From NCBI GenBank assembly GCA_963776275.1, contig CAVZMI010000005.1:54176-118175 (forward strand): DNA of 64,000 nt, written 5' to 3'. Source of the stretch: Ignavibacteriota bacterium. Lineage in GTDB: Bacteria; Bacteroidota; Ignavibacteria; UBA10030; CAVZMI01. The notes below the pieces were generated by a model. It had not been told where the DNA came from. It made no database searches and saw nothing but the letters and a program-made list of their open reading frames with translations. Both the position numbers and the translations under genes were made by a program. This document shows positions 1 to 64,000 of this stretch, piece after piece; the stretch's first letter is position 1; the number at the start of each line of letters is the position of its first letter.

Positions 1-2
1 CT

Positions 3-992
3 AAGTATCCGGCAAACCCGCGGGATCACTCACGATTAATGGTTCTGAACAGGGCGGATGAGTCGATTACCGAGCTTCGATTTCATGAAATCACCAGATT
101 TTTTAAAAAGGGGGATTGTCTGGTAGTCAATGAAACCCGGGTGTTCCCTGCCCGTCTTTTTGGCAGGAAAGAAAAAACGAATGCAAAGATTGAAGTGTTT
201 CTTCTGCGTGAACTCAATATCGAAGAAAGCATCTGGGATGTAATCGTTGATCCTGCCCGAAAAGTGCGAATCGGGAATAAAATATTTTTTGACAACGGGA
301 GACTCTGGTGCGAAGTGATCGACAATACCACATCTCGGGGACGAACCGTACGGTTTAATTACAAAGGCGATTTTTTTAGATTGATCGATCGGATCGGACA
401 AACGCCGTTGCCTTATTACATCAGGCGCGAGCCGACCGAGAAAGATAAAGAAACCTACCAGACCGTATTTGCCCGCGTCGTCGGTGCGGTTGCCGCCCCG
501 ACAGCCGGGCTCCATTTTACCAAACGACTGTTGAATCAGTTGAAGAAAAAAGATGTTCGGATCGTACCGCTGATTCTTCATGTCGGACTAGGAACGTTCC
601 GAAATGTCGAGGTGGAAGATCTCACGAAACATAAAATGGATTCCGAGTACTATGAAATATCCCCAGAGACATCGACCATCATAAACAGGACAATCGATAA
701 CAAAGGGACAGTCTACGTGGTAGGAACAAGTTGTGTCCGCGCCCTTGAATCGAGCGTTACCAGCGATGGACATGTAAAACCGACAAGAGGCTGGACCGAC
801 AAGTTCATCTATCCGCCGTATGATTTCAAGATTGTGGACCGCCTGATCACGAATTTTCATATGCCGGAATCGACCCTGCTTATGCTGGTGAGCGCATTTG
901 CAAATCGTGATTTCATTGTAAAGGCGTACAAAATTGCCGTGAAAAAAGGATATAGATTTTACAGTTATGGCGATGCAATGATGGTTCTCTAA
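3..992 (+). CDS. queA: S-adenosylmethionine:tRNA ribosyltransferase-isomerase (5' end outside window)
   Basis: Frame open from position 3 (KYPANPRDHSRLMVL). Motifs NETRVFPARL, AVAAPTAGLHFT, LHVGLGTF, LITNFHMPESTL, YRFYSYGDAM. Confidence 0.96.
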   Translation, partial: KYPANPRDHSRLMVLNRADESITELRFHEITRFFKKGDCLVVNETRVFPARLFGRKEKTNAKIEVFLLRELNIEESIWDVIVDPARKVRIGNKIFFDNGRLWCEVIDNTTSRGRTVRFNYKGDFFRLIDRIGQTPLPYYIRREPTEKDKETYQTVFARVVGAVAAPTAGLHFTKRLLNQLKKKDVRIVPLILHVGLGTFRNVEVEDLTKHKMDSEYYEISPETSTIINRTIDNKGTVYVVGTSCVRALESSVTSDGHVKPTRGWTDKFIYPPYDFKIVDRLITNFHMPESTLLMLVSAFANRDFIVKAYKIAVKKGYRFYSYGDAMMVL

Positions 993-996
993 TATA

Positions 997-1707
997 ATGG
1001 AAAATATATCTGTCATTATCCCCGCCGCTGGGGTGGGGAAGCGAATGGGTGGGAACGTCGACAAACAATTTATGTTGCTTGCTGGCGTTCCCATTCTTGT
1101 CCATACGCTTCGTGTGTTTCAGGAATGCGAAAGGGTGCGGCATATTGTTGTCGTGACTTCTCTGACCTCCATTGCTTGTGTGAAGGAATATGTCCAACAA
1201 TGGAATATTTCAAAAGTCAAAGATGTTATCCCTGGAGGCGTACATCGGCAAGACTCGGTGTTTAACGGACTGCAGGCGCTCTCTCATTTGACAGACGATA
1301 TCGTGATGATTCATGATGCTGTTCGTCCTTTTATACGCCAGAGAGAAATCCTTGCGGTTGCTGAGGGTGCTGAAAAATACGGTGCTGCCGTCATAGGTGT
1401 CCAACCGAACGATACAATCAAGATTTCGGGTGATGGGATATTTTATGATGCGACATTGGATCGTGCAGCCATCTGGGCGGTTCAGACTCCACAGGCGTTT
1501 CAATGGAAGGTACTTCTTGAGGCGGCTGTGAAGGCACGCAACGATTCATTCTATGGCACCGACGATGCGCAACTTGTAGAGCGGCTGGGAGCGAAGGTAA
1601 AGATTATCCCCGGATGTTCCGATAATATTAAAATAACAACACCGGATGATCTTGAACTGGCAGAGCGCTTATTTTTACGTCGAAAACAAGAGAATTCACA
1701 GCGATAG
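997..1707 (+). CDS. ispD: 2-C-methyl-D-erythritol 4-phosphate cytidylyltransferase
   Basis: IPAAGVGKRMG..KQF, GGxHRQDSV, IHDAVRPF, VQTPQAF, GTDDAQLVE, NIKITTPDDL motifs. Confidence 0.95.
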   Translation: MENISVIIPAAGVGKRMGGNVDKQFMLLAGVPILVHTLRVFQECERVRHIVVVTSLTSIACVKEYVQQWNISKVKDVIPGGVHRQDSVFNGLQALSHLTDDIVMIHDAVRPFIRQREILAVAEGAEKYGAAVIGVQPNDTIKISGDGIFYDATLDRAAIWAVQTPQAFQWKVLLEAAVKARNDSFYGTDDAQLVERLGAKVKIIPGCSDNIKITTPDDLELAERLFLRRKQENSQR

Positions 1708-1723
1708 CGTCGGGAAAAAGACC

Positions 1724-1752
1724 TTGATTTTTTCTTTTGGTCTCTCTATCTT
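1724..1752 (+). promoter_or_regulatory. putative sigma70 promoter for plsY-gpsA
   Basis: TTGATT-N17-TATCTT about 40 bp upstream of the plsY ATG. Confidence 0.4.
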
Positions 1753-1794
1753 AATTAATAATATTATTCAGATGGTATATTTGAAGAGGATGTA

Positions 1795-2487
1795 ATGCTC
1801 GCACTTGGTATGATGATTGTGTTGAGTTATATGGTTGGATCGATTCCAACCAGCATAATTGTAAGTAAAATTAAGAGCGGCATTGACATTAGAAAGTTCG
1901 GGAGCGGTAATGCAGGGGGAACTAATATTATTCGTGTCTTCGGTTGGAAAACCGGCATCCTCGTTATCCTATTCGATATCCTTAAAGGTTTTATTGCAAC
2001 CAGTATTATCGCACGATTGTATTTTGATTCAGCACTCCCCTTCAATAATAGAACACCGTTCGAAGATTTTACCGTGCTGCAAATTATTGCGGGTTCGGCC
2101 GCCGTTTTAGGACATATCTGGACTGCCTTTGCAGGATTCAAGGGCGGTAAAGGGATTGCCACGGCGGGCGGTATGATGATCGGCATTGCACCCGTTGAAG
2201 TATTGGTCTCACTTATCATTTTCACGATCGTATTCGTCGCATCACGCTATGTCTCTCTCGGCTCACTATCCGCTGCAGTCGCATTCCCGCTTACCATGGT
2301 GGTGCGGGTAAATATTTTCAATGTCGAAATTGCGGGATATCATACACTCATCGTTTTTATCATCGGTATTTCACTTCTCGTCATCTTTACGCACCGTGAC
2401 AATATCAAGAGACTGATCGAAGGAACCGAAAGCAGACTCACACATTTCCGTGATTCTTACAAAAAAGGAAACCGAATATCATCCTGA
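1795..2487 (+). CDS. plsY: glycerol-3-phosphate acyltransferase PlsY
   Basis: SYMVGSIP, DIRKFGSGNAGGTN, DILKG, GH..FKGGKGIAT, HRDNIKRL motifs; multiple TM segments; adjacent to gpsA. Confidence 0.95.
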   Translation: MLALGMMIVLSYMVGSIPTSIIVSKIKSGIDIRKFGSGNAGGTNIIRVFGWKTGILVILFDILKGFIATSIIARLYFDSALPFNNRTPFEDFTVLQIIAGSAAVLGHIWTAFAGFKGGKGIATAGGMMIGIAPVEVLVSLIIFTIVFVASRYVSLGSLSAAVAFPLTMVVRVNIFNVEIAGYHTLIVFIIGISLLVIFTHRDNIKRLIEGTESRLTHFRDSYKKGNRISS

Positions 2488-2532
2488 TCCATGTCGAACG
2501 GTGGAGAAGGTATTTCATAAAGTGAATTTCGT

Positions 2533-3537
2533 ATGAATGTTGCGGTAATTGGAGCAGGAAGTTGGGGGACTGCCCTTTCGATTCTCCTCTGGAAAAACGG
2601 CCATACCGTGCGATTATGGACTTACTCCACGGAATATGCAGATGAGATTACAAATCATCACGAAAATTTATCATTCCTTCCGGGAATAAAAATTCCAGAA
2701 GAGATTTTGGTGACAACGGATTTTATCGAGGCGGCAGCCAATAAAGATATGGTCGTCTTTGCCGTTCCATCGCAGTTCCTTCGTTCGATTGCCGGTCAAG
2801 CCGCAGGTGTTAATTTTTCACAAACGCTGATTGTCCATGTTGCTAAGGGGATCGAACATCACTCTTTAAAAACCATGTCCGAGGTTCTTATCGAAGTGAT
2901 ACCGACAGCCGCACCGGATCGGGTTGCAACGCTGTCAGGTCCCAGCCATGCTGAAGAAGTGAGCCGGGATATTCCCACTGCTGTCGTTGCGGCAGCCACC
3001 AATGGTCAGGTTGCGAAATCGATTCAACAATTTTTTATGAACCGGACATTTCGCGTTTATACCAATACAGATCTTCGGGGTGTGGAACTAGGCGGAGCAC
3101 TGAAAAATGTCATTGCCATTGCCGCCGGTATTTCAGATGGAGCGGGTTATGGTGACAACACAAAAGCTGCTCTCATGACGCGCGGAATTGCAGAGATAAC
3201 GCGGTTGGGCGTCGCAATGGGAGCAAATCCTCATACGTTTTCGGGATTGAGCGGTGTAGGCGATCTATTTGTAACATGCATGAGCAGACACAGCCGAAAC
3301 CGCTTTGTAGGTGAGCAAATTGGCAAAGGACGGCGGCTGGATGACGTATTGAAAGAAATGGTAATGATTGCAGAAGGTGTCGAAACTGCTCGTTCAACCA
3401 CAGAATTATCGCAGAAGTATAAAGTGGGAATGCCTATTTTTTTTGAAGTTCATAAGATGTTATTTGAAGGAAAAAATCCCCACATTGCAGTCGAAGAACT
3501 GATGACCCGGGATGCGAGGGAAGAACTCGAACATTAG
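2533..3537 (+). CDS. gpsA: NAD(P)H-dependent glycerol-3-phosphate dehydrogenase
   Basis: GAGSWGTAL, LSGPSHAEEV, GVELGGALKNVIAIAAG, GLSGVGDL..TC.S.HSRN motifs. Confidence 0.96.
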   Translation: MNVAVIGAGSWGTALSILLWKNGHTVRLWTYSTEYADEITNHHENLSFLPGIKIPEEILVTTDFIEAAANKDMVVFAVPSQFLRSIAGQAAGVNFSQTLIVHVAKGIEHHSLKTMSEVLIEVIPTAAPDRVATLSGPSHAEEVSRDIPTAVVAAATNGQVAKSIQQFFMNRTFRVYTNTDLRGVELGGALKNVIAIAAGISDGAGYGDNTKAALMTRGIAEITRLGVAMGANPHTFSGLSGVGDLFVTCMSRHSRNRFVGEQIGKGRRLDDVLKEMVMIAEGVETARSTTELSQKYKVGMPIFFEVHKMLFEGKNPHIAVEELMTRDAREELEH

Positions 3538-3581
3538 TATTCACAGTACAATATTCATAAACAAGGGATAGGAGGATACGT

Positions 3582-4610
3582 ATGAATAATTCATTCAAAT
3601 GCTTTCGATGGTTTGTTGTACCGATGCTGATAATTGCTCTTATGGTTGGCGGCTGTAAGAAATCATCATCGACGGGGCCAGATACAGATATTCCTACATA
3701 CCCGGTGACCGCAAAGGTTCTCGATCCGCAGGGATACCCTCTGGGCGGAGCGACACTGACGCTCTTAAATCCACCATTTGAAGATCCAAAATTCACATCG
3801 CTGACGGACTCCACGGGAAAAGCCACGATTCAATCTCCAGCCGGGCAGCAAACATTGCTTGCAAAATTCGGTACTGTATTTGAGGGAACGCTGAATGTGA
3901 CTGTTGCAGCCTCTTCGACTCCGACAATCGTGACGACACCAATTCAAGTGCATCAGAATACTAGTTTAGGAAAAGTACTTGTCGTTCTGGCAAGCGCCGA
4001 ACAACTCGAAGATGTGTTGCATGCTATCGGTTATACGACATTTGATTCAATAAGCGTCGAAGCGTTGCGCGATTCGGCGGACACAGATTCGACCAAGTTG
4101 TTGCAATATCTGAAACAATACAAGCTTATCTTCTCTGATTGCAACGGCGGCGATGAGTATCAATATCCGCTTCTTGCTCGTACCTATGGTCGCTATGTTA
4201 CCGACGGAGGAAAAATCTATGGTGGACATTATAACTACTACATCTTGCAATATATCTGGCCGCCATACTTCAAACAAAGAGATTACCAGGGTGATGTCTC
4301 GACAGATACATTGAAAATCGTCGATAATAACCTGCAGAAAGCCGTTGGCACGTACCTCGATTGGACAAAATCGGAGGATTCACGCCATCTTTCAGATTAT
4401 CAAAAGTTTTCGGATCTACCACCAGCTCCGATTTCGCATACCTATGGAGTAATCAAAGGGACTAGTCCTGAGGTCGGTGTCATCGTGGAATGCTATCCGA
4501 ATCCCAACCCTAACGGCGGTAAGTATCTCTGGACGGATTACCATAACCAGGACATCCTGAACAATACCAAACTCCTGAAAATCGTAACATACTTCTTGAA
4601 CGGAATGTAA
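3582..4610 (+). CDS. lipoprotein with carboxypeptidase-regulatory-like (beta-sandwich) N-domain and possible glutamine-amidotransferase-like C-domain
   Basis: RBS GGAGG; hydrophobic leader ending in lipobox VGGC-KKSS; AKVLDPQGYPLGGATLTL. C-domain (LIFSDC...YVTDGGKIY) call is inference. Confidence 0.7.
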   Translation: MNNSFKCFRWFVVPMLIIALMVGGCKKSSSTGPDTDIPTYPVTAKVLDPQGYPLGGATLTLLNPPFEDPKFTSLTDSTGKATIQSPAGQQTLLAKFGTVFEGTLNVTVAASSTPTIVTTPIQVHQNTSLGKVLVVLASAEQLEDVLHAIGYTTFDSISVEALRDSADTDSTKLLQYLKQYKLIFSDCNGGDEYQYPLLARTYGRYVTDGGKIYGGHYNYYILQYIWPPYFKQRDYQGDVSTDTLKIVDNNLQKAVGTYLDWTKSEDSRHLSDYQKFSDLPPAPISHTYGVIKGTSPEVGVIVECYPNPNPNGGKYLWTDYHNQDILNNTKLLKIVTYFLNGM

Positions 4611-4632
4611 AATATTTTATAAATCCGCTTCT

Positions 4633-4667
4633 AAAAGCCGGCATGTATAATATGTGCCGGCTTTTTT
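4633..4667 (+). terminator. rho-independent terminator (possibly bidirectional)
   Basis: AAAAGCCGGCA-loop-TGCCGGCTTTTTT just after the lipoprotein stop. Confidence 0.8.
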
Positions 4668-4670
4668 ATA

Positions 4671-4699
4671 TTGCCTAGCGTTTCATTTTTTTGTATATT
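4671..4699 (+). promoter_or_regulatory. putative sigma70 promoter of the tRNA-Thr locus
   Basis: TTGCCT-N17-TATATT, 20 bp upstream of the first tRNA-like base at 4719. Confidence 0.55.
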
Positions 4700-4718
4700 A
4701 ATAAACCTATTATCGATT

Positions 4719-4920
4719 GCTGAAGTAGCTCAGCGGTAGAGCAGTCCCGACAATTTTCTTATATGCTGGCGTAGCTCAGCGGTAGAGCAGCGGTTTCGTA
4801 AACCGCAGGTCGTCGGTTCAAATCCGACCGCCAGCTCAATGTATGAAGAGAAAATTTTCGGGATAAACCGCAGGTCGTGCCTTCCCGCTAAAGGCGGGAA
4901 GGCAAATCCCACCTTCAGCT
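4719..4920 (+). pseudogene. interrupted tRNA-Thr-like shell enclosing the intact tRNA
   Basis: Acceptor GCTGAAG (4719-4725) pairs with CTTCAGC (4913-4919). D arm GCTCAGCGGTAGAGC and TAAACCGC-AGGTC are identical to the inner tRNA. Anticodon arm and T loop are disrupted by hairpins. Confidence 0.75.
4765..4836 (+). tRNA. tRNA-Thr (anticodon CGT), CCA not encoded
   Basis: Full cloverleaf: GCTGGCG/CGCCAGC acceptor, GCTC/GAGC D stem, GCGGT-TT-CGT-AA-ACCGC anticodon arm, GTCGG-TTCAAAT-CCGAC T arm. Confidence 0.96.
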
Positions 4921-5469
4921 CAGCGGTAGAGCAGTCCCGTCCCGACGCAGTCGGGACGGGATAAACCGCAGGTCGTCGGTCCTCCGCCGCGCTTAATGAC
5001 CGGGTGAGGCGGATCCGCCGTAGGCGGAAAATCCGACCCTTCGACTCGTCCTCCTTTGTCGGACTCGCTCAGGGTAACACCGCCAGCTCAATGTATGAAG
5101 AGAAAATTTTCGGGATAAACCGCAGGTCGTGCCTTCCCGCTAAAGGCGGGAAGGCAAATCCCACCTTCAGCTCAGTGGTAGAGCAGTCCCGTCCCGACGT
5201 AGTCGGGACGGGATAAACCGCAGGTCGTCGGTTCTCCGCCGCGCTTAATGACCGGGTGAGGCGGATCCGCCGTAGGCGGAAAATCCGACCCTTCGACTCG
5301 TCCTCCTTTGTCGGACTCGCTCAGGGTAACACCGCCAGCTCAATGTATGAAGAGAAAATTTTCGGGATAAACCGCAGGTCGTGTCCGCCACTGGCGGACA
5401 AATCCCACCCTTCGACTCGTTCATCCCGCTATCGCGGGATTCACTCGCTCAGGGTGAAGCCGCCAGCTA
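4829..5469 (+). repeat. 252-bp tandem repeat (2 full units plus a divergent partial third) built from tRNA-Thr fragments and palindromes
   Basis: CGCCAGCTCAATGTATGAAGAGAAAATTTTCGGGATAAACCGCAGGTCGTG starts at 4829, 5081 and 5333. Units 1 and 2 differ at only a few bases. Confidence 0.93.
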
Positions 5470-5662
5470 AATAAGAGAGAAGATTGACGATTCACTCACC
5501 GTCTTATTCAGTGTCATCCCAATGAGTACCTGCCTATTCATAATATCTTCTATTATAATTCCAGTATAGATAGAGTAGAAAAATCCAGGCCAGCTTGAAT
5601 CGCCAGTTAAAGCTTTACGAAAAATCTCCAAATGAAAGCCCTTTTCCTGCCTCGAAGAGACC

Positions 5663-5691
5663 TTGAAGTATAAGCGTTTCTTATCTATATT
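5663..5691 (+). promoter_or_regulatory. putative sigma70 promoter for gdhA
   Basis: TTGAAG-N17-TATATT about 35 bp upstream of the likely start. Confidence 0.4.
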
Positions 5692-5726
5692 TAGATTTAC
5701 TAACGTCGTTTATGGGAGATTTTCTT

Positions 5727-7067
5727 ATGTCTGAATATGTCGAGAAGCTGATGAATGAGGTCAGAGCGAAAAACCCGGGAGAACAGGAATTTCATCAGGC
5801 AGTCCAGGAGGTCGCCGAGTCGCTTGATCTTGTTCTGGAACGCCATCCGGAATATCGTGCCGCAAAAATATTGGAGAGGATGGTCGAACCGGAACGCGTT
5901 GTCATTTTCCGCGTCCCATGGCTTGATGACCAGGGTGAGGTCCACATCAATCGCGGCTTTAGAATTCAGATGAACAGCGCCATCGGACCGTACAAAGGAG
6001 GCCTGCGCTTCCACCCCTCTGTAAACCTGAGTATCCTGAAGTTCCTTGCATTCGAACAGGTTTTTAAGAACAGTCTTACATCTCTTCCGATGGGTGGAGG
6101 GAAGGGGGGCTCCGATTTTGATCCGAAAGGAAAAAGCGAAAATGAAGTGATGCGGTTCTGTCAGAGTTTCATGACTGAGCTGTTCCGTCATATCGGTCCG
6201 GATATAGATGTTCCTGCAGGAGATATCGGCGTCGGCGGACGTGAAATCGGATATCTTTTTGGACAATATAAACGGTTGACGCGTGAATTTTCAGGTGTGC
6301 TGACGGGGAAAGGATTAAACTGGGGTGGATCGCTTGTGCGACCGGAAGCGACCGGCTATGGAGCGGTCTATTTTGCAGAGGAGATGTTAAAAACCCGCGG
6401 CCATACAATAGAAGGACGGATCGTGGCAGTGTCGGGATTCGGTAATGTCGCCTGGGGTGCGGTTCAAAAAATTAACCAGCTTGGCGGCAAGGTCGTTACA
6501 CTCTCCGGTCCGGATGGATTCATCTATGATAAAGACGGGGTGAAGGGAGAAAAGATCGATTACATGCTCGAAATGCGTGCAAGTGCGAAGGATCAGGTTC
6601 AGGATTATGTAAAGAAGTTTAAAGTTGATTTTTTCCCCGGCAAGAATCCGTGGGGAATTAAAGTTGATGTCGCCATGCCGTGTGCGATACAGAATGAACT
6701 CGATGAGAACGATGCGCAAGAGCTGGTGAAGAATGGATGCATCTGCGTTTGCGAAGGTGCCAACATGCCGACCACACTGCGGGGAGTAAAGATATTCCAG
6801 CAGGCCGGCATCCTTTTTTCACCCGGAAAAGCATCGAATGCAGGCGGTGTGGCAACCTCTGGACTCGAAATGTCACAGAATAGCATGCGGCTGCCCTGGC
6901 CAAGAGAGGAAGTCGACAAACGTCTCCAAGAAATCATGAGAAATATTCATCAGACGTGCGTTGAAACTGCGGAACGATTCGGCACACCGGGGAATTATGT
7001 CAACGGTGCCAACATAGGCGGTTTTCTCAAAGTCGCAAACGCGATGATGGACCAGGGACTTGTGTAA
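5727..7067 (+). CDS. gdhA: NADP-specific glutamate dehydrogenase
   Basis: GPYKGGLRFHPSVNLSILKFLAFEQ, MGGGKGGSDFDP, RPEATGYG, GKASNAGGVATS. Start chosen at ATG 5727 after GGAG. Confidence 0.96.
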   Translation: MSEYVEKLMNEVRAKNPGEQEFHQAVQEVAESLDLVLERHPEYRAAKILERMVEPERVVIFRVPWLDDQGEVHINRGFRIQMNSAIGPYKGGLRFHPSVNLSILKFLAFEQVFKNSLTSLPMGGGKGGSDFDPKGKSENEVMRFCQSFMTELFRHIGPDIDVPAGDIGVGGREIGYLFGQYKRLTREFSGVLTGKGLNWGGSLVRPEATGYGAVYFAEEMLKTRGHTIEGRIVAVSGFGNVAWGAVQKINQLGGKVVTLSGPDGFIYDKDGVKGEKIDYMLEMRASAKDQVQDYVKKFKVDFFPGKNPWGIKVDVAMPCAIQNELDENDAQELVKNGCICVCEGANMPTTLRGVKIFQQAGILFSPGKASNAGGVATSGLEMSQNSMRLPWPREEVDKRLQEIMRNIHQTCVETAERFGTPGNYVNGANIGGFLKVANAMMDQGLV

Positions 7068-7072
7068 CAATC

Positions 7073-10000
7073 ATGGCTGATCAGCTGACTAAATCTCATC
7101 CACTATTCGGCGGTAAGAATCTGGATGTTACCGATAGCGCGAGCTATCAGGGATTCCAGAGTCTTATGCGCTACCGGATCAGGGATATCCTCCTGGTATC
7201 CAGTCTATACGACTCGTATATTTTTGAAGAAGACGGAAGACTCTATGAGCTCATTCGAAAAGAATATCAGGGGCTCGATCTGAGTCATACTCCGGAATTT
7301 ACCCATGTCGGCACCGGACGCGAAGCGATAGAATTGGCAAGTCAGGAAAACCGCTTCGACCTGATCATTGCAACACTGCACATCGAAGATGTCCATCCTG
7401 TCCGGTTTGCAAAAATGGTCCGTGAATCGGGGCTGAACATTCCAATCGTCCTGCTTGCGTACGATAATCGGGAAGAGGCCGAACTCATTGCCTCGCACGA
7501 TATCTCGGTCTTCGAGCGTATTTTTATCTGGCAGGGTGATTATCGAATCCTTATCGGGATTATTAAATATGTTGAAGACCGTTTGAACGTCGATGAAGAT
7601 ACCCGCCTCATCGGTGTTCAATCGATTATCATCATCGAGGATAATGTAAAATTTTACTCTTCATATCTTCCGATCATTTATACTGAGATCGTGAAGCAGT
7701 CGCAGCGGTTGATTTCGGAGGGTGTAAATCTCTCGCATAAATATCTCCGCATGCGGGCGAGGCCTAAGATTCTTCTCTGTACGACCTACGAGGAAGCATG
7801 GTCATATTTCGAAAAATACGAGGAGAATATACTTGGTGTCATATCGGATATCGACTTTATGCGCAACGGTGTTCACGATCCGACCGCCGGGATAGAATTT
7901 GCGAAGAATGTGAAGGCGCGGCTCTCCGATATACCGATTTTGCTCCAGTCAAACGACCCGTCGAAGGAATCGATTGCGAAAACGATGGGTGCATCGTTCA
8001 TTCTGAAAGATTCGCCGACGCTTCTTAATGAGCTCCGCAGGTTTATGATACAGAATTTCGGTTTTGGCGACTTCATTTTCCGAATGCCGGATGGAAAAGA
8101 AGTCGGCCGGGCGACGGATCTGCGATCGCTCGAAGCGCAGTTGCGGATTGTCCCCGATGAATGCATCTACTACCACGCTGAACGGAATCATTTTTCCAAC
8201 TGGCTGAAGGCACGGACGGAATTCTGGCTCGCGCACAGGCTGCGGCCGCAAAAAGCCTCGGAGTTTCCCTCGATTGCGGTCATGCGTGAGGACCTTGTAT
8301 CATGGCTGCGCCGTTATCGCCATATACGTCAGCGCGGTCAGATCACCGATTTCACGAAAGAAACGTTCGACCCATACACGAGCTTCGCCCGCTTAGGCAG
8401 CGGATCGCTGGGCGGAAAGGCACGCGGGCTGGGCTTTTTCAACCGGCTTCTCCACAGCTTTGATATTCGCAACCGGTTCCCCGGCATTAAAATTATGATT
8501 CCGCCGGCGGTTGTCCTTGCTACGGATATTTTCGATCAGTTCATCGAGGAAAATAATCTGCGGGAGTTTGCCCTCAGCGCCACGAACGATGAAGAAATCA
8601 CAAGGCGATTTGTGGAAGCGCCCTGGTTTCCGCCCGATGTTCTCCATGCGCTCTCGGCGTTCCTCGATCTTATCCGCGTCCCGCTTGCAGTCCGTTCATC
8701 GAGCCTGCTCGAAGATTCGCAGTACCATCCGTTTGCCGGCGTCTATGCGACATACATGATTCCGAATAATATGGAGAATTCTCATGGCCCGGTTGAACGA
8801 TCTTGTTTCTACTATCAAGCGGGTCTATGCGTCGATTTTCTATCGGAGCGCAAAAGATTATATGAAGGTCACTTCATACCGCCTTGAAGAAGAAAAAATG
8901 GCGGTCATCGTTCAAAAGATGGTCGGGAATGCGCATGAGAACCGCTTTTACCCCGATTTTGCGGGTGTTGCACGGTCATATAATTTTTATCCGATCGCGC
9001 CGCAAACACCGACCGACGGCATCGTCTCCGTCGCATTGGGATTGGGAAAGACCATTGTTGAGGGAGGAATAACCGTCCGGTTCTGTCCGAAGTATCCCAC
9101 TCACCTATTTCAGCTCTTTTCGGCGGAAGAGGCGCTTCACTATAACCAGAGCCAGTTCTATGCACTTGAGTTGAACGGTAAACCCCTCGATGTCAGTGAA
9201 ACTCACGATATGCTTTTAAAACAATATAATCTCTCCGTTTCCGAACAGGATGGAACGCTGACGTATGTCGGCTCGACATACTCATCCGAGAACGACGCCG
9301 TCTACGATGGATTATCGCGTCCGGGCCGGCGGATTGTCACGTTCGCACCGATCCTGCGGCAGCGCATCTTTCCGCTGCCGAATATTATTGAACTTCTTCT
9401 GAATCTCGGGAGCTGGGGAATGGGTGCGCCGGTAGAGCTGGAATTTGCGGTCAACATGACGTCGGTTCCGCGTCTGGGGAGAGAATTCGGACTTCTGCAG
9501 GTACGGCCCCTTGTTATAAATCGCGAGCTCGAAGAACTCAACGTTGAAGACGTTGAGCAGGAAAAAATTATCTGCCAGAGCAGTCATGTGTTGGGCAACG
9601 GGGTCATCAACGATCTATATGATATTATAGTCGTGGATTACCATAAATTCGACCGGGGCCGCAGCCGTGAGGTTGCCGTCGAGGTAAGTCGATTTAATGA
9701 AAAGCTCATCTGGGAGAACCGGCCTTATTTAATCATCGGCGTCGGACGGTGGGGAACGCTCGACCCATGGCTTGGTATTCCGATCAAGTACGATAATGTT
9801 TCGGGCGCCAAAGCGATAGTTGAATCGGGATTCAAGGACATGGATGTAACGCCGTCGCAGGGTTCGCACTTTTTCCAGAACATCACGTCATTCATGGTCG
9901 GATATTTTACGGTTCATCCGCGGGTGGGGCAGGGGTTCATCGACTGGGATTGGCTGTTGAGTCAGCCGATCTGTGAAGAGAAAGAGTTCACCCGGCATCT

Positions 10001-10076
10001 GCGGTTCGATAAGCCGATCGTAGTCAAAATGAACGGGCATCGCAACAAAGGATTGATACTGAAGCCCGGTGTTTAA
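7073..10076 (+). CDS. receiver-like domains + PEP/pyruvate-binding (PPDK N-terminal) protein; split by a frameshift near 8780
   Basis: ORFs 7073-8887 and 8784-10076 join into one protein: GSLGGKARGL, PLAVRSSSLLEDS..PFAGVYATYMIPN | RL..TIKRVYAS, EEKMAVIVQ, GLGKTIVEG, SQGSHFFQN. Confidence 0.85.
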
Positions 10077-10199
10077 GATTATCGCTTCGAATCAGCTCGA
10101 AGAGTAATTCACATTATCCACCATTCTCGTTATAACTGAATTGCCGCCTTGTAAACAATGTATTTTTACTAAAAAATGGTCACATTTTTTGTTATTTCC

Positions 10200-10228
10200 T
10201 TGACAAATGGCGAAATATTTTGTATATA
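10200..10228 (+). promoter_or_regulatory. putative sigma70 promoter for the secreted-protein island
   Basis: Perfect -35 TTGACA, N17, imperfect -10 TATATA. Confidence 0.35.
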
Positions 10229-10425
10229 AGTTTAGAAAAAATTCAGAATCAATTTCTCGAATCGGTTTCTCCAATTATTATTCCTGATTCTTCTTTCGTC
10301 ATCAATTTCATTATCACTTATATTAATAAATCGATATTTTCCCGTTTTCAGGTTTATGGTTATTTCGAGTCGATAATTCAAAAGTGATTTTTTTCGACAA
10401 TTTTTCTCAGTAAGGTAAGAATTCA

Positions 10426-11649
10426 ATGAAGCAGATAATTCCATTATTATTCCTTATAATGAGCTACAATGTTTTTGCTCAAGAAAGTTATCCTCTCTCA
10501 CCCGAAGTCTGGAGTGAGCCTGTCCCGCTTGATACTTCATTTGCACGCCCTTTTTTTTGGGAAGAATCCCCCTCGCTGACTGCAAGTTTTGACACGATGT
10601 ATTTTGATAGAGGGGATGGTACTATCCATATATCAATCAAGGTAAATGGCCGTTGGCAACCATCGATAAAATTAAATAATAACATTAACGGCTTTTCATC
10701 AAAATATAGGCCTTCAATAAGCAAAGATGGGAAAAGATTATATTTCTCTGCTTGGGCCGGTTATAGTGACTGGGATATTTGGTATAGTGATTGGGATACT
10801 GTAACCAACGATTGGGGTGTAGCAAAAAACATGGGGCCGGAAATAAATCTTTCGGGTGGGCAGTACTATCTATATGAATTAGGTAAAGATACAATATTTT
10901 GTCTGTCCTATGGTTCCACAGATTTGTATGCTTGGAACTCTGAAAGTGATAGATGGATGAAGATCGATAGTTTTTGGTATCACAAATTGGGTGTTGGTGA
11001 TCTTATGGGTCTTAGTGAGACAAACGATCGAAAGAAGATATATTTTGGGCTTACTCTATATCATTTGTATCAAAAAATTCAGTTTGATGTTGACATACTG
11101 GTCACCTATTGGGATTCGACTAAAAATTATTGGGGTGATGTTTACTCGCTAAATATCGATACAAGACCAAAGCTTGGGCCCGATTCTGTTACAGTGTATG
11201 GAGGGGGAGAATGGGATCCATGGATTTCGCCGGACGGGAAAATATTATTATTCTCTTCAAATAGAGATGCGGCGTATGATTCAATTAATACCGACAACTC
11301 TTCGAATCTCTATATAAGCCATCTTCTTGTGGATGAACATGGAAACCCTGTGAGGATTATCAGTTCACCTTATACGAAAGATTTTCATTATTCCCTATCG
11401 AATTTTCCCAATCCGTTTAATTCAACAACAACGCTGGAGTACGAAATACCTACTGAAGGTTTAGTAATAATAAAATTGTATGATACTTTGGGTAGGGAAG
11501 TTGATACGATTATACGAGAAAATAAAAAACCCGGGATTTATAGGATAGCGATAGAATTTGACAGTAGAAAATTAAGTAGCGGTGTATACTACTCTACATT
11601 ATACATGCATGGGGCATTTATAACACATAAGTTAATTTATTCAAAATAA
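10426..11649 (+). CDS. secreted protein with PD40/TolB-like beta-propeller repeats and T9SS type A sorting domain
   Basis: Signal peptide (..VFA-Q); PSISKDGKRLYFS and PWISPDGKILLFSSNR; C-terminal NFPNPFNSTT..SSGVYY. Confidence 0.85.
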   Translation: MKQIIPLLFLIMSYNVFAQESYPLSPEVWSEPVPLDTSFARPFFWEESPSLTASFDTMYFDRGDGTIHISIKVNGRWQPSIKLNNNINGFSSKYRPSISKDGKRLYFSAWAGYSDWDIWYSDWDTVTNDWGVAKNMGPEINLSGGQYYLYELGKDTIFCLSYGSTDLYAWNSESDRWMKIDSFWYHKLGVGDLMGLSETNDRKKIYFGLTLYHLYQKIQFDVDILVTYWDSTKNYWGDVYSLNIDTRPKLGPDSVTVYGGGEWDPWISPDGKILLFSSNRDAAYDSINTDNSSNLYISHLLVDEHGNPVRIISSPYTKDFHYSLSNFPNPFNSTTTLEYEIPTEGLVIIKLYDTLGREVDTIIRENKKPGIYRIAIEFDSRKLSSGVYYSTLYMHGAFITHKLIYSK

Positions 11650-11750
11650 ATGGAGGTCGATATGAAAAACCACAGTATCGTTTATATTCTGCTTCAGTTG
11701 GAAATGGATTTTTTGGCAATTAAATTAAGATAGAAGCCAAAGGAGAACCT

Positions 11751-12059
11751 ATGAACCAACGGAAACAGATATCGGCCCAACAAAAAGTTATTATTCTCCG
11801 GGAACACTTGGAAAACAATGTTCCACTGAGCGAGTTAGGTGAAAAATATGGAGTTCACATCAACCTTCTCTATCGGTGGAAAAAAGAGCTTTTCGAAGGA
11901 GCGATTGACACCTTCGCTCGAAAACATGAGAAACAATCCAAAGCAGAGACACGAGCCGCTGATCGCCTCACCGAAAAACTCAAAGCGAAGGATAAGCTCA
12001 TTGCTGAGCTTGTCGAGGACAACATCCGGTTAAAAAAAAGTCTCACTGGCGACAATTGA
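11751..12059 (+). CDS. IS3 transposase OrfA (HTH)
   Basis: LSELGEKYGVHINLLYRWKK HTH; ends near the A8 slippery tract at 12032-12039. Confidence 0.9.
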   Translation: MNQRKQISAQQKVIILREHLENNVPLSELGEKYGVHINLLYRWKKELFEGAIDTFARKHEKQSKAETRAADRLTEKLKAKDKLIAELVEDNIRLKKSLTGDN

Positions 12060-13048
12060 ACGATTGTTGGGTCGACATGGACATACGTGATAGTGTCATC
12101 GAATACGTTCAGATCATACATCAAAGATCGAATATATCGATCCAGAGACTTCTAAGCTGGATCGGCATATCACCCAGCAAATATTATGACTGGGTCGATC
12201 GTTGTGGGAAAGCCAATAATCACAATGGTAGCATAGTCAAAGAACACTGGCTTTTACCCTGGGAACGAGAGGCAATTATTCGATACTACAGCTCTCATTC
12301 CGAAGAAGGATATCGCCGCTTGGCCTATATGATGCTCGATGAAAATGTCGTTGCCGTCAGTCCGTCGAGTACCTATCGTGTGCTGAAAACAACAGATCTG
12401 TTTAATATGTGGAATACAACACCAAAGAACCCGAAAAAGAAAGGATTTGATCAACCGACAAGGCCCCATGAGCATTGGCATATCGATATCAAATATGTAA
12501 ACTTTCTTGGAACATTTTTATTCTTCACGAGCATCATCGACGGATTTTCTCGTTATATTGTCCATCACGAGCTTCGTCTATCGATGCAAGAATTTGATGT
12601 ACAATTAACTCTCCAACGTGCTTTGGAAAAATTCCCCGGGGTCTCTCCACGGATTATTTCGGACAATGGGACCCAGTTTATTGCAAAGGAGTTTGGTGAA
12701 TTCTTACGGTTACGAGGTCTACAACATGCACGGACATCAATCGGCTATCCTCAGAGTAATGGCAAGATCGAGCGATTTCATCGATCGCTCAGTGAAGAAT
12801 GTCTTCGAACATCAAGCTTCATTGATCTGAACGATGCTCGACAACAGGTTGCCACCTATGTCGAATATTACAACACTCATCGTCTTCATAGCTCGTTGTA
12901 TTACCTGACCCCAGAAGATTTCTTGGTCAACAGAATCAATAGTCGTCTCAAAGAACGTGATGAAAAATTATATCAAGCTAGAGCCAATAGAATCCAACAA
13001 CACTCCACCAGCTGCGTTTCAAGTTATGCGTTACACCTTAATTCATAA
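12056..13048 (+). CDS. IS3 transposase OrfB (rve/DDE), -1 frame relative to OrfA
   Basis: GYRRL, WHIDIKY, IISDNGTQF, PQSNGKIERFHRSL, YNTHRLHSSL. Confidence 0.93.
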   Translation: MNDCWVDMDIRDSVIEYVQIIHQRSNISIQRLLSWIGISPSKYYDWVDRCGKANNHNGSIVKEHWLLPWEREAIIRYYSSHSEEGYRRLAYMMLDENVVAVSPSSTYRVLKTTDLFNMWNTTPKNPKKKGFDQPTRPHEHWHIDIKYVNFLGTFLFFTSIIDGFSRYIVHHELRLSMQEFDVQLTLQRALEKFPGVSPRIISDNGTQFIAKEFGEFLRLRGLQHARTSIGYPQSNGKIERFHRSLSEECLRTSSFIDLNDARQQVATYVEYYNTHRLHSSLYYLTPEDFLVNRINSRLKERDEKLYQARANRIQQHSTSCVSSYALHLNS

Positions 13049-16000
13049 AGCTGTAATTCCATTTTCCGCTGAACCAGTACATTTACTCTATTCTTTTCCT
13101 GTTATCAATTTTTGCATACTCAAATGCTCAGAACCTCAGTGTTTCTGACTGGGTGGATCCCGGTTATGTTCCCCCGCCAGCACCAATAACGCTCCATGAT
13201 GTTGTTATAATTTCTGTAGATTTTGGTGCAGACGCAGTAATTCCTTCATGGTTTAATGATTTGACTACTAATACTATTCCATCCTTCTTTTTACAAGCCT
13301 TTTTCAACAAATATAATTATATGATCGATGTTTTAAAGAAGGATGCAACTCACGCTTTTACAATGCCGACATATGCTCTACCTAAATTCGATGGTACTTG
13401 TGAACATGTGCACCTGTTGTCGAATATTCAAGCTGTTCTCCAAGAGGCTGATAATATTTATGATTTTAGAAACTATGACTATGACAATGATGGTATAGTC
13501 TATGTCACTTTTTCGTCGATTGGTCCAAGTAGTGGTGGAGTTGTCGGTTATTGCATGTCATACACTTCTAATGATATCAGACTTGATGGAAGCCATGTAC
13601 AATTAATTGTGAAACGTCAGATCAGAGGAACTATCCCAAGCACGTTTGAGTCGGTATTCTATCATGAAGGGGGACATGATTTCTTTAACTTCCCGGATAT
13701 GGCTCACGCTGGTGTTAATGATTACAACCATTATGCTCTTGGTGGCTTTGATGTCATGGCTGGCGGAGGTTTTCAGGATCAGCCATCGCCATATAGTCCT
13801 GTGTTGAGACATTTAATGAACTGGTTCACTCCAGTACCTATTACAACGAACTTACCGGGTGGAGAACTGAAAGATTTTCAAATGAATGCGACATGTTATT
13901 TATTCGCTCCCGCGTCTTTACCATCTAATGCGATGCCCAACGAGAGGTTCTATATCTCCTATCACAAATTAGATGTAGTGAATAATCCTTTATTCAGAAA
14001 ATATCCTTTTTCGAATCCACAAAAAGGTGGAGTACTAATTTGGCATTCCAATGTAAACAGTATCCCTACGACAGGAAATTTCAATGATAGGAGAAAGCTC
14101 CCAATTGACATCGAATGTGCCCATGGGAAAACGATATGGAATGAAACAGCAGACAATGTTATAAATACAGGCGAACAGGATCCTTTGACAGGATTGGACA
14201 AATTGGAAATACGGAAAACTGCGCCTAATGCACGTGGGTATTATAAAGAAATTGCTGGACCTTATTTTCAGATAGATCAAGGAGATGGTTCTATTTTCTA
14301 TACTCCTGATGATGGTAAGAATTTCACCTTTTATACAAACCCAAATGCTAATTGGTATTATAATTCAAGTACAGCAAATTATGCACAAAATATAACTTCT
14401 GGTTTTTCGGTCAAGAATATTAGAATCGAAAATGGAACTGTAAAAGCTGATTTCTATACGAACGATTATACAATAACTCAAAATGCAACTCTTATAAAAG
14501 GAACGTGGAACATCACTAATACGGTCACTGTTGCTGCTGGTGTCACATTAACAGTGAATCCTGGGGCGGTTTTAAATTTTTCAAACGGTGCCTCAATTGT
14601 AGTGAATGGGAATCTGAATGCAACCGGAAATGCTTCAAATAGAATTACGTTTGATTTCGTTTCTCCAAATTCATCTACACAAAATGGAATAAAATTTAAC
14701 AGCAGTTCGGGCAGTTCTCTCTCTTACTGCGACATCAAGAATGCTTACGCCGCGATTTACTGTAATGGCGCCAGCATTTTGCCGCCAATAAGTTATTGCG
14801 TCATATCGAATAACACCATGGGAATACGCTTGAATAATGTCGGAGTGTCATCTAGCCAAATTTCACATAATAAAATTATATCCAATTCTTACTATGGGAT
14901 TCTGCTTTACAATTCATCGCCAACAAACATAAGTATTGATACCATCTTAAATAGCCCCTACTACGGAGTTTATTGTGTGTCGGGCTCGACATCATATTTG
15001 TATTACACTATCATAAAAAACAATACCTGCGGTGTATTTTGTGACGCCAGCATCGCTCATCTAGCCAATTATCCGGGTGATTCGGTGGGGCATAATGTGA
15101 TAAAATTGAATGGTACCGGATTATCCTGTGCCTATGGCAGCGACGCCAAACTTGGTTATGCAAATCATCGTGGTCTAAACAGTGTTTACAGTAACACTTC
15201 GTACGCCATCGTTGCAGCTTATACTACAAATATAAAGGCAGAGTATAACTACTGGGGTACAAATCCTGTCTTTAATATTCAAAGCGGCAGCAGCATCGAC
15301 ACTTTGAATTCTTTCCCACCCAACTCCGATCCCAACAGCGGAATGGGGAAAGCTGTTGTGGCAGAGAATTGGGAATCGGAAGGAAACACAACTGAAGTAC
15401 CTTTCCGACAGGTCGTAACTGTTTCCGACACTACACCGGTATTCGATTCCGAATTTGAAGCGGCGCTTGATAATATGAGTAAAGGCAAATTTGATGATGC
15501 AATAGCTCAATATGTTCATAAATTCAAGAAGGAGAAGAACATAGGAAAGAGAAGATATGCTTTGGCACAGTTGGCTGAATGTTATCGGTCGGCCGGAAAA
15601 AAGGACTTCATTGATTTTCTTGACAGAGAAATCCGCCCAGTTTTGTCAAAGAACGATGAGCTTTACGCTAAGACATTGGAATTGGAGAATCTATTCTTAA
15701 TAGGCGATGGGAAATATGACCAGGCGATAAAGAATTATAATACAATAATGAACGATTTTTCCAGTAATAAGGAAATGTACAAGCATGCGTTATTCAATAT
15801 TTGGTATGTTTACTATAATGAACTAAAGGATACTATAAACTCGAAAGGATATATTAGCGAGTTGAAAGCTAAATACCCTGACGATGATCTTACTATGTTT
15901 TGTATGGTGTTACTCGGAGAAATTACCACACCTAAGAGAATTGCTGCACCTCCAGGTTTAGGGAAAGGAGAAATGGCGTCAAAAGAGGAAGTACCGAATG

Positions 16001-16277
16001 AATACGCCTTATTTGAAAATTATCCTAACCCATTTAATCCAACGACATCAATAAAATACCAAATACCTGAGGAGGGATTTGTTACAATAAAGATTTTCGA
16101 CGTTATAGGGAGAGAAGTTGCTTCTCTTGTGAATCAGAATCAAAAAGCCGGTAAATACACTGCGGAGTTTAATGCGTTAAATTTCTCAAGTGGACTGTAT
16201 ATCTATCAGTTGAAGGTTAATGATTTCATATCAACAAAAAAAATGATGCTATTAAAATGATTTAATGTGATAAAGAG

Positions 16278-16315
16278 AAAGCCCCTCATCTCCCAATTGA
16301 TGTGGGGCTTTTTTT
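16278..16315 (+). terminator. rho-independent terminator
   Basis: AAAGCCCC-T-CATC...GATG-T-GGGGCTTTTTTT between convergent genes. Confidence 0.75.
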
Positions 16316-16398
16316 CTTTTAAAAGCTGCTGAAAAAGAGGGCAATGCAGAAATTCATGCATCGCCCCTTGAGTCACAATCCTCTCACGTATGAATCAT

Positions 16399-18204
16399 TT
16401 ATTCACATTGTAAATTGGAAATAAGCATATCACGAATCGAACTTAGTTCTTCCGGCAGTTTATCGTAGAGGCTGTTGAAGAGTTCATCATGGAGCTGGAT
16501 TTCTTTTCTCCACAAATCTTTATCTACGTTCATTAAATCGTTAAATTGGTCTTTTGAAAATTCCAATCCCTTCCAATCAATGTCTTCGTATCGCGGTATC
16601 CAGCCGAGCGGACTTTCTGAACCGCTTGCACATCCGTTCACACAATCGACAATCCATTTCATGACGCGCATATTTTCTCTATAGCCCGGCCATATGAAAT
16701 TGCCGTTTTCATCGACACGAAACCAGTTGACTCCAAAGATTTGCGGTGGATGAGCGATACGCCTTCCCATCGTCAACCAGTAGTTAATGTAATCAGCCAT
16801 GTGATAACCACAGAACGGCAGCATTGCAAATGGATCGCGACGTACCTGTCCCACTTTGCCCGCTGCTGCTGTTGTAGTTTCGGAACCCATGGTTGCAGCA
16901 AGATATACGCCGTGTGCCCAATTATTCGATTGAACGACCAACGGTATTGTATCGCTACGGCGCCCACCGAAGATAAATGCCTTAATTGGTACACCATTCG
17001 GGTTTTCCCAGTCGGGATCGAGAGAAGGACATTGGCTTGCCGGAGTTGTGAAGCGTGCATTTGGATGTGCCGCTTTACGTCCGCAATCCGGCGTCCATGG
17101 TTGTCCGGTCCAGTCGATTAACTCGGCCGGCGGCGTCTTTGTCATACCCTCCCACCATATATCGCCATCGGGAGTGAGTGCAACGTTAGTATAGATTGTA
17201 TTCTTTTTAATGGTTGCCATAGCGTTCGGATTGGACTTTTCGGAAGTACCCGGCGCTACGCCAAAGTAGCCGTATTCAGGATTAATGGCGTAGAGCCAGC
17301 CATCGCTTCCCGGTTTAATCCATGCAATATCATCGCCGACAGTTGTGACTTTCCATCCCTTAAAGGTATCGGGTGGAATAAGCATAGCAAGGTTAGTCTT
17401 CCCACAGGCACTCGGAAATGCGGCTGCTACATATGTCTTCTGACCCTGCGGAGATTCGAGTCCGACAATGAGCATATGCTCAGCCATCCAGCCTTGATCG
17501 CGAGCCATAGTGGAGGCGATACGGAGAGCAAAACATTTTTTGCCAAGCAAGGCATTGCCGCCGTAACCGCTTCCAAACGACCAAATGGCATGTTCCTCCG
17601 GGTAATGAACAATATATTTTTCTTTACTACACGGCCATGGGACATCTTTTTGGCCCGGTTCCAGTGGCATTCCTACCGAATGAATACATGGAACAAATTC
17701 ACCATGATCGCCCAGTACATCCCATACGGCTTTTCCCATACGAGTCATAATGCGCATATTAACTACGACATAAGGAGAGTCCGTCAGCTCAATGCCTATA
17801 TGAGCAATATGCGATCCAAGCGGTCCCATGCTGAATGGAATGACATAGAGCGTACGTCCCCGCATACAACCGTCGAAGAGCTTTTTAAGCGTCGCCTTCA
17901 TCTCACGTGGATCAACCCAGTTATTTGTCGGGCCGGCGTCGCTTTTCTTCACGCTGCAAATAAATGTGCGATCTTCCACGCGCGCCACATCATTGATATC
18001 CGACCGGGCGAGGAAACTATTGGGCCTTTTCTGTTTATTCAATTTTAAAAACGTCCCCGCCTCCACGAGCCGTTGACACAAATCGTCATATTCGGCCTGC
18101 GAGCCGTCGCACCAGTATACTTCGTCCGGTTTTACAAGTGCGGCAATTTCTTTTATCCAGGTGATTGCTTTTTCATTTCTTATGTATGATGGAATTGTCA
18201 TCAT
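16399..18204 (-). CDS. pckG: phosphoenolpyruvate carboxykinase (GTP)
   Basis: [70 protein letters not shown]. Confidence 0.96.
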
Positions 18205-18257
18205 TAAATAATGAAAAATTAATATTGGTGTATCGTTTTTTCAGGATCTGAGAGAAT

Positions 18258-19472
18258 CTACCAATCGCGAACTACCGTGCGATTACCTATTTTGATCTCC
18301 CGTGGTGAATTCGGGTCTAATGCCCACTTGATTCGGGACATTCCTTCGGCAACTTCATCGGCTGCTCCGGCATAACTAATTCTCAGGTGGCCTTCCGCTC
18401 CGAAATCTTTCCCGGGCACGGTAACCACAAGGGCTTTTTTCAATAAAAATTCTCCCATTGCCATCGAATCCTTATTGTAGGCGTTGAAATTGGGCAAACA
18501 GTAGAAGGTTCCTTCCGGTTTCACCATTTTAATTCCGGGAATCGATAGTAATCCCTTCATAACAATATCACGGTTTTTCTCGAGCGTAGATATGAGAGTA
18601 TCAACGCAGCTTTGGTCGCCGTTTAGCGCCGCTTCGGCGGCAGCTTGACATATCGGAGAATTGCATGTTGTGATTTGTCCCTGTACATTCGCCATAACCT
18701 TCACAAGCTTGCGGTTGGAGACGACCCAGCCCACACGGAATCCTGTCATTCCATATGTCTTGGAAATCCCGTTGACGACAATGACATTTGTCGATTCGAC
18801 ATCTTTTTTCGTAAAGTTATATACAGGTGCGATCTTCTTCCCGTCAAAAACAAGTTTATGATAAATGTCATCCATGATGAGATAGATATTTTTTCGTTCA
18901 CAGTATTCAACAATCTGTCCGATAAATTCATCAGGAAAGACAGCGCCAGATGGATTGTTAGGACTATTCACGATAATTAAACGAGTCGCTGGAGTAATAG
19001 CCTTCTCGATATCCGACAATTTTGGGTAGAAGCTTCCGTCTGCCGGCGTAACGATCACTGGAACACCGTTGACCATTTTTACCATTTCCGGATAGCTCAC
19101 CCAGTAGGGGGCCAAAATAATGACCTCCTGTCCCGGATCGATAAGCGCATACAGCAAATTGAATACGGAGTGCTTGGCACCATCGGAGACAATTATATTT
19201 GACGGCTCGACTGTTCTTCCGTAGTTCCTTTCGGTGTACTGAATAATGGCCTTTTTTAAGGAAGGTAAGCCGTCCGAAGGGGCGTACTTTACCTCGCCAG
19301 TATTCAATTTCTCGATGGCGCTCGATATTGCATGCATTGGGGCTTTATTTTTCGGTTCTCCGGCCCCAAGGTGAACGACAGCTTCACCTTTCTCTTTGAG
19401 TATCCGCGCCTCCTGGTTGAGCCGAAGAGTCGGCGACTCAACGATGGATTGGGCAAGTCTGCTTATGCTCAT
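18258..19472 (-). CDS. class I PLP-dependent (aspartate) aminotransferase
   Basis: LGAGEP, GAKHS, NSPNNPSG, DDIY, GISKTYGMTGFRVG. Start at ATG 19472 after GGAGG. Confidence 0.92.
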   Translation of the reverse strand: MSISRLAQSIVESPTLRLNQEARILKEKGEAVVHLGAGEPKNKAPMHAISSAIEKLNTGEVKYAPSDGLPSLKKAIIQYTERNYGRTVEPSNIIVSDGAKHSVFNLLYALIDPGQEVIILAPYWVSYPEMVKMVNGVPVIVTPADGSFYPKLSDIEKAITPATRLIIVNSPNNPSGAVFPDEFIGQIVEYCERKNIYLIMDDIYHKLVFDGKKIAPVYNFTKKDVESTNVIVVNGISKTYGMTGFRVGWVVSNRKLVKVMANVQGQITTCNSPICQAAAEAALNGDQSCVDTLISTLEKNRDIVMKGLLSIPGIKMVKPEGTFYCLPNFNAYNKDSMAMGEFLLKKALVVTVPGKDFGAEGHLRISYAGAADEVAEGMSRIKWALDPNSPREIKIGNRTVVRDW

Positions 19473-19648
19473 GAATAAAATGACCTCCGAGGTTTTTGTT
19501 GTGTTACTTTCAAGATAATACATTTTTATTAATTTACAACACAATAAAAAAATTTGTAACTTTTAATTTCCAAAATTCGTATCATTGACATAGTCTGCAT
19601 TTAGAATAACCGTACTTTTTTTATGACCACAACATCACAAGGAGGACT

Positions 19649-20236
19649 ATGAAATCTTTTCTTTTTATGCTTGCAATCGTTTTACTCACCATCCCGGTTC
19701 TGGCACAGGAAGAAACTCTGATAGGAGAGGAATTCCACAGCGGGGGTTTTGGCGGGCCGGAGGTCAAAATAGGTCCGATGCTGGGAACGACCGGGGTATT
19801 CGTCGGCGGACGCGGTGGATGGATCATTAACCATACCTATGTCATAGGAGGCGGGGGGTATGGACTTGCGAATGATGTGCGTGTTAAAGATATCACAATC
19901 AATGGCCAGCCGGCATACCTCGGCTTTGGATATGGCGGTCTGTTCTTGGAAGTTATCGGTAATTCCGACAAGTTGATTCATTATACAATCGGACTTATGA
20001 TTGCTGGTGGCGGAGTGGAGTACCGTGACAGTCTCTATGACTGGAACGATCATAATTGGGATGCCGTCTTTGTGCTCGAGCCTGCCGTAAGCGTCGAGAT
20101 GAATATAACAAGTTTTTTCCGGCTCGGTCTTGGAGCAAGTTATCGTTTTGTAAGCGGCGTTAATACCTATGGATTAACAAATAAAGAGCTGAGCAATGCA
20201 ACCGGTACGATTATATTGAAATTTGGGACATTTTGA
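19649..20236 (+). CDS. small outer-membrane beta-barrel protein
   Basis: Signal peptide; Gly/aromatic-rich amphipathic strands (GGRGGWIINH, FGYGGL); C-terminal LKFGTF. Confidence 0.75.
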   Translation: MKSFLFMLAIVLLTIPVLAQEETLIGEEFHSGGFGGPEVKIGPMLGTTGVFVGGRGGWIINHTYVIGGGGYGLANDVRVKDITINGQPAYLGFGYGGLFLEVIGNSDKLIHYTIGLMIAGGGVEYRDSLYDWNDHNWDAVFVLEPAVSVEMNITSFFRLGLGASYRFVSGVNTYGLTNKELSNATGTIILKFGTF

Positions 20237-20237
20237 A

Positions 20238-20363
20238 CTCTGTGTCCTTGTCTTCTCCTCCGTGTCCTCTGTGGCCCTTTATTATATAAAAATAATTGTT
20301 GGGTCACCGCCACGGAGGATACAAAGGACTTCTCTAGTGCAATCTAGCGCAGAGGACGCAGAG
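20238..20363. repeat. short inverted repeats of the CACAGAGGACACAGAG type
   Basis: CTCTGTGTCC..CTCCGTGTCCTCTGTGGC (20238-20275) faces GCCACGGAGGATACAAAG..CGCAGAGGACGCAGAG (20309-20363). Confidence 0.6.
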
Positions 20364-20457
20364 TCATGTTGGCTGTTGATTATTTTTGTTGACTATCCTC
20401 CTTTTTTTCTTATTTTAAATAGATAGATCATCATTGATTCAACAATTCCATTTTACT

Positions 20458-21741
20458 ATGTCGAAAAGAATGAATATTTCCTGGCTTCAATGCGTTCAGT
20501 GTAATGCAATTTACGACATTGACGAAATCCGTTTCAGCTGTACCTGCGGCCATCTTCTTGATGCCGTGCACGATCTGGGAATGATGAAATCGATGGTTTC
20601 TCGCGATATGTTTGACGATCGATTGGGCTTGGTTGATGCCCCGTTATCGAGTGGAGTGTGGCGGTTTCGCGAGCTTGTTATGCCCGAAGTCGCCGATGAA
20701 GCAATAGTCACGAAATCCGAGGGAAATACACGACTTTATAGAAATAAAAAGATCAGCAAATGGACCGGCCTCGAAAAATTATTTCTGAAACACGAGGGAG
20801 AAAATCCAACCGGCTCGTTCAAAGACCGGGGAATGACAGTTGCTGTAACAAAGGCAAAAAGCCTCGAACGACCTGCCGTTGTATGTGCATCGACTGGAAA
20901 TACTTCTGCATCGCTTGCTTCATATGCTTCTGAAGGCGGTTTGGTAGGAATCGTGCTCATTCCACACGGGGATGTCGCCTTCGGTAAAGTCGCTCAGGCA
21001 CTTGCCTATGGAGCAAAGACTCTAATGGTGCGCGGCGATTTCGACGATTGTATGCGGTTGATTCAGGAAGCGGAAGCCTCGCTCAAAGCCTACCCCCTGA
21101 ATTCAATCAATCCGTTTCGCCTCGAGGGACAGAAAACTATCATGTGGGAGACGCTTCAGCAGCTCCACTGGGAGGTTCCGGATTGGATCGTCCTTCCCGG
21201 CGGGAATCTTGGAAATACAAGTGCATTCGGGAAAGCGTTTTATGAAGCAAAAGAACTTGGACTTATCGATCGTATGCCGCGCTTTGCCGTGATACAGGCT
21301 GAAGGTGCAAATCCATTCTATAGTGCGTTCAAACGCAATTTCGAATCGCTGCAAACTGTAAAAGCTTCTACTATTGCGACAGCAATTAAAATCGGGAATC
21401 CGGTGAATTACGAGAAAGCCGTTCGGACACTCCGCTGGACCGACGGAATTTCGGAGCAGGTGACCGATGAAGAAATCCTCGATGCCAAAGGAATCGTCGA
21501 TTCCTCGGGTATTGGAGCCGAGCCGGCATCATGCGCAACTGTTGCCGGTGTGCAGAAACTGGTCTCAAACGGTGTTATCAAAAAGTCAGAGACTGTTGTC
21601 GGACTCCTGACCGGTCATGTCCTGAAAGATCCAGATGCGATTGCAAAATATCATGATCGTGAGCCGTATCATCGCTATTCGAATCCTCCGCGTGAAATTA
21701 ATCCGTCACTCGACGAGCTTGCGGCAATCCTGAATGAGTAG
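20458..21741 (+). CDS. thrC: threonine synthase
   Basis: EGNT, LKHEGENPTGSFKDRG, CASTGNTSASLA, NSINPFRLEGQKT, PGGNLGN, TGHVLKD. Confidence 0.94.
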   Translation: MSKRMNISWLQCVQCNAIYDIDEIRFSCTCGHLLDAVHDLGMMKSMVSRDMFDDRLGLVDAPLSSGVWRFRELVMPEVADEAIVTKSEGNTRLYRNKKISKWTGLEKLFLKHEGENPTGSFKDRGMTVAVTKAKSLERPAVVCASTGNTSASLASYASEGGLVGIVLIPHGDVAFGKVAQALAYGAKTLMVRGDFDDCMRLIQEAEASLKAYPLNSINPFRLEGQKTIMWETLQQLHWEVPDWIVLPGGNLGNTSAFGKAFYEAKELGLIDRMPRFAVIQAEGANPFYSAFKRNFESLQTVKASTIATAIKIGNPVNYEKAVRTLRWTDGISEQVTDEEILDAKGIVDSSGIGAEPASCATVAGVQKLVSNGVIKKSETVVGLLTGHVLKDPDAIAKYHDREPYHRYSNPPREINPSLDELAAILNE

Positions 21742-21773
21742 TCTTTTTCTTATTCTTTCTGAAAGAACTTCAG

Positions 21774-23393
21774 TTACTTATTCACTCCACCTTTATCATG
21801 AAGAGGCTCCAACTTTCGCAGCCTCTCCGTTGTTTTCATCATCATCCTGTTATTACTCTCAAAATCTATTCCAAGGTTTTCCTGTACGCCGTATTCTTTC
21901 GGATGGATATATTTCCCCCGCTCATTTCCTGTTTTCTCGACTTCGACCTGGATTCGATGCGCTTCAGCGAATGGATCGTGGCGAATACCGGTCACCTGCC
22001 AGGAAACCTCCAGGCCTGATGTCCCACCGGTAATCTTGAACCGATTATTCTGAACTTTTTCAGCGACATACACCTGTGCAAAGCCGCCAATGCAGGTGAG
22101 CTGATAACGGAAGTCCTGATTCAGAGTTTCAAAATATGCGGGCAGTTCCACCCAAGCTTCTCCTCTCGAGTCAAGCACTACATTGCCGTTGTATATGTTC
22201 ATCATGTCAGGTGACTCTACGAATGAGTGGTATAGGTATTTGTTTGCAGGATCAAGAGGGTGATCGATCTTGAAGGAGCCGCTCGCTTTAGAGAGTGTGC
22301 CGGTGATATTGACATTGCCATCAAAATATCCCGCATAGCTACTGCTGCTCTCACCATAAACGCCATAGCCGTTAATGCTCCAACCAACCACTCCATTAAA
22401 ATCATGGCTTACACCAATCACACCAGGTCCTGAACTCTCACCATATACACCTATAGTTCCGACTATATGGTTGTTGATGTCTGCACCGCTCTTACCAAAT
22501 AAACCAACATTGTGTCCCTCACCAAATACACCATACGTTGTAGCCTCACCACGTACACCGATATAAGGGCTTTCACCACGTACACCAACACCATATTCGT
22601 TGTCGGTGTGACCATAAACACCACTCTTACCGGCGGAAGTGTAGTCATTACCCGTCCAACCTACGATGCCATTATCATTATCACTACGTCCTGTAACTCC
22701 TCTGCCGTTAGTGCTCGATCCATATACACCACTTTTACCACTGGCGCCGGTCCATCCTGTGACGCCATCGTTTGCGGTTCCCCTTCCGACGATTCCAACC
22801 CCATTTGTGCTTTGTCCTTCTATTCCAGCTCCATCGCCTAAATTTGATCCAAGTAACATGGGATTCGTACTTGTACCTATTGAAGTATCAGGCACATTTT
22901 TTTTTAAGTAATCACCTGTCGCACTGCCACCGGGTATAACGCTTGCCGGGAACTTACCGCTGTTATCAAGCGGCAATAATGTATTGGGTTGAGGTGTAGC
23001 ATTTACAGAGATTCCCAATAGCTTATCGGCCTCCTCGGCGCGGATGGCATAGGCAGCGCTTGTGAGCGTCATGCGCGGCTGCAACTCGGCATCGCTCCCT
23101 ACCTGTATGCCTAAGGAGTAAGGTTTGTTAAAAGGAATGCTGAATGGAGTCACTGTCCCCAGCAGAACCTGAAACAGACCGCCGCTTATGGCTACCTGAT
23201 TATGTACCTCAGTCCATATTACATTGCTAGATTCGTCATATAGCTTGAAAGTGATATTATAGTTTCCATCAGGTACCGGCTGTCCGTTCAAGCCCATAAG
23301 TTTACCTTGATAATTGATGATTCTCGGGATTTGTGACATGACAACCGTTGAGAAACAGGCAATGATTATCAGAAAAAAGATTGAACGTTTCAT
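21774..23393 (-). CDS. secreted fibre-like protein with G-x-x-G repeats and C-terminal chaperone-like (tail-fibre-type) domain
   Basis: Signal peptide; INYQGKL..PR..LTSAAYA N-domain; many GVxGxS repeats; GSFKIDHPLDPANKYLYHSFVESPDMMNIYNG C-domain. Confidence 0.75.
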   Translation of the reverse strand: MKRSIFFLIIIACFSTVVMSQIPRIINYQGKLMGLNGQPVPDGNYNITFKLYDESSNVIWTEVHNQVAISGGLFQVLLGTVTPFSIPFNKPYSLGIQVGSDAELQPRMTLTSAAYAIRAEEADKLLGISVNATPQPNTLLPLDNSGKFPASVIPGGSATGDYLKKNVPDTSIGTSTNPMLLGSNLGDGAGIEGQSTNGVGIVGRGTANDGVTGWTGASGKSGVYGSSTNGRGVTGRSDNDNGIVGWTGNDYTSAGKSGVYGHTDNEYGVGVRGESPYIGVRGEATTYGVFGEGHNVGLFGKSGADINNHIVGTIGVYGESSGPGVIGVSHDFNGVVGWSINGYGVYGESSSSYAGYFDGNVNITGTLSKASGSFKIDHPLDPANKYLYHSFVESPDMMNIYNGNVVLDSRGEAWVELPAYFETLNQDFRYQLTCIGGFAQVYVAEKVQNNRFKITGGTSGLEVSWQVTGIRHDPFAEAHRIQVEVEKTGNERGKYIHPKEYGVQENLGIDFESNNRMMMKTTERLRKLEPLHDKGGVNK

Positions 23394-23438
23394 AAAAACC
23401 TCCTATGAAAAATCATTAAGTTATTTTTTATTTTCATC

Positions 23439-24065
23439 TTATTTGATCAATAACATTTTTTTTGTTTGCTGAAATAGAATATTCTTCCCCTCTACCGATG
23501 AGATAATAAGTTGATAGAAGTAAACACCTGAGCTTACAATCTTATTGTTCTCGTCCCTACCGTCCCAGTGTACCTGCCCATAACCCGGGTTCTGAATTTT
23601 TGAATTCAGCGTACGAATCCGCTGCCCCATGATATTAAAAATATCAATCTTTACCAGACATCGGGCAGGCAGATCATATTCGACGGTCGTCTCCGGATTA
23701 AAGGGATTCGGATAATTCTGATGCAGTTTAAATTCCTTTGGAAGTATGTCTGAAGGCGATTGATCGATTGCCACCGGTGTTTCGTTTTCCAGGGACCGCC
23801 AAAATCCTATCAACAAAATATAGTTGGTTCCCTGTATTCTACCTGCACAAGATTCACCGACAGCGGCGTTATGCCGATAATTTGTACTTGTATCACCGAT
23901 AATTCCTCCTGAACCGATTACATAGTCAGAGAGGATGTAGTCGACTTCTACTTTTTTAAGACTCGAATCTGCTGGAGTATCGGCAAATCCAATATTAGCA
24001 AACACGCATAGCAAACGAAGGTATGTCAGCAAACAAGGTTTAAGAATATTCTTCATCTTTTTCAT
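23439..24065 (-). CDS. small secreted protein with FlgD-Ig/T9SS C-terminal domain
   Basis: YVIGSGG..STNY..AVGE..IGFW N-module; HQNYPNPFNPET..WDGRDE..SSGVYFY. Confidence 0.8.
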   Translation of the reverse strand: MKKMKNILKPCLLTYLRLLCVFANIGFADTPADSSLKKVEVDYILSDYVIGSGGIIGDTSTNYRHNAAVGESCAGRIQGTNYILLIGFWRSLENETPVAIDQSPSDILPKEFKLHQNYPNPFNPETTVEYDLPARCLVKIDIFNIMGQRIRTLNSKIQNPGYGQVHWDGRDENNKIVSSGVYFYQLIISSVEGKNILFQQTKKMLLIK

Positions 24066-24105
24066 CTCCTTTTTTTCAAATTGTGCAAGGCGACAGATAT
24101 TTGAA

Positions 24106-25421
24106 CTATTTGATTAGCATGAGTTTTTTCGTTTCGATATACTTTGAGGATTGTCCGAAGGCTCCTACGGACAACCGATAAAAATACACGCCGCTCGACA
24201 GAGTGCCGGATGTCGAATTCCGGATGTCAAACGTGATGCTGTGGGTTCCTGCTTCTTTCCAGTCGTTCACTAACGCTGCAACTTCTTCTCCAAGCATATT
24301 GAAAACCTTCAACGTAATGAAACCCGGCTGAGGAAGCGAAAATTTAATCGTGGTCGAAGGATTGAATGGATTAGGATAATTCTGAGAAAGTGAATAGTTA
24401 ATTGGTAATTCATTCATTCCGTTCTTTTTATTTACATTTGTAAGATCTGATGCTGGATCATATTCTTCCACAGTTGAAAGAATCTGAAGCGTGGTTTTAT
24501 GGATTGCGCTTCCGATAACATAGATCTTTCCTTCCACCATACCGGATGAAATGCCGCCTCTCGCTCCGGGCATAGGAGTTTTTGTAATCCAGGTGTCCGT
24601 GATCGGATTATACTCCTCCACCGAGGTAAGTTCATGATACTGTCCGGGTCCTGTACTTGTCGATCCACCGATTGCATATATTTTTCCTCCCACTACTTCA
24701 GAGCAATGGGCCCACCTCGCTTCTAACATTTGGGCTTTGTTGGTTGCATGTATCTGTAGTCGGATCATATGCTTCTACTGTGGAAAGTCCCGGCCAGGGA
24801 TAGCCTACCGTTCCCCCAATGGCATAAATCTTTCCATCGACAACGCTCGTGGATAAACCAGCCCTTGGTGTTGGCATATGAGCTTTAGTCATCCATGTAT
24901 CTGTGGTCGGATCATAAACTTCCAGTGTATTGTACATTCCACTTATCCCGGAAGATGACCCACCGATTACATATATTTTGCCATTTACCACACTGGCGGA
25001 TGAATACCCTCGAGCTGTTGGCATGGGGGACTTTGTTGTCCATAAACCAGTTTTTAAATTGTACACATATACACTCGTAAGCGCTGTTCCAAATATATCT
25101 GTGGCACTACCAATAACATATATCTCACTGTCGATATAACATATAGCGTTACCGTATATCGCCCGTGGCAATTTGGATTTCGTAGTCGCGCTATCAGTAG
25201 AAGGCGTATACTCTTCTACAGTCGATGAAGTCGCAGGTGAAAGACCTCCAATAGCATAGATTTTTCCATCAATTGAACAGCTGGATAAAAACATTGTTGC
25301 AGTTGGCATGCTTGCTTTAGAAACCCATCCCCCCCCCGGCCAGACACAGAGAAAATGGAATAAAAAGAGCAAGCATCAGGATTGGGATCCTACTACACTT
25401 TGAAAGGTTGTTGGATGTCGT
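24106..25421 (-). CDS. Kelch-repeat beta-propeller protein with T9SS domain; two frameshifts (G9 tract at 25329-25337 and near 24745)
   Basis: Six repeats of W.TK..MPT.R...S.VV.GKIY.IGG...VE.YDP across ORFs 24698-25372 and 24106-24768. Signal peptide lies in another frame upstream of the G9 tract; RBS AGGAGG at 25427-25432. Confidence 0.8.
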
Positions 25422-25502
25422 TTGTTCCTCCTTTTTATTTTGTTGTCCGATACATACAGCATGACACGATGATTAATACGTACGATGATTTATTCATCTT
25501 TA

Positions 25503-25518
25503 TACAAAAGAAATGCCA
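25503..25518 (-). promoter_or_regulatory. candidate sigma54 (-24/-12) promoter for the Kelch/fibre operon
   Basis: TGGCATTTCTTTTGTA = GG-N10-GT (consensus GG-N10-GC), directly downstream of a sigma54 activator gene. Confidence 0.4.
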
Positions 25519-25745
25519 ATGCACCAGTGGGGGGTATAGGTATTCTAATCAGTTGATATTATTCAGATTATAAGGATTCTTTTATGGCGAGGAGTGTGAA
25601 GCGGCTAAGGATGAATCGACAAATATGGCGACTCAGGAGGCTACAGGAGTTTTCCTTCGACAATTATGACGGGAAGCAGCGATAAAAAAAATACATAGCG
25701 GGAAAACAAACAGACAAACTATCGAATGGAGGACCTTACCTCATC

Positions 25746-27278
25746 TTAGGACTGGTGATCAGGAGGTTTATCAAGCTTCAACTTTTCAATTTTATATCTC
25801 ATGGCATGCTCGGAAATATTTAGTATCCTTGCAGCTTTGGACTGGTTCCAGTCACAATCATTCAATACTTTTTGAATGACCTGCTTTTCGTAATCCGACA
25901 ACATTTTTTTCAGAGGGCCTTTGGAGATGGTCTTCTCCTCCGAGGCCTTAATTTTTTCACTTTCCTTCCGGAATTCTTCCGGTAACAGATTACGATCCAA
26001 TACTTTGGCATCCGGAGGTGCCAGTGTGACAAGACGTTCTATAAAATTTTCAAGCTCCCGTATATTACCGGGCCAATCCCGAAGTTTTAGGAATTCCAGT
26101 AACTCTCCATGAAATATTTCAGCGGCTTTGTGCTGCTTCTGAGAAAAATTCTTGAGAAAATAATTGGCCAGAACGGGGATGTCTTCCCTGCGATCAGCCA
26201 GCGACGGCACAGGAATAGGGTAGACGTAGAGCCTGTAAAAAAGATCCTCTCTGAATTGTCCGGCCGATACCAGTTGGCGTAACGAGGAACTTGAAGCAGC
26301 GATAATCCGGACATCCACCTTGCGTGACTCATTACTCCCCAGCGGGCGAATCTCACCTTCCTGAAGCATACGCAACAGTTTTACCTGTAATTCCATAGGT
26401 AAATTTGTGATTTCATCCATGAATAGCGTTCCACCATCGGCCTCTTCCAAAAGTCCCTTTCGTGCTATTGCAGCACCGGTAAAAGCGCCTTTAATGTGTC
26501 CAAATAACTCGCTTTCGATCAGATTCGCCGGTATGGCGCCGCAATCGATGGCAACGAATTTTTTCTGCATTCTGGAACTGCATTGATGGATGGCTTTTGC
26601 AATCAACTCTTTGCCGGTACCGCTTCCACCTTCCAGTAAAACGCGGACATCACATTTTGCAGAAGCTTCGATAGTGTTCAATAATTGAATGAATGCCCGG
26701 CTCTTGCCAAGTAATCCATGAGATTCATATTTTTTTATAAGTGTTGCTTCAGGAATTATTACCGCAAAATATTCCTGTATTTTATGGATATTTCGTAAGA
26801 AGGGTGATACTACAGTAGCGAATTTTTTTAGGTACTCAAAATCGTTTTTTGAGAATTCCTTTCCATTCATTTTATTCAGCAACAACAAACTTCCTGTTAT
26901 TATCCCTTCTGCCATCAGGGGAACACACATCACGGATTTTACAGGCAGGTCTTTCAGGATATCTCTGTTGAATCGTGTATCGTTTTGGATGTCCACAGCC
27001 AGAAAAGCCTGCCGGTTATCAAAAACCCACCCGCTCAGATATGTGTGCATAAATTGATATTGTTTGTTCTCTGACCCGCGCTCCTCGCGATAGATCGTTT
27101 TTACCGTTTCCCGTGTCGATGGATTGACCATCATTATCAAGGCTGTTTCCGATTCCATCAGACTGGCTGACTTCTGAGTAGTGAGGCGCAGGACCTCCTG
27201 GAAATCGTTTTGTTTTTCAAGGATGGATGCAAGTTCAATGAGCGATTCGAAGTCATTCATACAAATGTTCCTTTTCAA
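25746..27278 (-). CDS. sigma54-dependent transcriptional activator (GAF-AAA+-Fis HTH)
   Basis: GGSGTGKE, ESELFGHIKGAFTGA, LFMDEI, FREDLFYRL, WPGNIRELEN, WNQSKAARIL. Confidence 0.93.
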   Translation of the reverse strand: MKRNICMNDFESLIELASILEKQNDFQEVLRLTTQKSASLMESETALIMMVNPSTRETVKTIYREERGSENKQYQFMHTYLSGWVFDNRQAFLAVDIQNDTRFNRDILKDLPVKSVMCVPLMAEGIITGSLLLLNKMNGKEFSKNDFEYLKKFATVVSPFLRNIHKIQEYFAVIIPEATLIKKYESHGLLGKSRAFIQLLNTIEASAKCDVRVLLEGGSGTGKELIAKAIHQCSSRMQKKFVAIDCGAIPANLIESELFGHIKGAFTGAAIARKGLLEEADGGTLFMDEITNLPMELQVKLLRMLQEGEIRPLGSNESRKVDVRIIAASSSSLRQLVSAGQFREDLFYRLYVYPIPVPSLADRREDIPVLANYFLKNFSQKQHKAAEIFHGELLEFLKLRDWPGNIRELENFIERLVTLAPPDAKVLDRNLLPEEFRKESEKIKASEEKTISKGPLKKMLSDYEKQVIQKVLNDCDWNQSKAARILNISEHAMRYKIEKLKLDKPPDHQS

Positions 27279-27341
27279 TTTCGTGAAATCAGATCCATTT
27301 TAACGATGAAATACAATGAAGATCTGAGATCATGGGGATCG

Positions 27342-30299
27342 TCATGGTATAGGTCCTAAATATTTATCCAACCAACCGAGGGTTTCTTTAATCAGTTCAT
27401 CTCTGGGGACGAAATGCCATGAATTAGAAACATAATGCTTTTTATGCTCCTTCGGTGTCCGCAGAAATTCATAAAACGGAATTTGCGCCATTTTATAGGG
27501 ATAAATGTCATCATTTCGGCCGTCAAGCATCAGTACTGGTGTTGTGACTCTCGAGGGGAAATTCAATGGCTCTATTTCTGGTAAAAGGGGTTTATTGTAT
27601 ATCCAAAATCCGCCGATATATAATATACCTGCTTTAAAACGTTTTTCGATAGCAAGCATGATCCCGCCTTGTTCTGCTCCCCAGCTTAAACCATAATAAG
27701 CCAGCTTCGAAGTATCTATATCCGGTCGCGTTACTATATAATCGATAGACCTGCGCAGATCTTTGGCAAACATTATTGTGAAATCTCTTTGAAGATATCC
27801 TCCATCCCACATTTTGTATGGCGGAGTATAACTTCGTTCAAAAGTCCCCTGATATACAGGATGCAATACCGCACGTCCACTTTTTAAAATGTAATCGAAG
27901 CAGCGCGTGTGATAAGGCTTCAAAATGCCATCCGGATGCATACCCATTACACTGCTTCCAGGAAAGTGAACCACGGTCTGATAGGGGGGGTTCCCTTTCG
28001 TGGGTAAGAACAGATAAGCACTGACTCGTTCATTGCCGTAGGCTGCATCGTATGTAATTTTTTCAACCGTCCAATCCTTTTCATGCGTATCTATTTTTTC
28101 CACAACTGCATGAAGCGGAGTTTTGGGATAGTCGTACATGCGGAGAATGACATTGAATTCCTTGTCGGATACAGGTTTTTCGTTGTACACATTGCGAAGA
28201 TAGGATTTTACGGGTCTGTTCAGAGCGACTGTACTTGAATCCGTCGTAATATATTTCATACATCGAAAACCATTAACAACCGACCGGTCAAAAGGAGATA
28301 GAGCCACTTGATTTGAATTGAATTCATATATCTGATCAGTGCAAGCGCCACCTCGAATAAAATGCTTTTCTCCTGGGATTTTTTGATTCCAGCACCACTC
28401 TCGAGCATTCCCCGCCATGTCATAGGTTCCATATGGGCCTAATCCTTGATACTTTCCTACTGCTGCCGGACCCGATTCATTAAAATTGCTGAGGGGAATA
28501 ATCTCGGGCGCGGCATCGAGGCCTGCTGCACGTTCCCAGTTGTAAATTGACGGCAGACTCTTTCCCGCAAATTCTGCATAGGCAGCGGCTTCAAACCAGC
28601 TGACGCCAGTTACCGGATAATCTTCCTGCCCGGTTGGGTAATCTCCTGCCTCCCATGTCGCCGGCTCGACTCTGCCTGTTTTATCTTTAAATAATGCCGT
28701 AGCTCTTTCCCAGGGAATGATTCGGCCGTCTTTGAGAAAAGGATTTTTCCAGTATTCTTTTCTTTGATATCCCCCGCTGTCGGCAAATACCTTATATTCT
28801 CTATTAGTGACCTCATAGGTATCGATGAAGAAATCATTGAAATGTTCTTCTTTGACTTCATTAGTCGTATTACTCAACATTTTCACTGGGAATACACGAA
28901 CCATGTTGTTCGGGATGTCCTTCTCTCTATCAAGTGCGAGTCCGTCAATAATAAGATGGTAGCTTAATTGACGCAGATGGATGTTAGGGTGCATGGAAGG
29001 TGCGAGGTATCGTGTCTGAAATCCATCCTTCACAATCATGAAGCGTTTTAATCCCATGGGCAATCGGACACTATCAAGCGGAGTTCGACCCATGTGAATC
29101 CAGGGCGCATCGACTGCGGCATATTCTTTCCAGAAAACCTCTGCTCCTTCTGGATGGGTGTGAATGGTAATATACATTGAGAAACGGTCCCACAATTTTG
29201 CCAATGCTGAATCAGTAGGGATTACTTTTTCCGCCTGCACTGCAAGCGTATATGATTCGTGTAATTTATCTTCGTCTGCAAGACGCACGATTTCCGGAAG
29301 TGCGATATTCCTTGCCCAATGAATTTGTTGATATTGATAGATTAACCATGTCACGAGGAATAAAACTACCACAATTATGATTAACACCGGAATAAATATT
29401 TTTGGCTTTCGATAGAGGATCTTCAACTGATTGATATATGCATGAGATCCCGATTCGGCATCTTGTTCATTTTGTATCGCCCTCAAATCTTCAAGCATCT
29501 TATGGATGGACTGATAACGTTTGTCAACTTTCTTATTCAAGGCTTTTAGGATGATATTTTCCAGGCCTTGTGGAATAGTACTTCGTATTTTCTTTGGAGG
29601 TACAGGATCTTTATCTAAAATACAATAAATCACCGCTTGTTCATACTCAGCCTTGAAAGGGACGGCCCCGGTAATCATTTCATATAAGACAACGCCTAAA
29701 GACCAGATATCAGTCCGGTGATCGACCTTCCCACCTCTGGCCTGTTCCGGTGACATATAGAGAGTTGTACCGAATGTGGTACTTGTTTTGGTCATTGTCG
29801 CCTGACCGGCCAGTTTGACAAGGCCGAAATCCAGTATTTTTACCACACCATCATTCGTCAGCATGATGTTGGCCGGCTTGATGTCACGGTGAATGATCCC
29901 TTTTTCGTGCGCCTTCGCCAGTCCCTGTGCTATCTGAATTCCGATATGAAAAACTTCGGAAACAGGCATCGGCAGTTCATTCTTCGCGTGAAGCCGCGAT
30001 AATCTCTCCTTCAGCGTTTCCCCTTCATAATAATCCATGCAGAAAAACATTTCACCGTCATTGGTCTCGCCGATTTCATGAATGGTACAGATGTTATGAT
30101 GTTGAAGGGAGGAAGCGGCCCGTGCTTCACGGAATAGGCGTTCTTTGGCTTCTGCGTCGAGTGTCAATTCGGGAGGGAGGAGTTTCAGGGCCACAGTCCG
30201 TCGAAGTATGGTATCCTCGGCTTTATAGACCACACCCATTCCTCCATGGCCGAGCTTTTTGAGGATTTTATAGTGGGATATTGTTTGGCCTATCATCAA
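27342..30299 (-). CDS. Ser/Thr protein kinase - TM - FGE-sulfatase(SUMF1)-like domain - alpha/beta hydrolase
   Basis: LGHGGMGVVY, HRDIKPANI, DFG, YMSPEQ; TM segment; YEVTNREY..YPVTGVSWFEAAAY..YDMAGNAREW..GFRC; GLSWG nucleophile motif with D and H downstream. Confidence 0.9.
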   Translation of the reverse strand: MMIGQTISHYKILKKLGHGGMGVVYKAEDTILRRTVALKLLPPELTLDAEAKERLFREARAASSLQHHNICTIHEIGETNDGEMFFCMDYYEGETLKERLSRLHAKNELPMPVSEVFHIGIQIAQGLAKAHEKGIIHRDIKPANIMLTNDGVVKILDFGLVKLAGQATMTKTSTTFGTTLYMSPEQARGGKVDHRTDIWSLGVVLYEMITGAVPFKAEYEQAVIYCILDKDPVPPKKIRSTIPQGLENIILKALNKKVDKRYQSIHKMLEDLRAIQNEQDAESGSHAYINQLKILYRKPKIFIPVLIIIVVVLFLVTWLIYQYQQIHWARNIALPEIVRLADEDKLHESYTLAVQAEKVIPTDSALAKLWDRFSMYITIHTHPEGAEVFWKEYAAVDAPWIHMGRTPLDSVRLPMGLKRFMIVKDGFQTRYLAPSMHPNIHLRQLSYHLIIDGLALDREKDIPNNMVRVFPVKMLSNTTNEVKEEHFNDFFIDTYEVTNREYKVFADSGGYQRKEYWKNPFLKDGRIIPWERATALFKDKTGRVEPATWEAGDYPTGQEDYPVTGVSWFEAAAYAEFAGKSLPSIYNWERAAGLDAAPEIIPLSNFNESGPAAVGKYQGLGPYGTYDMAGNAREWCWNQKIPGEKHFIRGGACTDQIYEFNSNQVALSPFDRSVVNGFRCMKYITTDSSTVALNRPVKSYLRNVYNEKPVSDKEFNVILRMYDYPKTPLHAVVEKIDTHEKDWTVEKITYDAAYGNERVSAYLFLPTKGNPPYQTVVHFPGSSVMGMHPDGILKPYHTRCFDYILKSGRAVLHPVYQGTFERSYTPPYKMWDGGYLQRDFTIMFAKDLRRSIDYIVTRPDIDTSKLAYYGLSWGAEQGGIMLAIEKRFKAGILYIGGFWIYNKPLLPEIEPLNFPSRVTTPVLMLDGRNDDIYPYKMAQIPFYEFLRTPKEHKKHYVSNSWHFVPRDELIKETLGWLDKYLGPIP

Positions 30300-30517
30300 C
30301 CGGCTCCATCCAACATAGACGTCATAAAATTATTCTCTACAATCGGCCGGGAGATGAGTAGAAGCAAAGTAAGAGAAGAAACTAACTACTGTTTCGCCGA
30401 TTGTATATTAATATGTTGAAGGATATGATGAAAAGAATATGATAAAGATAATGGTAAGAAACAAGAATTTCTTAAAACAATTAATGACTGCTAAGAAAAA
30501 TATTTTCGATCGATATA

Positions 30518-31711
30518 CTAACTCTTCAGGAAGAACTCCATCAGCTCATAGCCGTTGTTGAAGATAATTCCCGTTCGGGCGGCATTTGTCTCGCCGAAGG
30601 GGAGATGTTCATTACCGGTGATTCCTTCTCCCGCCATGGCAAATGGTACCGGTTCACCGGAGTGCCCCCGGGATAGTACCGAGGTCGGATGGTCCGGCAT
30701 CACAAGTATTCGCCAGCCTTTATAATTCTTGAGTTCCTCCATAACCGGTCCGACGATGTGCTTGTCGATTTCTTCCACAGCTTTTTTCTTTATAGCCGCA
30801 TCGCCGGCGTGCCCCGCTTCATCCGGCGCTTCCACGTGTACGAGGACGATATCATATTTCCCGAGCGCCTCTATTGCCGCAAGCCCCTTGGCCCTGTAAT
30901 TTGTGTCGAAATATCCTGTCGCACCTTCTACCTTTATCCATTCAAAGCCTATCAGCTTCGCCAGTCCTTTGACAAGGTCAACCGCTGTTATTGCCGCTCC
31001 CTTCAATCCATATTTCTTTTCGAATGGTTCCATTCTGGATTTTTTGCCCTGGCCCCAGAGCCAGATCGAGCTTACTTCATTCTTTCCAAGATCCCTGCGT
31101 GTTCGGTTGATTTCGTGATTCTTGAAAAGTTCTCGACTTTTAATTATGAGAGTGATAGGAAATTCTGAATTCTTCCCCTGCGGCAGTATGCTAATAATTT
31201 TCTTACCGATCATATCATGCGGTGGCTGCGTGTGGAGTTTCGTATAATCATGACCTTTTTCTATCATCAGATGCCGATATCCGACTCCCGGGTAGAATTT
31301 TATCTGTTCACTGCCGAATGCTTTATTGAGCTCCTCGATGAATATCTTGCCATCTTCGCTTGAGATATGTCCCGCACTGTGGTCGGCCATCTTCTCATCG
31401 GTAATCGTTACCAGATTGCAGCGGAATATCCAGTCGTCTTCCGTGACGTTGATACCCTGTGCGACAGCCTCTATCGGCGCCCTGCCGCTGTAATATTTCA
31501 CCGGATCGTAGCCGAGCACAGCCATCATTGCCACATCGCTGCCAGCCTGAAGGGAAGGGGGGACTGTGTGGCACAAACCCTGTCTGCCATTAATGGCAAT
31601 TGCATCCATGTTCGGTTTCTCTGCGGCTTCAAGCACCGTTTTTCCATCGAACACCGGCAGCGGTTTATCGGCGGCTCCATCAGGTACGACGATGACATAT
31701 TTCCTGCTCAA
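30518..31711 (-). CDS. apgM: cofactor-independent phosphoglycerate mutase family (ApgM; proposed homoserine-kinase subfamily)
   Basis: TTG start after AAGGAG; PDGAAD, GSDVA, GRAPIEA, FRCNLVT, HVEAPDEAGH, PDHPT; directly downstream of thrA. Confidence 0.88.
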   Translation of the reverse strand: MSRKYVIVVPDGAADKPLPVFDGKTVLEAAEKPNMDAIAINGRQGLCHTVPPSLQAGSDVAMMAVLGYDPVKYYSGRAPIEAVAQGINVTEDDWIFRCNLVTITDEKMADHSAGHISSEDGKIFIEELNKAFGSEQIKFYPGVGYRHLMIEKGHDYTKLHTQPPHDMIGKKIISILPQGKNSEFPITLIIKSRELFKNHEINRTRRDLGKNEVSSIWLWGQGKKSRMEPFEKKYGLKGAAITAVDLVKGLAKLIGFEWIKVEGATGYFDTNYRAKGLAAIEALGKYDIVLVHVEAPDEAGHAGDAAIKKKAVEEIDKHIVGPVMEELKNYKGWRILVMPDHPTSVLSRGHSGEPVPFAMAGEGITGNEHLPFGETNAARTGIIFNNGYELMEFFLKS

Positions 31712-31725
31712 TGAATATACTCCTT

Positions 31726-34196
31726 TTACTGGGGTAAATAATGCAATAATTTCAGAAGATCGGAAAAGACTCCCATCGCTGTTACATCCGCACCGGCGCC
31801 GGGCCCTGGACAACCAGTGGTGTTTGCGAGTAGCGGTGGGTGGTGAACGCAATGATGTTATCGCTCCCTTTTGTCGTAGCAAAAAGATGATTGGCCGGAA
31901 TTTCCCTGATGCCTGCAAATGCTGTCCGTCCTTGCAGCACACCGACGTACCGCAGCACCGAACCATGATTGTGTGCTGCCTCGAAAAGGCGTTTCATCGC
32001 ATCATCGTGTCTGGCATATCGTTGGAAGAAATCTTTCGGCAAAGATCCGCCCCGCAACGATTGAGGAACCAGATTTTCGACCTTAACGTGCTTCATATCC
32101 ATCTTCAATCCGATTTGACGGGCGAGAATCAACAGCTTCCGGGCAACATCGCCTCCGGATAAATCCTCGCGCGGGTCCGGCTCGGTGTAGCCAAGCTCAA
32201 GAGCTTCCCGGACGAATGCACTGAACGGGCGTACGCCGTCGTAATGGTTGAAGAGGTGACTCAGCGTTCCGGAAAACATACCTTCAATTTTTACGATCTC
32301 ATCGCCGCTCGCGATCAAATCCTTTAGTGTGGATATGATTGGCAAACCTGCCCCGACGTTTGTTTCATATAGAAAATATTTCTGACGGTTCTTCATCAAT
32401 TCGGTCAGTTGTTTATATCGCTGCCACGGAAGTACATTCGCCCGCTTGTTCGGCGTTATAATGTGCATGTTCAGCCGGACAAAATCTTCATACATATCGA
32501 CAATCTCGGAACTTGCCGTACAATCAACTACAACGGCATTTGTCAGCTGGAGTGATGCAAGCTGCCGCAGTAATTCCGAACGCTCGGTCCGATAGGGCGA
32601 GTTGTTGAAGGCCTCCTTCCATTTCTTCAGATCGATTCCTGTCGAAGAGAGAACAAATCGGTCGATATCTACAATTCCGCATACATGGACATCAAATCCC
32701 TGCGAATGAAGATACGATTGCTGTTGCTGGATCTGCTTCAGAAGAGTGCCGCCGATATTTCCCGGACCGATCAGAATCACTCCAAGCTTTTTCGTCGGTT
32801 CGAAGAAAGCTTCGTGAATAACGTTCAATGCGCGGTATTTCTGCTGTTCATCGATTACAAAAGAAATGTTTCGTTCCGACGCTCCTTGTGCAATTGCGGA
32901 AATATTGATGTTGTTACGTCCCAGGGCCTGGAATACTTTTCCGGAAACGCCGGGAGTGCCCTTCATTCCGTCTCCCACAATAGCGACGATCGTCTGGCCG
33001 GGTTTATCATCGAGTGAAGTCAGTCTGGATTTCAGCTCATAGTGAAACTCTTTTGCAACGGCTTTCTTCGCTGTCGTGACGTCTTTACTGTTAATGGCGA
33101 AACATATTGTGTGTTCCGACGACGCCTGTGATATCAAAATGGTATTCACACCGTGTGATGCAAGTGCACGAAATAACCGTTCTGCAACTCCAGGAACACC
33201 GACCATGCTCATTCCGCGCAATGTGACGAGAGTGCATTCGTCGATAGCTGTAATTCCCTTTGCAACTTTTTCCGATCGATCCACGCGGCGAGAAATGAGG
33301 GTTCCAGCAGCGGATGGATTTAACGAATTCTTTATAATGATTGGAATACGTTTTGCCACAGCGGGGGCAATCGATGATGAATGAAGCACTTTTGCCCCAA
33401 AGTAGGATAGTTCCATCGCTTCTTCGTACGATAGCGACGGCAGAACAGACGCGTTGGAAACTACACGTGGATCGGCACTAAGGATGCCATCGACATCGGT
33501 CCAGATTTCTATCAAAGACACGTCAAGCGCCGCCCCGATAATTACTGCCGAATAATCGGATCCGTTTCTGCCGATCGTGGTTGTGAGGCCGTCTTCGGTC
33601 GAACCGATGAATCCGGTAATGACGGGAATTAACCGTTTCCCGGAACCGGCGAATAGGTGTTGGAAATATGTTTTGATCGCCCGGTTGGTTTTATCGAATA
33701 GAATACCTGCTCGTGTGAATTGATCGTCGGTTTTCACAAACTCACGTGCATCGATATATCGCGCAGCTCGTGATCGCTGTATAAAGGAGGTGATTATTAG
33801 CGTCGACAGGCGTTCTCCGAAACTTGCCGTCAAATCAAGCGTACGCGGAGAACAATGATGAAGCATATAAATCCCCTGAAGCACATCGCGCAGTTCCGTG
33901 AGCATGACCTGGAGTTCTAATGCGATACGTTTTGGCGGAAGAGCGTTATGAAGAACGCTCAATGTTTTTGAATGCCGTTCAGCCAGCTTTTGGTAGATCG
34001 AATGAAATTTCCTGTCGCCTGCTTCTGCCAGGCGGGCGCATTCCAGTAATTGATCTGTCACTCCCCCGAATGCAGACACAACTACAGCGACGCGTTCTTT
34101 CTTTACATTGCTGAGAATAATTGATGCGACATCGCGTATTCGCTCGGGAGTAGCAACCGATGAACCGCCAAACTTCAATACCTTTTTAATAGACAT
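31726..34196 (-). CDS. thrA: bifunctional aspartate kinase/homoserine dehydrogenase; 1-nt deletion near 31802 shifts the last ~25 codons
   Basis: KFGGSSV, GRNGSDYSA, TDVDG, two ACT domains, GPGNIG, YETNVGAGLP, EPDPREDLSG.DVARK. Restoring one base gives GPGAGADVTAMGVFSDLL...PQ*. Confidence 0.93.
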
Positions 34197-34404
34197 TTCT
34201 TTTTCCTATATTCTTCACGGCATGTTCAGAAAAAGCTTTTCCGGCATCAGATACGTCGGGAGCTTCAGGCAGGCAAAGGTATGATACGAAAAGGCTTCTA
34301 AAAAAGCAAGAAAGTGGAGGAACCGGGTCGCAGTAATTAGAATGGCTGATGATATTTCTGTAAAATATCGGGCACAAAATCCCGGGTTAAAAGCACATCG
34401 TATT

Positions 34405-37400
34405 TTATGCGTCTAATACATCGCGTATTTTATTCAGAAGATCATTCATATTGTACGGCTTTTGTACAATTTCTTTTGCCCCATCTCTGAATATTTCCGA
34501 TCTTTCGCCCGGATCGGTGTAACCTGTAGCCATGATGAATTTGATTGCAGGGTTGTGTGCCCTCAACTTCTTAAGAATTTCTCGCCCGCTCAAAATAGGT
34601 AATCCAAGATCAGAGAGTACCAGTGCGATTTTCTGTTGGTTCTGCTTGTATACTTCGATTGCTTCTTCGCCGTTTGAAGCCGTCAGGACAGTATAGCCGT
34701 TTCCTTCAAGGCTGATATGAATCAACTCTCTCAATAACTCCTCATCTTCGACTACCAGGATGGTTTCCGTACCGCCGGGAACACCCTTCTTTACTTCTTT
34801 TTCATGATCGATGCTCTTTGCCGACAGTAATTTTTTTACAGGAAAGTACAGAGAGAATGTTGTGCCTTGTCCGATCTTGCTCTGGACATCGATGAATCCT
34901 TCATGACTTTCTACAATACCGAAGACAACCGCCAGGCCCAACCCTGTGCCTTTTCCAACTTCCTTTGTTGTGAAGAAGGGATCGAAGATACGCTGAATAG
35001 TTGCCTCATCCATACCGACACCCGTGTCATCCACCTTGACGGAAACATATTGTTCGAATGTTGCGTCGATAAACCGGGAACGTAAAGATTCACCGGAAAT
35101 AATTCCGGTTGAAATTGTGAGTGTTCCGGTCCCCGACATCGCATCGCGGGCGTTGACACAGAGATTGAGTAATACCTGATGAAGCTGTGTTGAATCGGCA
35201 GTAATGAGAGGGAGACCATCGGTCAAGCGGCACGATAACGTCATAGTCTTCGGGAATGTTTCGTGGTAGAGTTTTTCGATTTCCTTGACGGAATCATTTA
35301 CTTGAATCGGAGTGAATTCCACGTCGCCCTTGCGAGCAAATGTGAGCATCTGCCGGACCAATGATGCACCGCGCTCCGACGCCTTGTCAATGGCAGCAAT
35401 ACTCGCTTTCAGCCTTTGTGGATCACTATGAGAGATCGATATTATCGATGAATGTCCCATGATGATACCGAGGATATTGTTGAAGTCGTGTGCAATGCCG
35501 CTGGCAAGAGTCCCGAGGCTTTCCAATTTTTGCGCCTGATGCATTTCTTTTTCGAGATTTCGCTGCTCCGTGACATCGCGCTGAATACACAGAAATCCGA
35601 CGATTTTCCCCTGAGAATCTAAAATTGGGTTAGCGGTAATCTCGATATTAAGGAGACGACCGTCTTTCGTCCGATTAATCCATTCTTCCTTTACGATCTG
35701 TCTGTTCAGAAGGGTATGCCAGAAAGCTGTGTACTTTTCACGTTGTTGTACACCTGATTTCAGGATGCGTGGAGTCGCCTTACCGATTACTTCATTCGGT
35801 TCGTGACCGTAGAGTTGAGCGAATGCCGCATTCGCAAATGTTATAATGCCGCTGCGGTCGGTCATGAAAATTACTTCGCTCGATGCTGCAACCGCCTGAT
35901 TTAATCGCATCAAAGATTCTTCGGTACGCTTTTGTTCCGTGATATCTTCGACGATTCCGTCATAGTACAGTGTCTTTCCTTGAGAATCTCGAATTACGTG
36001 TGAATTCTCTCGAATAAAAACCCTGGTCCCATCCCGTTTAACCCAACAGGACTCCAGGCCTTTCACCTCACCCCTGCTTTCTACGCTCTTGAGGAATCGA
36101 GAACGATCATATGAATGATCAAGACCTTCTCTCTGGAGATCTTTGGCTGCAAATTCTTCTAACGACGAATAGCCGAGCATATTGATCAGAGCAGGATTTG
36201 CCAATAGAATTTTACCATCCGGTGTTGTTCTATAGATACCGACGGTACTGTTCTCGTACAGAGATCGGAAGCGTTCCTCACTCTCACGCAATGCCTCCTC
36301 TGCCTGCTTTCGTACCGTGATATCCTGATTTACGCCATAGGTCCTAATCGTGCGGCCCTTATCGTCTTTGATGACAAAGATACGGACGGATATATAGCCG
36401 ATACTTCCATCTGCAAAAATAATTCGATGCTCTATATCCCGCGAGAAATTGGGATCTGTTGTTTCCAGTGCTTTCTGAATCTCGGTACCAACCACGGATA
36501 GATCATCAGGATGAACGAATCGCTGGGCATATTGAGCGGATGACATTGTATATCCACCGACTTGTTCTGCTGTTGTGCGGAAGATATTGTAAAAGTGGTC
36601 GTTAAATAAAAAAAGATCTTTATCGACATCGTATTCCCAGTAACCCATACGGGCAATCTTTGAAGCGGTCGCCAACTGCGTTTCTCTTGTTCGCAATTCA
36701 GTTTCCACGCGTTTTTGTTCGGAGATATTTTGCACAGCGCCATAGATCCCGGCCAATATATTCCTTTTTTCGTCCCAGACAGGATGAGCATACACCCGCA
36801 CCCAGACTACCTTGCCGCTTTTCATAATCGTGCGCAGCTCTGTCACAACCTGTTGATTCGAGCGCAGTTTTTCCATGTCATGATCATCGATTGCGTAGTC
36901 ATCCGGATGAACAATTGCGCGCCAACCGCCAATGGATGCATATTCTTCGAATGTGTACCCGGTCATCGCTTCAAAAGCTCCGGCGACCCATTCGGCGATA
37001 AGTCCGCCATCCGCTTTTACATTTGTCGAGAAAACATAATCGGAGACCACATTCGATATAAGGCGATATCGGGTTTCGCTTTCTTTCAGCTTTTCCTCTG
37101 CTTGTATGCGCTCGGTTATGTCTAGAGCGATTCCGACCATACCGAGGAGTGACCTTTCCTTGTCGCGCAGTGGTATTTTGGAAATAAGTTCCCACCGCTG
37201 TCGGCCATTTGAGTCAACCGAACACTGTTGCCTTCCTAATATTGTTTCCCCATCTCTGATAATCCTTTGATCCTCGGCAAAATATTCTTCTGCAAGCTCC
37301 TTTGGATAAACCTCAAAATCAGTCTTTCCGAGAAGATCGGCCTCGGTCAGCGGCTCTTTACGTCCAAGCGTGACCCCAACACGTTTTAAATGGGCGGTAT

Positions 37401-38773
37401 TGACAACCGTCTTCTTATACTCTTTATCCTTCACAAAAACCGAGTTTGGGAGATGATCGATCAGCGTTTTAAGAAGTACGCGTTCCTGCTCTCGAGATGC
37501 CTCCGCCAGCTTGTGCTCGGTGATGTCTCTGGAGATGCCAAAAGTACCGATGATTTGTCCTTGCGCGTCACGAAGAGGGACCTTGGTTGTTGAGACCCAT
37601 GTCGTTCGGCCATCGGGCCACGTTTCCTTCTCCTCCAGATTTATCAAAGGCTCGCCGGTTTTTATAATTTTCTGTTCGTCCTCGAATGCCGGCCGGGCGT
37701 GATCCTCGGTGAAAAAGTCAAAGTCTGTCTTACCCACGGATTGCGCACGTTCGCTGAGGTTAAATTTTTCAGCCAGCGCCTTACTAATTGTAATAAAGCG
37801 GCTATCGGTATCCTTGAAGTAGATGTTATCAGGAACGTTATCCATGAGTGCCCTCACTAGATTCCGTTCCTTACTCAATGCTTCCTCCGCCTGCTTACGC
37901 TCGGTGATATCGCGGCACAGCGAAAGGATCCTGACGGATTCTCCGCTGCCTACCACTGTCGCGTTGATCTCAATGGGAGTAATTTGTTCACTACGGTTTA
38001 TGTAGTCGATTTCAAGATTTCTGACATAACCCTGCTCAGCACACTTCTTCACTTCGATGGCATTTCGCTCCAGGTCATGTGGGGCGGTCCGATTCAACCA
38101 CGCTTCGGCCGAGGATCTCATCCAGCGTATCGTAGCCCGTGAGCCGGATATATTCTTTATTGGCGTCGATGACTCTGCCTTGGGCATCTAGAATGAGATA
38201 CCCTGTGTCGGTCGTCTCGATCAAGGCCTTGTGTTTTTCTTCGCTATCCCGTAAAGCCTCCTCAGCCCGCTTGTGCTCGGTGAGGTCTCTTATGAAAGCT
38301 GTAACTCCAACAATTTCTTCATTTTGATGTATCGGATTCCAACTGAACTCATAATAAATATCCGGCTCTGGTTGATGTTGTATTTCCGAAAAGGCTTCTC
38401 CCTTTAACGCACGATCCATGCTTTGTTTTGCAAGTATACGTAATTCAGGTATCCGCATACATTCAAGCAGATTCATTCCAATTTTAATGTCAGCATTCCA
38501 TACTCGTTTCATTTCATTACGATGCTTTTCATTAAATGTGGTATAGCAGTAATTTTTGTCCAATGAGAAAATAAAGATATCGCTTGCGCTATTAATCAAA
38601 GCATCTAGCAATGCATACTGAGCTTTCAAAGTTTCCTCCGCCTGCTTGCGCTCGGTGATATCCTGTTCACTGTGCTTACGTTTCTTCAGCAGCGTTTCCA
38701 GCTTCTTCACTTTCGTACGAACAGATTCCAGTTCTTCAATCAGTTCATTCTTCGTTTTCTTATCATTCTTCAT
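34405..38773 (-). CDS. multi-PAS hybrid sensor histidine kinase (PAS x8 approx., HisKA, HATPase, REC); frameshift near 38091
   Basis: ATG 38773 after AGGAG. Removing one C (GAA T[C]GG ACC) joins ORFs 38075-38911 and 34405-38187. AQKLESLGTLASGIAHDFNN, PFFTTKEVGKGTGLGL, ILVVEDE. Confidence 0.88.
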
Positions 38774-38907
38774 TTGTCGTGTTCTCCTACTTGGAGTTTT
38801 GTTCGAGACGCTAGGACCATATCGCAAGAGACGTGGACAAAAATCAGGAGGAATATGTACCCGGTTCGATTTTCTTTGGTCAGATTTTTTCATGGCGGAC
38901 ATCTTTT

Positions 38908-39852
38908 TCAAACTACCCCCGGTTGATATAATGCAATTGCCATTTTTGAGAGATCGTTCACGACTCGGTCTTGATTTCCCCAGTCGCTCCAGGTAACACC
39001 TTCAGCACGAATAACGCGGAGGTGTTTCGCATTCGGTTCAAGTATAGCTTTGGAGAATCCTTCCGACGGTAGTCGTGTGAATTGACCGTCAACTTGAGCA
39101 AGACCATTTGGAGAAGTGATTAACGATTTTATTGTTTCCATGCGGCCGTTTAACTTCGGCATCGATTTCCGGTATAATCCAAGGAGGGTTTTTACCTGTG
39201 CTGCAAAGACCATCGAATTCCAGAGACCTTTTTTCGCATGCAGAGTAACGGCAAGTTCTTCTGGCGGCTTTTCTATAAACCGTATAACAGAATAGAACCG
39301 ATTTCCGCAATAGCGTAAGAACGATGAAGACGATTCAATCCATCCGTAATTTGTATCGGCATCTTTTGAAGGAATGCCAATCAGTACGATCGTCTCCGGG
39401 CAATGATGGACAAAATCCACGGCAATTTCAACAAAATTCATGAAGCGTTGTTCTTCCTTCACAAAGTGATCGGAAGGAAATACCGTTATGAATGCAGAAG
39501 GATCCTGTGCAGCTATTTGTACAACGGGAAGAAGAATACCAACAGCAGTTTCGCGATTGCAGGGTAACACTGTAAGAGATTTTCTATCCCGTTCTGGAAT
39601 CTCCGCATGAATATATTTCAAATGTTGATTGTTCACGACGATGCGCATGCGCTGGAGGGGAACAATGCGTTTCACACGCTCAACGGTATGCCGAAGCATA
39701 GAACGCGTTCCAATGATATTTGCAAATTGCTTCGGACAGTCGATACCTCGCCGGGTTTTAAGATACTCGCGCATCCGGACGCCTTCACCTCCTGCCAGGA
39801 TAATAGCCCAAAGATTTTCGAACCGCTTGCTCATATTGACGACTCGGTACAA
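38908..39852 (-). CDS. mannose-1-phosphate guanylyltransferase-like nucleotidyltransferase
   Basis: IILAGGEGVR..PKQF, NRETA, FPSDH, NYGWI, RFIEKP, WSDWG. Confidence 0.85.
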   Translation of the reverse strand: MYRVVNMSKRFENLWAIILAGGEGVRMREYLKTRRGIDCPKQFANIIGTRSMLRHTVERVKRIVPLQRMRIVVNNQHLKYIHAEIPERDRKSLTVLPCNRETAVGILLPVVQIAAQDPSAFITVFPSDHFVKEEQRFMNFVEIAVDFVHHCPETIVLIGIPSKDADTNYGWIESSSSFLRYCGNRFYSVIRFIEKPPEELAVTLHAKKGLWNSMVFAAQVKTLLGLYRKSMPKLNGRMETIKSLITSPNGLAQVDGQFTRLPSEGFSKAILEPNAKHLRVIRAEGVTWSDWGNQDRVVNDLSKMAIALYQPGVV

Positions 39853-39871
39853 ACAAGTACATTGCGACAGT

Positions 39872-40250
39872 TCAACATACCGGCAATGTAATAATAAACT
39901 TTGATCCTTCTCCTACTTTTAATTCGACGGCGATTGTCCCGTAATGTGCTTCAATGATTTCACGGCAGATCACTAAGCCCAATCCTGTACGGATGTTGGA
40001 TTTTCTGAATTCTACATTTGTAATTCTGCTTTTTTCGAACAGAGTAGGAATCTCCTTATCAGAAATCCCGCAAAATAAAAAATCCGATTGGTCGCGGGTG
40101 ACGGTGTTATGGCCGTTCTTCCATAACCATCCAGAGCAGAAGGATTCACCGGTCATTATGTAGTATCAAGAACTCGATCCAGCGAGTATCTCGCTCTAAT
40201 ATATTATCGGCATTTTCTAGAGTTAGATTACGATATTTAGGGTCAAGGAC
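39872..40250 (-). pseudogene. degenerate histidine-kinase HATPase fragment
   Basis: GISDKEIPTLFEK...TGLGLVICREIIEAHYGTIAVE..GEGSKFIITLP. The upstream N-box region is not intact. Confidence 0.65.
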
Positions 40251-40657
40251 TCGAAAAATGAGAAAAAAGCTCTTCATATTATTTAAGGAGTCAGGAGTAT
40301 CGGGAGGCAGTGGTACTGTAAAAATAAGCTCAATTAAAAAGCAAGAAAATAGCAAAATTATAATGGAAAGGCTTGAAAAACTGAAAAACAATATTAACGT
40401 CCTATATCGAGTCGGTAAACCTTGGGGATTTTCCGATTGACACCTACGATCTGTAGGGAAGCGTCACTGGAGCAGCATGTCTCTGAGTCCTTTTTTTGAT
40501 GGCAAATCCCCGAGAAAATCGTTGAAGTTTCCACGACCGAAACAACTTGCAGGCTCTATAAAGCGCCGAAATACAACACTCCCCTTTCCTATTTGCTATA
40601 AACTTGCGAACCTCCCAACCTTCAACTTTAAACTATGCTCTGGACTATTTCAGTATA

Positions 40658-41851
40658 TTATCGAAGGAGTATAAGTTTTTTCGTCTCCATAAGATTGCCC
40701 GATTCGAGTCGATAGAAATACACGCCGGTCGAAAATCCCGATGCATCCCATACTGTTTGATACGTCCCGGCATCGAATTGTGCTGACACCAGCGTTGTGA
40801 TGAGTGTTCCACACGGATCGAATATCTTCAGCGTAACAAATCCTGGTTGTGGAATCGAAAATCTGAAGGTGGTATTCGGATTAAACGGATTCGGATAATT
40901 CGCACTTAAAACAAATTCATATTTCTGCATCGAGGATGACGCTGTATCTGTGTAGCCGGAATTTCCATCCCAGCCTGCAAGCCGCGCCCATAACCACCAC
41001 GCTGCATATGCTTTACTATTGGCATTGAGCGGCTGGCTGTGAGCAGAAGAGCAGTTATACCAGTCAACGTTTACAGTATGGGAATTCTGCCATATTGTAG
41101 CCCAGTTGGCGTCAAGGTTGTGGTCGCCGTTACTGTCATAATCACAATTATCATTGGCCGAAAGCTGCATGTAATTAATCTGGCCGTCAGGATCATAGCT
41201 CTCAATATCGGCAAAATCAAATAATATTTTATTATTGCCGGTACAGTAATTTCTAATCTGTTGATTGCGAAGATTGACATTCCCCGAAGTCCCCGTCCCG
41301 TTTAAATGACCTGTCATGTAAACAAACTTTATATTAGGATAATCATGTTCCAACCCAGACATAAGGTTCAAATAGAGGTTTATATCTGATTCCGTTCCAT
41401 CCACCTGGCCACACCATGACCAGATAATTACATTGATCTCCGGGTGTGCATTTAAATAAGTCCTTGTTGAGGCTTCCCATGCTGTGCGATTAGGGTTTCC
41501 GAGATCGCTTGCTCCGCTGAAAGGTCCGTCTTTGAGATCCAACGCGCCATTTGTTCCCCCGTTGTTGAAGGCATAGAGATTTTGAGGATATCCTAAGCCG
41601 TTCATGAAAGCTACTAGGCTACTCATTCCATCAATGAGTTGACTGCCATGAGAAGTGTGTCCGTATGCAATGTGAAGAGTGGATTTAGCCTGGGAAATAT
41701 ATTGTAGCGGTATCTCGCTTATCTTTGTACATGTATGGTCGGCTATGATAGGGCCGGCTATTAGAGTGAATGGTAAAAATAACGCTATCGTTAACAGAGT
41801 CATTAGACTCATATCCGTTTTTAGGGTGTCTGGTTTCATGATGCATTCCAT
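40658..41851 (-). CDS. secreted protein (IAYGHTSHGSQ domain, possibly SGNH-like) with T9SS domain
   Basis: Signal peptide; HIAYGHTSHGSQ, WSWCGQ, YMTGH, FDFADIESYDPDG; ANYPNPFNP C-terminal domain. Confidence 0.8.
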   Translation of the reverse strand: MECIMKPDTLKTDMSLMTLLTIALFLPFTLIAGPIIADHTCTKISEIPLQYISQAKSTLHIAYGHTSHGSQLIDGMSSLVAFMNGLGYPQNLYAFNNGGTNGALDLKDGPFSGASDLGNPNRTAWEASTRTYLNAHPEINVIIWSWCGQVDGTESDINLYLNLMSGLEHDYPNIKFVYMTGHLNGTGTSGNVNLRNQQIRNYCTGNNKILFDFADIESYDPDGQINYMQLSANDNCDYDSNGDHNLDANWATIWQNSHTVNVDWYNCSSAHSQPLNANSKAYAAWWLWARLAGWDGNSGYTDTASSSMQKYEFVLSANYPNPFNPNTTFRFSIPQPGFVTLKIFDPCGTLITTLVSAQFDAGTYQTVWDASGFSTGVYFYRLESGNLMETKKLILLR

Positions 41852-41856
41852 TTAAA

Positions 41857-44138
41857 TCATTTTACGACTACCAGCCTCATCGTTTTCGTGTAAGATCTGG
41901 ATTCCATACTGCGATTACCGGCCGGTGCCGTCGATAAAGCGGACAATCTATAGAAATAAATGCCGCTCGAAATACCCTCCGCATTCCACTGGCGCGAGAA
42001 ATAGCCCGCCTGAAGTTCTTCCGATACGACGGTCGTCACTTCTCTGCCCGTGACATCGAAAATTTTTAACGTCACGAAAGAAGGAGCCGGAAGGCCGAAT
42101 CGTATGGTTGTCGACGGATTAAAGGGATTAGGATAATTCTGGCCGAGTGTGTACTCGAATGGAATATTACCGCTGTTTCCGCTCATTTGGGTTGGAACGG
42201 TATTGATGTGATAAATGTGTACGGCATTTTTCCAAAATGTATCCTGAAATTGGCCGTCCACCACCGGAATGGTTCGTGCTCTCATCGATGATATCCGCCT
42301 CCATGGTACCGACGAGGTTGCTTACCGATACGTTGACTTGTATCAGCTCGGGTTCGATGCCGGTATAATTTGTACCGGGTATCGGATCGGGTTCGGTAAT
42401 GCGGGCGGCGAAAATATAGACATCGGTTCCACTCTCGCGTATCATCAAGTCGACTCGTTTAAGCGGAATATTTGCATCATCGGAAGCGGTGCGCGAGGGT
42501 TCGGGACTAAGAACAACTGGAGCCAGTATCTCCATCTGATCGGCGAATTTTTTCATGGCGGGCCATCGTATCGAGCTATATACAAAGTAGGGGAACCAGT
42601 TGATTCCCTTAGCGCCGTGGATGACGTTCATCCATGCTTCGAGGTACACCTGTTCTGCCGTAACCGGCGGTGTGTTGTCACCCTCGGTCTCTTCACACAC
42701 CTGCAGCGCCGGGATACAGGGCACAAGTTTTTTATTGTTCGTCTGCATTCGATCCAGAGCGTCGAGGTAGGCAGAATACGGACCCATGTCGGTGTAATTC
42801 AGTGTCGGATGCAGCCGGTATTGGATCGGGTAAATATCGCCGCCGATGACATCCTCGGTTCATTTCTTTCCACCGAAAAATTTATCACTCTGGAGATAAT
42901 CGTACAGTCGCAGACCCGTTCCATAATACTTCAACCAATCGTAGCAGGCCAGTTCATTGTAATGTGGATGTTGGGGATCCTCACGATGACTGACGTACTG
43001 CCATGCAGCTAACACGGGCTGATAGGCTTTTTGCGGCCAACCTCCCAGATTCGGTTCGTCTTCCCAGCTCCACATCAACAGCGCCGGACTATCGCGGTTT
43101 GCCCTTATATATTCCGCCATCCTGTTGATGTCGTGGTTGAATTCCTGACGGCGTGGTTCGACTTCTCCCCAGTCATAATCGCCGCGAGTCGGACCGATGC
43201 ACATCAGTCCTTTGGCCGCAGCCTTATTGAGATAGTCCGTCCACGTTGAAACGCTGTGCGAAGGATACCATCCCTCGGTATGCAGCGAGTTGATCGATGA
43301 CGAGTCGAGATATTTCTGGACATTATCGTTATCGGTCATGTAGGTCATAATCGGAAAGAAAAGTTGTCCGTTCACACGAATAGCATTATTTTCGTCGATG
43401 CCGACCTGCGGTACGCCCGGGTATCGTTTGGAAAATTTATCGTGCCATAAGCCTCCGGGTAGTCGCTGACCATCCGCATCGAGGAGTTCTGCAATCACCA
43501 CATAGTCGCCCTGGGCAAGTTGTTTCTGATCGAACAGAATTATTTCCTCGGAGGCTAAAACGGATTTCGAAAAAATTATTGTTGATTGTTCTCCCGGTTC
43601 CGCCAGTGTTACGCGAAGTGTGGTTTGATTTCCCTGGCAGGATGGAGGAATTACTGCATAGAGATATTGTGCCAGACGCACATGGAACGGGGCATGGAGG
43701 AGTTCGAAGCCCGTCATCGGTGCTTCGCCCGTCACGGTGATGAATTTCGTAACGGAATCTTTTGCGATTGGAGTGTCCTGTCGGATTTCCTTCACCGTCG
43801 AAATCATTATACATCGATACTATCAATTTTACGGCGAATGTTCCTGGTTTCATGAAGTAATGCACACACGCTAATCCTGAACATGCGGTATAGTAGTAAG
43901 GAAATCCGAACCTGAACGAGTATCCGTCGTCAAAGTCCCACTCATACCGCGCTTTTCTCAGGAGCGTTACGTCTCCCTGGTATGTTGTGCTGTCGGCACT
44001 GAAAAAGACTTCCTCGCCGACATCCACGTTCGTGCCCGGTTGAGTCGATATCACAGGACTCAATCCCTGTGAAAATATCATACCGGAAACCGATACCAAA
44101 AGAATTGTTAAAGCAATCAGCCGCATTTTATCTGTCAT
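41857..44138 (-). pseudogene. secreted PKD-domain + glycoside-hydrolase-like (TIM barrel) + T9SS protein with three lesions
   Basis: Four ORF pieces join after removing 1 nt near 43776, reading through TGA at 42860-42862 and removing 1 nt near 42277. YEWDFDDG PKD motif, WSWEDEP, GDIYPI, IHGAKGINWF, QNYPNPFNP. Confidence 0.75.
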
Positions 44139-44170
44139 GATGAAGTGAGAAAAAAAATCAAATGCGTTTA

Positions 44171-44677
44171 TTATTCTTTCTCCGGTTCTTTTATAAGACC
44201 AAACTGGAGCAGGTGGTGATAGCAATGCTTGAAATTTATTCGCTGCCACTCCTCTGCTCCGACCGGACCGAATAGCGGGTGAGTATGGATTGCCTCCGGC
44301 TGTGTTCGGAAATGATTGATGTATCTGGTCAACTCTTCCAGGAATCCTGTTTTTGCCTCTACAAGATCCGCGTACAGAAGGGAAGGTGGTTCTTCGCCCA
44401 GCATAGGATTTTTAAAATCATGCGGTGTCGCCCTGTTGTTATATAGGAAATCTTTCATCCGCGCAAGGTTGTTCTCCGGAGTGTCGAATGGAACGTCATA
44501 TTTACCTGTCGATAATTCGAAAGTCCAGATAAGATGTTCCACCATGTGCTGTGCGGTCATTTTTCCCCATAGGGATTGTGCATTTTCCTCGAGGTCGTTT
44601 ATACAGTCGGGTAATATTTCTGTGAGAAAAGAATGCCGGAGTTTCGCATCATTAACATCGAATGGTACGGTAAGCAT
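44171..44677 (-). CDS. DinB/DUF1569-like protein
   Basis: WGKMTAQHMVEHL ... HPLFGP....W.....KHCYHHLLQFG. Confidence 0.8.
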   Translation of the reverse strand: MLTVPFDVNDAKLRHSFLTEILPDCINDLEENAQSLWGKMTAQHMVEHLIWTFELSTGKYDVPFDTPENNLARMKDFLYNNRATPHDFKNPMLGEEPPSLLYADLVEAKTGFLEELTRYINHFRTQPEAIHTHPLFGPVGAEEWQRINFKHCYHHLLQFGLIKEPEKE

Positions 44678-45013
44678 AGCAGGATTCCCCCATCTTTCTG
44701 GATGTATGAAAATTGCAAATAATTATAATAACCGGGTATGTCGTCTATCACAAAATTCGCGTATGTGATCTAACCCGATATCATGGGGATGAACATACAT
44801 TTTATAGGAGAGGTTGTAAAGAGCATTTTAAAACCAAATGCCATTAGATGCATGGGTTTTCGATTACATTATTAAGTCGAGATATATAGTACTGGCATAG
44901 GGTCCGTTTGTTTGGATCCATTGTGCATTCGTTATATTTTTTAAAAATAAAGCGATGAGAAGTGCTAATGTGGTGCTACCCTGAAGCATCTTTCGTATCC
45001 CAGAACAGGTTTT

Positions 45014-45553
45014 TTAAAAATACTGCCCTTTTTTCCTGAGCATATCTCCATAATGCTCCTGCAGGCAATCGGGGCAGAGACCGTGGGAAAAAGCTGCCGC
45101 GCTATGCGATGAGATGTACTTTTCCATCGGCTGCCACTCATTGTTTTCGTCGCGTATCTTCTTGCAAAAAGAGCAGATTGGCAACAATCCCTCCAGTAGG
45201 TGAACTTCCTTTGACAGCTTGCGTGTTTGATTCGCGGTGCGGTCAATAACAAGTGAAAATGCAGAAAGAACCACGATTCTGATCAGGGCATTAAGACCGG
45301 CTTCGACCGTGGTCCATGGGATTGTCCAGAGTGCTATATTGAAATAGAAGCGGACCAGAGGCATGATTAATGCAAATGCGAGTCCCCACCACCGGCCGTT
45401 ATACCAGGATGCTAAAGCAACCGGTATCAAAAAAGAGATAGGGAATTGGATGAACGGTCCTGAGAAATAATCGGCAATCAGAAGTAATATTGAAATCCCG
45501 ATCCATATGAATGGAAAGATAGGATTTCTAATTAAGGGGTTATTTGACTTCAT
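45014..45553 (-). CDS. 4-TM membrane protein with C-terminal CxxC/HGxCPxC zinc-binding domain
   Basis: TM segments followed by LEGLLPICSFCKKIRDENNEWQPMEKYISSHSAAAFSHGLCPDC. Confidence 0.8.
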   Translation of the reverse strand: MKSNNPLIRNPIFPFIWIGISILLLIADYFSGPFIQFPISFLIPVALASWYNGRWWGLAFALIMPLVRFYFNIALWTIPWTTVEAGLNALIRIVVLSAFSLVIDRTANQTRKLSKEVHLLEGLLPICSFCKKIRDENNEWQPMEKYISSHSAAAFSHGLCPDCLQEHYGDMLRKKGQYF

Positions 45554-45638
45554 GGTGTTGATCCTCTATAATGAGAGTTCCTATTTTAACTATACGCTAT
45601 TAGAAGCTTAGATTTTCGATTACAATATTAAAGATATA

Positions 45639-46559
45639 TCACCTTAACAGAATAAGCTTCTTAGTCTGGAAAGAATAATCCGTTTCCAGTCGATAGAAAT
45701 ACACGCCGCTGGCAAATCCGGACGCATCCCAATCTGTGGAATATGTAGCGGCACTCAAGCGTCCTGATATCAATGTTGCGACTTCCTCTCCAAGAACGTT
45801 GAATACCTTCAAGTTGACGAATGAAGGTTGTGGGATTGAAAAACTGATTGTCGTACTCGGGTTGAATGGATTAGGAAAATTCTGAAACAATAAAAATCCT
45901 TCAGGAGCACTTGCTTGATTCCGAATTGAGAGGATAGAACCATGTACTGTATCGGAAATTACACAGCCCATGAGTAATCTTTGTGTATTCGAAAGACCGG
46001 GAGGGTCACCAAGGTCATGGGCTAAAATGGGTCCGAATTGATCAGATATCGAAATATAACTTAGTACTAATCCATCGAGTCGGTAATTCAGAATACGGGT
46101 TGTAATATTAAAAACATCGATAGTATCTACTCTATCCAATGTGATAAGATCGAACCACCCGAAATTCGCTTCCCACTGATCATTCGGGCTCGCATTGAGT
46201 TTTAAAAATGATACATCGGCAGAATCATTCTCGCGGTAGTAATGAATCCAATTGGAATCGACTCTCACATAACGGCCTCCCAATAAATCTGGATTGTCTA
46301 AAACATAGTAGTACAACCCGTTCGGCATTTTTGAATAGGAAATCACCTTGATCGAAGTAGTATCAATGCTGCCATTAACTGGAATCCATTCCCACGTCGT
46401 GTCGGTAATATAATGTTGATTCCACTCCCATGATGTATCAATATAATTCCATTTATTACCGATTTGTAGTGGGTAATATTCCTGAGAGAACAAAACGCCC
46501 TTGAGAAGTATTAGAAATCCCATTAACGAAATTATGGATTTTTTTATTTCCATCTTCAT
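45639..46559 (-). CDS. secreted protein with T9SS type A sorting domain
   Basis: Signal peptide, YYPLQIGNKWNY, FQNFPNPFNPST..ASGVYFYRL. Confidence 0.82.
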   Translation of the reverse strand: MKMEIKKSIISLMGFLILLKGVLFSQEYYPLQIGNKWNYIDTSWEWNQHYITDTTWEWIPVNGSIDTTSIKVISYSKMPNGLYYYVLDNPDLLGGRYVRVDSNWIHYYRENDSADVSFLKLNASPNDQWEANFGWFDLITLDRVDTIDVFNITTRILNYRLDGLVLSYISISDQFGPILAHDLGDPPGLSNTQRLLMGCVISDTVHGSILSIRNQASAPEGFLLFQNFPNPFNPSTTISFSIPQPSFVNLKVFNVLGEEVATLISGRLSAATYSTDWDASGFASGVYFYRLETDYSFQTKKLILLR

Positions 46560-46585
46560 TGATCTTCAGTCTCGTGATGATCAGG

Positions 46586-47881
46586 TCAAATATACCAATC
46601 GGCACGCGTCAGCGGCAGCTTGCTTTCCTCCCGGTCGGATTTTACGAGAAGCGTTTGATATATGGAAAGTTGTCCTGTCTTAAATCCATGAGCCGAGCCT
46701 GCATGGTTTAGCCGCCAGATACGATAGGTCGGTTCGTCAGTAAGTTTCACCGCCTCTTCATGATGCGCTTCCAGACGCCGGCGCCAATGACGAAGCGTAT
46801 GCATGTAATGCTCCCGCATGCTTTCGACATCTCGTACCTCGAAGCCGCATTTCTCGGCAATACTTAATGTTATGTTGATCGGCAATAATTCGCCGTCGGG
46901 AAAAATGTAACGATCGGAAAACGATGCCGCCTTCTTTGACGGTTGATTTGGTCCATAGGCAATTCCGTGGTTGAGAAATACACCGCCCTGTCTGAGTAAA
47001 CGCCGCGCTCTGTCGAAATATTCCGGAAGCATCGACTCGCCTACATGTTCAAACATTCCCACGCTCACAATCTTATCGTAAGTGTCCGGTTCCCCGATAT
47101 CGCGATAATCACGGACTTCTACACGACATCGATCTGGTAATCCCTCACGGTGGATAAGCTCGTTTGCCAGCCGGGCCTGTGGCTCGCTCAAAGTAATGCC
47201 CAGAGCTTCGACGCCATATTTTTTTGCAGCATGGATAATCAATCCGCCCCAACCGCAGCCGATGTCGAGAAGTCTCTCGCCGCGATGCAATCTTAGCTTT
47301 CGGCATGTATAATCGAGCTTCCGCTCCTGTGCGATATCAAGGTCTTCTTCCGGTGAAATAAAATATGCGCACGAATAGACCATCCGTTTATCCAGCCACA
47401 ATGCGAAAAAATCGTTCGATACGTTATAATGGTACGTGACAGCCTGACGGTCGCGCTCTCTGGAATGAATGGAACCTCGTAACGCCGCAGCCTGTCGGCC
47501 AATGCGAGGTTTTCCTTCTGTAGGGAGTTTGTAGAGGAGTCTGCCCAGATGAATTTTTTTTGCCAGACTTAATTGCATGCCGAGAAGATAATCAGCCATT
47601 GTCAATGCCGCTTCGATATCGCCTTCAATATCAAAGTCATTATAGACATATGCCTCGCCCAGGGTCACTTCATTTATATGGAGGAACATTCTCCGCAGCG
47701 AACCGGGGTGCTGAAGAACCAGTGTGAAGAGTGCTTGTTGTCCGGACTCAGGATCCCACGTCGTACCATCCCAGAAACGTACTGCAAAATTGCGCGGATG
47801 ATATTTATTAAAAACCTCTTGAAGAATTTCAAGGCTGGTGTGAATATTACTGTTGTAAGTCGGAATGGGTTCTGTTTGCAT
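46586..47881 (-). CDS. cfa: cyclopropane-fatty-acyl-phospholipid synthase
   Basis: LGEAYV, HYNVSNDFF..WLD..MVYSCAY, LLDIGCGWGG, IVSVGMFEHVG, YIFPDG. Confidence 0.92.
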   Translation of the reverse strand: MQTEPIPTYNSNIHTSLEILQEVFNKYHPRNFAVRFWDGTTWDPESGQQALFTLVLQHPGSLRRMFLHINEVTLGEAYVYNDFDIEGDIEAALTMADYLLGMQLSLAKKIHLGRLLYKLPTEGKPRIGRQAAALRGSIHSRERDRQAVTYHYNVSNDFFALWLDKRMVYSCAYFISPEEDLDIAQERKLDYTCRKLRLHRGERLLDIGCGWGGLIIHAAKKYGVEALGITLSEPQARLANELIHREGLPDRCRVEVRDYRDIGEPDTYDKIVSVGMFEHVGESMLPEYFDRARRLLRQGGVFLNHGIAYGPNQPSKKAASFSDRYIFPDGELLPINITLSIAEKCGFEVRDVESMREHYMHTLRHWRRRLEAHHEEAVKLTDEPTYRIWRLNHAGSAHGFKTGQLSIYQTLLVKSDREESKLPLTRADWYI

Positions 47882-47962
47882 CGCCCTTTCCTCCTATATG
47901 TATTTTCGCTTCACCGCAGCAGTATCATCTTCTTTGTTTAAAGAAGGTCTGATACAATCCAT

Positions 47963-50900
47963 TTATCGGGCATTATAGGAAGCGAGGATACGTCCATCCC
48001 TACCTATAAGCATCAGTGCCGCTCTTCCAGGGGCGAGACTGACGTGGAAATGTGTGCCGCTCATCCTGTCTCGAAACTCAACCGGGGTGGTGCTCGTACT
48101 TTCGGAAGTCAGAACATATAGTGTCGCTTCCGGTAATTGCGTCGGGCAGATCAAAATGCCGGGGTCTCCACAAGAGGTTTCATAGGCAGTACTCACTCCT
48201 GCGCGTTCCATAGCATACTTGTAAATGCGCCCGATTTCATTCAGTTGATCTGCAAGCTCGAGCGGCAGAGCAAAGTAGAGTATCCGGCCCTTGCCATGCG
48301 GGATATCGAGGAATGTCCGGCCGCTAGCCAGGACACCCCGTTCGATATAGGTTGTCTTATCGCCTGAATAACTCAAACGCGCTGAGCCCCCAGGCCAATT
48401 CACTACCGCTTCCCGGGTGGTCAACGCCGCCGAAGTATAATCAGTATTCCATTCACGTGTGCGTTCAGGAACCGAGAACCAGTGCTCGTCTGCATCGATT
48501 CTCCCTGAAATAAGCAGCGTCGCCCCGGCCTTTACCTTGCTCATGAGCAGATCCCATGCCTCCTGATGAAACACCCAGGGCGCGGGAACGATGATTAATT
48601 TAGCGTCGGTCATTCGTGACAACTGATACTCACCGGTCACGAACGCTGTCGCCCGGGCGTGATGATACAGTGCGCGTACGGCGTTTTGCTGTGCCGCGAC
48701 CCCCCAGCCGCCAAACATGGAGAGTTGCAGCGATTGCGGAAGCACCAGTGCGATATCGGGCAGCCGCGCTTCTGTAGTGTATGCTTGTGCATCGCGGGCA
48801 AAGGAAGCTATGCCCTTGAGGACATTCATCCATTGTTTTTGCGAACCATCGCGCCGCATCAGGCCATAGGTATCACTGTGTGTCCAATCCCAGTGCAGAA
48901 CGCCCGCGTTCGCATTGGCGAAGCTCAATGCTAGTTTCCGTTCAAGAAGCGGCATTCCCTGCACGTCGTCTAAACGCCATGAGCCGTCCATGGACCATAC
49001 AGGTTGCAGACCTGTTTCACCGATAATGTTCGGTTTGTTCAGACTCTTTGCCGCTACCGAGCTCCACAGAAGTGCATCATCGCGCCACCAGCTATGATTC
49101 ACCGTATAACTTACCGGAGAATCCGCCCAGAACTGATTTAGTACACGATCCGATACACCTCCTTCATCCTGACCGATTGTGATTGCCTGCTGAGTACCCG
49201 TGCTGCGAATTGCTTGTATAATAGTGTCGGCCCATTGTCGAAAGGCATCCTGTGCAAAAAGGTTATAGTCGACTGCACGTACGATTCGCGGATTGCCGTA
49301 ACGTGCCGGCCCCAGGTCCGCAAAGCCGGGCAGCGGCACTCTCTCAAATGTGCCCAGTTCAGCAGGCGACGTGCGCCATGCCTGCGCGAGTCTATCGATT
49401 GTAACGTAGCGTTTTTTAAGCCAGCGCTGCCAGACACCTAATTCAATTGAATCTCCGTTTGGTGAATTACCGCTCCAGAGACGTTTGGGATTGGAGAAAT
49501 TGGGTTCGTTGATGAGATCGAAACTCAGAAATGGTAGATTTCGAAAATGGGCGGCGATCGAACGGACGTAGGCAATCTGCACTTCGATCGATACTGGATC
49601 AAGGTACGGGTTGGATCCCGGTCCCAAACGGTTTCCTTCCTGACCCGGCCCCTGTTGCATTTCGGTCTGGGGCTCAAATGCAAAGAAAGTGAAAATGACT
49701 TGCATATTATGACGTGCTGCTGCGTAAAGGTAGGCTTCTATGGCTCGCAACAGACGTTCATCCGCTGCACCGCTGACTACGTCCAGGGTATATCCCCGAT
49801 TGATCCAGATTCCCGTGCGAACTATGGTCAGGCCTTGCCGTTCCATCTCGGCAAAGTCCCGTTCCCAGACCCATGCATTCCCACCGAGGCTGCCGATAGC
49901 GAAGAAACCCGTCGTGTAAGGATCGGTGCAAAAATAATTTGCTCCCGCCATCAGATACGGTTTTCCGCCAAGCCGGAAGTAATCGCGCCCGGCTTCCAGA
50001 TGTTTGCCTGATCGCAGCAGTGCGGAATCGCGCACGCATACTCCCGACGTATACCGCTCAAACAGTGTATCGCCGATGGATAAAGTAGCACGCAGTTTAT
50101 ATAGTCCGGGATTGTTCAATGGCTGTGTGAGTCCGATCTCTTCGTGCATTAAAGTGCCGCAGGTAATCGTTCTTGTAGCAAGAACATTCGAGCCGGACAT
50201 CAATTCAAGAGTCAATTGTCCGGGTTCTCCGGATCGCAGCACATCTATTGTTCCCGACACATGTTCACCTGAATCCAGTGTAAGCTGTTGCAGATTGAGC
50301 CAGAGTCGAATGCCTCCGCAAGACGCATAGATGGCAGCCTTTCGTACCAGCTCAATTCCTGTCCAGGAATTCCAAAAAGCCGGTTCAGAGTCGAAGCTTA
50401 GATAAACACGCCGTCGCGGTGGAAGAGCTTGGCCCGTCAGATCTTCGGCAACGACAGGAGCAGCAAGGCGATTGCCGTCAGCATCGACAAGAAATCCAAG
50501 ACCCCGATACCTTCCTCCATATCCTGCATTCACGAAAACGTGGCGTGGATTCAGAGCGAGGTCGTGAAACCAGGGAGCGTCTTCATCCCACTGAAGGCTC
50601 CATGGTCCGTGCTGCGGCACAGCATAGGAATGCTCAATGCCGAGAGACCGGGCGTAGCTGTTCTGCGGTTGCCCGACCCGCCAGCCGGCGCTATCGCGAT
50701 AAACCGGGACAAAGAAAGGCCGGCCGCCCAGCACGAGCAGATTGCCATGGTTGAGGTGATTGCGTATCGTTTCCCAGGCGTCTGCTGGAAATGCCGACCC
50801 GTAAGGGAGTATTAGCAGATCACCTTCTGCGAGCGCATCGCTCTTCTGCAGATCAGCAAGGCTGACAAAGTGAGGACTCAAAGATGCAAATGCACGCTCG

Positions 50901-51043
50901 AGCGCAGCGCGACTGATAGCACCGTTCTCGACAGGGGGGAAGTCCTTCTCAAAAAAAACGACTGTTTTTCCGAAGCTTGGTGCAACGACTGCAAGGAATA
51001 TACAGGTGAAAAAATTTAAGTAGTGCGTAAAATATTTACGCAT
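47963..51043 (-). CDS. large secreted clan GH-A glycoside hydrolase (GH5/GH42-like)
   Basis: Signal peptide; GANYF, FDLINEP (acid/base), IIGETG (nucleophile); GATase-like trimerisation-type C-domain. Confidence 0.75.
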   Translation of the reverse strand: MRKYFTHYLNFFTCIFLAVVAPSFGKTVVFFEKDFPPVENGAISRAALERAFASLSPHFVSLADLQKSDALAEGDLLILPYGSAFPADAWETIRNHLNHGNLLVLGGRPFFVPVYRDSAGWRVGQPQNSYARSLGIEHSYAVPQHGPWSLQWDEDAPWFHDLALNPRHVFVNAGYGGRYRGLGFLVDADGNRLAAPVVAEDLTGQALPPRRRVYLSFDSEPAFWNSWTGIELVRKAAIYASCGGIRLWLNLQQLTLDSGEHVSGTIDVLRSGEPGQLTLELMSGSNVLATRTITCGTLMHEEIGLTQPLNNPGLYKLRATLSIGDTLFERYTSGVCVRDSALLRSGKHLEAGRDYFRLGGKPYLMAGANYFCTDPYTTGFFAIGSLGGNAWVWERDFAEMERQGLTIVRTGIWINRGYTLDVVSGAADERLLRAIEAYLYAAARHNMQVIFTFFAFEPQTEMQQGPGQEGNRLGPGSNPYLDPVSIEVQIAYVRSIAAHFRNLPFLSFDLINEPNFSNPKRLWSGNSPNGDSIELGVWQRWLKKRYVTIDRLAQAWRTSPAELGTFERVPLPGFADLGPARYGNPRIVRAVDYNLFAQDAFRQWADTIIQAIRSTGTQQAITIGQDEGGVSDRVLNQFWADSPVSYTVNHSWWRDDALLWSSVAAKSLNKPNIIGETGLQPVWSMDGSWRLDDVQGMPLLERKLALSFANANAGVLHWDWTHSDTYGLMRRDGSQKQWMNVLKGIASFARDAQAYTTEARLPDIALVLPQSLQLSMFGGWGVAAQQNAVRALYHHARATAFVTGEYQLSRMTDAKLIIVPAPWVFHQEAWDLLMSKVKAGATLLISGRIDADEHWFSVPERTREWNTDYTSAALTTREAVVNWPGGSARLSYSGDKTTYIERGVLASGRTFLDIPHGKGRILYFALPLELADQLNEIGRIYKYAMERAGVSTAYETSCGDPGILICPTQLPEATLYVLTSESTSTTPVEFRDRMSGTHFHVSLAPGRAALMLIGRDGRILASYNAR

Positions 51044-51202
51044 GGTATTGGCAGTGAATAGAAACATGTGTTAAAGATTTTTGTAGTAGATAAGATATGG
51101 AGAAGATTGAACAATTTCCACTCTTTCTAGCTTCTTTACAGGACAGATTTTTAGAAGTTCTCCGAGCCTAAGGAGGAAGAACGTTCTTTCAATAAGTATT
51201 TT

Positions 51203-52741
51203 TCACTTCAACGAAGCAGGAGAAACCGATAATGTTGACGCCTTGATATATTTTACAGCAAATTGAAAGAATGCCGGCCAATCCGGAGCATCCGTATGTC
51301 CTCCATTATGATATCTATAAGCAATATCACCCGAGATATATCCGACATCGAGTTGAGGTTTAGCATCAGGCATAATTATTCCCTTTTTCCCGAGCAGCTC
51401 GTACACAGGAGTCGCACCTACGCATGCAAGGTACATGCCGTACGGATCTGTCCAGGAGTCCTGATTACCGCCGTTGATAAAAACAGGACGTGGTGCACAG
51501 AGCGAGAGCAATGAGTGGGCATCGACAGGACAATTTTCTATTTTGCGAGGCATGTAGCTTTCAGTATTTAACGGTCCCATCCATTTGAAAAAGTTACCGG
51601 CCATCCAGTGGTACTCTTGATCCCAGCCGGAGTTCTCGAGATCTTGTCCCCAATGTCTTCGATTCATTTTTGTTCCCAGGCTTCCTGCGCAGCTGGGGAA
51701 TGCGATAGCGAGGCGTTGGTCGTAAGCCATTGCTACGATGGCTGCTTTTCCATAGCGGGAGTGTCCGCTGACGCCGATTTTATTTACATCGACATCGGGG
51801 TCGGTCGCAAAGTAATCGACAAGTCTGCTCACTCCCCAACTCCATGCCGCCAGTGCACCCCAGTCCGTTGGTTTTCTCCAATTACCCTGATTCACCAGAC
51901 CGATGAGGTAGCTTGTGAGGCCTGCGCCGTTATCGGGTTGAAGAAAAGACGGGTCGAAGATACACACACCCCAGCCGTACGGCGCAATCGTATTCCAGTA
52001 TTGGCCCAGCATCGTAATATCGAAACTGGTGCCGCCGAAACCGGCAAACGGATTGAAAATCACCATCACCGGTACCGATCCCGTCGCATTTGCGGGAATA
52101 CGCAGCCAGGCGGATATTTGCGGTACATTTCTGACCTGGGGATATCTGGAAGTATTAATGGTCCCTGTGATGTTTTCCTGTTTGAAAGCCGTTGTTCCGC
52201 TTCCGCCCGTTGAAGTTGTTACCGACCATATCACTGCCGGCAGGATGCTGTCCGGAGGAATCACACCCCACATCTGCTCCTGGACATCCTTAAGAATTTC
52301 GGGGCGACGTATCGTCCACCATTGTTCGGCAAGTGTGATCGGTGTGTTATCCTTCATTTTTAATAGGTCGATAGATGTATACGTGCCGACTCTTAACGAT
52401 TCCGGTCCCGCGAAAAAACCTGCAGAGTGATCGTCGTAATTATTCCAGAGGCCGTGACCTGATCTTGTTATGGTATGGCTTGCTGCATCCGTCCAGTTTC
52501 CTTCAGAATTTGATGCGCTGGACGGATGTGTATTCGGCGGCGCGTTTGTGTCCTGCAGTTTTGGTGGAAGTGAAGGGTATGAAAGGCCAAGCTGCCACAT
52601 CATTTGATCACGGTCGTTGGTGTTCGTTACGGTACCCGGTGGGAAATCCGGATATTGAGCAATCGCTGTGAGAGTTGATAGCGAAAGAATAGCTAAAAGT
52701 ACAATAATTTCTCGGTGTAACTTCGATCGGGTAGTCATCAT
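51203..52741 (-). CDS. CE15 family carbohydrate esterase (glucuronoyl-esterase-like)
   Basis: Signal peptide; WGALAAWSWGVSRLVDY, GVSGHSRYGKAA catalytic motif, PVDAHSLLSLCAPRP, HNGGH. Confidence 0.88.
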   Translation of the reverse strand: MMTTRSKLHREIIVLLAILSLSTLTAIAQYPDFPPGTVTNTNDRDQMMWQLGLSYPSLPPKLQDTNAPPNTHPSSASNSEGNWTDAASHTITRSGHGLWNNYDDHSAGFFAGPESLRVGTYTSIDLLKMKDNTPITLAEQWWTIRRPEILKDVQEQMWGVIPPDSILPAVIWSVTTSTGGSGTTAFKQENITGTINTSRYPQVRNVPQISAWLRIPANATGSVPVMVIFNPFAGFGGTSFDITMLGQYWNTIAPYGWGVCIFDPSFLQPDNGAGLTSYLIGLVNQGNWRKPTDWGALAAWSWGVSRLVDYFATDPDVDVNKIGVSGHSRYGKAAIVAMAYDQRLAIAFPSCAGSLGTKMNRRHWGQDLENSGWDQEYHWMAGNFFKWMGPLNTESYMPRKIENCPVDAHSLLSLCAPRPVFINGGNQDSWTDPYGMYLACVGATPVYELLGKKGIIMPDAKPQLDVGYISGDIAYRYHNGGHTDAPDWPAFFQFAVKYIKASTLSVSPASLK

Positions 52742-52864
52742 TGTTTTTCTTCTCTCATGAGTGATTTCATATATAATAGCTGGGAACTTTTGGTAGGCGA
52801 GGGGAGAGTACTAAATAAATTCTTGAAATGCAATGTTAGGGAATAAATTGTGAGTTGTGACCTG

Positions 52865-53250
52865 TCCGCCGGATCCCGACTCCGACAAAGTCAGGGGTAG
52901 AAGACGGAATTATGATTTGTAAACGGCCAGGTGGCCGAGTTAATTTGCGATGTAGAAAACCATACCGAGGCCACCACGATTTTCATACAGCCAGGTGGCC
53001 GAGTTAATTTGCGATGTAGAAAACCATACCGAGGCCACCGCCCTCGGTTGCAATTTCTATATGGTTACCTCGATATGACAAATGATATTGCTGATCATGG
53101 TTCGACAAGCTCACCACGATACTCGGTAACCTGGCTATTTATTTCTCATCTAGGCATCAACAGCCAGGTGGCCGAGTTAAGACGCCATTTCGACAGCCAT
53201 ATCGAGGCCACCGAATAAGAAGTCGGGGGGAGAAGGCGGATTTACGAATT
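52865..53250. repeat. cluster of REP-like palindromes bracketed by a 31-bp imperfect direct repeat
   Basis: GCCAGGTGGCCGAGT..CGAGGCCACC at 52926-52975, 52990-53039 (identical 50-mers) and 53163-53212, plus an inverted variant at 53063-53136. Flanking 25/31 direct repeat at 52888-52918 and 53220-53250. Confidence 0.8.
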
Positions 53251-53306
53251 ATGTATATCGAATTGAAACAGCTTTAGATTTTTCTATTTACCGGCGCATT
53301 CTTTTT

Positions 53307-56300
53307 CTATTCGTCCAGCACACGCCGTATTGTTCTCAGAAGATCGTTCGTATTGTACGGCTTTTGTACGATCATGTTTGCTCCGTCTTTGAGTATTTCA
53401 GATTTTTCTATCTGATCATTGAATCCACTTGCGAGAACGAATTTCAGCGAAGGATTAATCTTTTTCAATTTTTTCAAAACCTCATGTCCTGTGAGTTTCG
53501 GCATTCCCAAATCGGATAGCACGAGTCCGATCGTATGTTGATTGAGTTTATATTTCTCGATTCCTTCTTCACCGTCCGAAGCCATCAATACTTCGTATCC
53601 CTTCTGTATAAGATTGATGCGTATCAATTCTCGTAACAACTCTTCATCTTCGATGACGAGGATCGTCTCTGTGCCGCCCGGGATCTCTTTTGGGACTTCT
53701 TTTTTGTGGCCAGGTTTTTCATGTTGTAAAGGTTTTATGGGGAAATACAGAAAGAATGTCGTTCCGTGACCAACCTCGCTTTGGACATCAATGAATCCCT
53801 CATGGCTCTTCATAATACCGAAGACGACAGATAAACCGAGTCCTGTACCTTTCTCTGGATCCTTTGTTGTAAAGAAGGGTTCAAAAATGTGCTTGAGTGT
53901 TGTTTCATCCATGCCGATACCGGTGTCGTTTACCTCGATTGAGACATACTGATCAGACCTCGCATCGACGAAATGCGTGCGTAAAGATTCTCCCGACACA
54001 AGTCCGGTTAAAATCGTAAGTGTTCCATTTCCTTCCATTGCATCGCGGGAATTCACGAAAAGATTAAGCAAGACCTGATGGAGCTGCGTCGAGTCGGCAT
54101 TGATTGATGGAAGATTCTCGGAAAAATGGCACGCGAGAGTCATTGTCTTTGGAAAAGTCTCATGAAAGAGTTTTTTTATTTCCTTAAGGGAATCATTCAC
54201 CGATGTCGGTTTGAATTCTACTTCGCTCTTACGCGCAAATGTAAGCATTTGCCTAACTACCGCCGCACCGCGTTCTGCTGCTTTTATTATCGTGTCGATG
54301 CTTTCTTTCAGGCGTGCAGGATTACTGTGAATTATCTCTATCAGCGACGAGTGCCCCATGATGATGGCGAGAATATTGTTGAAATCATGCGCTATGCCTC
54401 CGGCGAGAGTACCAAGGCTCTCCATCTTCTGAGCTTGTATTAATTGTTCTTGAAGGCGTTTTTGTTGGGAAATATCGACATACATAAAATAAAAACCCAT
54501 GTTCTGGTTTTTAAGTATAATGGGATGACCGGAGATAAGAACTTCAACCAGTGTTCCGTCTTTTCGTTTTCTTGCCGTCTCGAACATTTGTACTGTACCA
54601 CTCTCAACAACCTGACGTAAAAGGTCATGCGCTTCTTCCATTTTATTTTCGGGTACAATGATTGTATGGATATGTTTTCCTTTAACTTCATCAAGCGAAA
54701 ATTGGAAGAGGTCGACAAATGCTTGATTTATATTGAGTATCGAAAATTTGGTATCGAGCATCACCGTTCCTGCGGGCGAGCTCTCAAATAATTGTTTAAA
54801 GTATAGAGACTGTTCCTCGAGAGCTTTTTCCGCCCGTTTAGACTCTGTGATGTCCCTGGAAATCCCAAACGTCCCGGTGATCCTACCCTCCTGATCGCGG
54901 AGAGGAACCTTAGTCGTAGAGGCCCACGATTCCCCGCCATCAGACCAGGTCTCCTTTTCTTCTTTTCCTACTATAGGCTGGCCGGATTTTATTATTTCCT
55001 GTTCGTCATTGTAGGCCGGTTGGGCATGCTCCGGCATGAAGAAATCGAAGTCTGTCTTATTAACTGCCTGTGCAGGATCGCTCAGTCCAAATCGCTGAGC
55101 CAGGGCCTTATTGATTCTGATAAAGCGGCTGTCAATATCCTTAAAGTAAATGGAGTCAGGGATGTTGTCCATGAGGGCAAGTATCAGACTCCGCTCCTTA
55201 TCTAAGGCTTCTTCTGCCTGTTTGCGTTCGGTCAGATCACGCGCCATGGCCGCCGCTCCGATTATGGTGCCGTTTTCATCCCGGATTGGATTATAGGATA
55301 CTTCAAAATATCGACGCGATAAAGCATCTTCGCCAGAATATGCCTCCTCTATAACGTGTTCGCCGTTAAGCGCACGATTGAGATTTTGCTTCGCTGTTCT
55401 CCGATCCTCATCGACAGTTTGATATTCGAGGATGCTTTTACTAATCTCGATATCTACTCCATACAACGTTTTCATGACTGCCGCGTGATTCCTATTATAA
55501 CTCGTGTAGCAATAATTTGTGTCGACCGAGAATATCGGGCTTTCGGTGCTTTCTATAATGCCCTTCAGGGTCGAGTATTGTTCCTGGATTTTTGCCTGTG
55601 CGCGCTCGTATTCGGTGACGTCTGTGAATACTTCAAGTATTGATTTCTTTCCGTTGAACAGCATACCGGTAAAGTTTATCTGGTATGTTTTTCCCTTGAA
55701 GATTCCACGCGTCGTCACGACGCCGCTGTTTCCAAGCCCGATGCCTTTTTTAAGTGGACACTCGGGGCACTGGGTTTTGTCATCATTATATACACTCCAG
55801 CAATTCCTGCCAAGTGCATCCTCTCCCACGGCATCTCTCAGCCATTGATTCATAAAAAGAAGCGTTCCATCCTCAGCCACGATATTTATTCCTGAGGGTA
55901 TCGCACGAAGCAGCGACTTATTCAGTGTATTGCTTTCTCGCAGCTGTTGTTCAGAGTGCAAGCGTTCTTTCTCCGTCCTGATCGCTACGATCGCATAAGC
56001 GATATCTTCTTTTAACTCGTTGAGAAGTTTCATCTCTTCATGGTCGAACATATCCGGCTCTTTCGAGTATATCTGCAATACTCCCAGGTTTTTCAGATTG
56101 GCAGCCAGTGGAAGTACCGCGAAAGAACGATATCCTATTCTATTAGCTTCAGTTCGTAAATGAGAATAATGCTCGTCAATCATAATATCATTACAGATAA
56201 CATCTTTGCCTGAGGCAAGCGCTTTGCTCAGAAGGCTTCCGCGGTCCTGCTTGAAAGAGGCAGAAGCTGATTCCGGAAACTGGTCCTGCTCTAAACCAGC

Positions 56301-56933
56301 CGATGCAACTGGCCGGATTGACCGACCATCCTCTTGCTCGATAAAAGCGATCCATGCAAATAGATGCTTCCCGATTGCAACAATTGCACGACATATCTTT
56401 TCTGCCACATCCTGTTCTTCAGTGGTTCGGACGATGATTTCATTGCATTCGCTTAACATCTGCAGGGCTCGATTTGTCTTGCGCAATATTTTTTCAATGA
56501 CCTTCCGTTCGCTCAATTCTTGTTGTACCGTTTTCAACAAACCTGCCCGTTCGATCGCGTACGAGATCGATCTTGAAAGAAGCGAGCCGTCGATCTGTCC
56601 CTTTATCAGATAATCCTGGGCTCCTACCTGTACAGATTTTATCGCCAGCTCTTCATCGTCCGTACCGGTGAGAATGACGATGGGAATTTGTGGTTTTCGA
56701 GCATATGTTTTTAAGAACGTATCGAATCCCCTACTATCCGGCAAAGAAAGATCCAGAAGTAATACATCGTAATTACCCTTCATGAGAGCCTTGAGTCCGT
56801 CAGTAAGGTTATTATAATTGTCAAGGACAAATTTTCGTCCTTTTGCTTGCCGGAGTATCTCTTCAATGAGGCGCGCATCACCGGGATTATCTTCGATCAG
56901 CAAAGCACGGATTGAATTTTCATTCACATTCAT
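53307..56933 (-). CDS. hybrid sensor kinase REC-GAF-PAS(x4)-HisKA-HATPase-REC
   Basis: LIEDNPGD..LLDLSLPD, AQKMESLGTLAGGIAHDFNN, PFFTTK..KGTGLGL, C-terminal receiver. Confidence 0.92.
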   Translation of the reverse strand: MNVNENSIRALLIEDNPGDARLIEEILRQAKGRKFVLDNYNNLTDGLKALMKGNYDVLLLDLSLPDSRGFDTFLKTYARKPQIPIVILTGTDDEELAIKSVQVGAQDYLIKGQIDGSLLSRSISYAIERAGLLKTVQQELSERKVIEKILRKTNRALQMLSECNEIIVRTTEEQDVAEKICRAIVAIGKHLFAWIAFIEQEDGRSIRPVASAGLEQDQFPESASASFKQDRGSLLSKALASGKDVICNDIMIDEHYSHLRTEANRIGYRSFAVLPLAANLKNLGVLQIYSKEPDMFDHEEMKLLNELKEDIAYAIVAIRTEKERLHSEQQLRESNTLNKSLLRAIPSGINIVAEDGTLLFMNQWLRDAVGEDALGRNCWSVYNDDKTQCPECPLKKGIGLGNSGVVTTRGIFKGKTYQINFTGMLFNGKKSILEVFTDVTEYERAQAKIQEQYSTLKGIIESTESPIFSVDTNYCYTSYNRNHAAVMKTLYGVDIEISKSILEYQTVDEDRRTAKQNLNRALNGEHVIEEAYSGEDALSRRYFEVSYNPIRDENGTIIGAAAMARDLTERKQAEEALDKERSLILALMDNIPDSIYFKDIDSRFIRINKALAQRFGLSDPAQAVNKTDFDFFMPEHAQPAYNDEQEIIKSGQPIVGKEEKETWSDGGESWASTTKVPLRDQEGRITGTFGISRDITESKRAEKALEEQSLYFKQLFESSPAGTVMLDTKFSILNINQAFVDLFQFSLDEVKGKHIHTIIVPENKMEEAHDLLRQVVESGTVQMFETARKRKDGTLVEVLISGHPIILKNQNMGFYFMYVDISQQKRLQEQLIQAQKMESLGTLAGGIAHDFNNILAIIMGHSSLIEIIHSNPARLKESIDTIIKAAERGAAVVRQMLTFARKSEVEFKPTSVNDSLKEIKKLFHETFPKTMTLACHFSENLPSINADSTQLHQVLLNLFVNSRDAMEGNGTLTILTGLVSGESLRTHFVDARSDQYVSIEVNDTGIGMDETTLKHIFEPFFTTKDPEKGTGLGLSVVFGIMKSHEGFIDVQSEVGHGTTFFLYFPIKPLQHEKPGHKKEVPKEIPGGTETILVIEDEELLRELIRINLIQKGYEVLMASDGEEGIEKYKLNQHTIGLVLSDLGMPKLTGHEVLKKLKKINPSLKFVLASGFNDQIEKSEILKDGANMIVQKPYNTNDLLRTIRRVLDE

Positions 56934-56938
56934 AGCTT

Positions 56939-57388
56939 CTACCCTCTGGGAAGTCGCACAATCGTCAACCAGAAATCTTCTATTGACCGAATGACTTTCA
57001 TGAACTGATCAAGATCGAGCGGTTTGGTGATATAGCAATTTGCATGGAGATTGTACGTTTTTAGAATATCTTCTTCCGACTTCGATATCGTTAAGATTAC
57101 CACGGGAATTCGCTTCAGATCGTCATCAGATTTGATTTCAGCAAGCACCCTACGGCCATCCATTTTAGGCATATTCAGGTCAAGCAGAATCACATCAGGT
57201 CTCGGCACATTTGTATATCTTCCTTGCCTACGCATAAATGCCAATGCTTCGACGCCATCCTGCACCCAATGGAGAGCGTTGAGGATTTTGCTTTCCTTAA
57301 ATGATTCCAGCGCAAGTCGAGCGTCGCCTGGATTGTCTTCGACTAAGAGAATCTCGATTGGTTTGCCCAAGTTTTCGGTATTCATCAT
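56939..57388 (-). CDS. single-domain response regulator (Rcp1-like)
   Basis: ILLVEDNPGD, PRPDVILLDLNMPKMDG, YNLHANCYITKP, FWLTIVRLP. Confidence 0.92.
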   Translation of the reverse strand: MMNTENLGKPIEILLVEDNPGDARLALESFKESKILNALHWVQDGVEALAFMRRQGRYTNVPRPDVILLDLNMPKMDGRRVLAEIKSDDDLKRIPVVILTISKSEEDILKTYNLHANCYITKPLDLDQFMKVIRSIEDFWLTIVRLPRG

Positions 57389-57398
57389 GATCGTCCCT

Positions 57399-57845
57399 TT
57401 AATGTGATGGCAGCTTGACAATTGTGAGCCAGAAATCCTCGATCGACTTTACCACTGTTACAAATTGGCTGAGATCGAGCGGCTTGGTGATGAAACAGTT
57501 TGCGTGCAGGTTGTACGACTTCAACACGTCCTCTTCCGCTTTGGAAATCGTTAGAATCACAACTGGAATTCGTTTTAAGTCCGGATCGACTTTTATTTCT
57601 TCAAGAACTTGACGACCATCTTTCTTTGGGAGATCGAGGTCGAGAAGAATAAGATCGGGACGCGGTGAACTTGAATACTTTCCTCTCTTATAAAGAAAAT
57701 CCATCGCTTCAATACCGTCTTCTACGACGTGGAGAGTATTTCGGATCTTGCTATCTTTTAGGGCTTCAACCGCGAGCCGTGTATCTCCGGGATTATCCTC
57801 AACTAAAAGTATCTCGATGGGTTTACCATATTCTTGTGTTGCCAT
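57399..57845 (-). CDS. single-domain response regulator (Rcp1-like), tandem paralog
   Basis: ILLVEDNPGD, PRPDLILLDLDLPKKDG, YNLHANCFITKP, FWLTIVKLP. Confidence 0.92.
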   Translation of the reverse strand: MATQEYGKPIEILLVEDNPGDTRLAVEALKDSKIRNTLHVVEDGIEAMDFLYKRGKYSSSPRPDLILLDLDLPKKDGRQVLEEIKVDPDLKRIPVVILTISKAEEDVLKSYNLHANCFITKPLDLSQFVTVVKSIEDFWLTIVKLPSH

Positions 57846-57856
57846 TGATTACCTCC

Positions 57857-60856
57857 TTACCTTATAGGAATTGTAAAAAAGAACTTTGAACCATTTCCAA
57901 CTTCCGATTCAAACCAAATCTTACCTCCGTGTCTTTCAACAATACGCTTACAGATGGCTAATCCGATACCGGTTCCAGGATATTGCTGCGACGTATTTAA
58001 ACGCTGGAAAATTTGGAAAATTCTGTCGGCGTACTGCGAATCTATGCCTATACCGTTGTCGCTTACTGCAAAAACATAATAAGCCCCCTCCTTATTTACT
58101 GAAATATGCACATGGGGAGGTGCGTCTCTTCTGAACTTGAGCGCATTCTCAATCAAGTTCTGAAATAGTCGCACCATCTGCGATTCGTCCGCTTCGACTA
58201 CGGGAAGATCGTCCTGCGTGATGATCGCATGCGATTCTTCAATTTTGTTTTGGAGATTTGCAGACACTTGACCAACGATTGAGCCGATATCGATCCGTTC
58301 AAACTTCTTTCCCCGCGTTGTAACACGGGAATAATCAAGAAGATCGTTGATTAATCGCTGCATCCGGTTTGCCCCATCGACGGCGAAATTGATAAAATCA
58401 TTAGCGTCCTTGTCGAGCTTATCTTTGTAACGCCGCTCGATAAGCTGCGTGAAACTTGAAACCATGCGCAGCGGCTCCTGAAGATCGTGCGAGGCAACAT
58501 AAGCAAACTGCTCAAGCTCCTCGTTGGAGCGCTTTAGGTCCTCAAGTGATTTTTTGAGTGCCTCCTCAGCCCGCTTGCGCATAAACGCCTCAACGAAAGA
58601 TACTGATAAATCTTCAACGGCATCCTGGTCGGCATGGGTATAACCCGCTTCCTTATTAGCAAGGCCGATAAGACCGATCGTCCGCCCGGCCTGTTTCAAT
58701 GGCACTCCTAGGAAAGAGATTATCAGAGGATGGCCCGGAGGTGTCCCGACACGGTCGGGGTGCGATGCAGGATCGTTGACGATTATTGAGCGACCTTGGT
58801 GGATGACACTGGACCAGATCCCGCGAACTTCCAGGTTCTTCAGTGCTATGAGTGCGTCAGTTTTGGGCATTCTGCAGGCTTCCCAGCCGGGGTCGCTTAT
58901 GGCAAGCGAATCTACCTTCCCTGATGCGTTCAGCTCGTCAACGAAACCGAACTTGCTGCTAGTCAATTTCTCTGCAACAGCAAGAAAGGCGCGAGCTACA
59001 TCCTCATCGCTTTCACAGATTAACGACTCTTGAAAGACTTTATTGATTGCATTCAGCACAGCACTTTGCTGAAGGATTTGTTCTTCCACCCGCTTGCGCT
59101 CGGTGATGTCTCGCGCCGCTGCAAATACACCCTGTATTTCCTCCTTCTCATTACGATACACCGTTGCATTGTATAATACGTCCGTAGTTTTCCCAGACGT
59201 GTGCCGCAAGGTCAACGGATAATCTATCACCAGCCCATCCGCCAGCACTTTCCGGTACCCTACACGCGCCTTCTCCGGCTCGGTGAAATAGTCGGCAAAA
59301 TCGCCGCCGATGAGTCGCTCGCGGGAAACACCGGTGACATCCTCGGTCGCCTTGTTCACATCGGTGATCTTGCCATCAGCACTGATGGTCACCAGCGGGT
59401 CAAGGCTGGCTTCAATCAGGTTGCGGGTATAGATGGATGCCGCACGGAGCTCCTCATCCTTCCGCTTGCGTTCGGTGATATCATGGCCTTGAGCGATTGT
59501 GGCAACAAGAGTCTTTCCGTCCGGCGACATGATATTTGCTGAATTCCATTGAAGTGTCCGGAAAGAGCCATCGATATGAAGGATAATAATTTCGACTACA
59601 TCCCACCGTTTGCCCTCAATGGTTTTCTTGATAAGTTTCATCGAACTATCAAGAAGGGCAGATGGAAACAGGATTTCCAAAGATTTACCAATTACATCCT
59701 TTTCAGCTCTTCCAGTAAGGGATTCGAAGGCTTTGTTGAACCGTGTGATTTCATGATGGGTATTCCAGACAATAATTGGAGCATTAGCGTAGTTGAGTAA
59801 ATTTTCCAGGTATTCGTTAGTCTCCCGGCGCGCCTCATTAGCTATAATTAATTCTGCTGCTCGTTTTTCTTTCTCCTCGTTTTGAAAGGCAAGCTCTTTG
59901 TTGGCAATGATTAACTCTGCTGCTCGTTTTTCTTTCTCCACTTCTGCCTGCTTGCGCTCGGTGATGTCGCGCTCTGTGGAGGCAATACCAATCGGTTTTC
60001 CGGTATCGTCCACTAGTTTCGTCACAGTGAGCCAGATATCTAAAATGCGGTTGTCTCTGGTCACCCGCTGGGTTTCAAGTGAGGTGATCGCTTCGCCCGC
60101 TCTCAGCCGGCGGGTAAACTCCTTCCGCTCTGCTTCTCTATTGGGGGGAGTCAGGTGCTCGATATTCATCTGAAGTGCCTCTTCCTCGCCGTAGCCATAC
60201 ATCAGTTCAGCACCGTGGTTCCAGGTGGTGATCCGGCCCTCAAAATCCTGTATTATAATTGCATCGTTTGAGTCTCTCACTATAATTGCCAGGCGTCTCA
60301 AGTTCTTCTCTTCCTGCTTGCTCGCCTGGAGCGCAGCCTCCCTTTGGGATTCAGCGAGCTTGCGCTCGGTAATGTCGCGCTCTGTGGAGGCAATACCAAT
60401 TGTTTTGCCCGTATTATCCACCAGTTTCGTTACTGTCAGCCACACATCGAGTATACGCCCATCTTTGGTCACCCGCTGGGTCTCAAACGAGGAGATCTTT
60501 TCGCCCGATATCAACCGGCGGGTAAACTCCTTTTGCTCTGCCTCTTTGTCGGAGGGCGTGAGGTGCCAAATGCTCATCTGAAGCGCCTCTTCCTCGCTAT
60601 AGCCATACATCAGTTCAGCACCGTGGTTCCAGGCGGTGATTCGGCCCTCAAAATCCTGTATCGTAATCGCATCGTTTGAGTCTCTCACTATAATTGCCAG
60701 GCGTCTCAAGTTCTTCTCTTCCCGGTTGCGCTCAGTGATGTCCTGTTCAGTGTGCTTACGTTTCTTCAGCAGCGTTTCCAGCTTCTTCACTTTCCTACGA
60801 ACAGATTCCAGCTCGCCAATCAGTTCGTTCTTCGTTTTCCTATTATTCATGTTCAT
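57857..60856 (-). CDS. PAS(x4)-GAF sensor histidine kinase with Cph1-type HisKA
   Basis: Likely ATG 60856 after GAGGA; RSNEELEQFAYVASHDLQEPLR, LFQNLIENALKF, DNGIG, YPGTGIGLAIC. Confidence 0.92.
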   Translation of the reverse strand: MNMNNRKTKNELIGELESVRRKVKKLETLLKKRKHTEQDITERNREEKNLRRLAIIVRDSNDAITIQDFEGRITAWNHGAELMYGYSEEEALQMSIWHLTPSDKEAEQKEFTRRLISGEKISSFETQRVTKDGRILDVWLTVTKLVDNTGKTIGIASTERDITERKLAESQREAALQASKQEEKNLRRLAIIVRDSNDAIIIQDFEGRITTWNHGAELMYGYGEEEALQMNIEHLTPPNREAERKEFTRRLRAGEAITSLETQRVTRDNRILDIWLTVTKLVDDTGKPIGIASTERDITERKQAEVEKEKRAAELIIANKELAFQNEEKEKRAAELIIANEARRETNEYLENLLNYANAPIIVWNTHHEITRFNKAFESLTGRAEKDVIGKSLEILFPSALLDSSMKLIKKTIEGKRWDVVEIIILHIDGSFRTLQWNSANIMSPDGKTLVATIAQGHDITERKRKDEELRAASIYTRNLIEASLDPLVTISADGKITDVNKATEDVTGVSRERLIGGDFADYFTEPEKARVGYRKVLADGLVIDYPLTLRHTSGKTTDVLYNATVYRNEKEEIQGVFAAARDITERKRVEEQILQQSAVLNAINKVFQESLICESDEDVARAFLAVAEKLTSSKFGFVDELNASGKVDSLAISDPGWEACRMPKTDALIALKNLEVRGIWSSVIHQGRSIIVNDPASHPDRVGTPPGHPLIISFLGVPLKQAGRTIGLIGLANKEAGYTHADQDAVEDLSVSFVEAFMRKRAEEALKKSLEDLKRSNEELEQFAYVASHDLQEPLRMVSSFTQLIERRYKDKLDKDANDFINFAVDGANRMQRLINDLLDYSRVTTRGKKFERIDIGSIVGQVSANLQNKIEESHAIITQDDLPVVEADESQMVRLFQNLIENALKFRRDAPPHVHISVNKEGAYYVFAVSDNGIGIDSQYADRIFQIFQRLNTSQQYPGTGIGLAICKRIVERHGGKIWFESEVGNGSKFFFTIPIR
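59952..60722 (-). repeat. intragenic 408-bp-period duplication of a PAS module
   Basis: Copies at 59952-60314 and 60360-60722 both encode EEKNLRRLAIIVRDSNDAI..ASTERDITERK with high DNA similarity. Confidence 0.88.
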
Positions 60857-62453
60857 GTATCCTCGGTACCCGTTGCTTGAATTACTTCGATAAGTCATTC
60901 GATTGTCATACCATCTGCTTCCTGCAAAATTACCTCTGGACGACAGCGCTGAAGGAGTGCTAGCGCGTTGCGATAACATCTTCTTGATTCGTGAATCTCC
61001 CCTAAGCCGGGCCGTAATATTTCCCATCGTTGATCGAGAATAATACAAACTGGTTAGTGATACTCATATCCTATCCTCCTCTTAGGAGTCTTGTTAAAGG
61101 CGTCGAAATCGTGTTATAAAAAACGTATTCTCCAATGAGGCGAACTGAAATCAAGCAGTGCGTCTTCCGATGAGACGAAAAAGTCTGATAGCAATTACCG
61201 CGGCTATGATTTGTAGAGCGCTGGTACATGCCACAACGTAAGATCGTACTCATAAAGAGATCCTTCACCTACTATGTGTCATGACGTCGATTATCGAAGG
61301 GAATGAGTTGACGGCTAGTACGATAATTGGCGGTCTAGATGAAAACCCTTACAAAATTGAATTATCATTAAAAGCATACGGGATTTCGCAAACTAAATTT
61401 TCATACGTATCATATAATATTATCGACAAATTCATGGAAAATATTAGATATTAGTGACTTTACATATACATTGATTGAAGGAAACTTAGGAAGGCAGGAG
61501 AATTTTAACAAAAGCTTATTAAAAGTCAAGGAAAAAGCAATAAAATGTGAAAAATTGGGGAGTCTTCTAATTTTCAGATAGTAATTGTTCAATATCAGAC
61601 TTGTCCAAAATAGCTGTTATGAAAGAACAGTGTTAATGGTGTCACTTTCTTTTCAAAAAGAAAGTGACACCATTAACACTGTTCTTTCATAACAGCTATT
61701 TTGGACAAGTCTGATATTGAACAATTACTATCTGAAAATTAGGAGAGTTCCACATTTTTCACATTTTATTGCTTTTTCCTTGACTTTTAATAAGCTTTTC
61801 GTTAAAATTCTCCTGCCTTCCTAAGTTTCCTTCAATCAATGTATATGTAAAGTCACTAATATCTAATATTTTCCATGAATTTGTCGATAATATTATATGA
61901 TACGTATGAAAATTTAGTTTGCGAAATCCCGTATGCTTTTAATGATAATTCAATTTTGTAAGGGTTTTCATCTAGACCGCCAATTATCGTACTAGCCGTC
62001 AACTCATTCCCTTCGATAATCAACGTCATGACACATAGTAGGTGAAGGATCTCTTTATGAGTACGATCTTACGTTGTGGCATGTACCAGCGCTCTACAAA
62101 TCATAGCCGCGGTAATTGCTATCAGACTTTTTCGTCTCATCGGAAGACGCACTGCTTGATTTCAGTTCGCCTCATTGGAGAATACGTTTTTTATAACACG
62201 ATTTCGACGCCTTTAACAAGACTCCTAAGAGGAGGATAGGATATGAGTATCACTAACCAGTTTGTATTATTCTCGATCAACGATGGGAAATATTACGGCC
62301 CGGCTTAGGGGAGATTCACGAATCAAGAAGATGTTATCGCAACGCGCTAGCACTCCTTCAGCGCTGTCGTCCAGAGGTAATTTTGCAGGAAGCAGATGGT
62401 ATGACAATCGAATGACTTATCGAAGTAATTCAAGCAACGGGTACCGAGGATAC

Positions 62454-64000
62454 ATGAAGAATGATAGGAAAACAAAGAACAAACTGATTGAAGAGCTGGA
62501 ATCTGTTCGTAGGAAAGTGAAGAAGCTGGAAACGCTGCTGAAGAAACGTAAGCACACTGAACATGATATCACCGAGCGCAAGCAGGAGGAGCAGAAGCAA
62601 TTAAGACGCCTGGCGACGATAGTGCGAGACTCAAACGATGCGATCACAATACAGGATTTTGAGGGACGGATCACCGCATGGAACCACGGCGCTGAACTGA
62701 TGTATGGCTATAGCGAGGAAGAGGCGCTGCAGATGAGTATTTGGCACCTAACGCCCCCCAATAAAGAGGCAGAGCAAAAGGATTTTAACCACCGGCTGTT
62801 AGCGGGTGAAAAGATTTCCTCGTTTGAGACCCAACGGTTGACCAAAGACGGGCGTTTACTCGATGTGTGGATGACAGTAACGAAACTGATGGACGATACG
62901 GGCAAAATAATTGCTATTGCCTCTACGGAGCGTGACATCACCGAGCGCAAGCTCGCTGAATCCCAAAGGGAGGCGGAGTCGAGGCCAGCGAGCAGGAAGA
63001 GAAGAAATTGAGACGGTGGAATAGTGAGAGACTCAAACGATGCGATCACAATCCAGGATTTCGAGGGAGGATCACCGCCTGGAACCACGGTGCTGAACTG
63101 ATGTATGGCTATAGCGAGGAAGAGGCACTTCAGATGAACATGGGCGCCTCACGCCCCCCGACAAAGAGGAAGAGCAAAAGGATTTTACCCGCCGGCTGAT
63201 AGCGGGCGAAGCGATCACCTCGTTTGAGACCCAGCGGGTGACCAAAGACGGCCGCATTCTCGATATCTGGATGACCGTCACGAAACTGGTGGATAATGCC
63301 GGAAAACCGATTGGCATTGCCTCCACAGAGCGCGACATCACCGAGCGCAAGCAGGCAGAAGTAGAAAAGAAAAACGAGCAGCAGAGTTAATCATTGCCAA
63401 CAAAAAAGCTTGCCTTTCGAAACAAGAGAGAAGAAAAACGACAGCAGAATTAATTTATAGCTAATGAGGCGCGCCGGGAACATAACGAATACCTGGAAAA
63501 TTTACTCAACTACGCTAATGCTCCAATTATTGTTAAAATATCCATCATGAAAATGACAGCAACTAACGGAAAAACCTTCGAATCCCTTCCACTGGAAGAG
63601 CTGAAAAGGATGTAATTGGTAAATCTTTGGAAATCCTGTTTTCCATCTGCCCCTTCTTGATCAGTTGGGACCTGAAAGCTTCTGAGAAAAAAACCATTAA
63701 AGAGGCAAACAGTACCAGGATGTACATCGAAAATTATTATCCTTCATATCAATAAGCTTCTTTTTCCCGGACACTTCAATGGAATTCAGCAATTGTAGTA
63801 TTCAGGCGGACGGGAAAGACTCTTGTTGCCACAATCACTAGAGGCCATCAATATCACCGAACGCAAGCGGAAGGATGAGGGGAGCTTCCGTGCGGCATCC
63901 AGTCTATACCCGCAGACCTGATTGAAGCCAGGCCTGACTTCGCTGGTGACCGTGAGGATCCTCTCTAGATGGCAAGATCACCGATGTGAACACAATCTGA
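62454..64000 (+). pseudogene. inverted, increasingly frameshifted copy of the 5' part of the PAS kinase gene
   Basis: In frame to ~62985, then many indels; probably an assembly artefact. Confidence 0.7.

Follow-up and report, generated by a model that had tools for sequence, protein, structure and literature searches.

The window, that is, the whole stretch of 64,000 nucleotides of DNA analyzed in this study, contains at positions 4719 to 4920 a tRNA gene nested within the remains of another one: an outer tRNA-Thr-like shell encloses a 119-bp cassette (4745–4863), consisting of a left arm, a complete tRNA-Thr(CGT), a short trailer, and a complementary right arm. Our results indicate that a hairpin-marked cassette very probably replaced the resident tRNA-Thr(CGT) gene at the DNA level, the outer shell representing the dead native A-type gene. 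The wider reading, according to which a DNA cassette breaks the resident gene, supplies the replacement, and is moved by recombination together with nucleases acting in trans, is considered probable, and the nuclease-and-recombination mechanism taken by itself is proposed tentatively, as possible rather than probable. The cassette of the window, which has no nuclease gene, is assigned to a family of hairpin-marked cassettes turning over tRNA genes, relatives of which carry a small GIY-YIG gene. Judged from the sequence, the shell and the units downstream of it are pseudogenes, and 4765–4836 is the only tRNA gene of the region.

All features of the locus described in the following are located on the forward (+) strand. 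The 5′ part of the shell (4719–4744) comprises the acceptor 5′ strand, the D arm, and position 27 of an A-type (GCTGAAG) tRNA-Thr(CGT). Its 7-bp acceptor stem is formed by GCTGAAG (4719–4725) and CTTCAGC (4913–4919), with T (4920) as the discriminator base, and its D arm has the same sequence as the one in the inner gene. Shell positions 28–35, corresponding to the 5′ strand of the anticodon stem and the first loop bases, are absent, and the cassette is found in their place. The left arm of the cassette, TCCCGACAATTTTCT (4745–4759), is composed of the core TCCCGAC and an extension and pairs with the right arm, AGAAAATTTTCGGGA (4849–4863), at 14 of 15 positions; the TCGGGA end of the right arm directly abuts tRNA position 36. 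Between the arms, the live B-type (GCTGGCG) tRNA-Thr(CGT) (4765–4836) starts after a gap of 20 nt from the shell part and is followed by a 12-nt trailer (4837–4848) belonging to a 53-nt block that occurs in three copies with 100% identity (family D2). The 3′ part of the shell (4864–4920) covers the old tRNA positions 36–76. It begins 3′ of the right arm with TAAACCGC-AGGTC (4864–4876) and continues with a T arm consisting of GTG, a 23-nt hairpin (4880–4902), and CAAATCCCAC, the hairpin having replaced the GGTT of the T loop. The shell is left without the anticodon 5′ strand, loop bases 28–35, and the T loop, and has kept its acceptor stem and D arm. Inner gene and shell have a 15-nt direct repeat in common, which starts in the anticodon loop.

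The acceptor strands, the D arm, the inverted-repeat arms, AGGTC, and the T-stem parts of the shell were each found where a preceding sequence-only reading of the window had placed them. The complete inner tRNA-Thr, for which this reading had described acceptor and T stems unlike those of the shell, was recovered from the sequence, by ARAGORN, which called the inner gene only (4765–4837, tRNA-Thr(cgt)), and by Rfam (RF00005), with 74 bits compared to a gathering score of 29. The shell obtained no ARAGORN call and no Rfam call, even at E ≤ 10, and apart from the inner tRNA, the Rfam searches at gathering thresholds and at E ≤ 10 yielded chance-level matches only. The genome is a metagenome assembly of 38 contigs with a completeness of 96% and a contamination of 5.3%. 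ARAGORN predicted 46 tRNAs in this 96%-complete genome, the inner gene being the sole Thr(cgt) call. As it is the only copy found, the cell depends on the tRNA-Thr(CGT) of the cassette. Within the cassette (4745–4863), no ORF, no integrase gene, and no nuclease gene were detected. A group I intron was rejected as an explanation for the insert: no intron family was matched at E ≤ 10, and joining 4744 to 4864 gives a tRNA without positions 28–35.

The nest takes up approximately the first 200 nt of an array of tRNA-Thr wrecks with a length of 750 nt (4719–5468). The extent of 4719–4920 given previously therefore held for the nest itself, which proved to be the head of a longer array, and the T loop of the shell was found to be destroyed as well. 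Starting at 4827, a 252-nt unit is present in about 2.5 copies as assembled (4827–5078, 5079–5330, and a partial third copy at 5331–5468), each unit comprising the trailer, the right arm, the shell 3′ part, and a further tRNA-Thr pseudo-copy. The second unit is 99% identical to the first (family D1), and the partial third unit, as determined by sequence inspection and repeat analysis, terminates in a chimeric T arm plus acceptor 3′ strand bearing two additional hairpins. A shorter array is present on one contig from a metagenome (X1 record 6), and the number of 252-nt units given here is that of the present assembly. The pseudo-copy at 4921–5088 is of the B-type and is fused at AGCT/CAG to the 3′ end of the shell. 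It features a closed hairpin (4935–4961) in place of positions 28–35 and an insert of approximately 47 nt with two hairpins in its T loop, and its acceptor 3′ strand is preceded by another insert. Its counterpart in G001, a genome of the same genus as the window genome (G000), lacks the T-loop insert, and both the fusion and the closed hairpin were also identified in G104 and G114, members of another family.

Directly upstream of the array, an ORF of 342 amino acids and unknown function is followed by a terminator-like hairpin (4633–4665; a 15-pair stem and then a T run) and by a promoter-like site, TTGCCT-17-TATATT (4671–4699), attributed to the old shell tRNA gene. No other promoter-like site was recognized upstream of the inner tRNA. 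The upstream region is conserved in G001. A promoter of its own would not fit into the cassette, given the 20 nt between shell part and inner tRNA, and the inner gene would therefore be transcribed from the promoter of the shell. The locus had been described as gpsA-tRNA-gdhA; gdhA is indeed located on the other side, whereas gpsA is situated one gene further up, with the 342-aa ORF in between.

The state of the locus before the replacement is represented by G001, which encodes at the orthologous site an intact GCTGAAG-type tRNA-Thr(CGT) (76 bits), its flanks being colinear with those of the window at 95.4% and 88.8% identity. All 60 retained bases of the shell (26 + 16 + 18) are identical to the G001 gene, the first 26 making up the whole 5′ part and the other 16 and 18 belonging to the 3′ part, the T-loop hairpin of which is absent in G001. 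Compared to the G001 gene, only CGGTTTCG (positions 28–35) and the GGTT of the T loop have been replaced; at the cassette site, eight target bases were exchanged and none were duplicated. The missing 8 + 4 bases are not recoverable by deletion; the nest therefore cannot have given rise to the intact gene in this way and represents the derived state. An intact GCTGAAG-type gene was also identified in G002, which belongs to the same family and another genus. The comparison of orthologous loci suggested by the sequence-only reading thus revealed this tRNA-Thr type to be intact within the lineage, contrary to the condition that this reading had set for a refutation, and the proposal that a hairpin element broke the resident tRNA and carries a functional replacement gained support from the intact site in G001, the sole Thr(CGT) call in the genome, and the recurrence of nests with the same borders.

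All tRNA loci were compared between G000 and G001, and clean loci were colinear at 95–97%, whereas cassette loci were rearranged. At tRNA-Asn, G000 has a 95-nt unit (a pseudo-5′ copy with two hairpins and a spacer) that G001 lacks, the flanks being identical. This difference may represent a gain or a loss, since deletion between direct repeats would restore the gene. In the genus g56, the junction described below was detected in 7 out of 17 genomes, filled and empty states both being present. A second, near-identical copy of the cassette was not found in the window genome, the only similar locus being the nest at tRNA-Thr(TGT), a second nest of the same genome, with 78% identity over 112 nt. 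Outside of its tRNA, the cassette offers approximately 47 informative bases only. As no near-identical second copy exists in this genome and the arms differ between genomes, nothing points directly to a recent movement or to a horizontal transfer.

To evaluate the prevalence of the nest architecture, the genomes of the order were searched for its left junction, GGTAGAGCAG followed immediately by TCCCGA, i.e., the D-arm end and the arm, allowing at most one mismatch. The junction was detected at 51 places in 45 out of 277 genomes, spread over 35 of 110 genera and 7 of the 9 families; with the pattern reversed as a control, 8 places were obtained. Among 44 junction places examined, 15 were clean nests, defined by an arm no shorter than 11 nt, a span of 111–226 nt, and an intact tRNA-Thr (CGT or TGT) inside. 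Thirteen of these 15 featured the same border as the window, namely the right arm followed by TAA and the anticodon 3′ strand, the exceptions being L163 and L180 with TTG and TGA, respectively. Eight further places possessed an intact tRNA-Thr downstream and no clear right arm, three were closed hairpins, and the remainder were degenerate or chance matches. More nests with other left borders were recognized by eye in G017, G012 (double-layered), and G010. The family of G104 and G114 comprises both states: these two genomes display a row resembling that of G001 (an intact A-type gene, then pseudo-copies fused at AGCT/CAG), and G105 and G109 are in the nest state. Genomes assembled into a single contig, such as G109, are among those with the nest architecture.

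Shells varied from nearly intact, with the T arm kept, to unrecognizable. Arms of the form TCCCGA[CT]AA were associated with a B-type inner gene in 7 out of 8 cases and arms of the form TCCCGA[TC]G[CT] with an A-type inner gene in 6 out of 7 cases, the genomes concerned being related and not independent. In 9–10 of the 13 nests in which both could be read, shell and inner gene were of different types. Arms that are complementary and vary in sequence would be compatible with selection for an RNA helix, too. Outside of the order, the junction was located beside tRNA-Lys, tRNA-Thr, and tRNA-Ala in assemblies assigned by record titles to Patescibacteria, Gammaproteobacteria, and Bacteroidota/Ignavibacteria-type organisms, and at four loci of other phyla a Pfam-confirmed GIY-YIG ORF lies 41–186 nt from a junction of D arm and TCCCGAC. 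A scan of all species genomes for the exact 17-mer returned 90 stretches, compared to an estimated 69 or so expected by chance, and on inspection approximately 28 of the 90 were in tRNA context, so that the raw number is not counted as evidence. Hairpin cassettes that turn over bacterial tRNA genes are apparently widespread and undescribed. In the full-text literature, covered for the Ssn paper discussed below by its main text, neither nests of one tRNA gene in another nor hairpin/GIY-YIG cassettes at the tRNA genes of bacteria were found to be described; the supplements of the Ssn paper might list repeats next to tRNAs.

Within the window genome, comparable remains surround many other tRNA genes. 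Exact self-fragments of at least 11 nt were detected within 1.2 kb of 22 of the 46 tRNA genes, some of these matches being located in neighboring tRNA genes. By inspection, hairpin-bearing partial copies were recognized at about 17 of the 46 loci (Thr-CGT, Thr-TGT, three Ser, two Met, three Gly, Leu-TAA, two Pro, two Val, Lys-CTT, and Asn), the hairpins filling or replacing the D, anticodon, or T loop of the copies. A partial copy of the 5S rRNA end bears such hairpins, too. Hairpins starting with TCCCG were the commonest class of perfect hairpins in the genome (51 out of 2837 with stems of at least 7). Altogether, 145 non-overlapping hairpins with TCCCG or TCCGCC motifs were counted, 31 of them no more than 1.5 kb away from a tRNA or GIY-YIG gene and 114 at a greater distance.

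The genome encodes 13 small GIY-YIG (PF01541) ORFs, and 8 of these have a tRNA gene at a distance of no more than 400 nt, their usual place being between a pseudo-5′ copy and the intact tRNA gene. Such ORFs occur next to tRNA-Ser, tRNA-Pro, and tRNA-Met, among others, and one small GIY-YIG ORF is flanked by TCCCG-type hairpins. Sibling cassettes at other tRNA loci do contain a GIY-YIG nuclease gene. The PF01541 search of the genome found none in the cassette of the window and none on its contig. Small GIY-YIG genes were identified in all 86 genomes of the family f9, the median number of matches being 7 for the 21 genomes with the junction and 6 for all of them, and G095 carries the junction and one PF01541 match only. 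As these genes occur in all f9 genomes, nuclease presence does not track the nests. For four small GIY-YIG proteins, no NCBIfam family scored above its cut-off, and the PDB sequence search for small GIY-YIG proteins returned weak matches to UPF0213 (E ~3e-3) and SLX1. Four out of nine frames matched one GIY-YIG ORF flanked by NTS repeats (E 1e-9 to 2e-5), none of these four being tRNA-adjacent.

Regarding the events behind these arrangements, the following sequence of steps is proposed. The two arms of a cassette would be the halves of a nuclease-binding hairpin, and small GIY-YIG nucleases encoded elsewhere in the genome may nick single-stranded DNA at such hairpins. Repair or recombination would then proceed via invariant tRNA segments serving as short homology, namely the D-arm end, positions 36–48, the T loop, and the 3′ end with the trailer (AGCTCA). 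Repair through these segments would explain why the junctions observed coincide with the D-arm end, position 36, the T loop, and AGCTCA. Only products retaining one intact tRNA would survive, giving rise to nests and to rows of wrecks around a single live gene. In the case of the window, the inner tRNA would be cut by the ordinary tRNA-processing enzymes from a precursor initiated at the old promoter, and the shell would thereby be free to decay and to gather more hairpin inserts.

Among the competing explanations, a functional RNA design was considered, in which the arms form a leader-trailer helix guiding processing, or the shell pieces pair to a two-piece, anticodon-less tRNA-like RNA. The region 4719–4920 is predicted to fold into a nested structure with −92.6 kcal/mol, compared to a mean of −57.95 for shuffled sequences (z = −8.1, none out of 200 being as stable); arms vary in sequence among genomes and stay complementary, 188 of 199 pairs being Watson–Crick; acceptor stem, D arm, and T arm are intact in the shells L153, L168, L173, L185, and L163; and inserts occupy loops and not stems. 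However, selection for an RNA structure is difficult to reconcile with shells that range from intact to unrecognizable among genomes, with a sister species (G001) that manages with a normal gene and no nest, and with a leftover anticodon 3′ strand that is unpaired within the shell. There is also no excess of wobble pairs, one G·T and four C·A being found among the 11 arm mismatches (small numbers from related genomes). Furthermore, the same hairpins are dispersed, with 114 of 145 being more than 1.5 kb away from any tRNA or GIY-YIG gene, and RNA is not bound by SsnA-type proteins according to the main text of PMC11893778. An RNA design is therefore regarded as unlikely. The related suggestion of the sequence-only reading, that the precursor with its nested acceptor stems is processed in an unusual way, found no support either, the shell lacking the anticodon 5′ strand and the T loop and its decay varying by genome. 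Host-run switching between the A- and B-types, with silent hairpin-tagged pieces as donors for gene conversion, e.g., for escape from a toxin or phage factor recognizing the tRNA body, could accommodate the alternation of both types as shell and inner gene (differing in 9–10 of the 13 readable nests), the recurrence of both arrangements in two families, and the resemblance of the partial-copy rows to silent-cassette arrays. No sign of any selective agent was seen, though, the inserts riddling the partial copies would be copied along, and wrecks at about 17 loci of many isotypes plus the 5S rRNA are better explained by collateral or selfish damage, which leaves such switching very unlikely.

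Accretion of islands or prophages by integrases, whose att-site duplications were later shrunk by deletion in a CIME-like manner, deserves attention since tRNA genes are classic integration sites at which partial 3′ copies are left behind, as described in PMC9897764. The partial tRNA copies beside a live gene in the window genome resemble the remains of such islands and prophages, which restore the 3′ part of the tRNA. In addition, the 15-nt direct repeat of inner gene and shell starts in the anticodon loop. One class of integrases crosses over in the tRNA anticodon loop. Yet no integrase gene and no ORF are present in the 119-bp cassette. The inner tRNA is a complete one, with a 5′ end of its own and stems that differ, and is not a hybrid of host and element. 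Duplication has affected 5′ fragments as well, and each of the two junctions is formed by complementary hairpin arms. At the cassette site, a replacement of eight bases took place without any duplication, and the same hairpins take the place of the D, anticodon, and T loops in many tRNA types. An integrase-type element at the tRNA gene was thus rejected for want of both an integrase gene and a hybrid tRNA, and its shrunken remnants are highly improbable as the source of the nest. A mis-join of tRNA-like repeats during assembly could be suspected in a metagenome-assembled genome of 38 contigs and 5.3% contamination, all the more so as one 21-kb metagenome contig terminates precisely at the border of shell and arm. 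The left junction is nevertheless secured: contigs from two other public runs and studies, derived from relatives, bridge the shell, the left arm, and the inner tRNA (X1 record 2, 4718–4800; X2 record 7, 4718–4793), which answers the concern about a mis-join raised by the earlier reading. Dozens of independent assemblies, including single-contig genomes, exhibit the same architecture and borders, so that the probability of an artefact is close to negligible.

A replacement of the resident gene by a hairpin-marked DNA cassette, the preferred reading, shares features with several known systems, and the nest possesses the full defining set of none of them, namely Ssn/SRM, tRNA-dependent lysogeny, GIY-YIG homing, and REP/MITE. 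REP, BIME, and REPIN sequences and MITEs are short GC-rich palindromes in many dispersed copies, sometimes nested or doubled, presumably mobilized in trans by a small nuclease or transposase. Unlike these intergenic elements without cargo, the hairpin halves described here enclose an essential gene at fixed positions of a tRNA gene, without target-site duplication. A transposon with terminal inverted repeats, or MITE, was rejected: the terminal inverted repeats are present (14/15), but there is no target-site duplication, and there are no near-identical copies. From integrative islands and prophages, the nest differs in having no integrase and no hybrid tRNA, and in featuring duplicated 5′ fragments and hairpin junctions.

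Similarity was noticed to the Ssn system of Neisseria, in which, as reported by Chenal and colleagues (2025, PMC11893778), NTS/SRM repeats surround protein genes and modulate transformation. According to the main text of their study, the binding of SsnA to hairpins is restricted to single-stranded DNA, with cleavage taking place a few nucleotides upstream, and SsnA-type nucleases also cut when the halves of the hairpin are located on separate strands, RNA being ignored (PMC11893778). As in the Ssn system, many copies of GC-rich hairpins of 20–50 nt with a similar core are present in this genome (Ssn: TTCCCGC...GCGGGAA; here: TCCCGAC...GTCGGGA and TTCCCGC...GCGGGAA), and small single-domain GIY-YIG genes occur, some of them flanked by hairpins; the large number of 20–50-nt hairpin copies that characterizes Ssn/SRM was thus found here as well. 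In contrast to the Ssn repeats, the hairpins of this study replace loops of tRNA copies and bracket a replacement tRNA, and the main text of PMC11893778 mentions tRNA 0 times.

In the tRNA-dependent lysogeny of actinobacteriophages (Guerrero-Bustamante and Hatfull 2024, PMC10865867), a whole phage integrates by means of a tyrosine integrase and an att core of about 10 bp. As described in that article, the host tRNA gene is destroyed and not rebuilt, and an element-borne tRNA of matching isotype complements the loss, leading to dependence of the host, which parallels our finding. The element described here, in contrast, has a length of 119 bp, carries no protein gene, is bordered by hairpin arms, shows layered nesting, and appears to use the promoter of the broken gene. 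A tie between GIY-YIG nucleases and tRNAs, filled and empty alleles, and an expected spread by repair and recombination are common to our cassettes and free-standing GIY-YIG homing endonuclease genes, such as that for SegB of the T4 phage tRNA cluster (PMC2330249). Seg proteins are larger, cut the empty allele as double-stranded DNA, and are not known to split a tRNA gene or to bring a spare copy. The cassette in the window is nuclease-less. With respect to homing, filled (G000) and empty (G001) alleles were found, and a nuclease gene inside the element was absent.

A more far-reaching and speculative proposal, which we consider somewhat doubtful, is that of a 'break-and-rescue' drive at the tRNA genes of many phyla, in which minimal cassettes of about 120 bp, consisting of nothing but a tRNA gene enclosed by the halves of a nuclease-binding hairpin, overwrite the resident gene and create dependence on themselves. 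At the tRNA-Thr loci of the order, two rival lineages of cassettes, one combining TCCCGA[CT]AA arms with the B-type and the other TCCCGA[TC]G[CT] arms with the A-type, would overwrite each other time and again, resulting in Russian-doll nests and rows of wrecks, with small single-strand GIY-YIG nucleases making the breaks in trans.

For the annotation of the window, 4765–4836 alone should be marked as a tRNA gene, and the shell and the downstream units as pseudogenes. If the proposed reading is true, the cassette would be about the smallest self-perpetuating cassette known to us, its sole cargo being the essential gene that it has just destroyed. It would tie hairpins and nucleases of the Ssn type to a concrete genomic activity, and its compact sites and arms would be natural candidates for gene insertion at tRNA loci. 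Moreover, it would account for the odd tRNA fragments that litter the tRNA loci of several phyla and confuse annotation, and would predict that acceptor and T stems of tRNA genes are swapped between lineages, with the decoding remaining unchanged.

Several tRNA copies share an insert of approximately 47 nt, comprising two hairpins, at one and the same T-loop position, with GGTTC before it and AAATCC after it; the inserts were homologous across these sites. Within the window, it occupies positions 4983-5029 and 5235-5281 in the tRNA-Thr pseudo-copies; in the same genome, it was also present at tRNA-Pro GGG on contig C21 and at tRNA-Ser GGA on contig C37, and further occurrences were found in the fetched loci L012 and L020. 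The hosts of the insert are dead copies of differing tRNA isotypes, it also recurs in genomes from other families, and the counterpart of the window pseudo-copy in the same-genus genome G001 is devoid of it. This two-hairpin sequence looks like an insertion element specific for the T loop.

Upstream of the tRNA locus, between this locus and gpsA, a 342-aa ORF was located (window 3582-4610), for which no Pfam family was obtained at E<=1e-5, and which is conserved in G001 with approximately 95% DNA identity.

Tandem arrays featuring hairpin-bearing tRNA parts were also identified at other tRNA genes of this genome. Upstream of tRNA-Gly(GCC), five tandem units of 86 nt each were detected (contig C18, 93,425-93,854), each representing the 5' part of the tRNA, in which the anticodon arm has its 5' side replaced by the closed hairpin GTCCCGATGAAATCGGGAC; two sequence variants alternate along the units. 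After tRNA-Met, four tandem 349-nt units were found (contig C10, 40,586-41,990). Every unit contains one small GIY-YIG ORF, which at its 3' end continues into a copy of tRNA-Met; in this copy, the D loop is replaced by a 15-nt hairpin. Arrays of small GIY-YIG genes were far longer in the compared genomes G112 (14 copies) and G097 (seven copies), featuring a period of approximately 300 nt.

The nine GIY-YIG frames of the window's genome were the only queries applied to 120 loci from many phyla, fetched by the exact Neisseria-type motif of the NTS hairpin repeat, and the sole match was an ORF in locus L242 (4362-4882). This ORF is flanked by two convergent NTS copies, corresponding to the NTS-nuclease-NTS layout in the Ssn paper (PMC11893778).

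On the minus strand of contig C27 of the window's genome (approximately 77,650-78,100, locus L003), a partial second copy of the 5S rRNA 3' end, equipped with its own terminator, was detected beyond the 3' end of the 5S rRNA and the terminator of that gene. Several hairpins break up this partial copy, one of which, CCCTTCGACTCG...CTCGCTCAGGG, is shared with the tRNA-Thr pseudo-copies (window 5037-5078 and 5408-5455). Hence, hairpin-marked partial duplication extends beyond tRNA genes.
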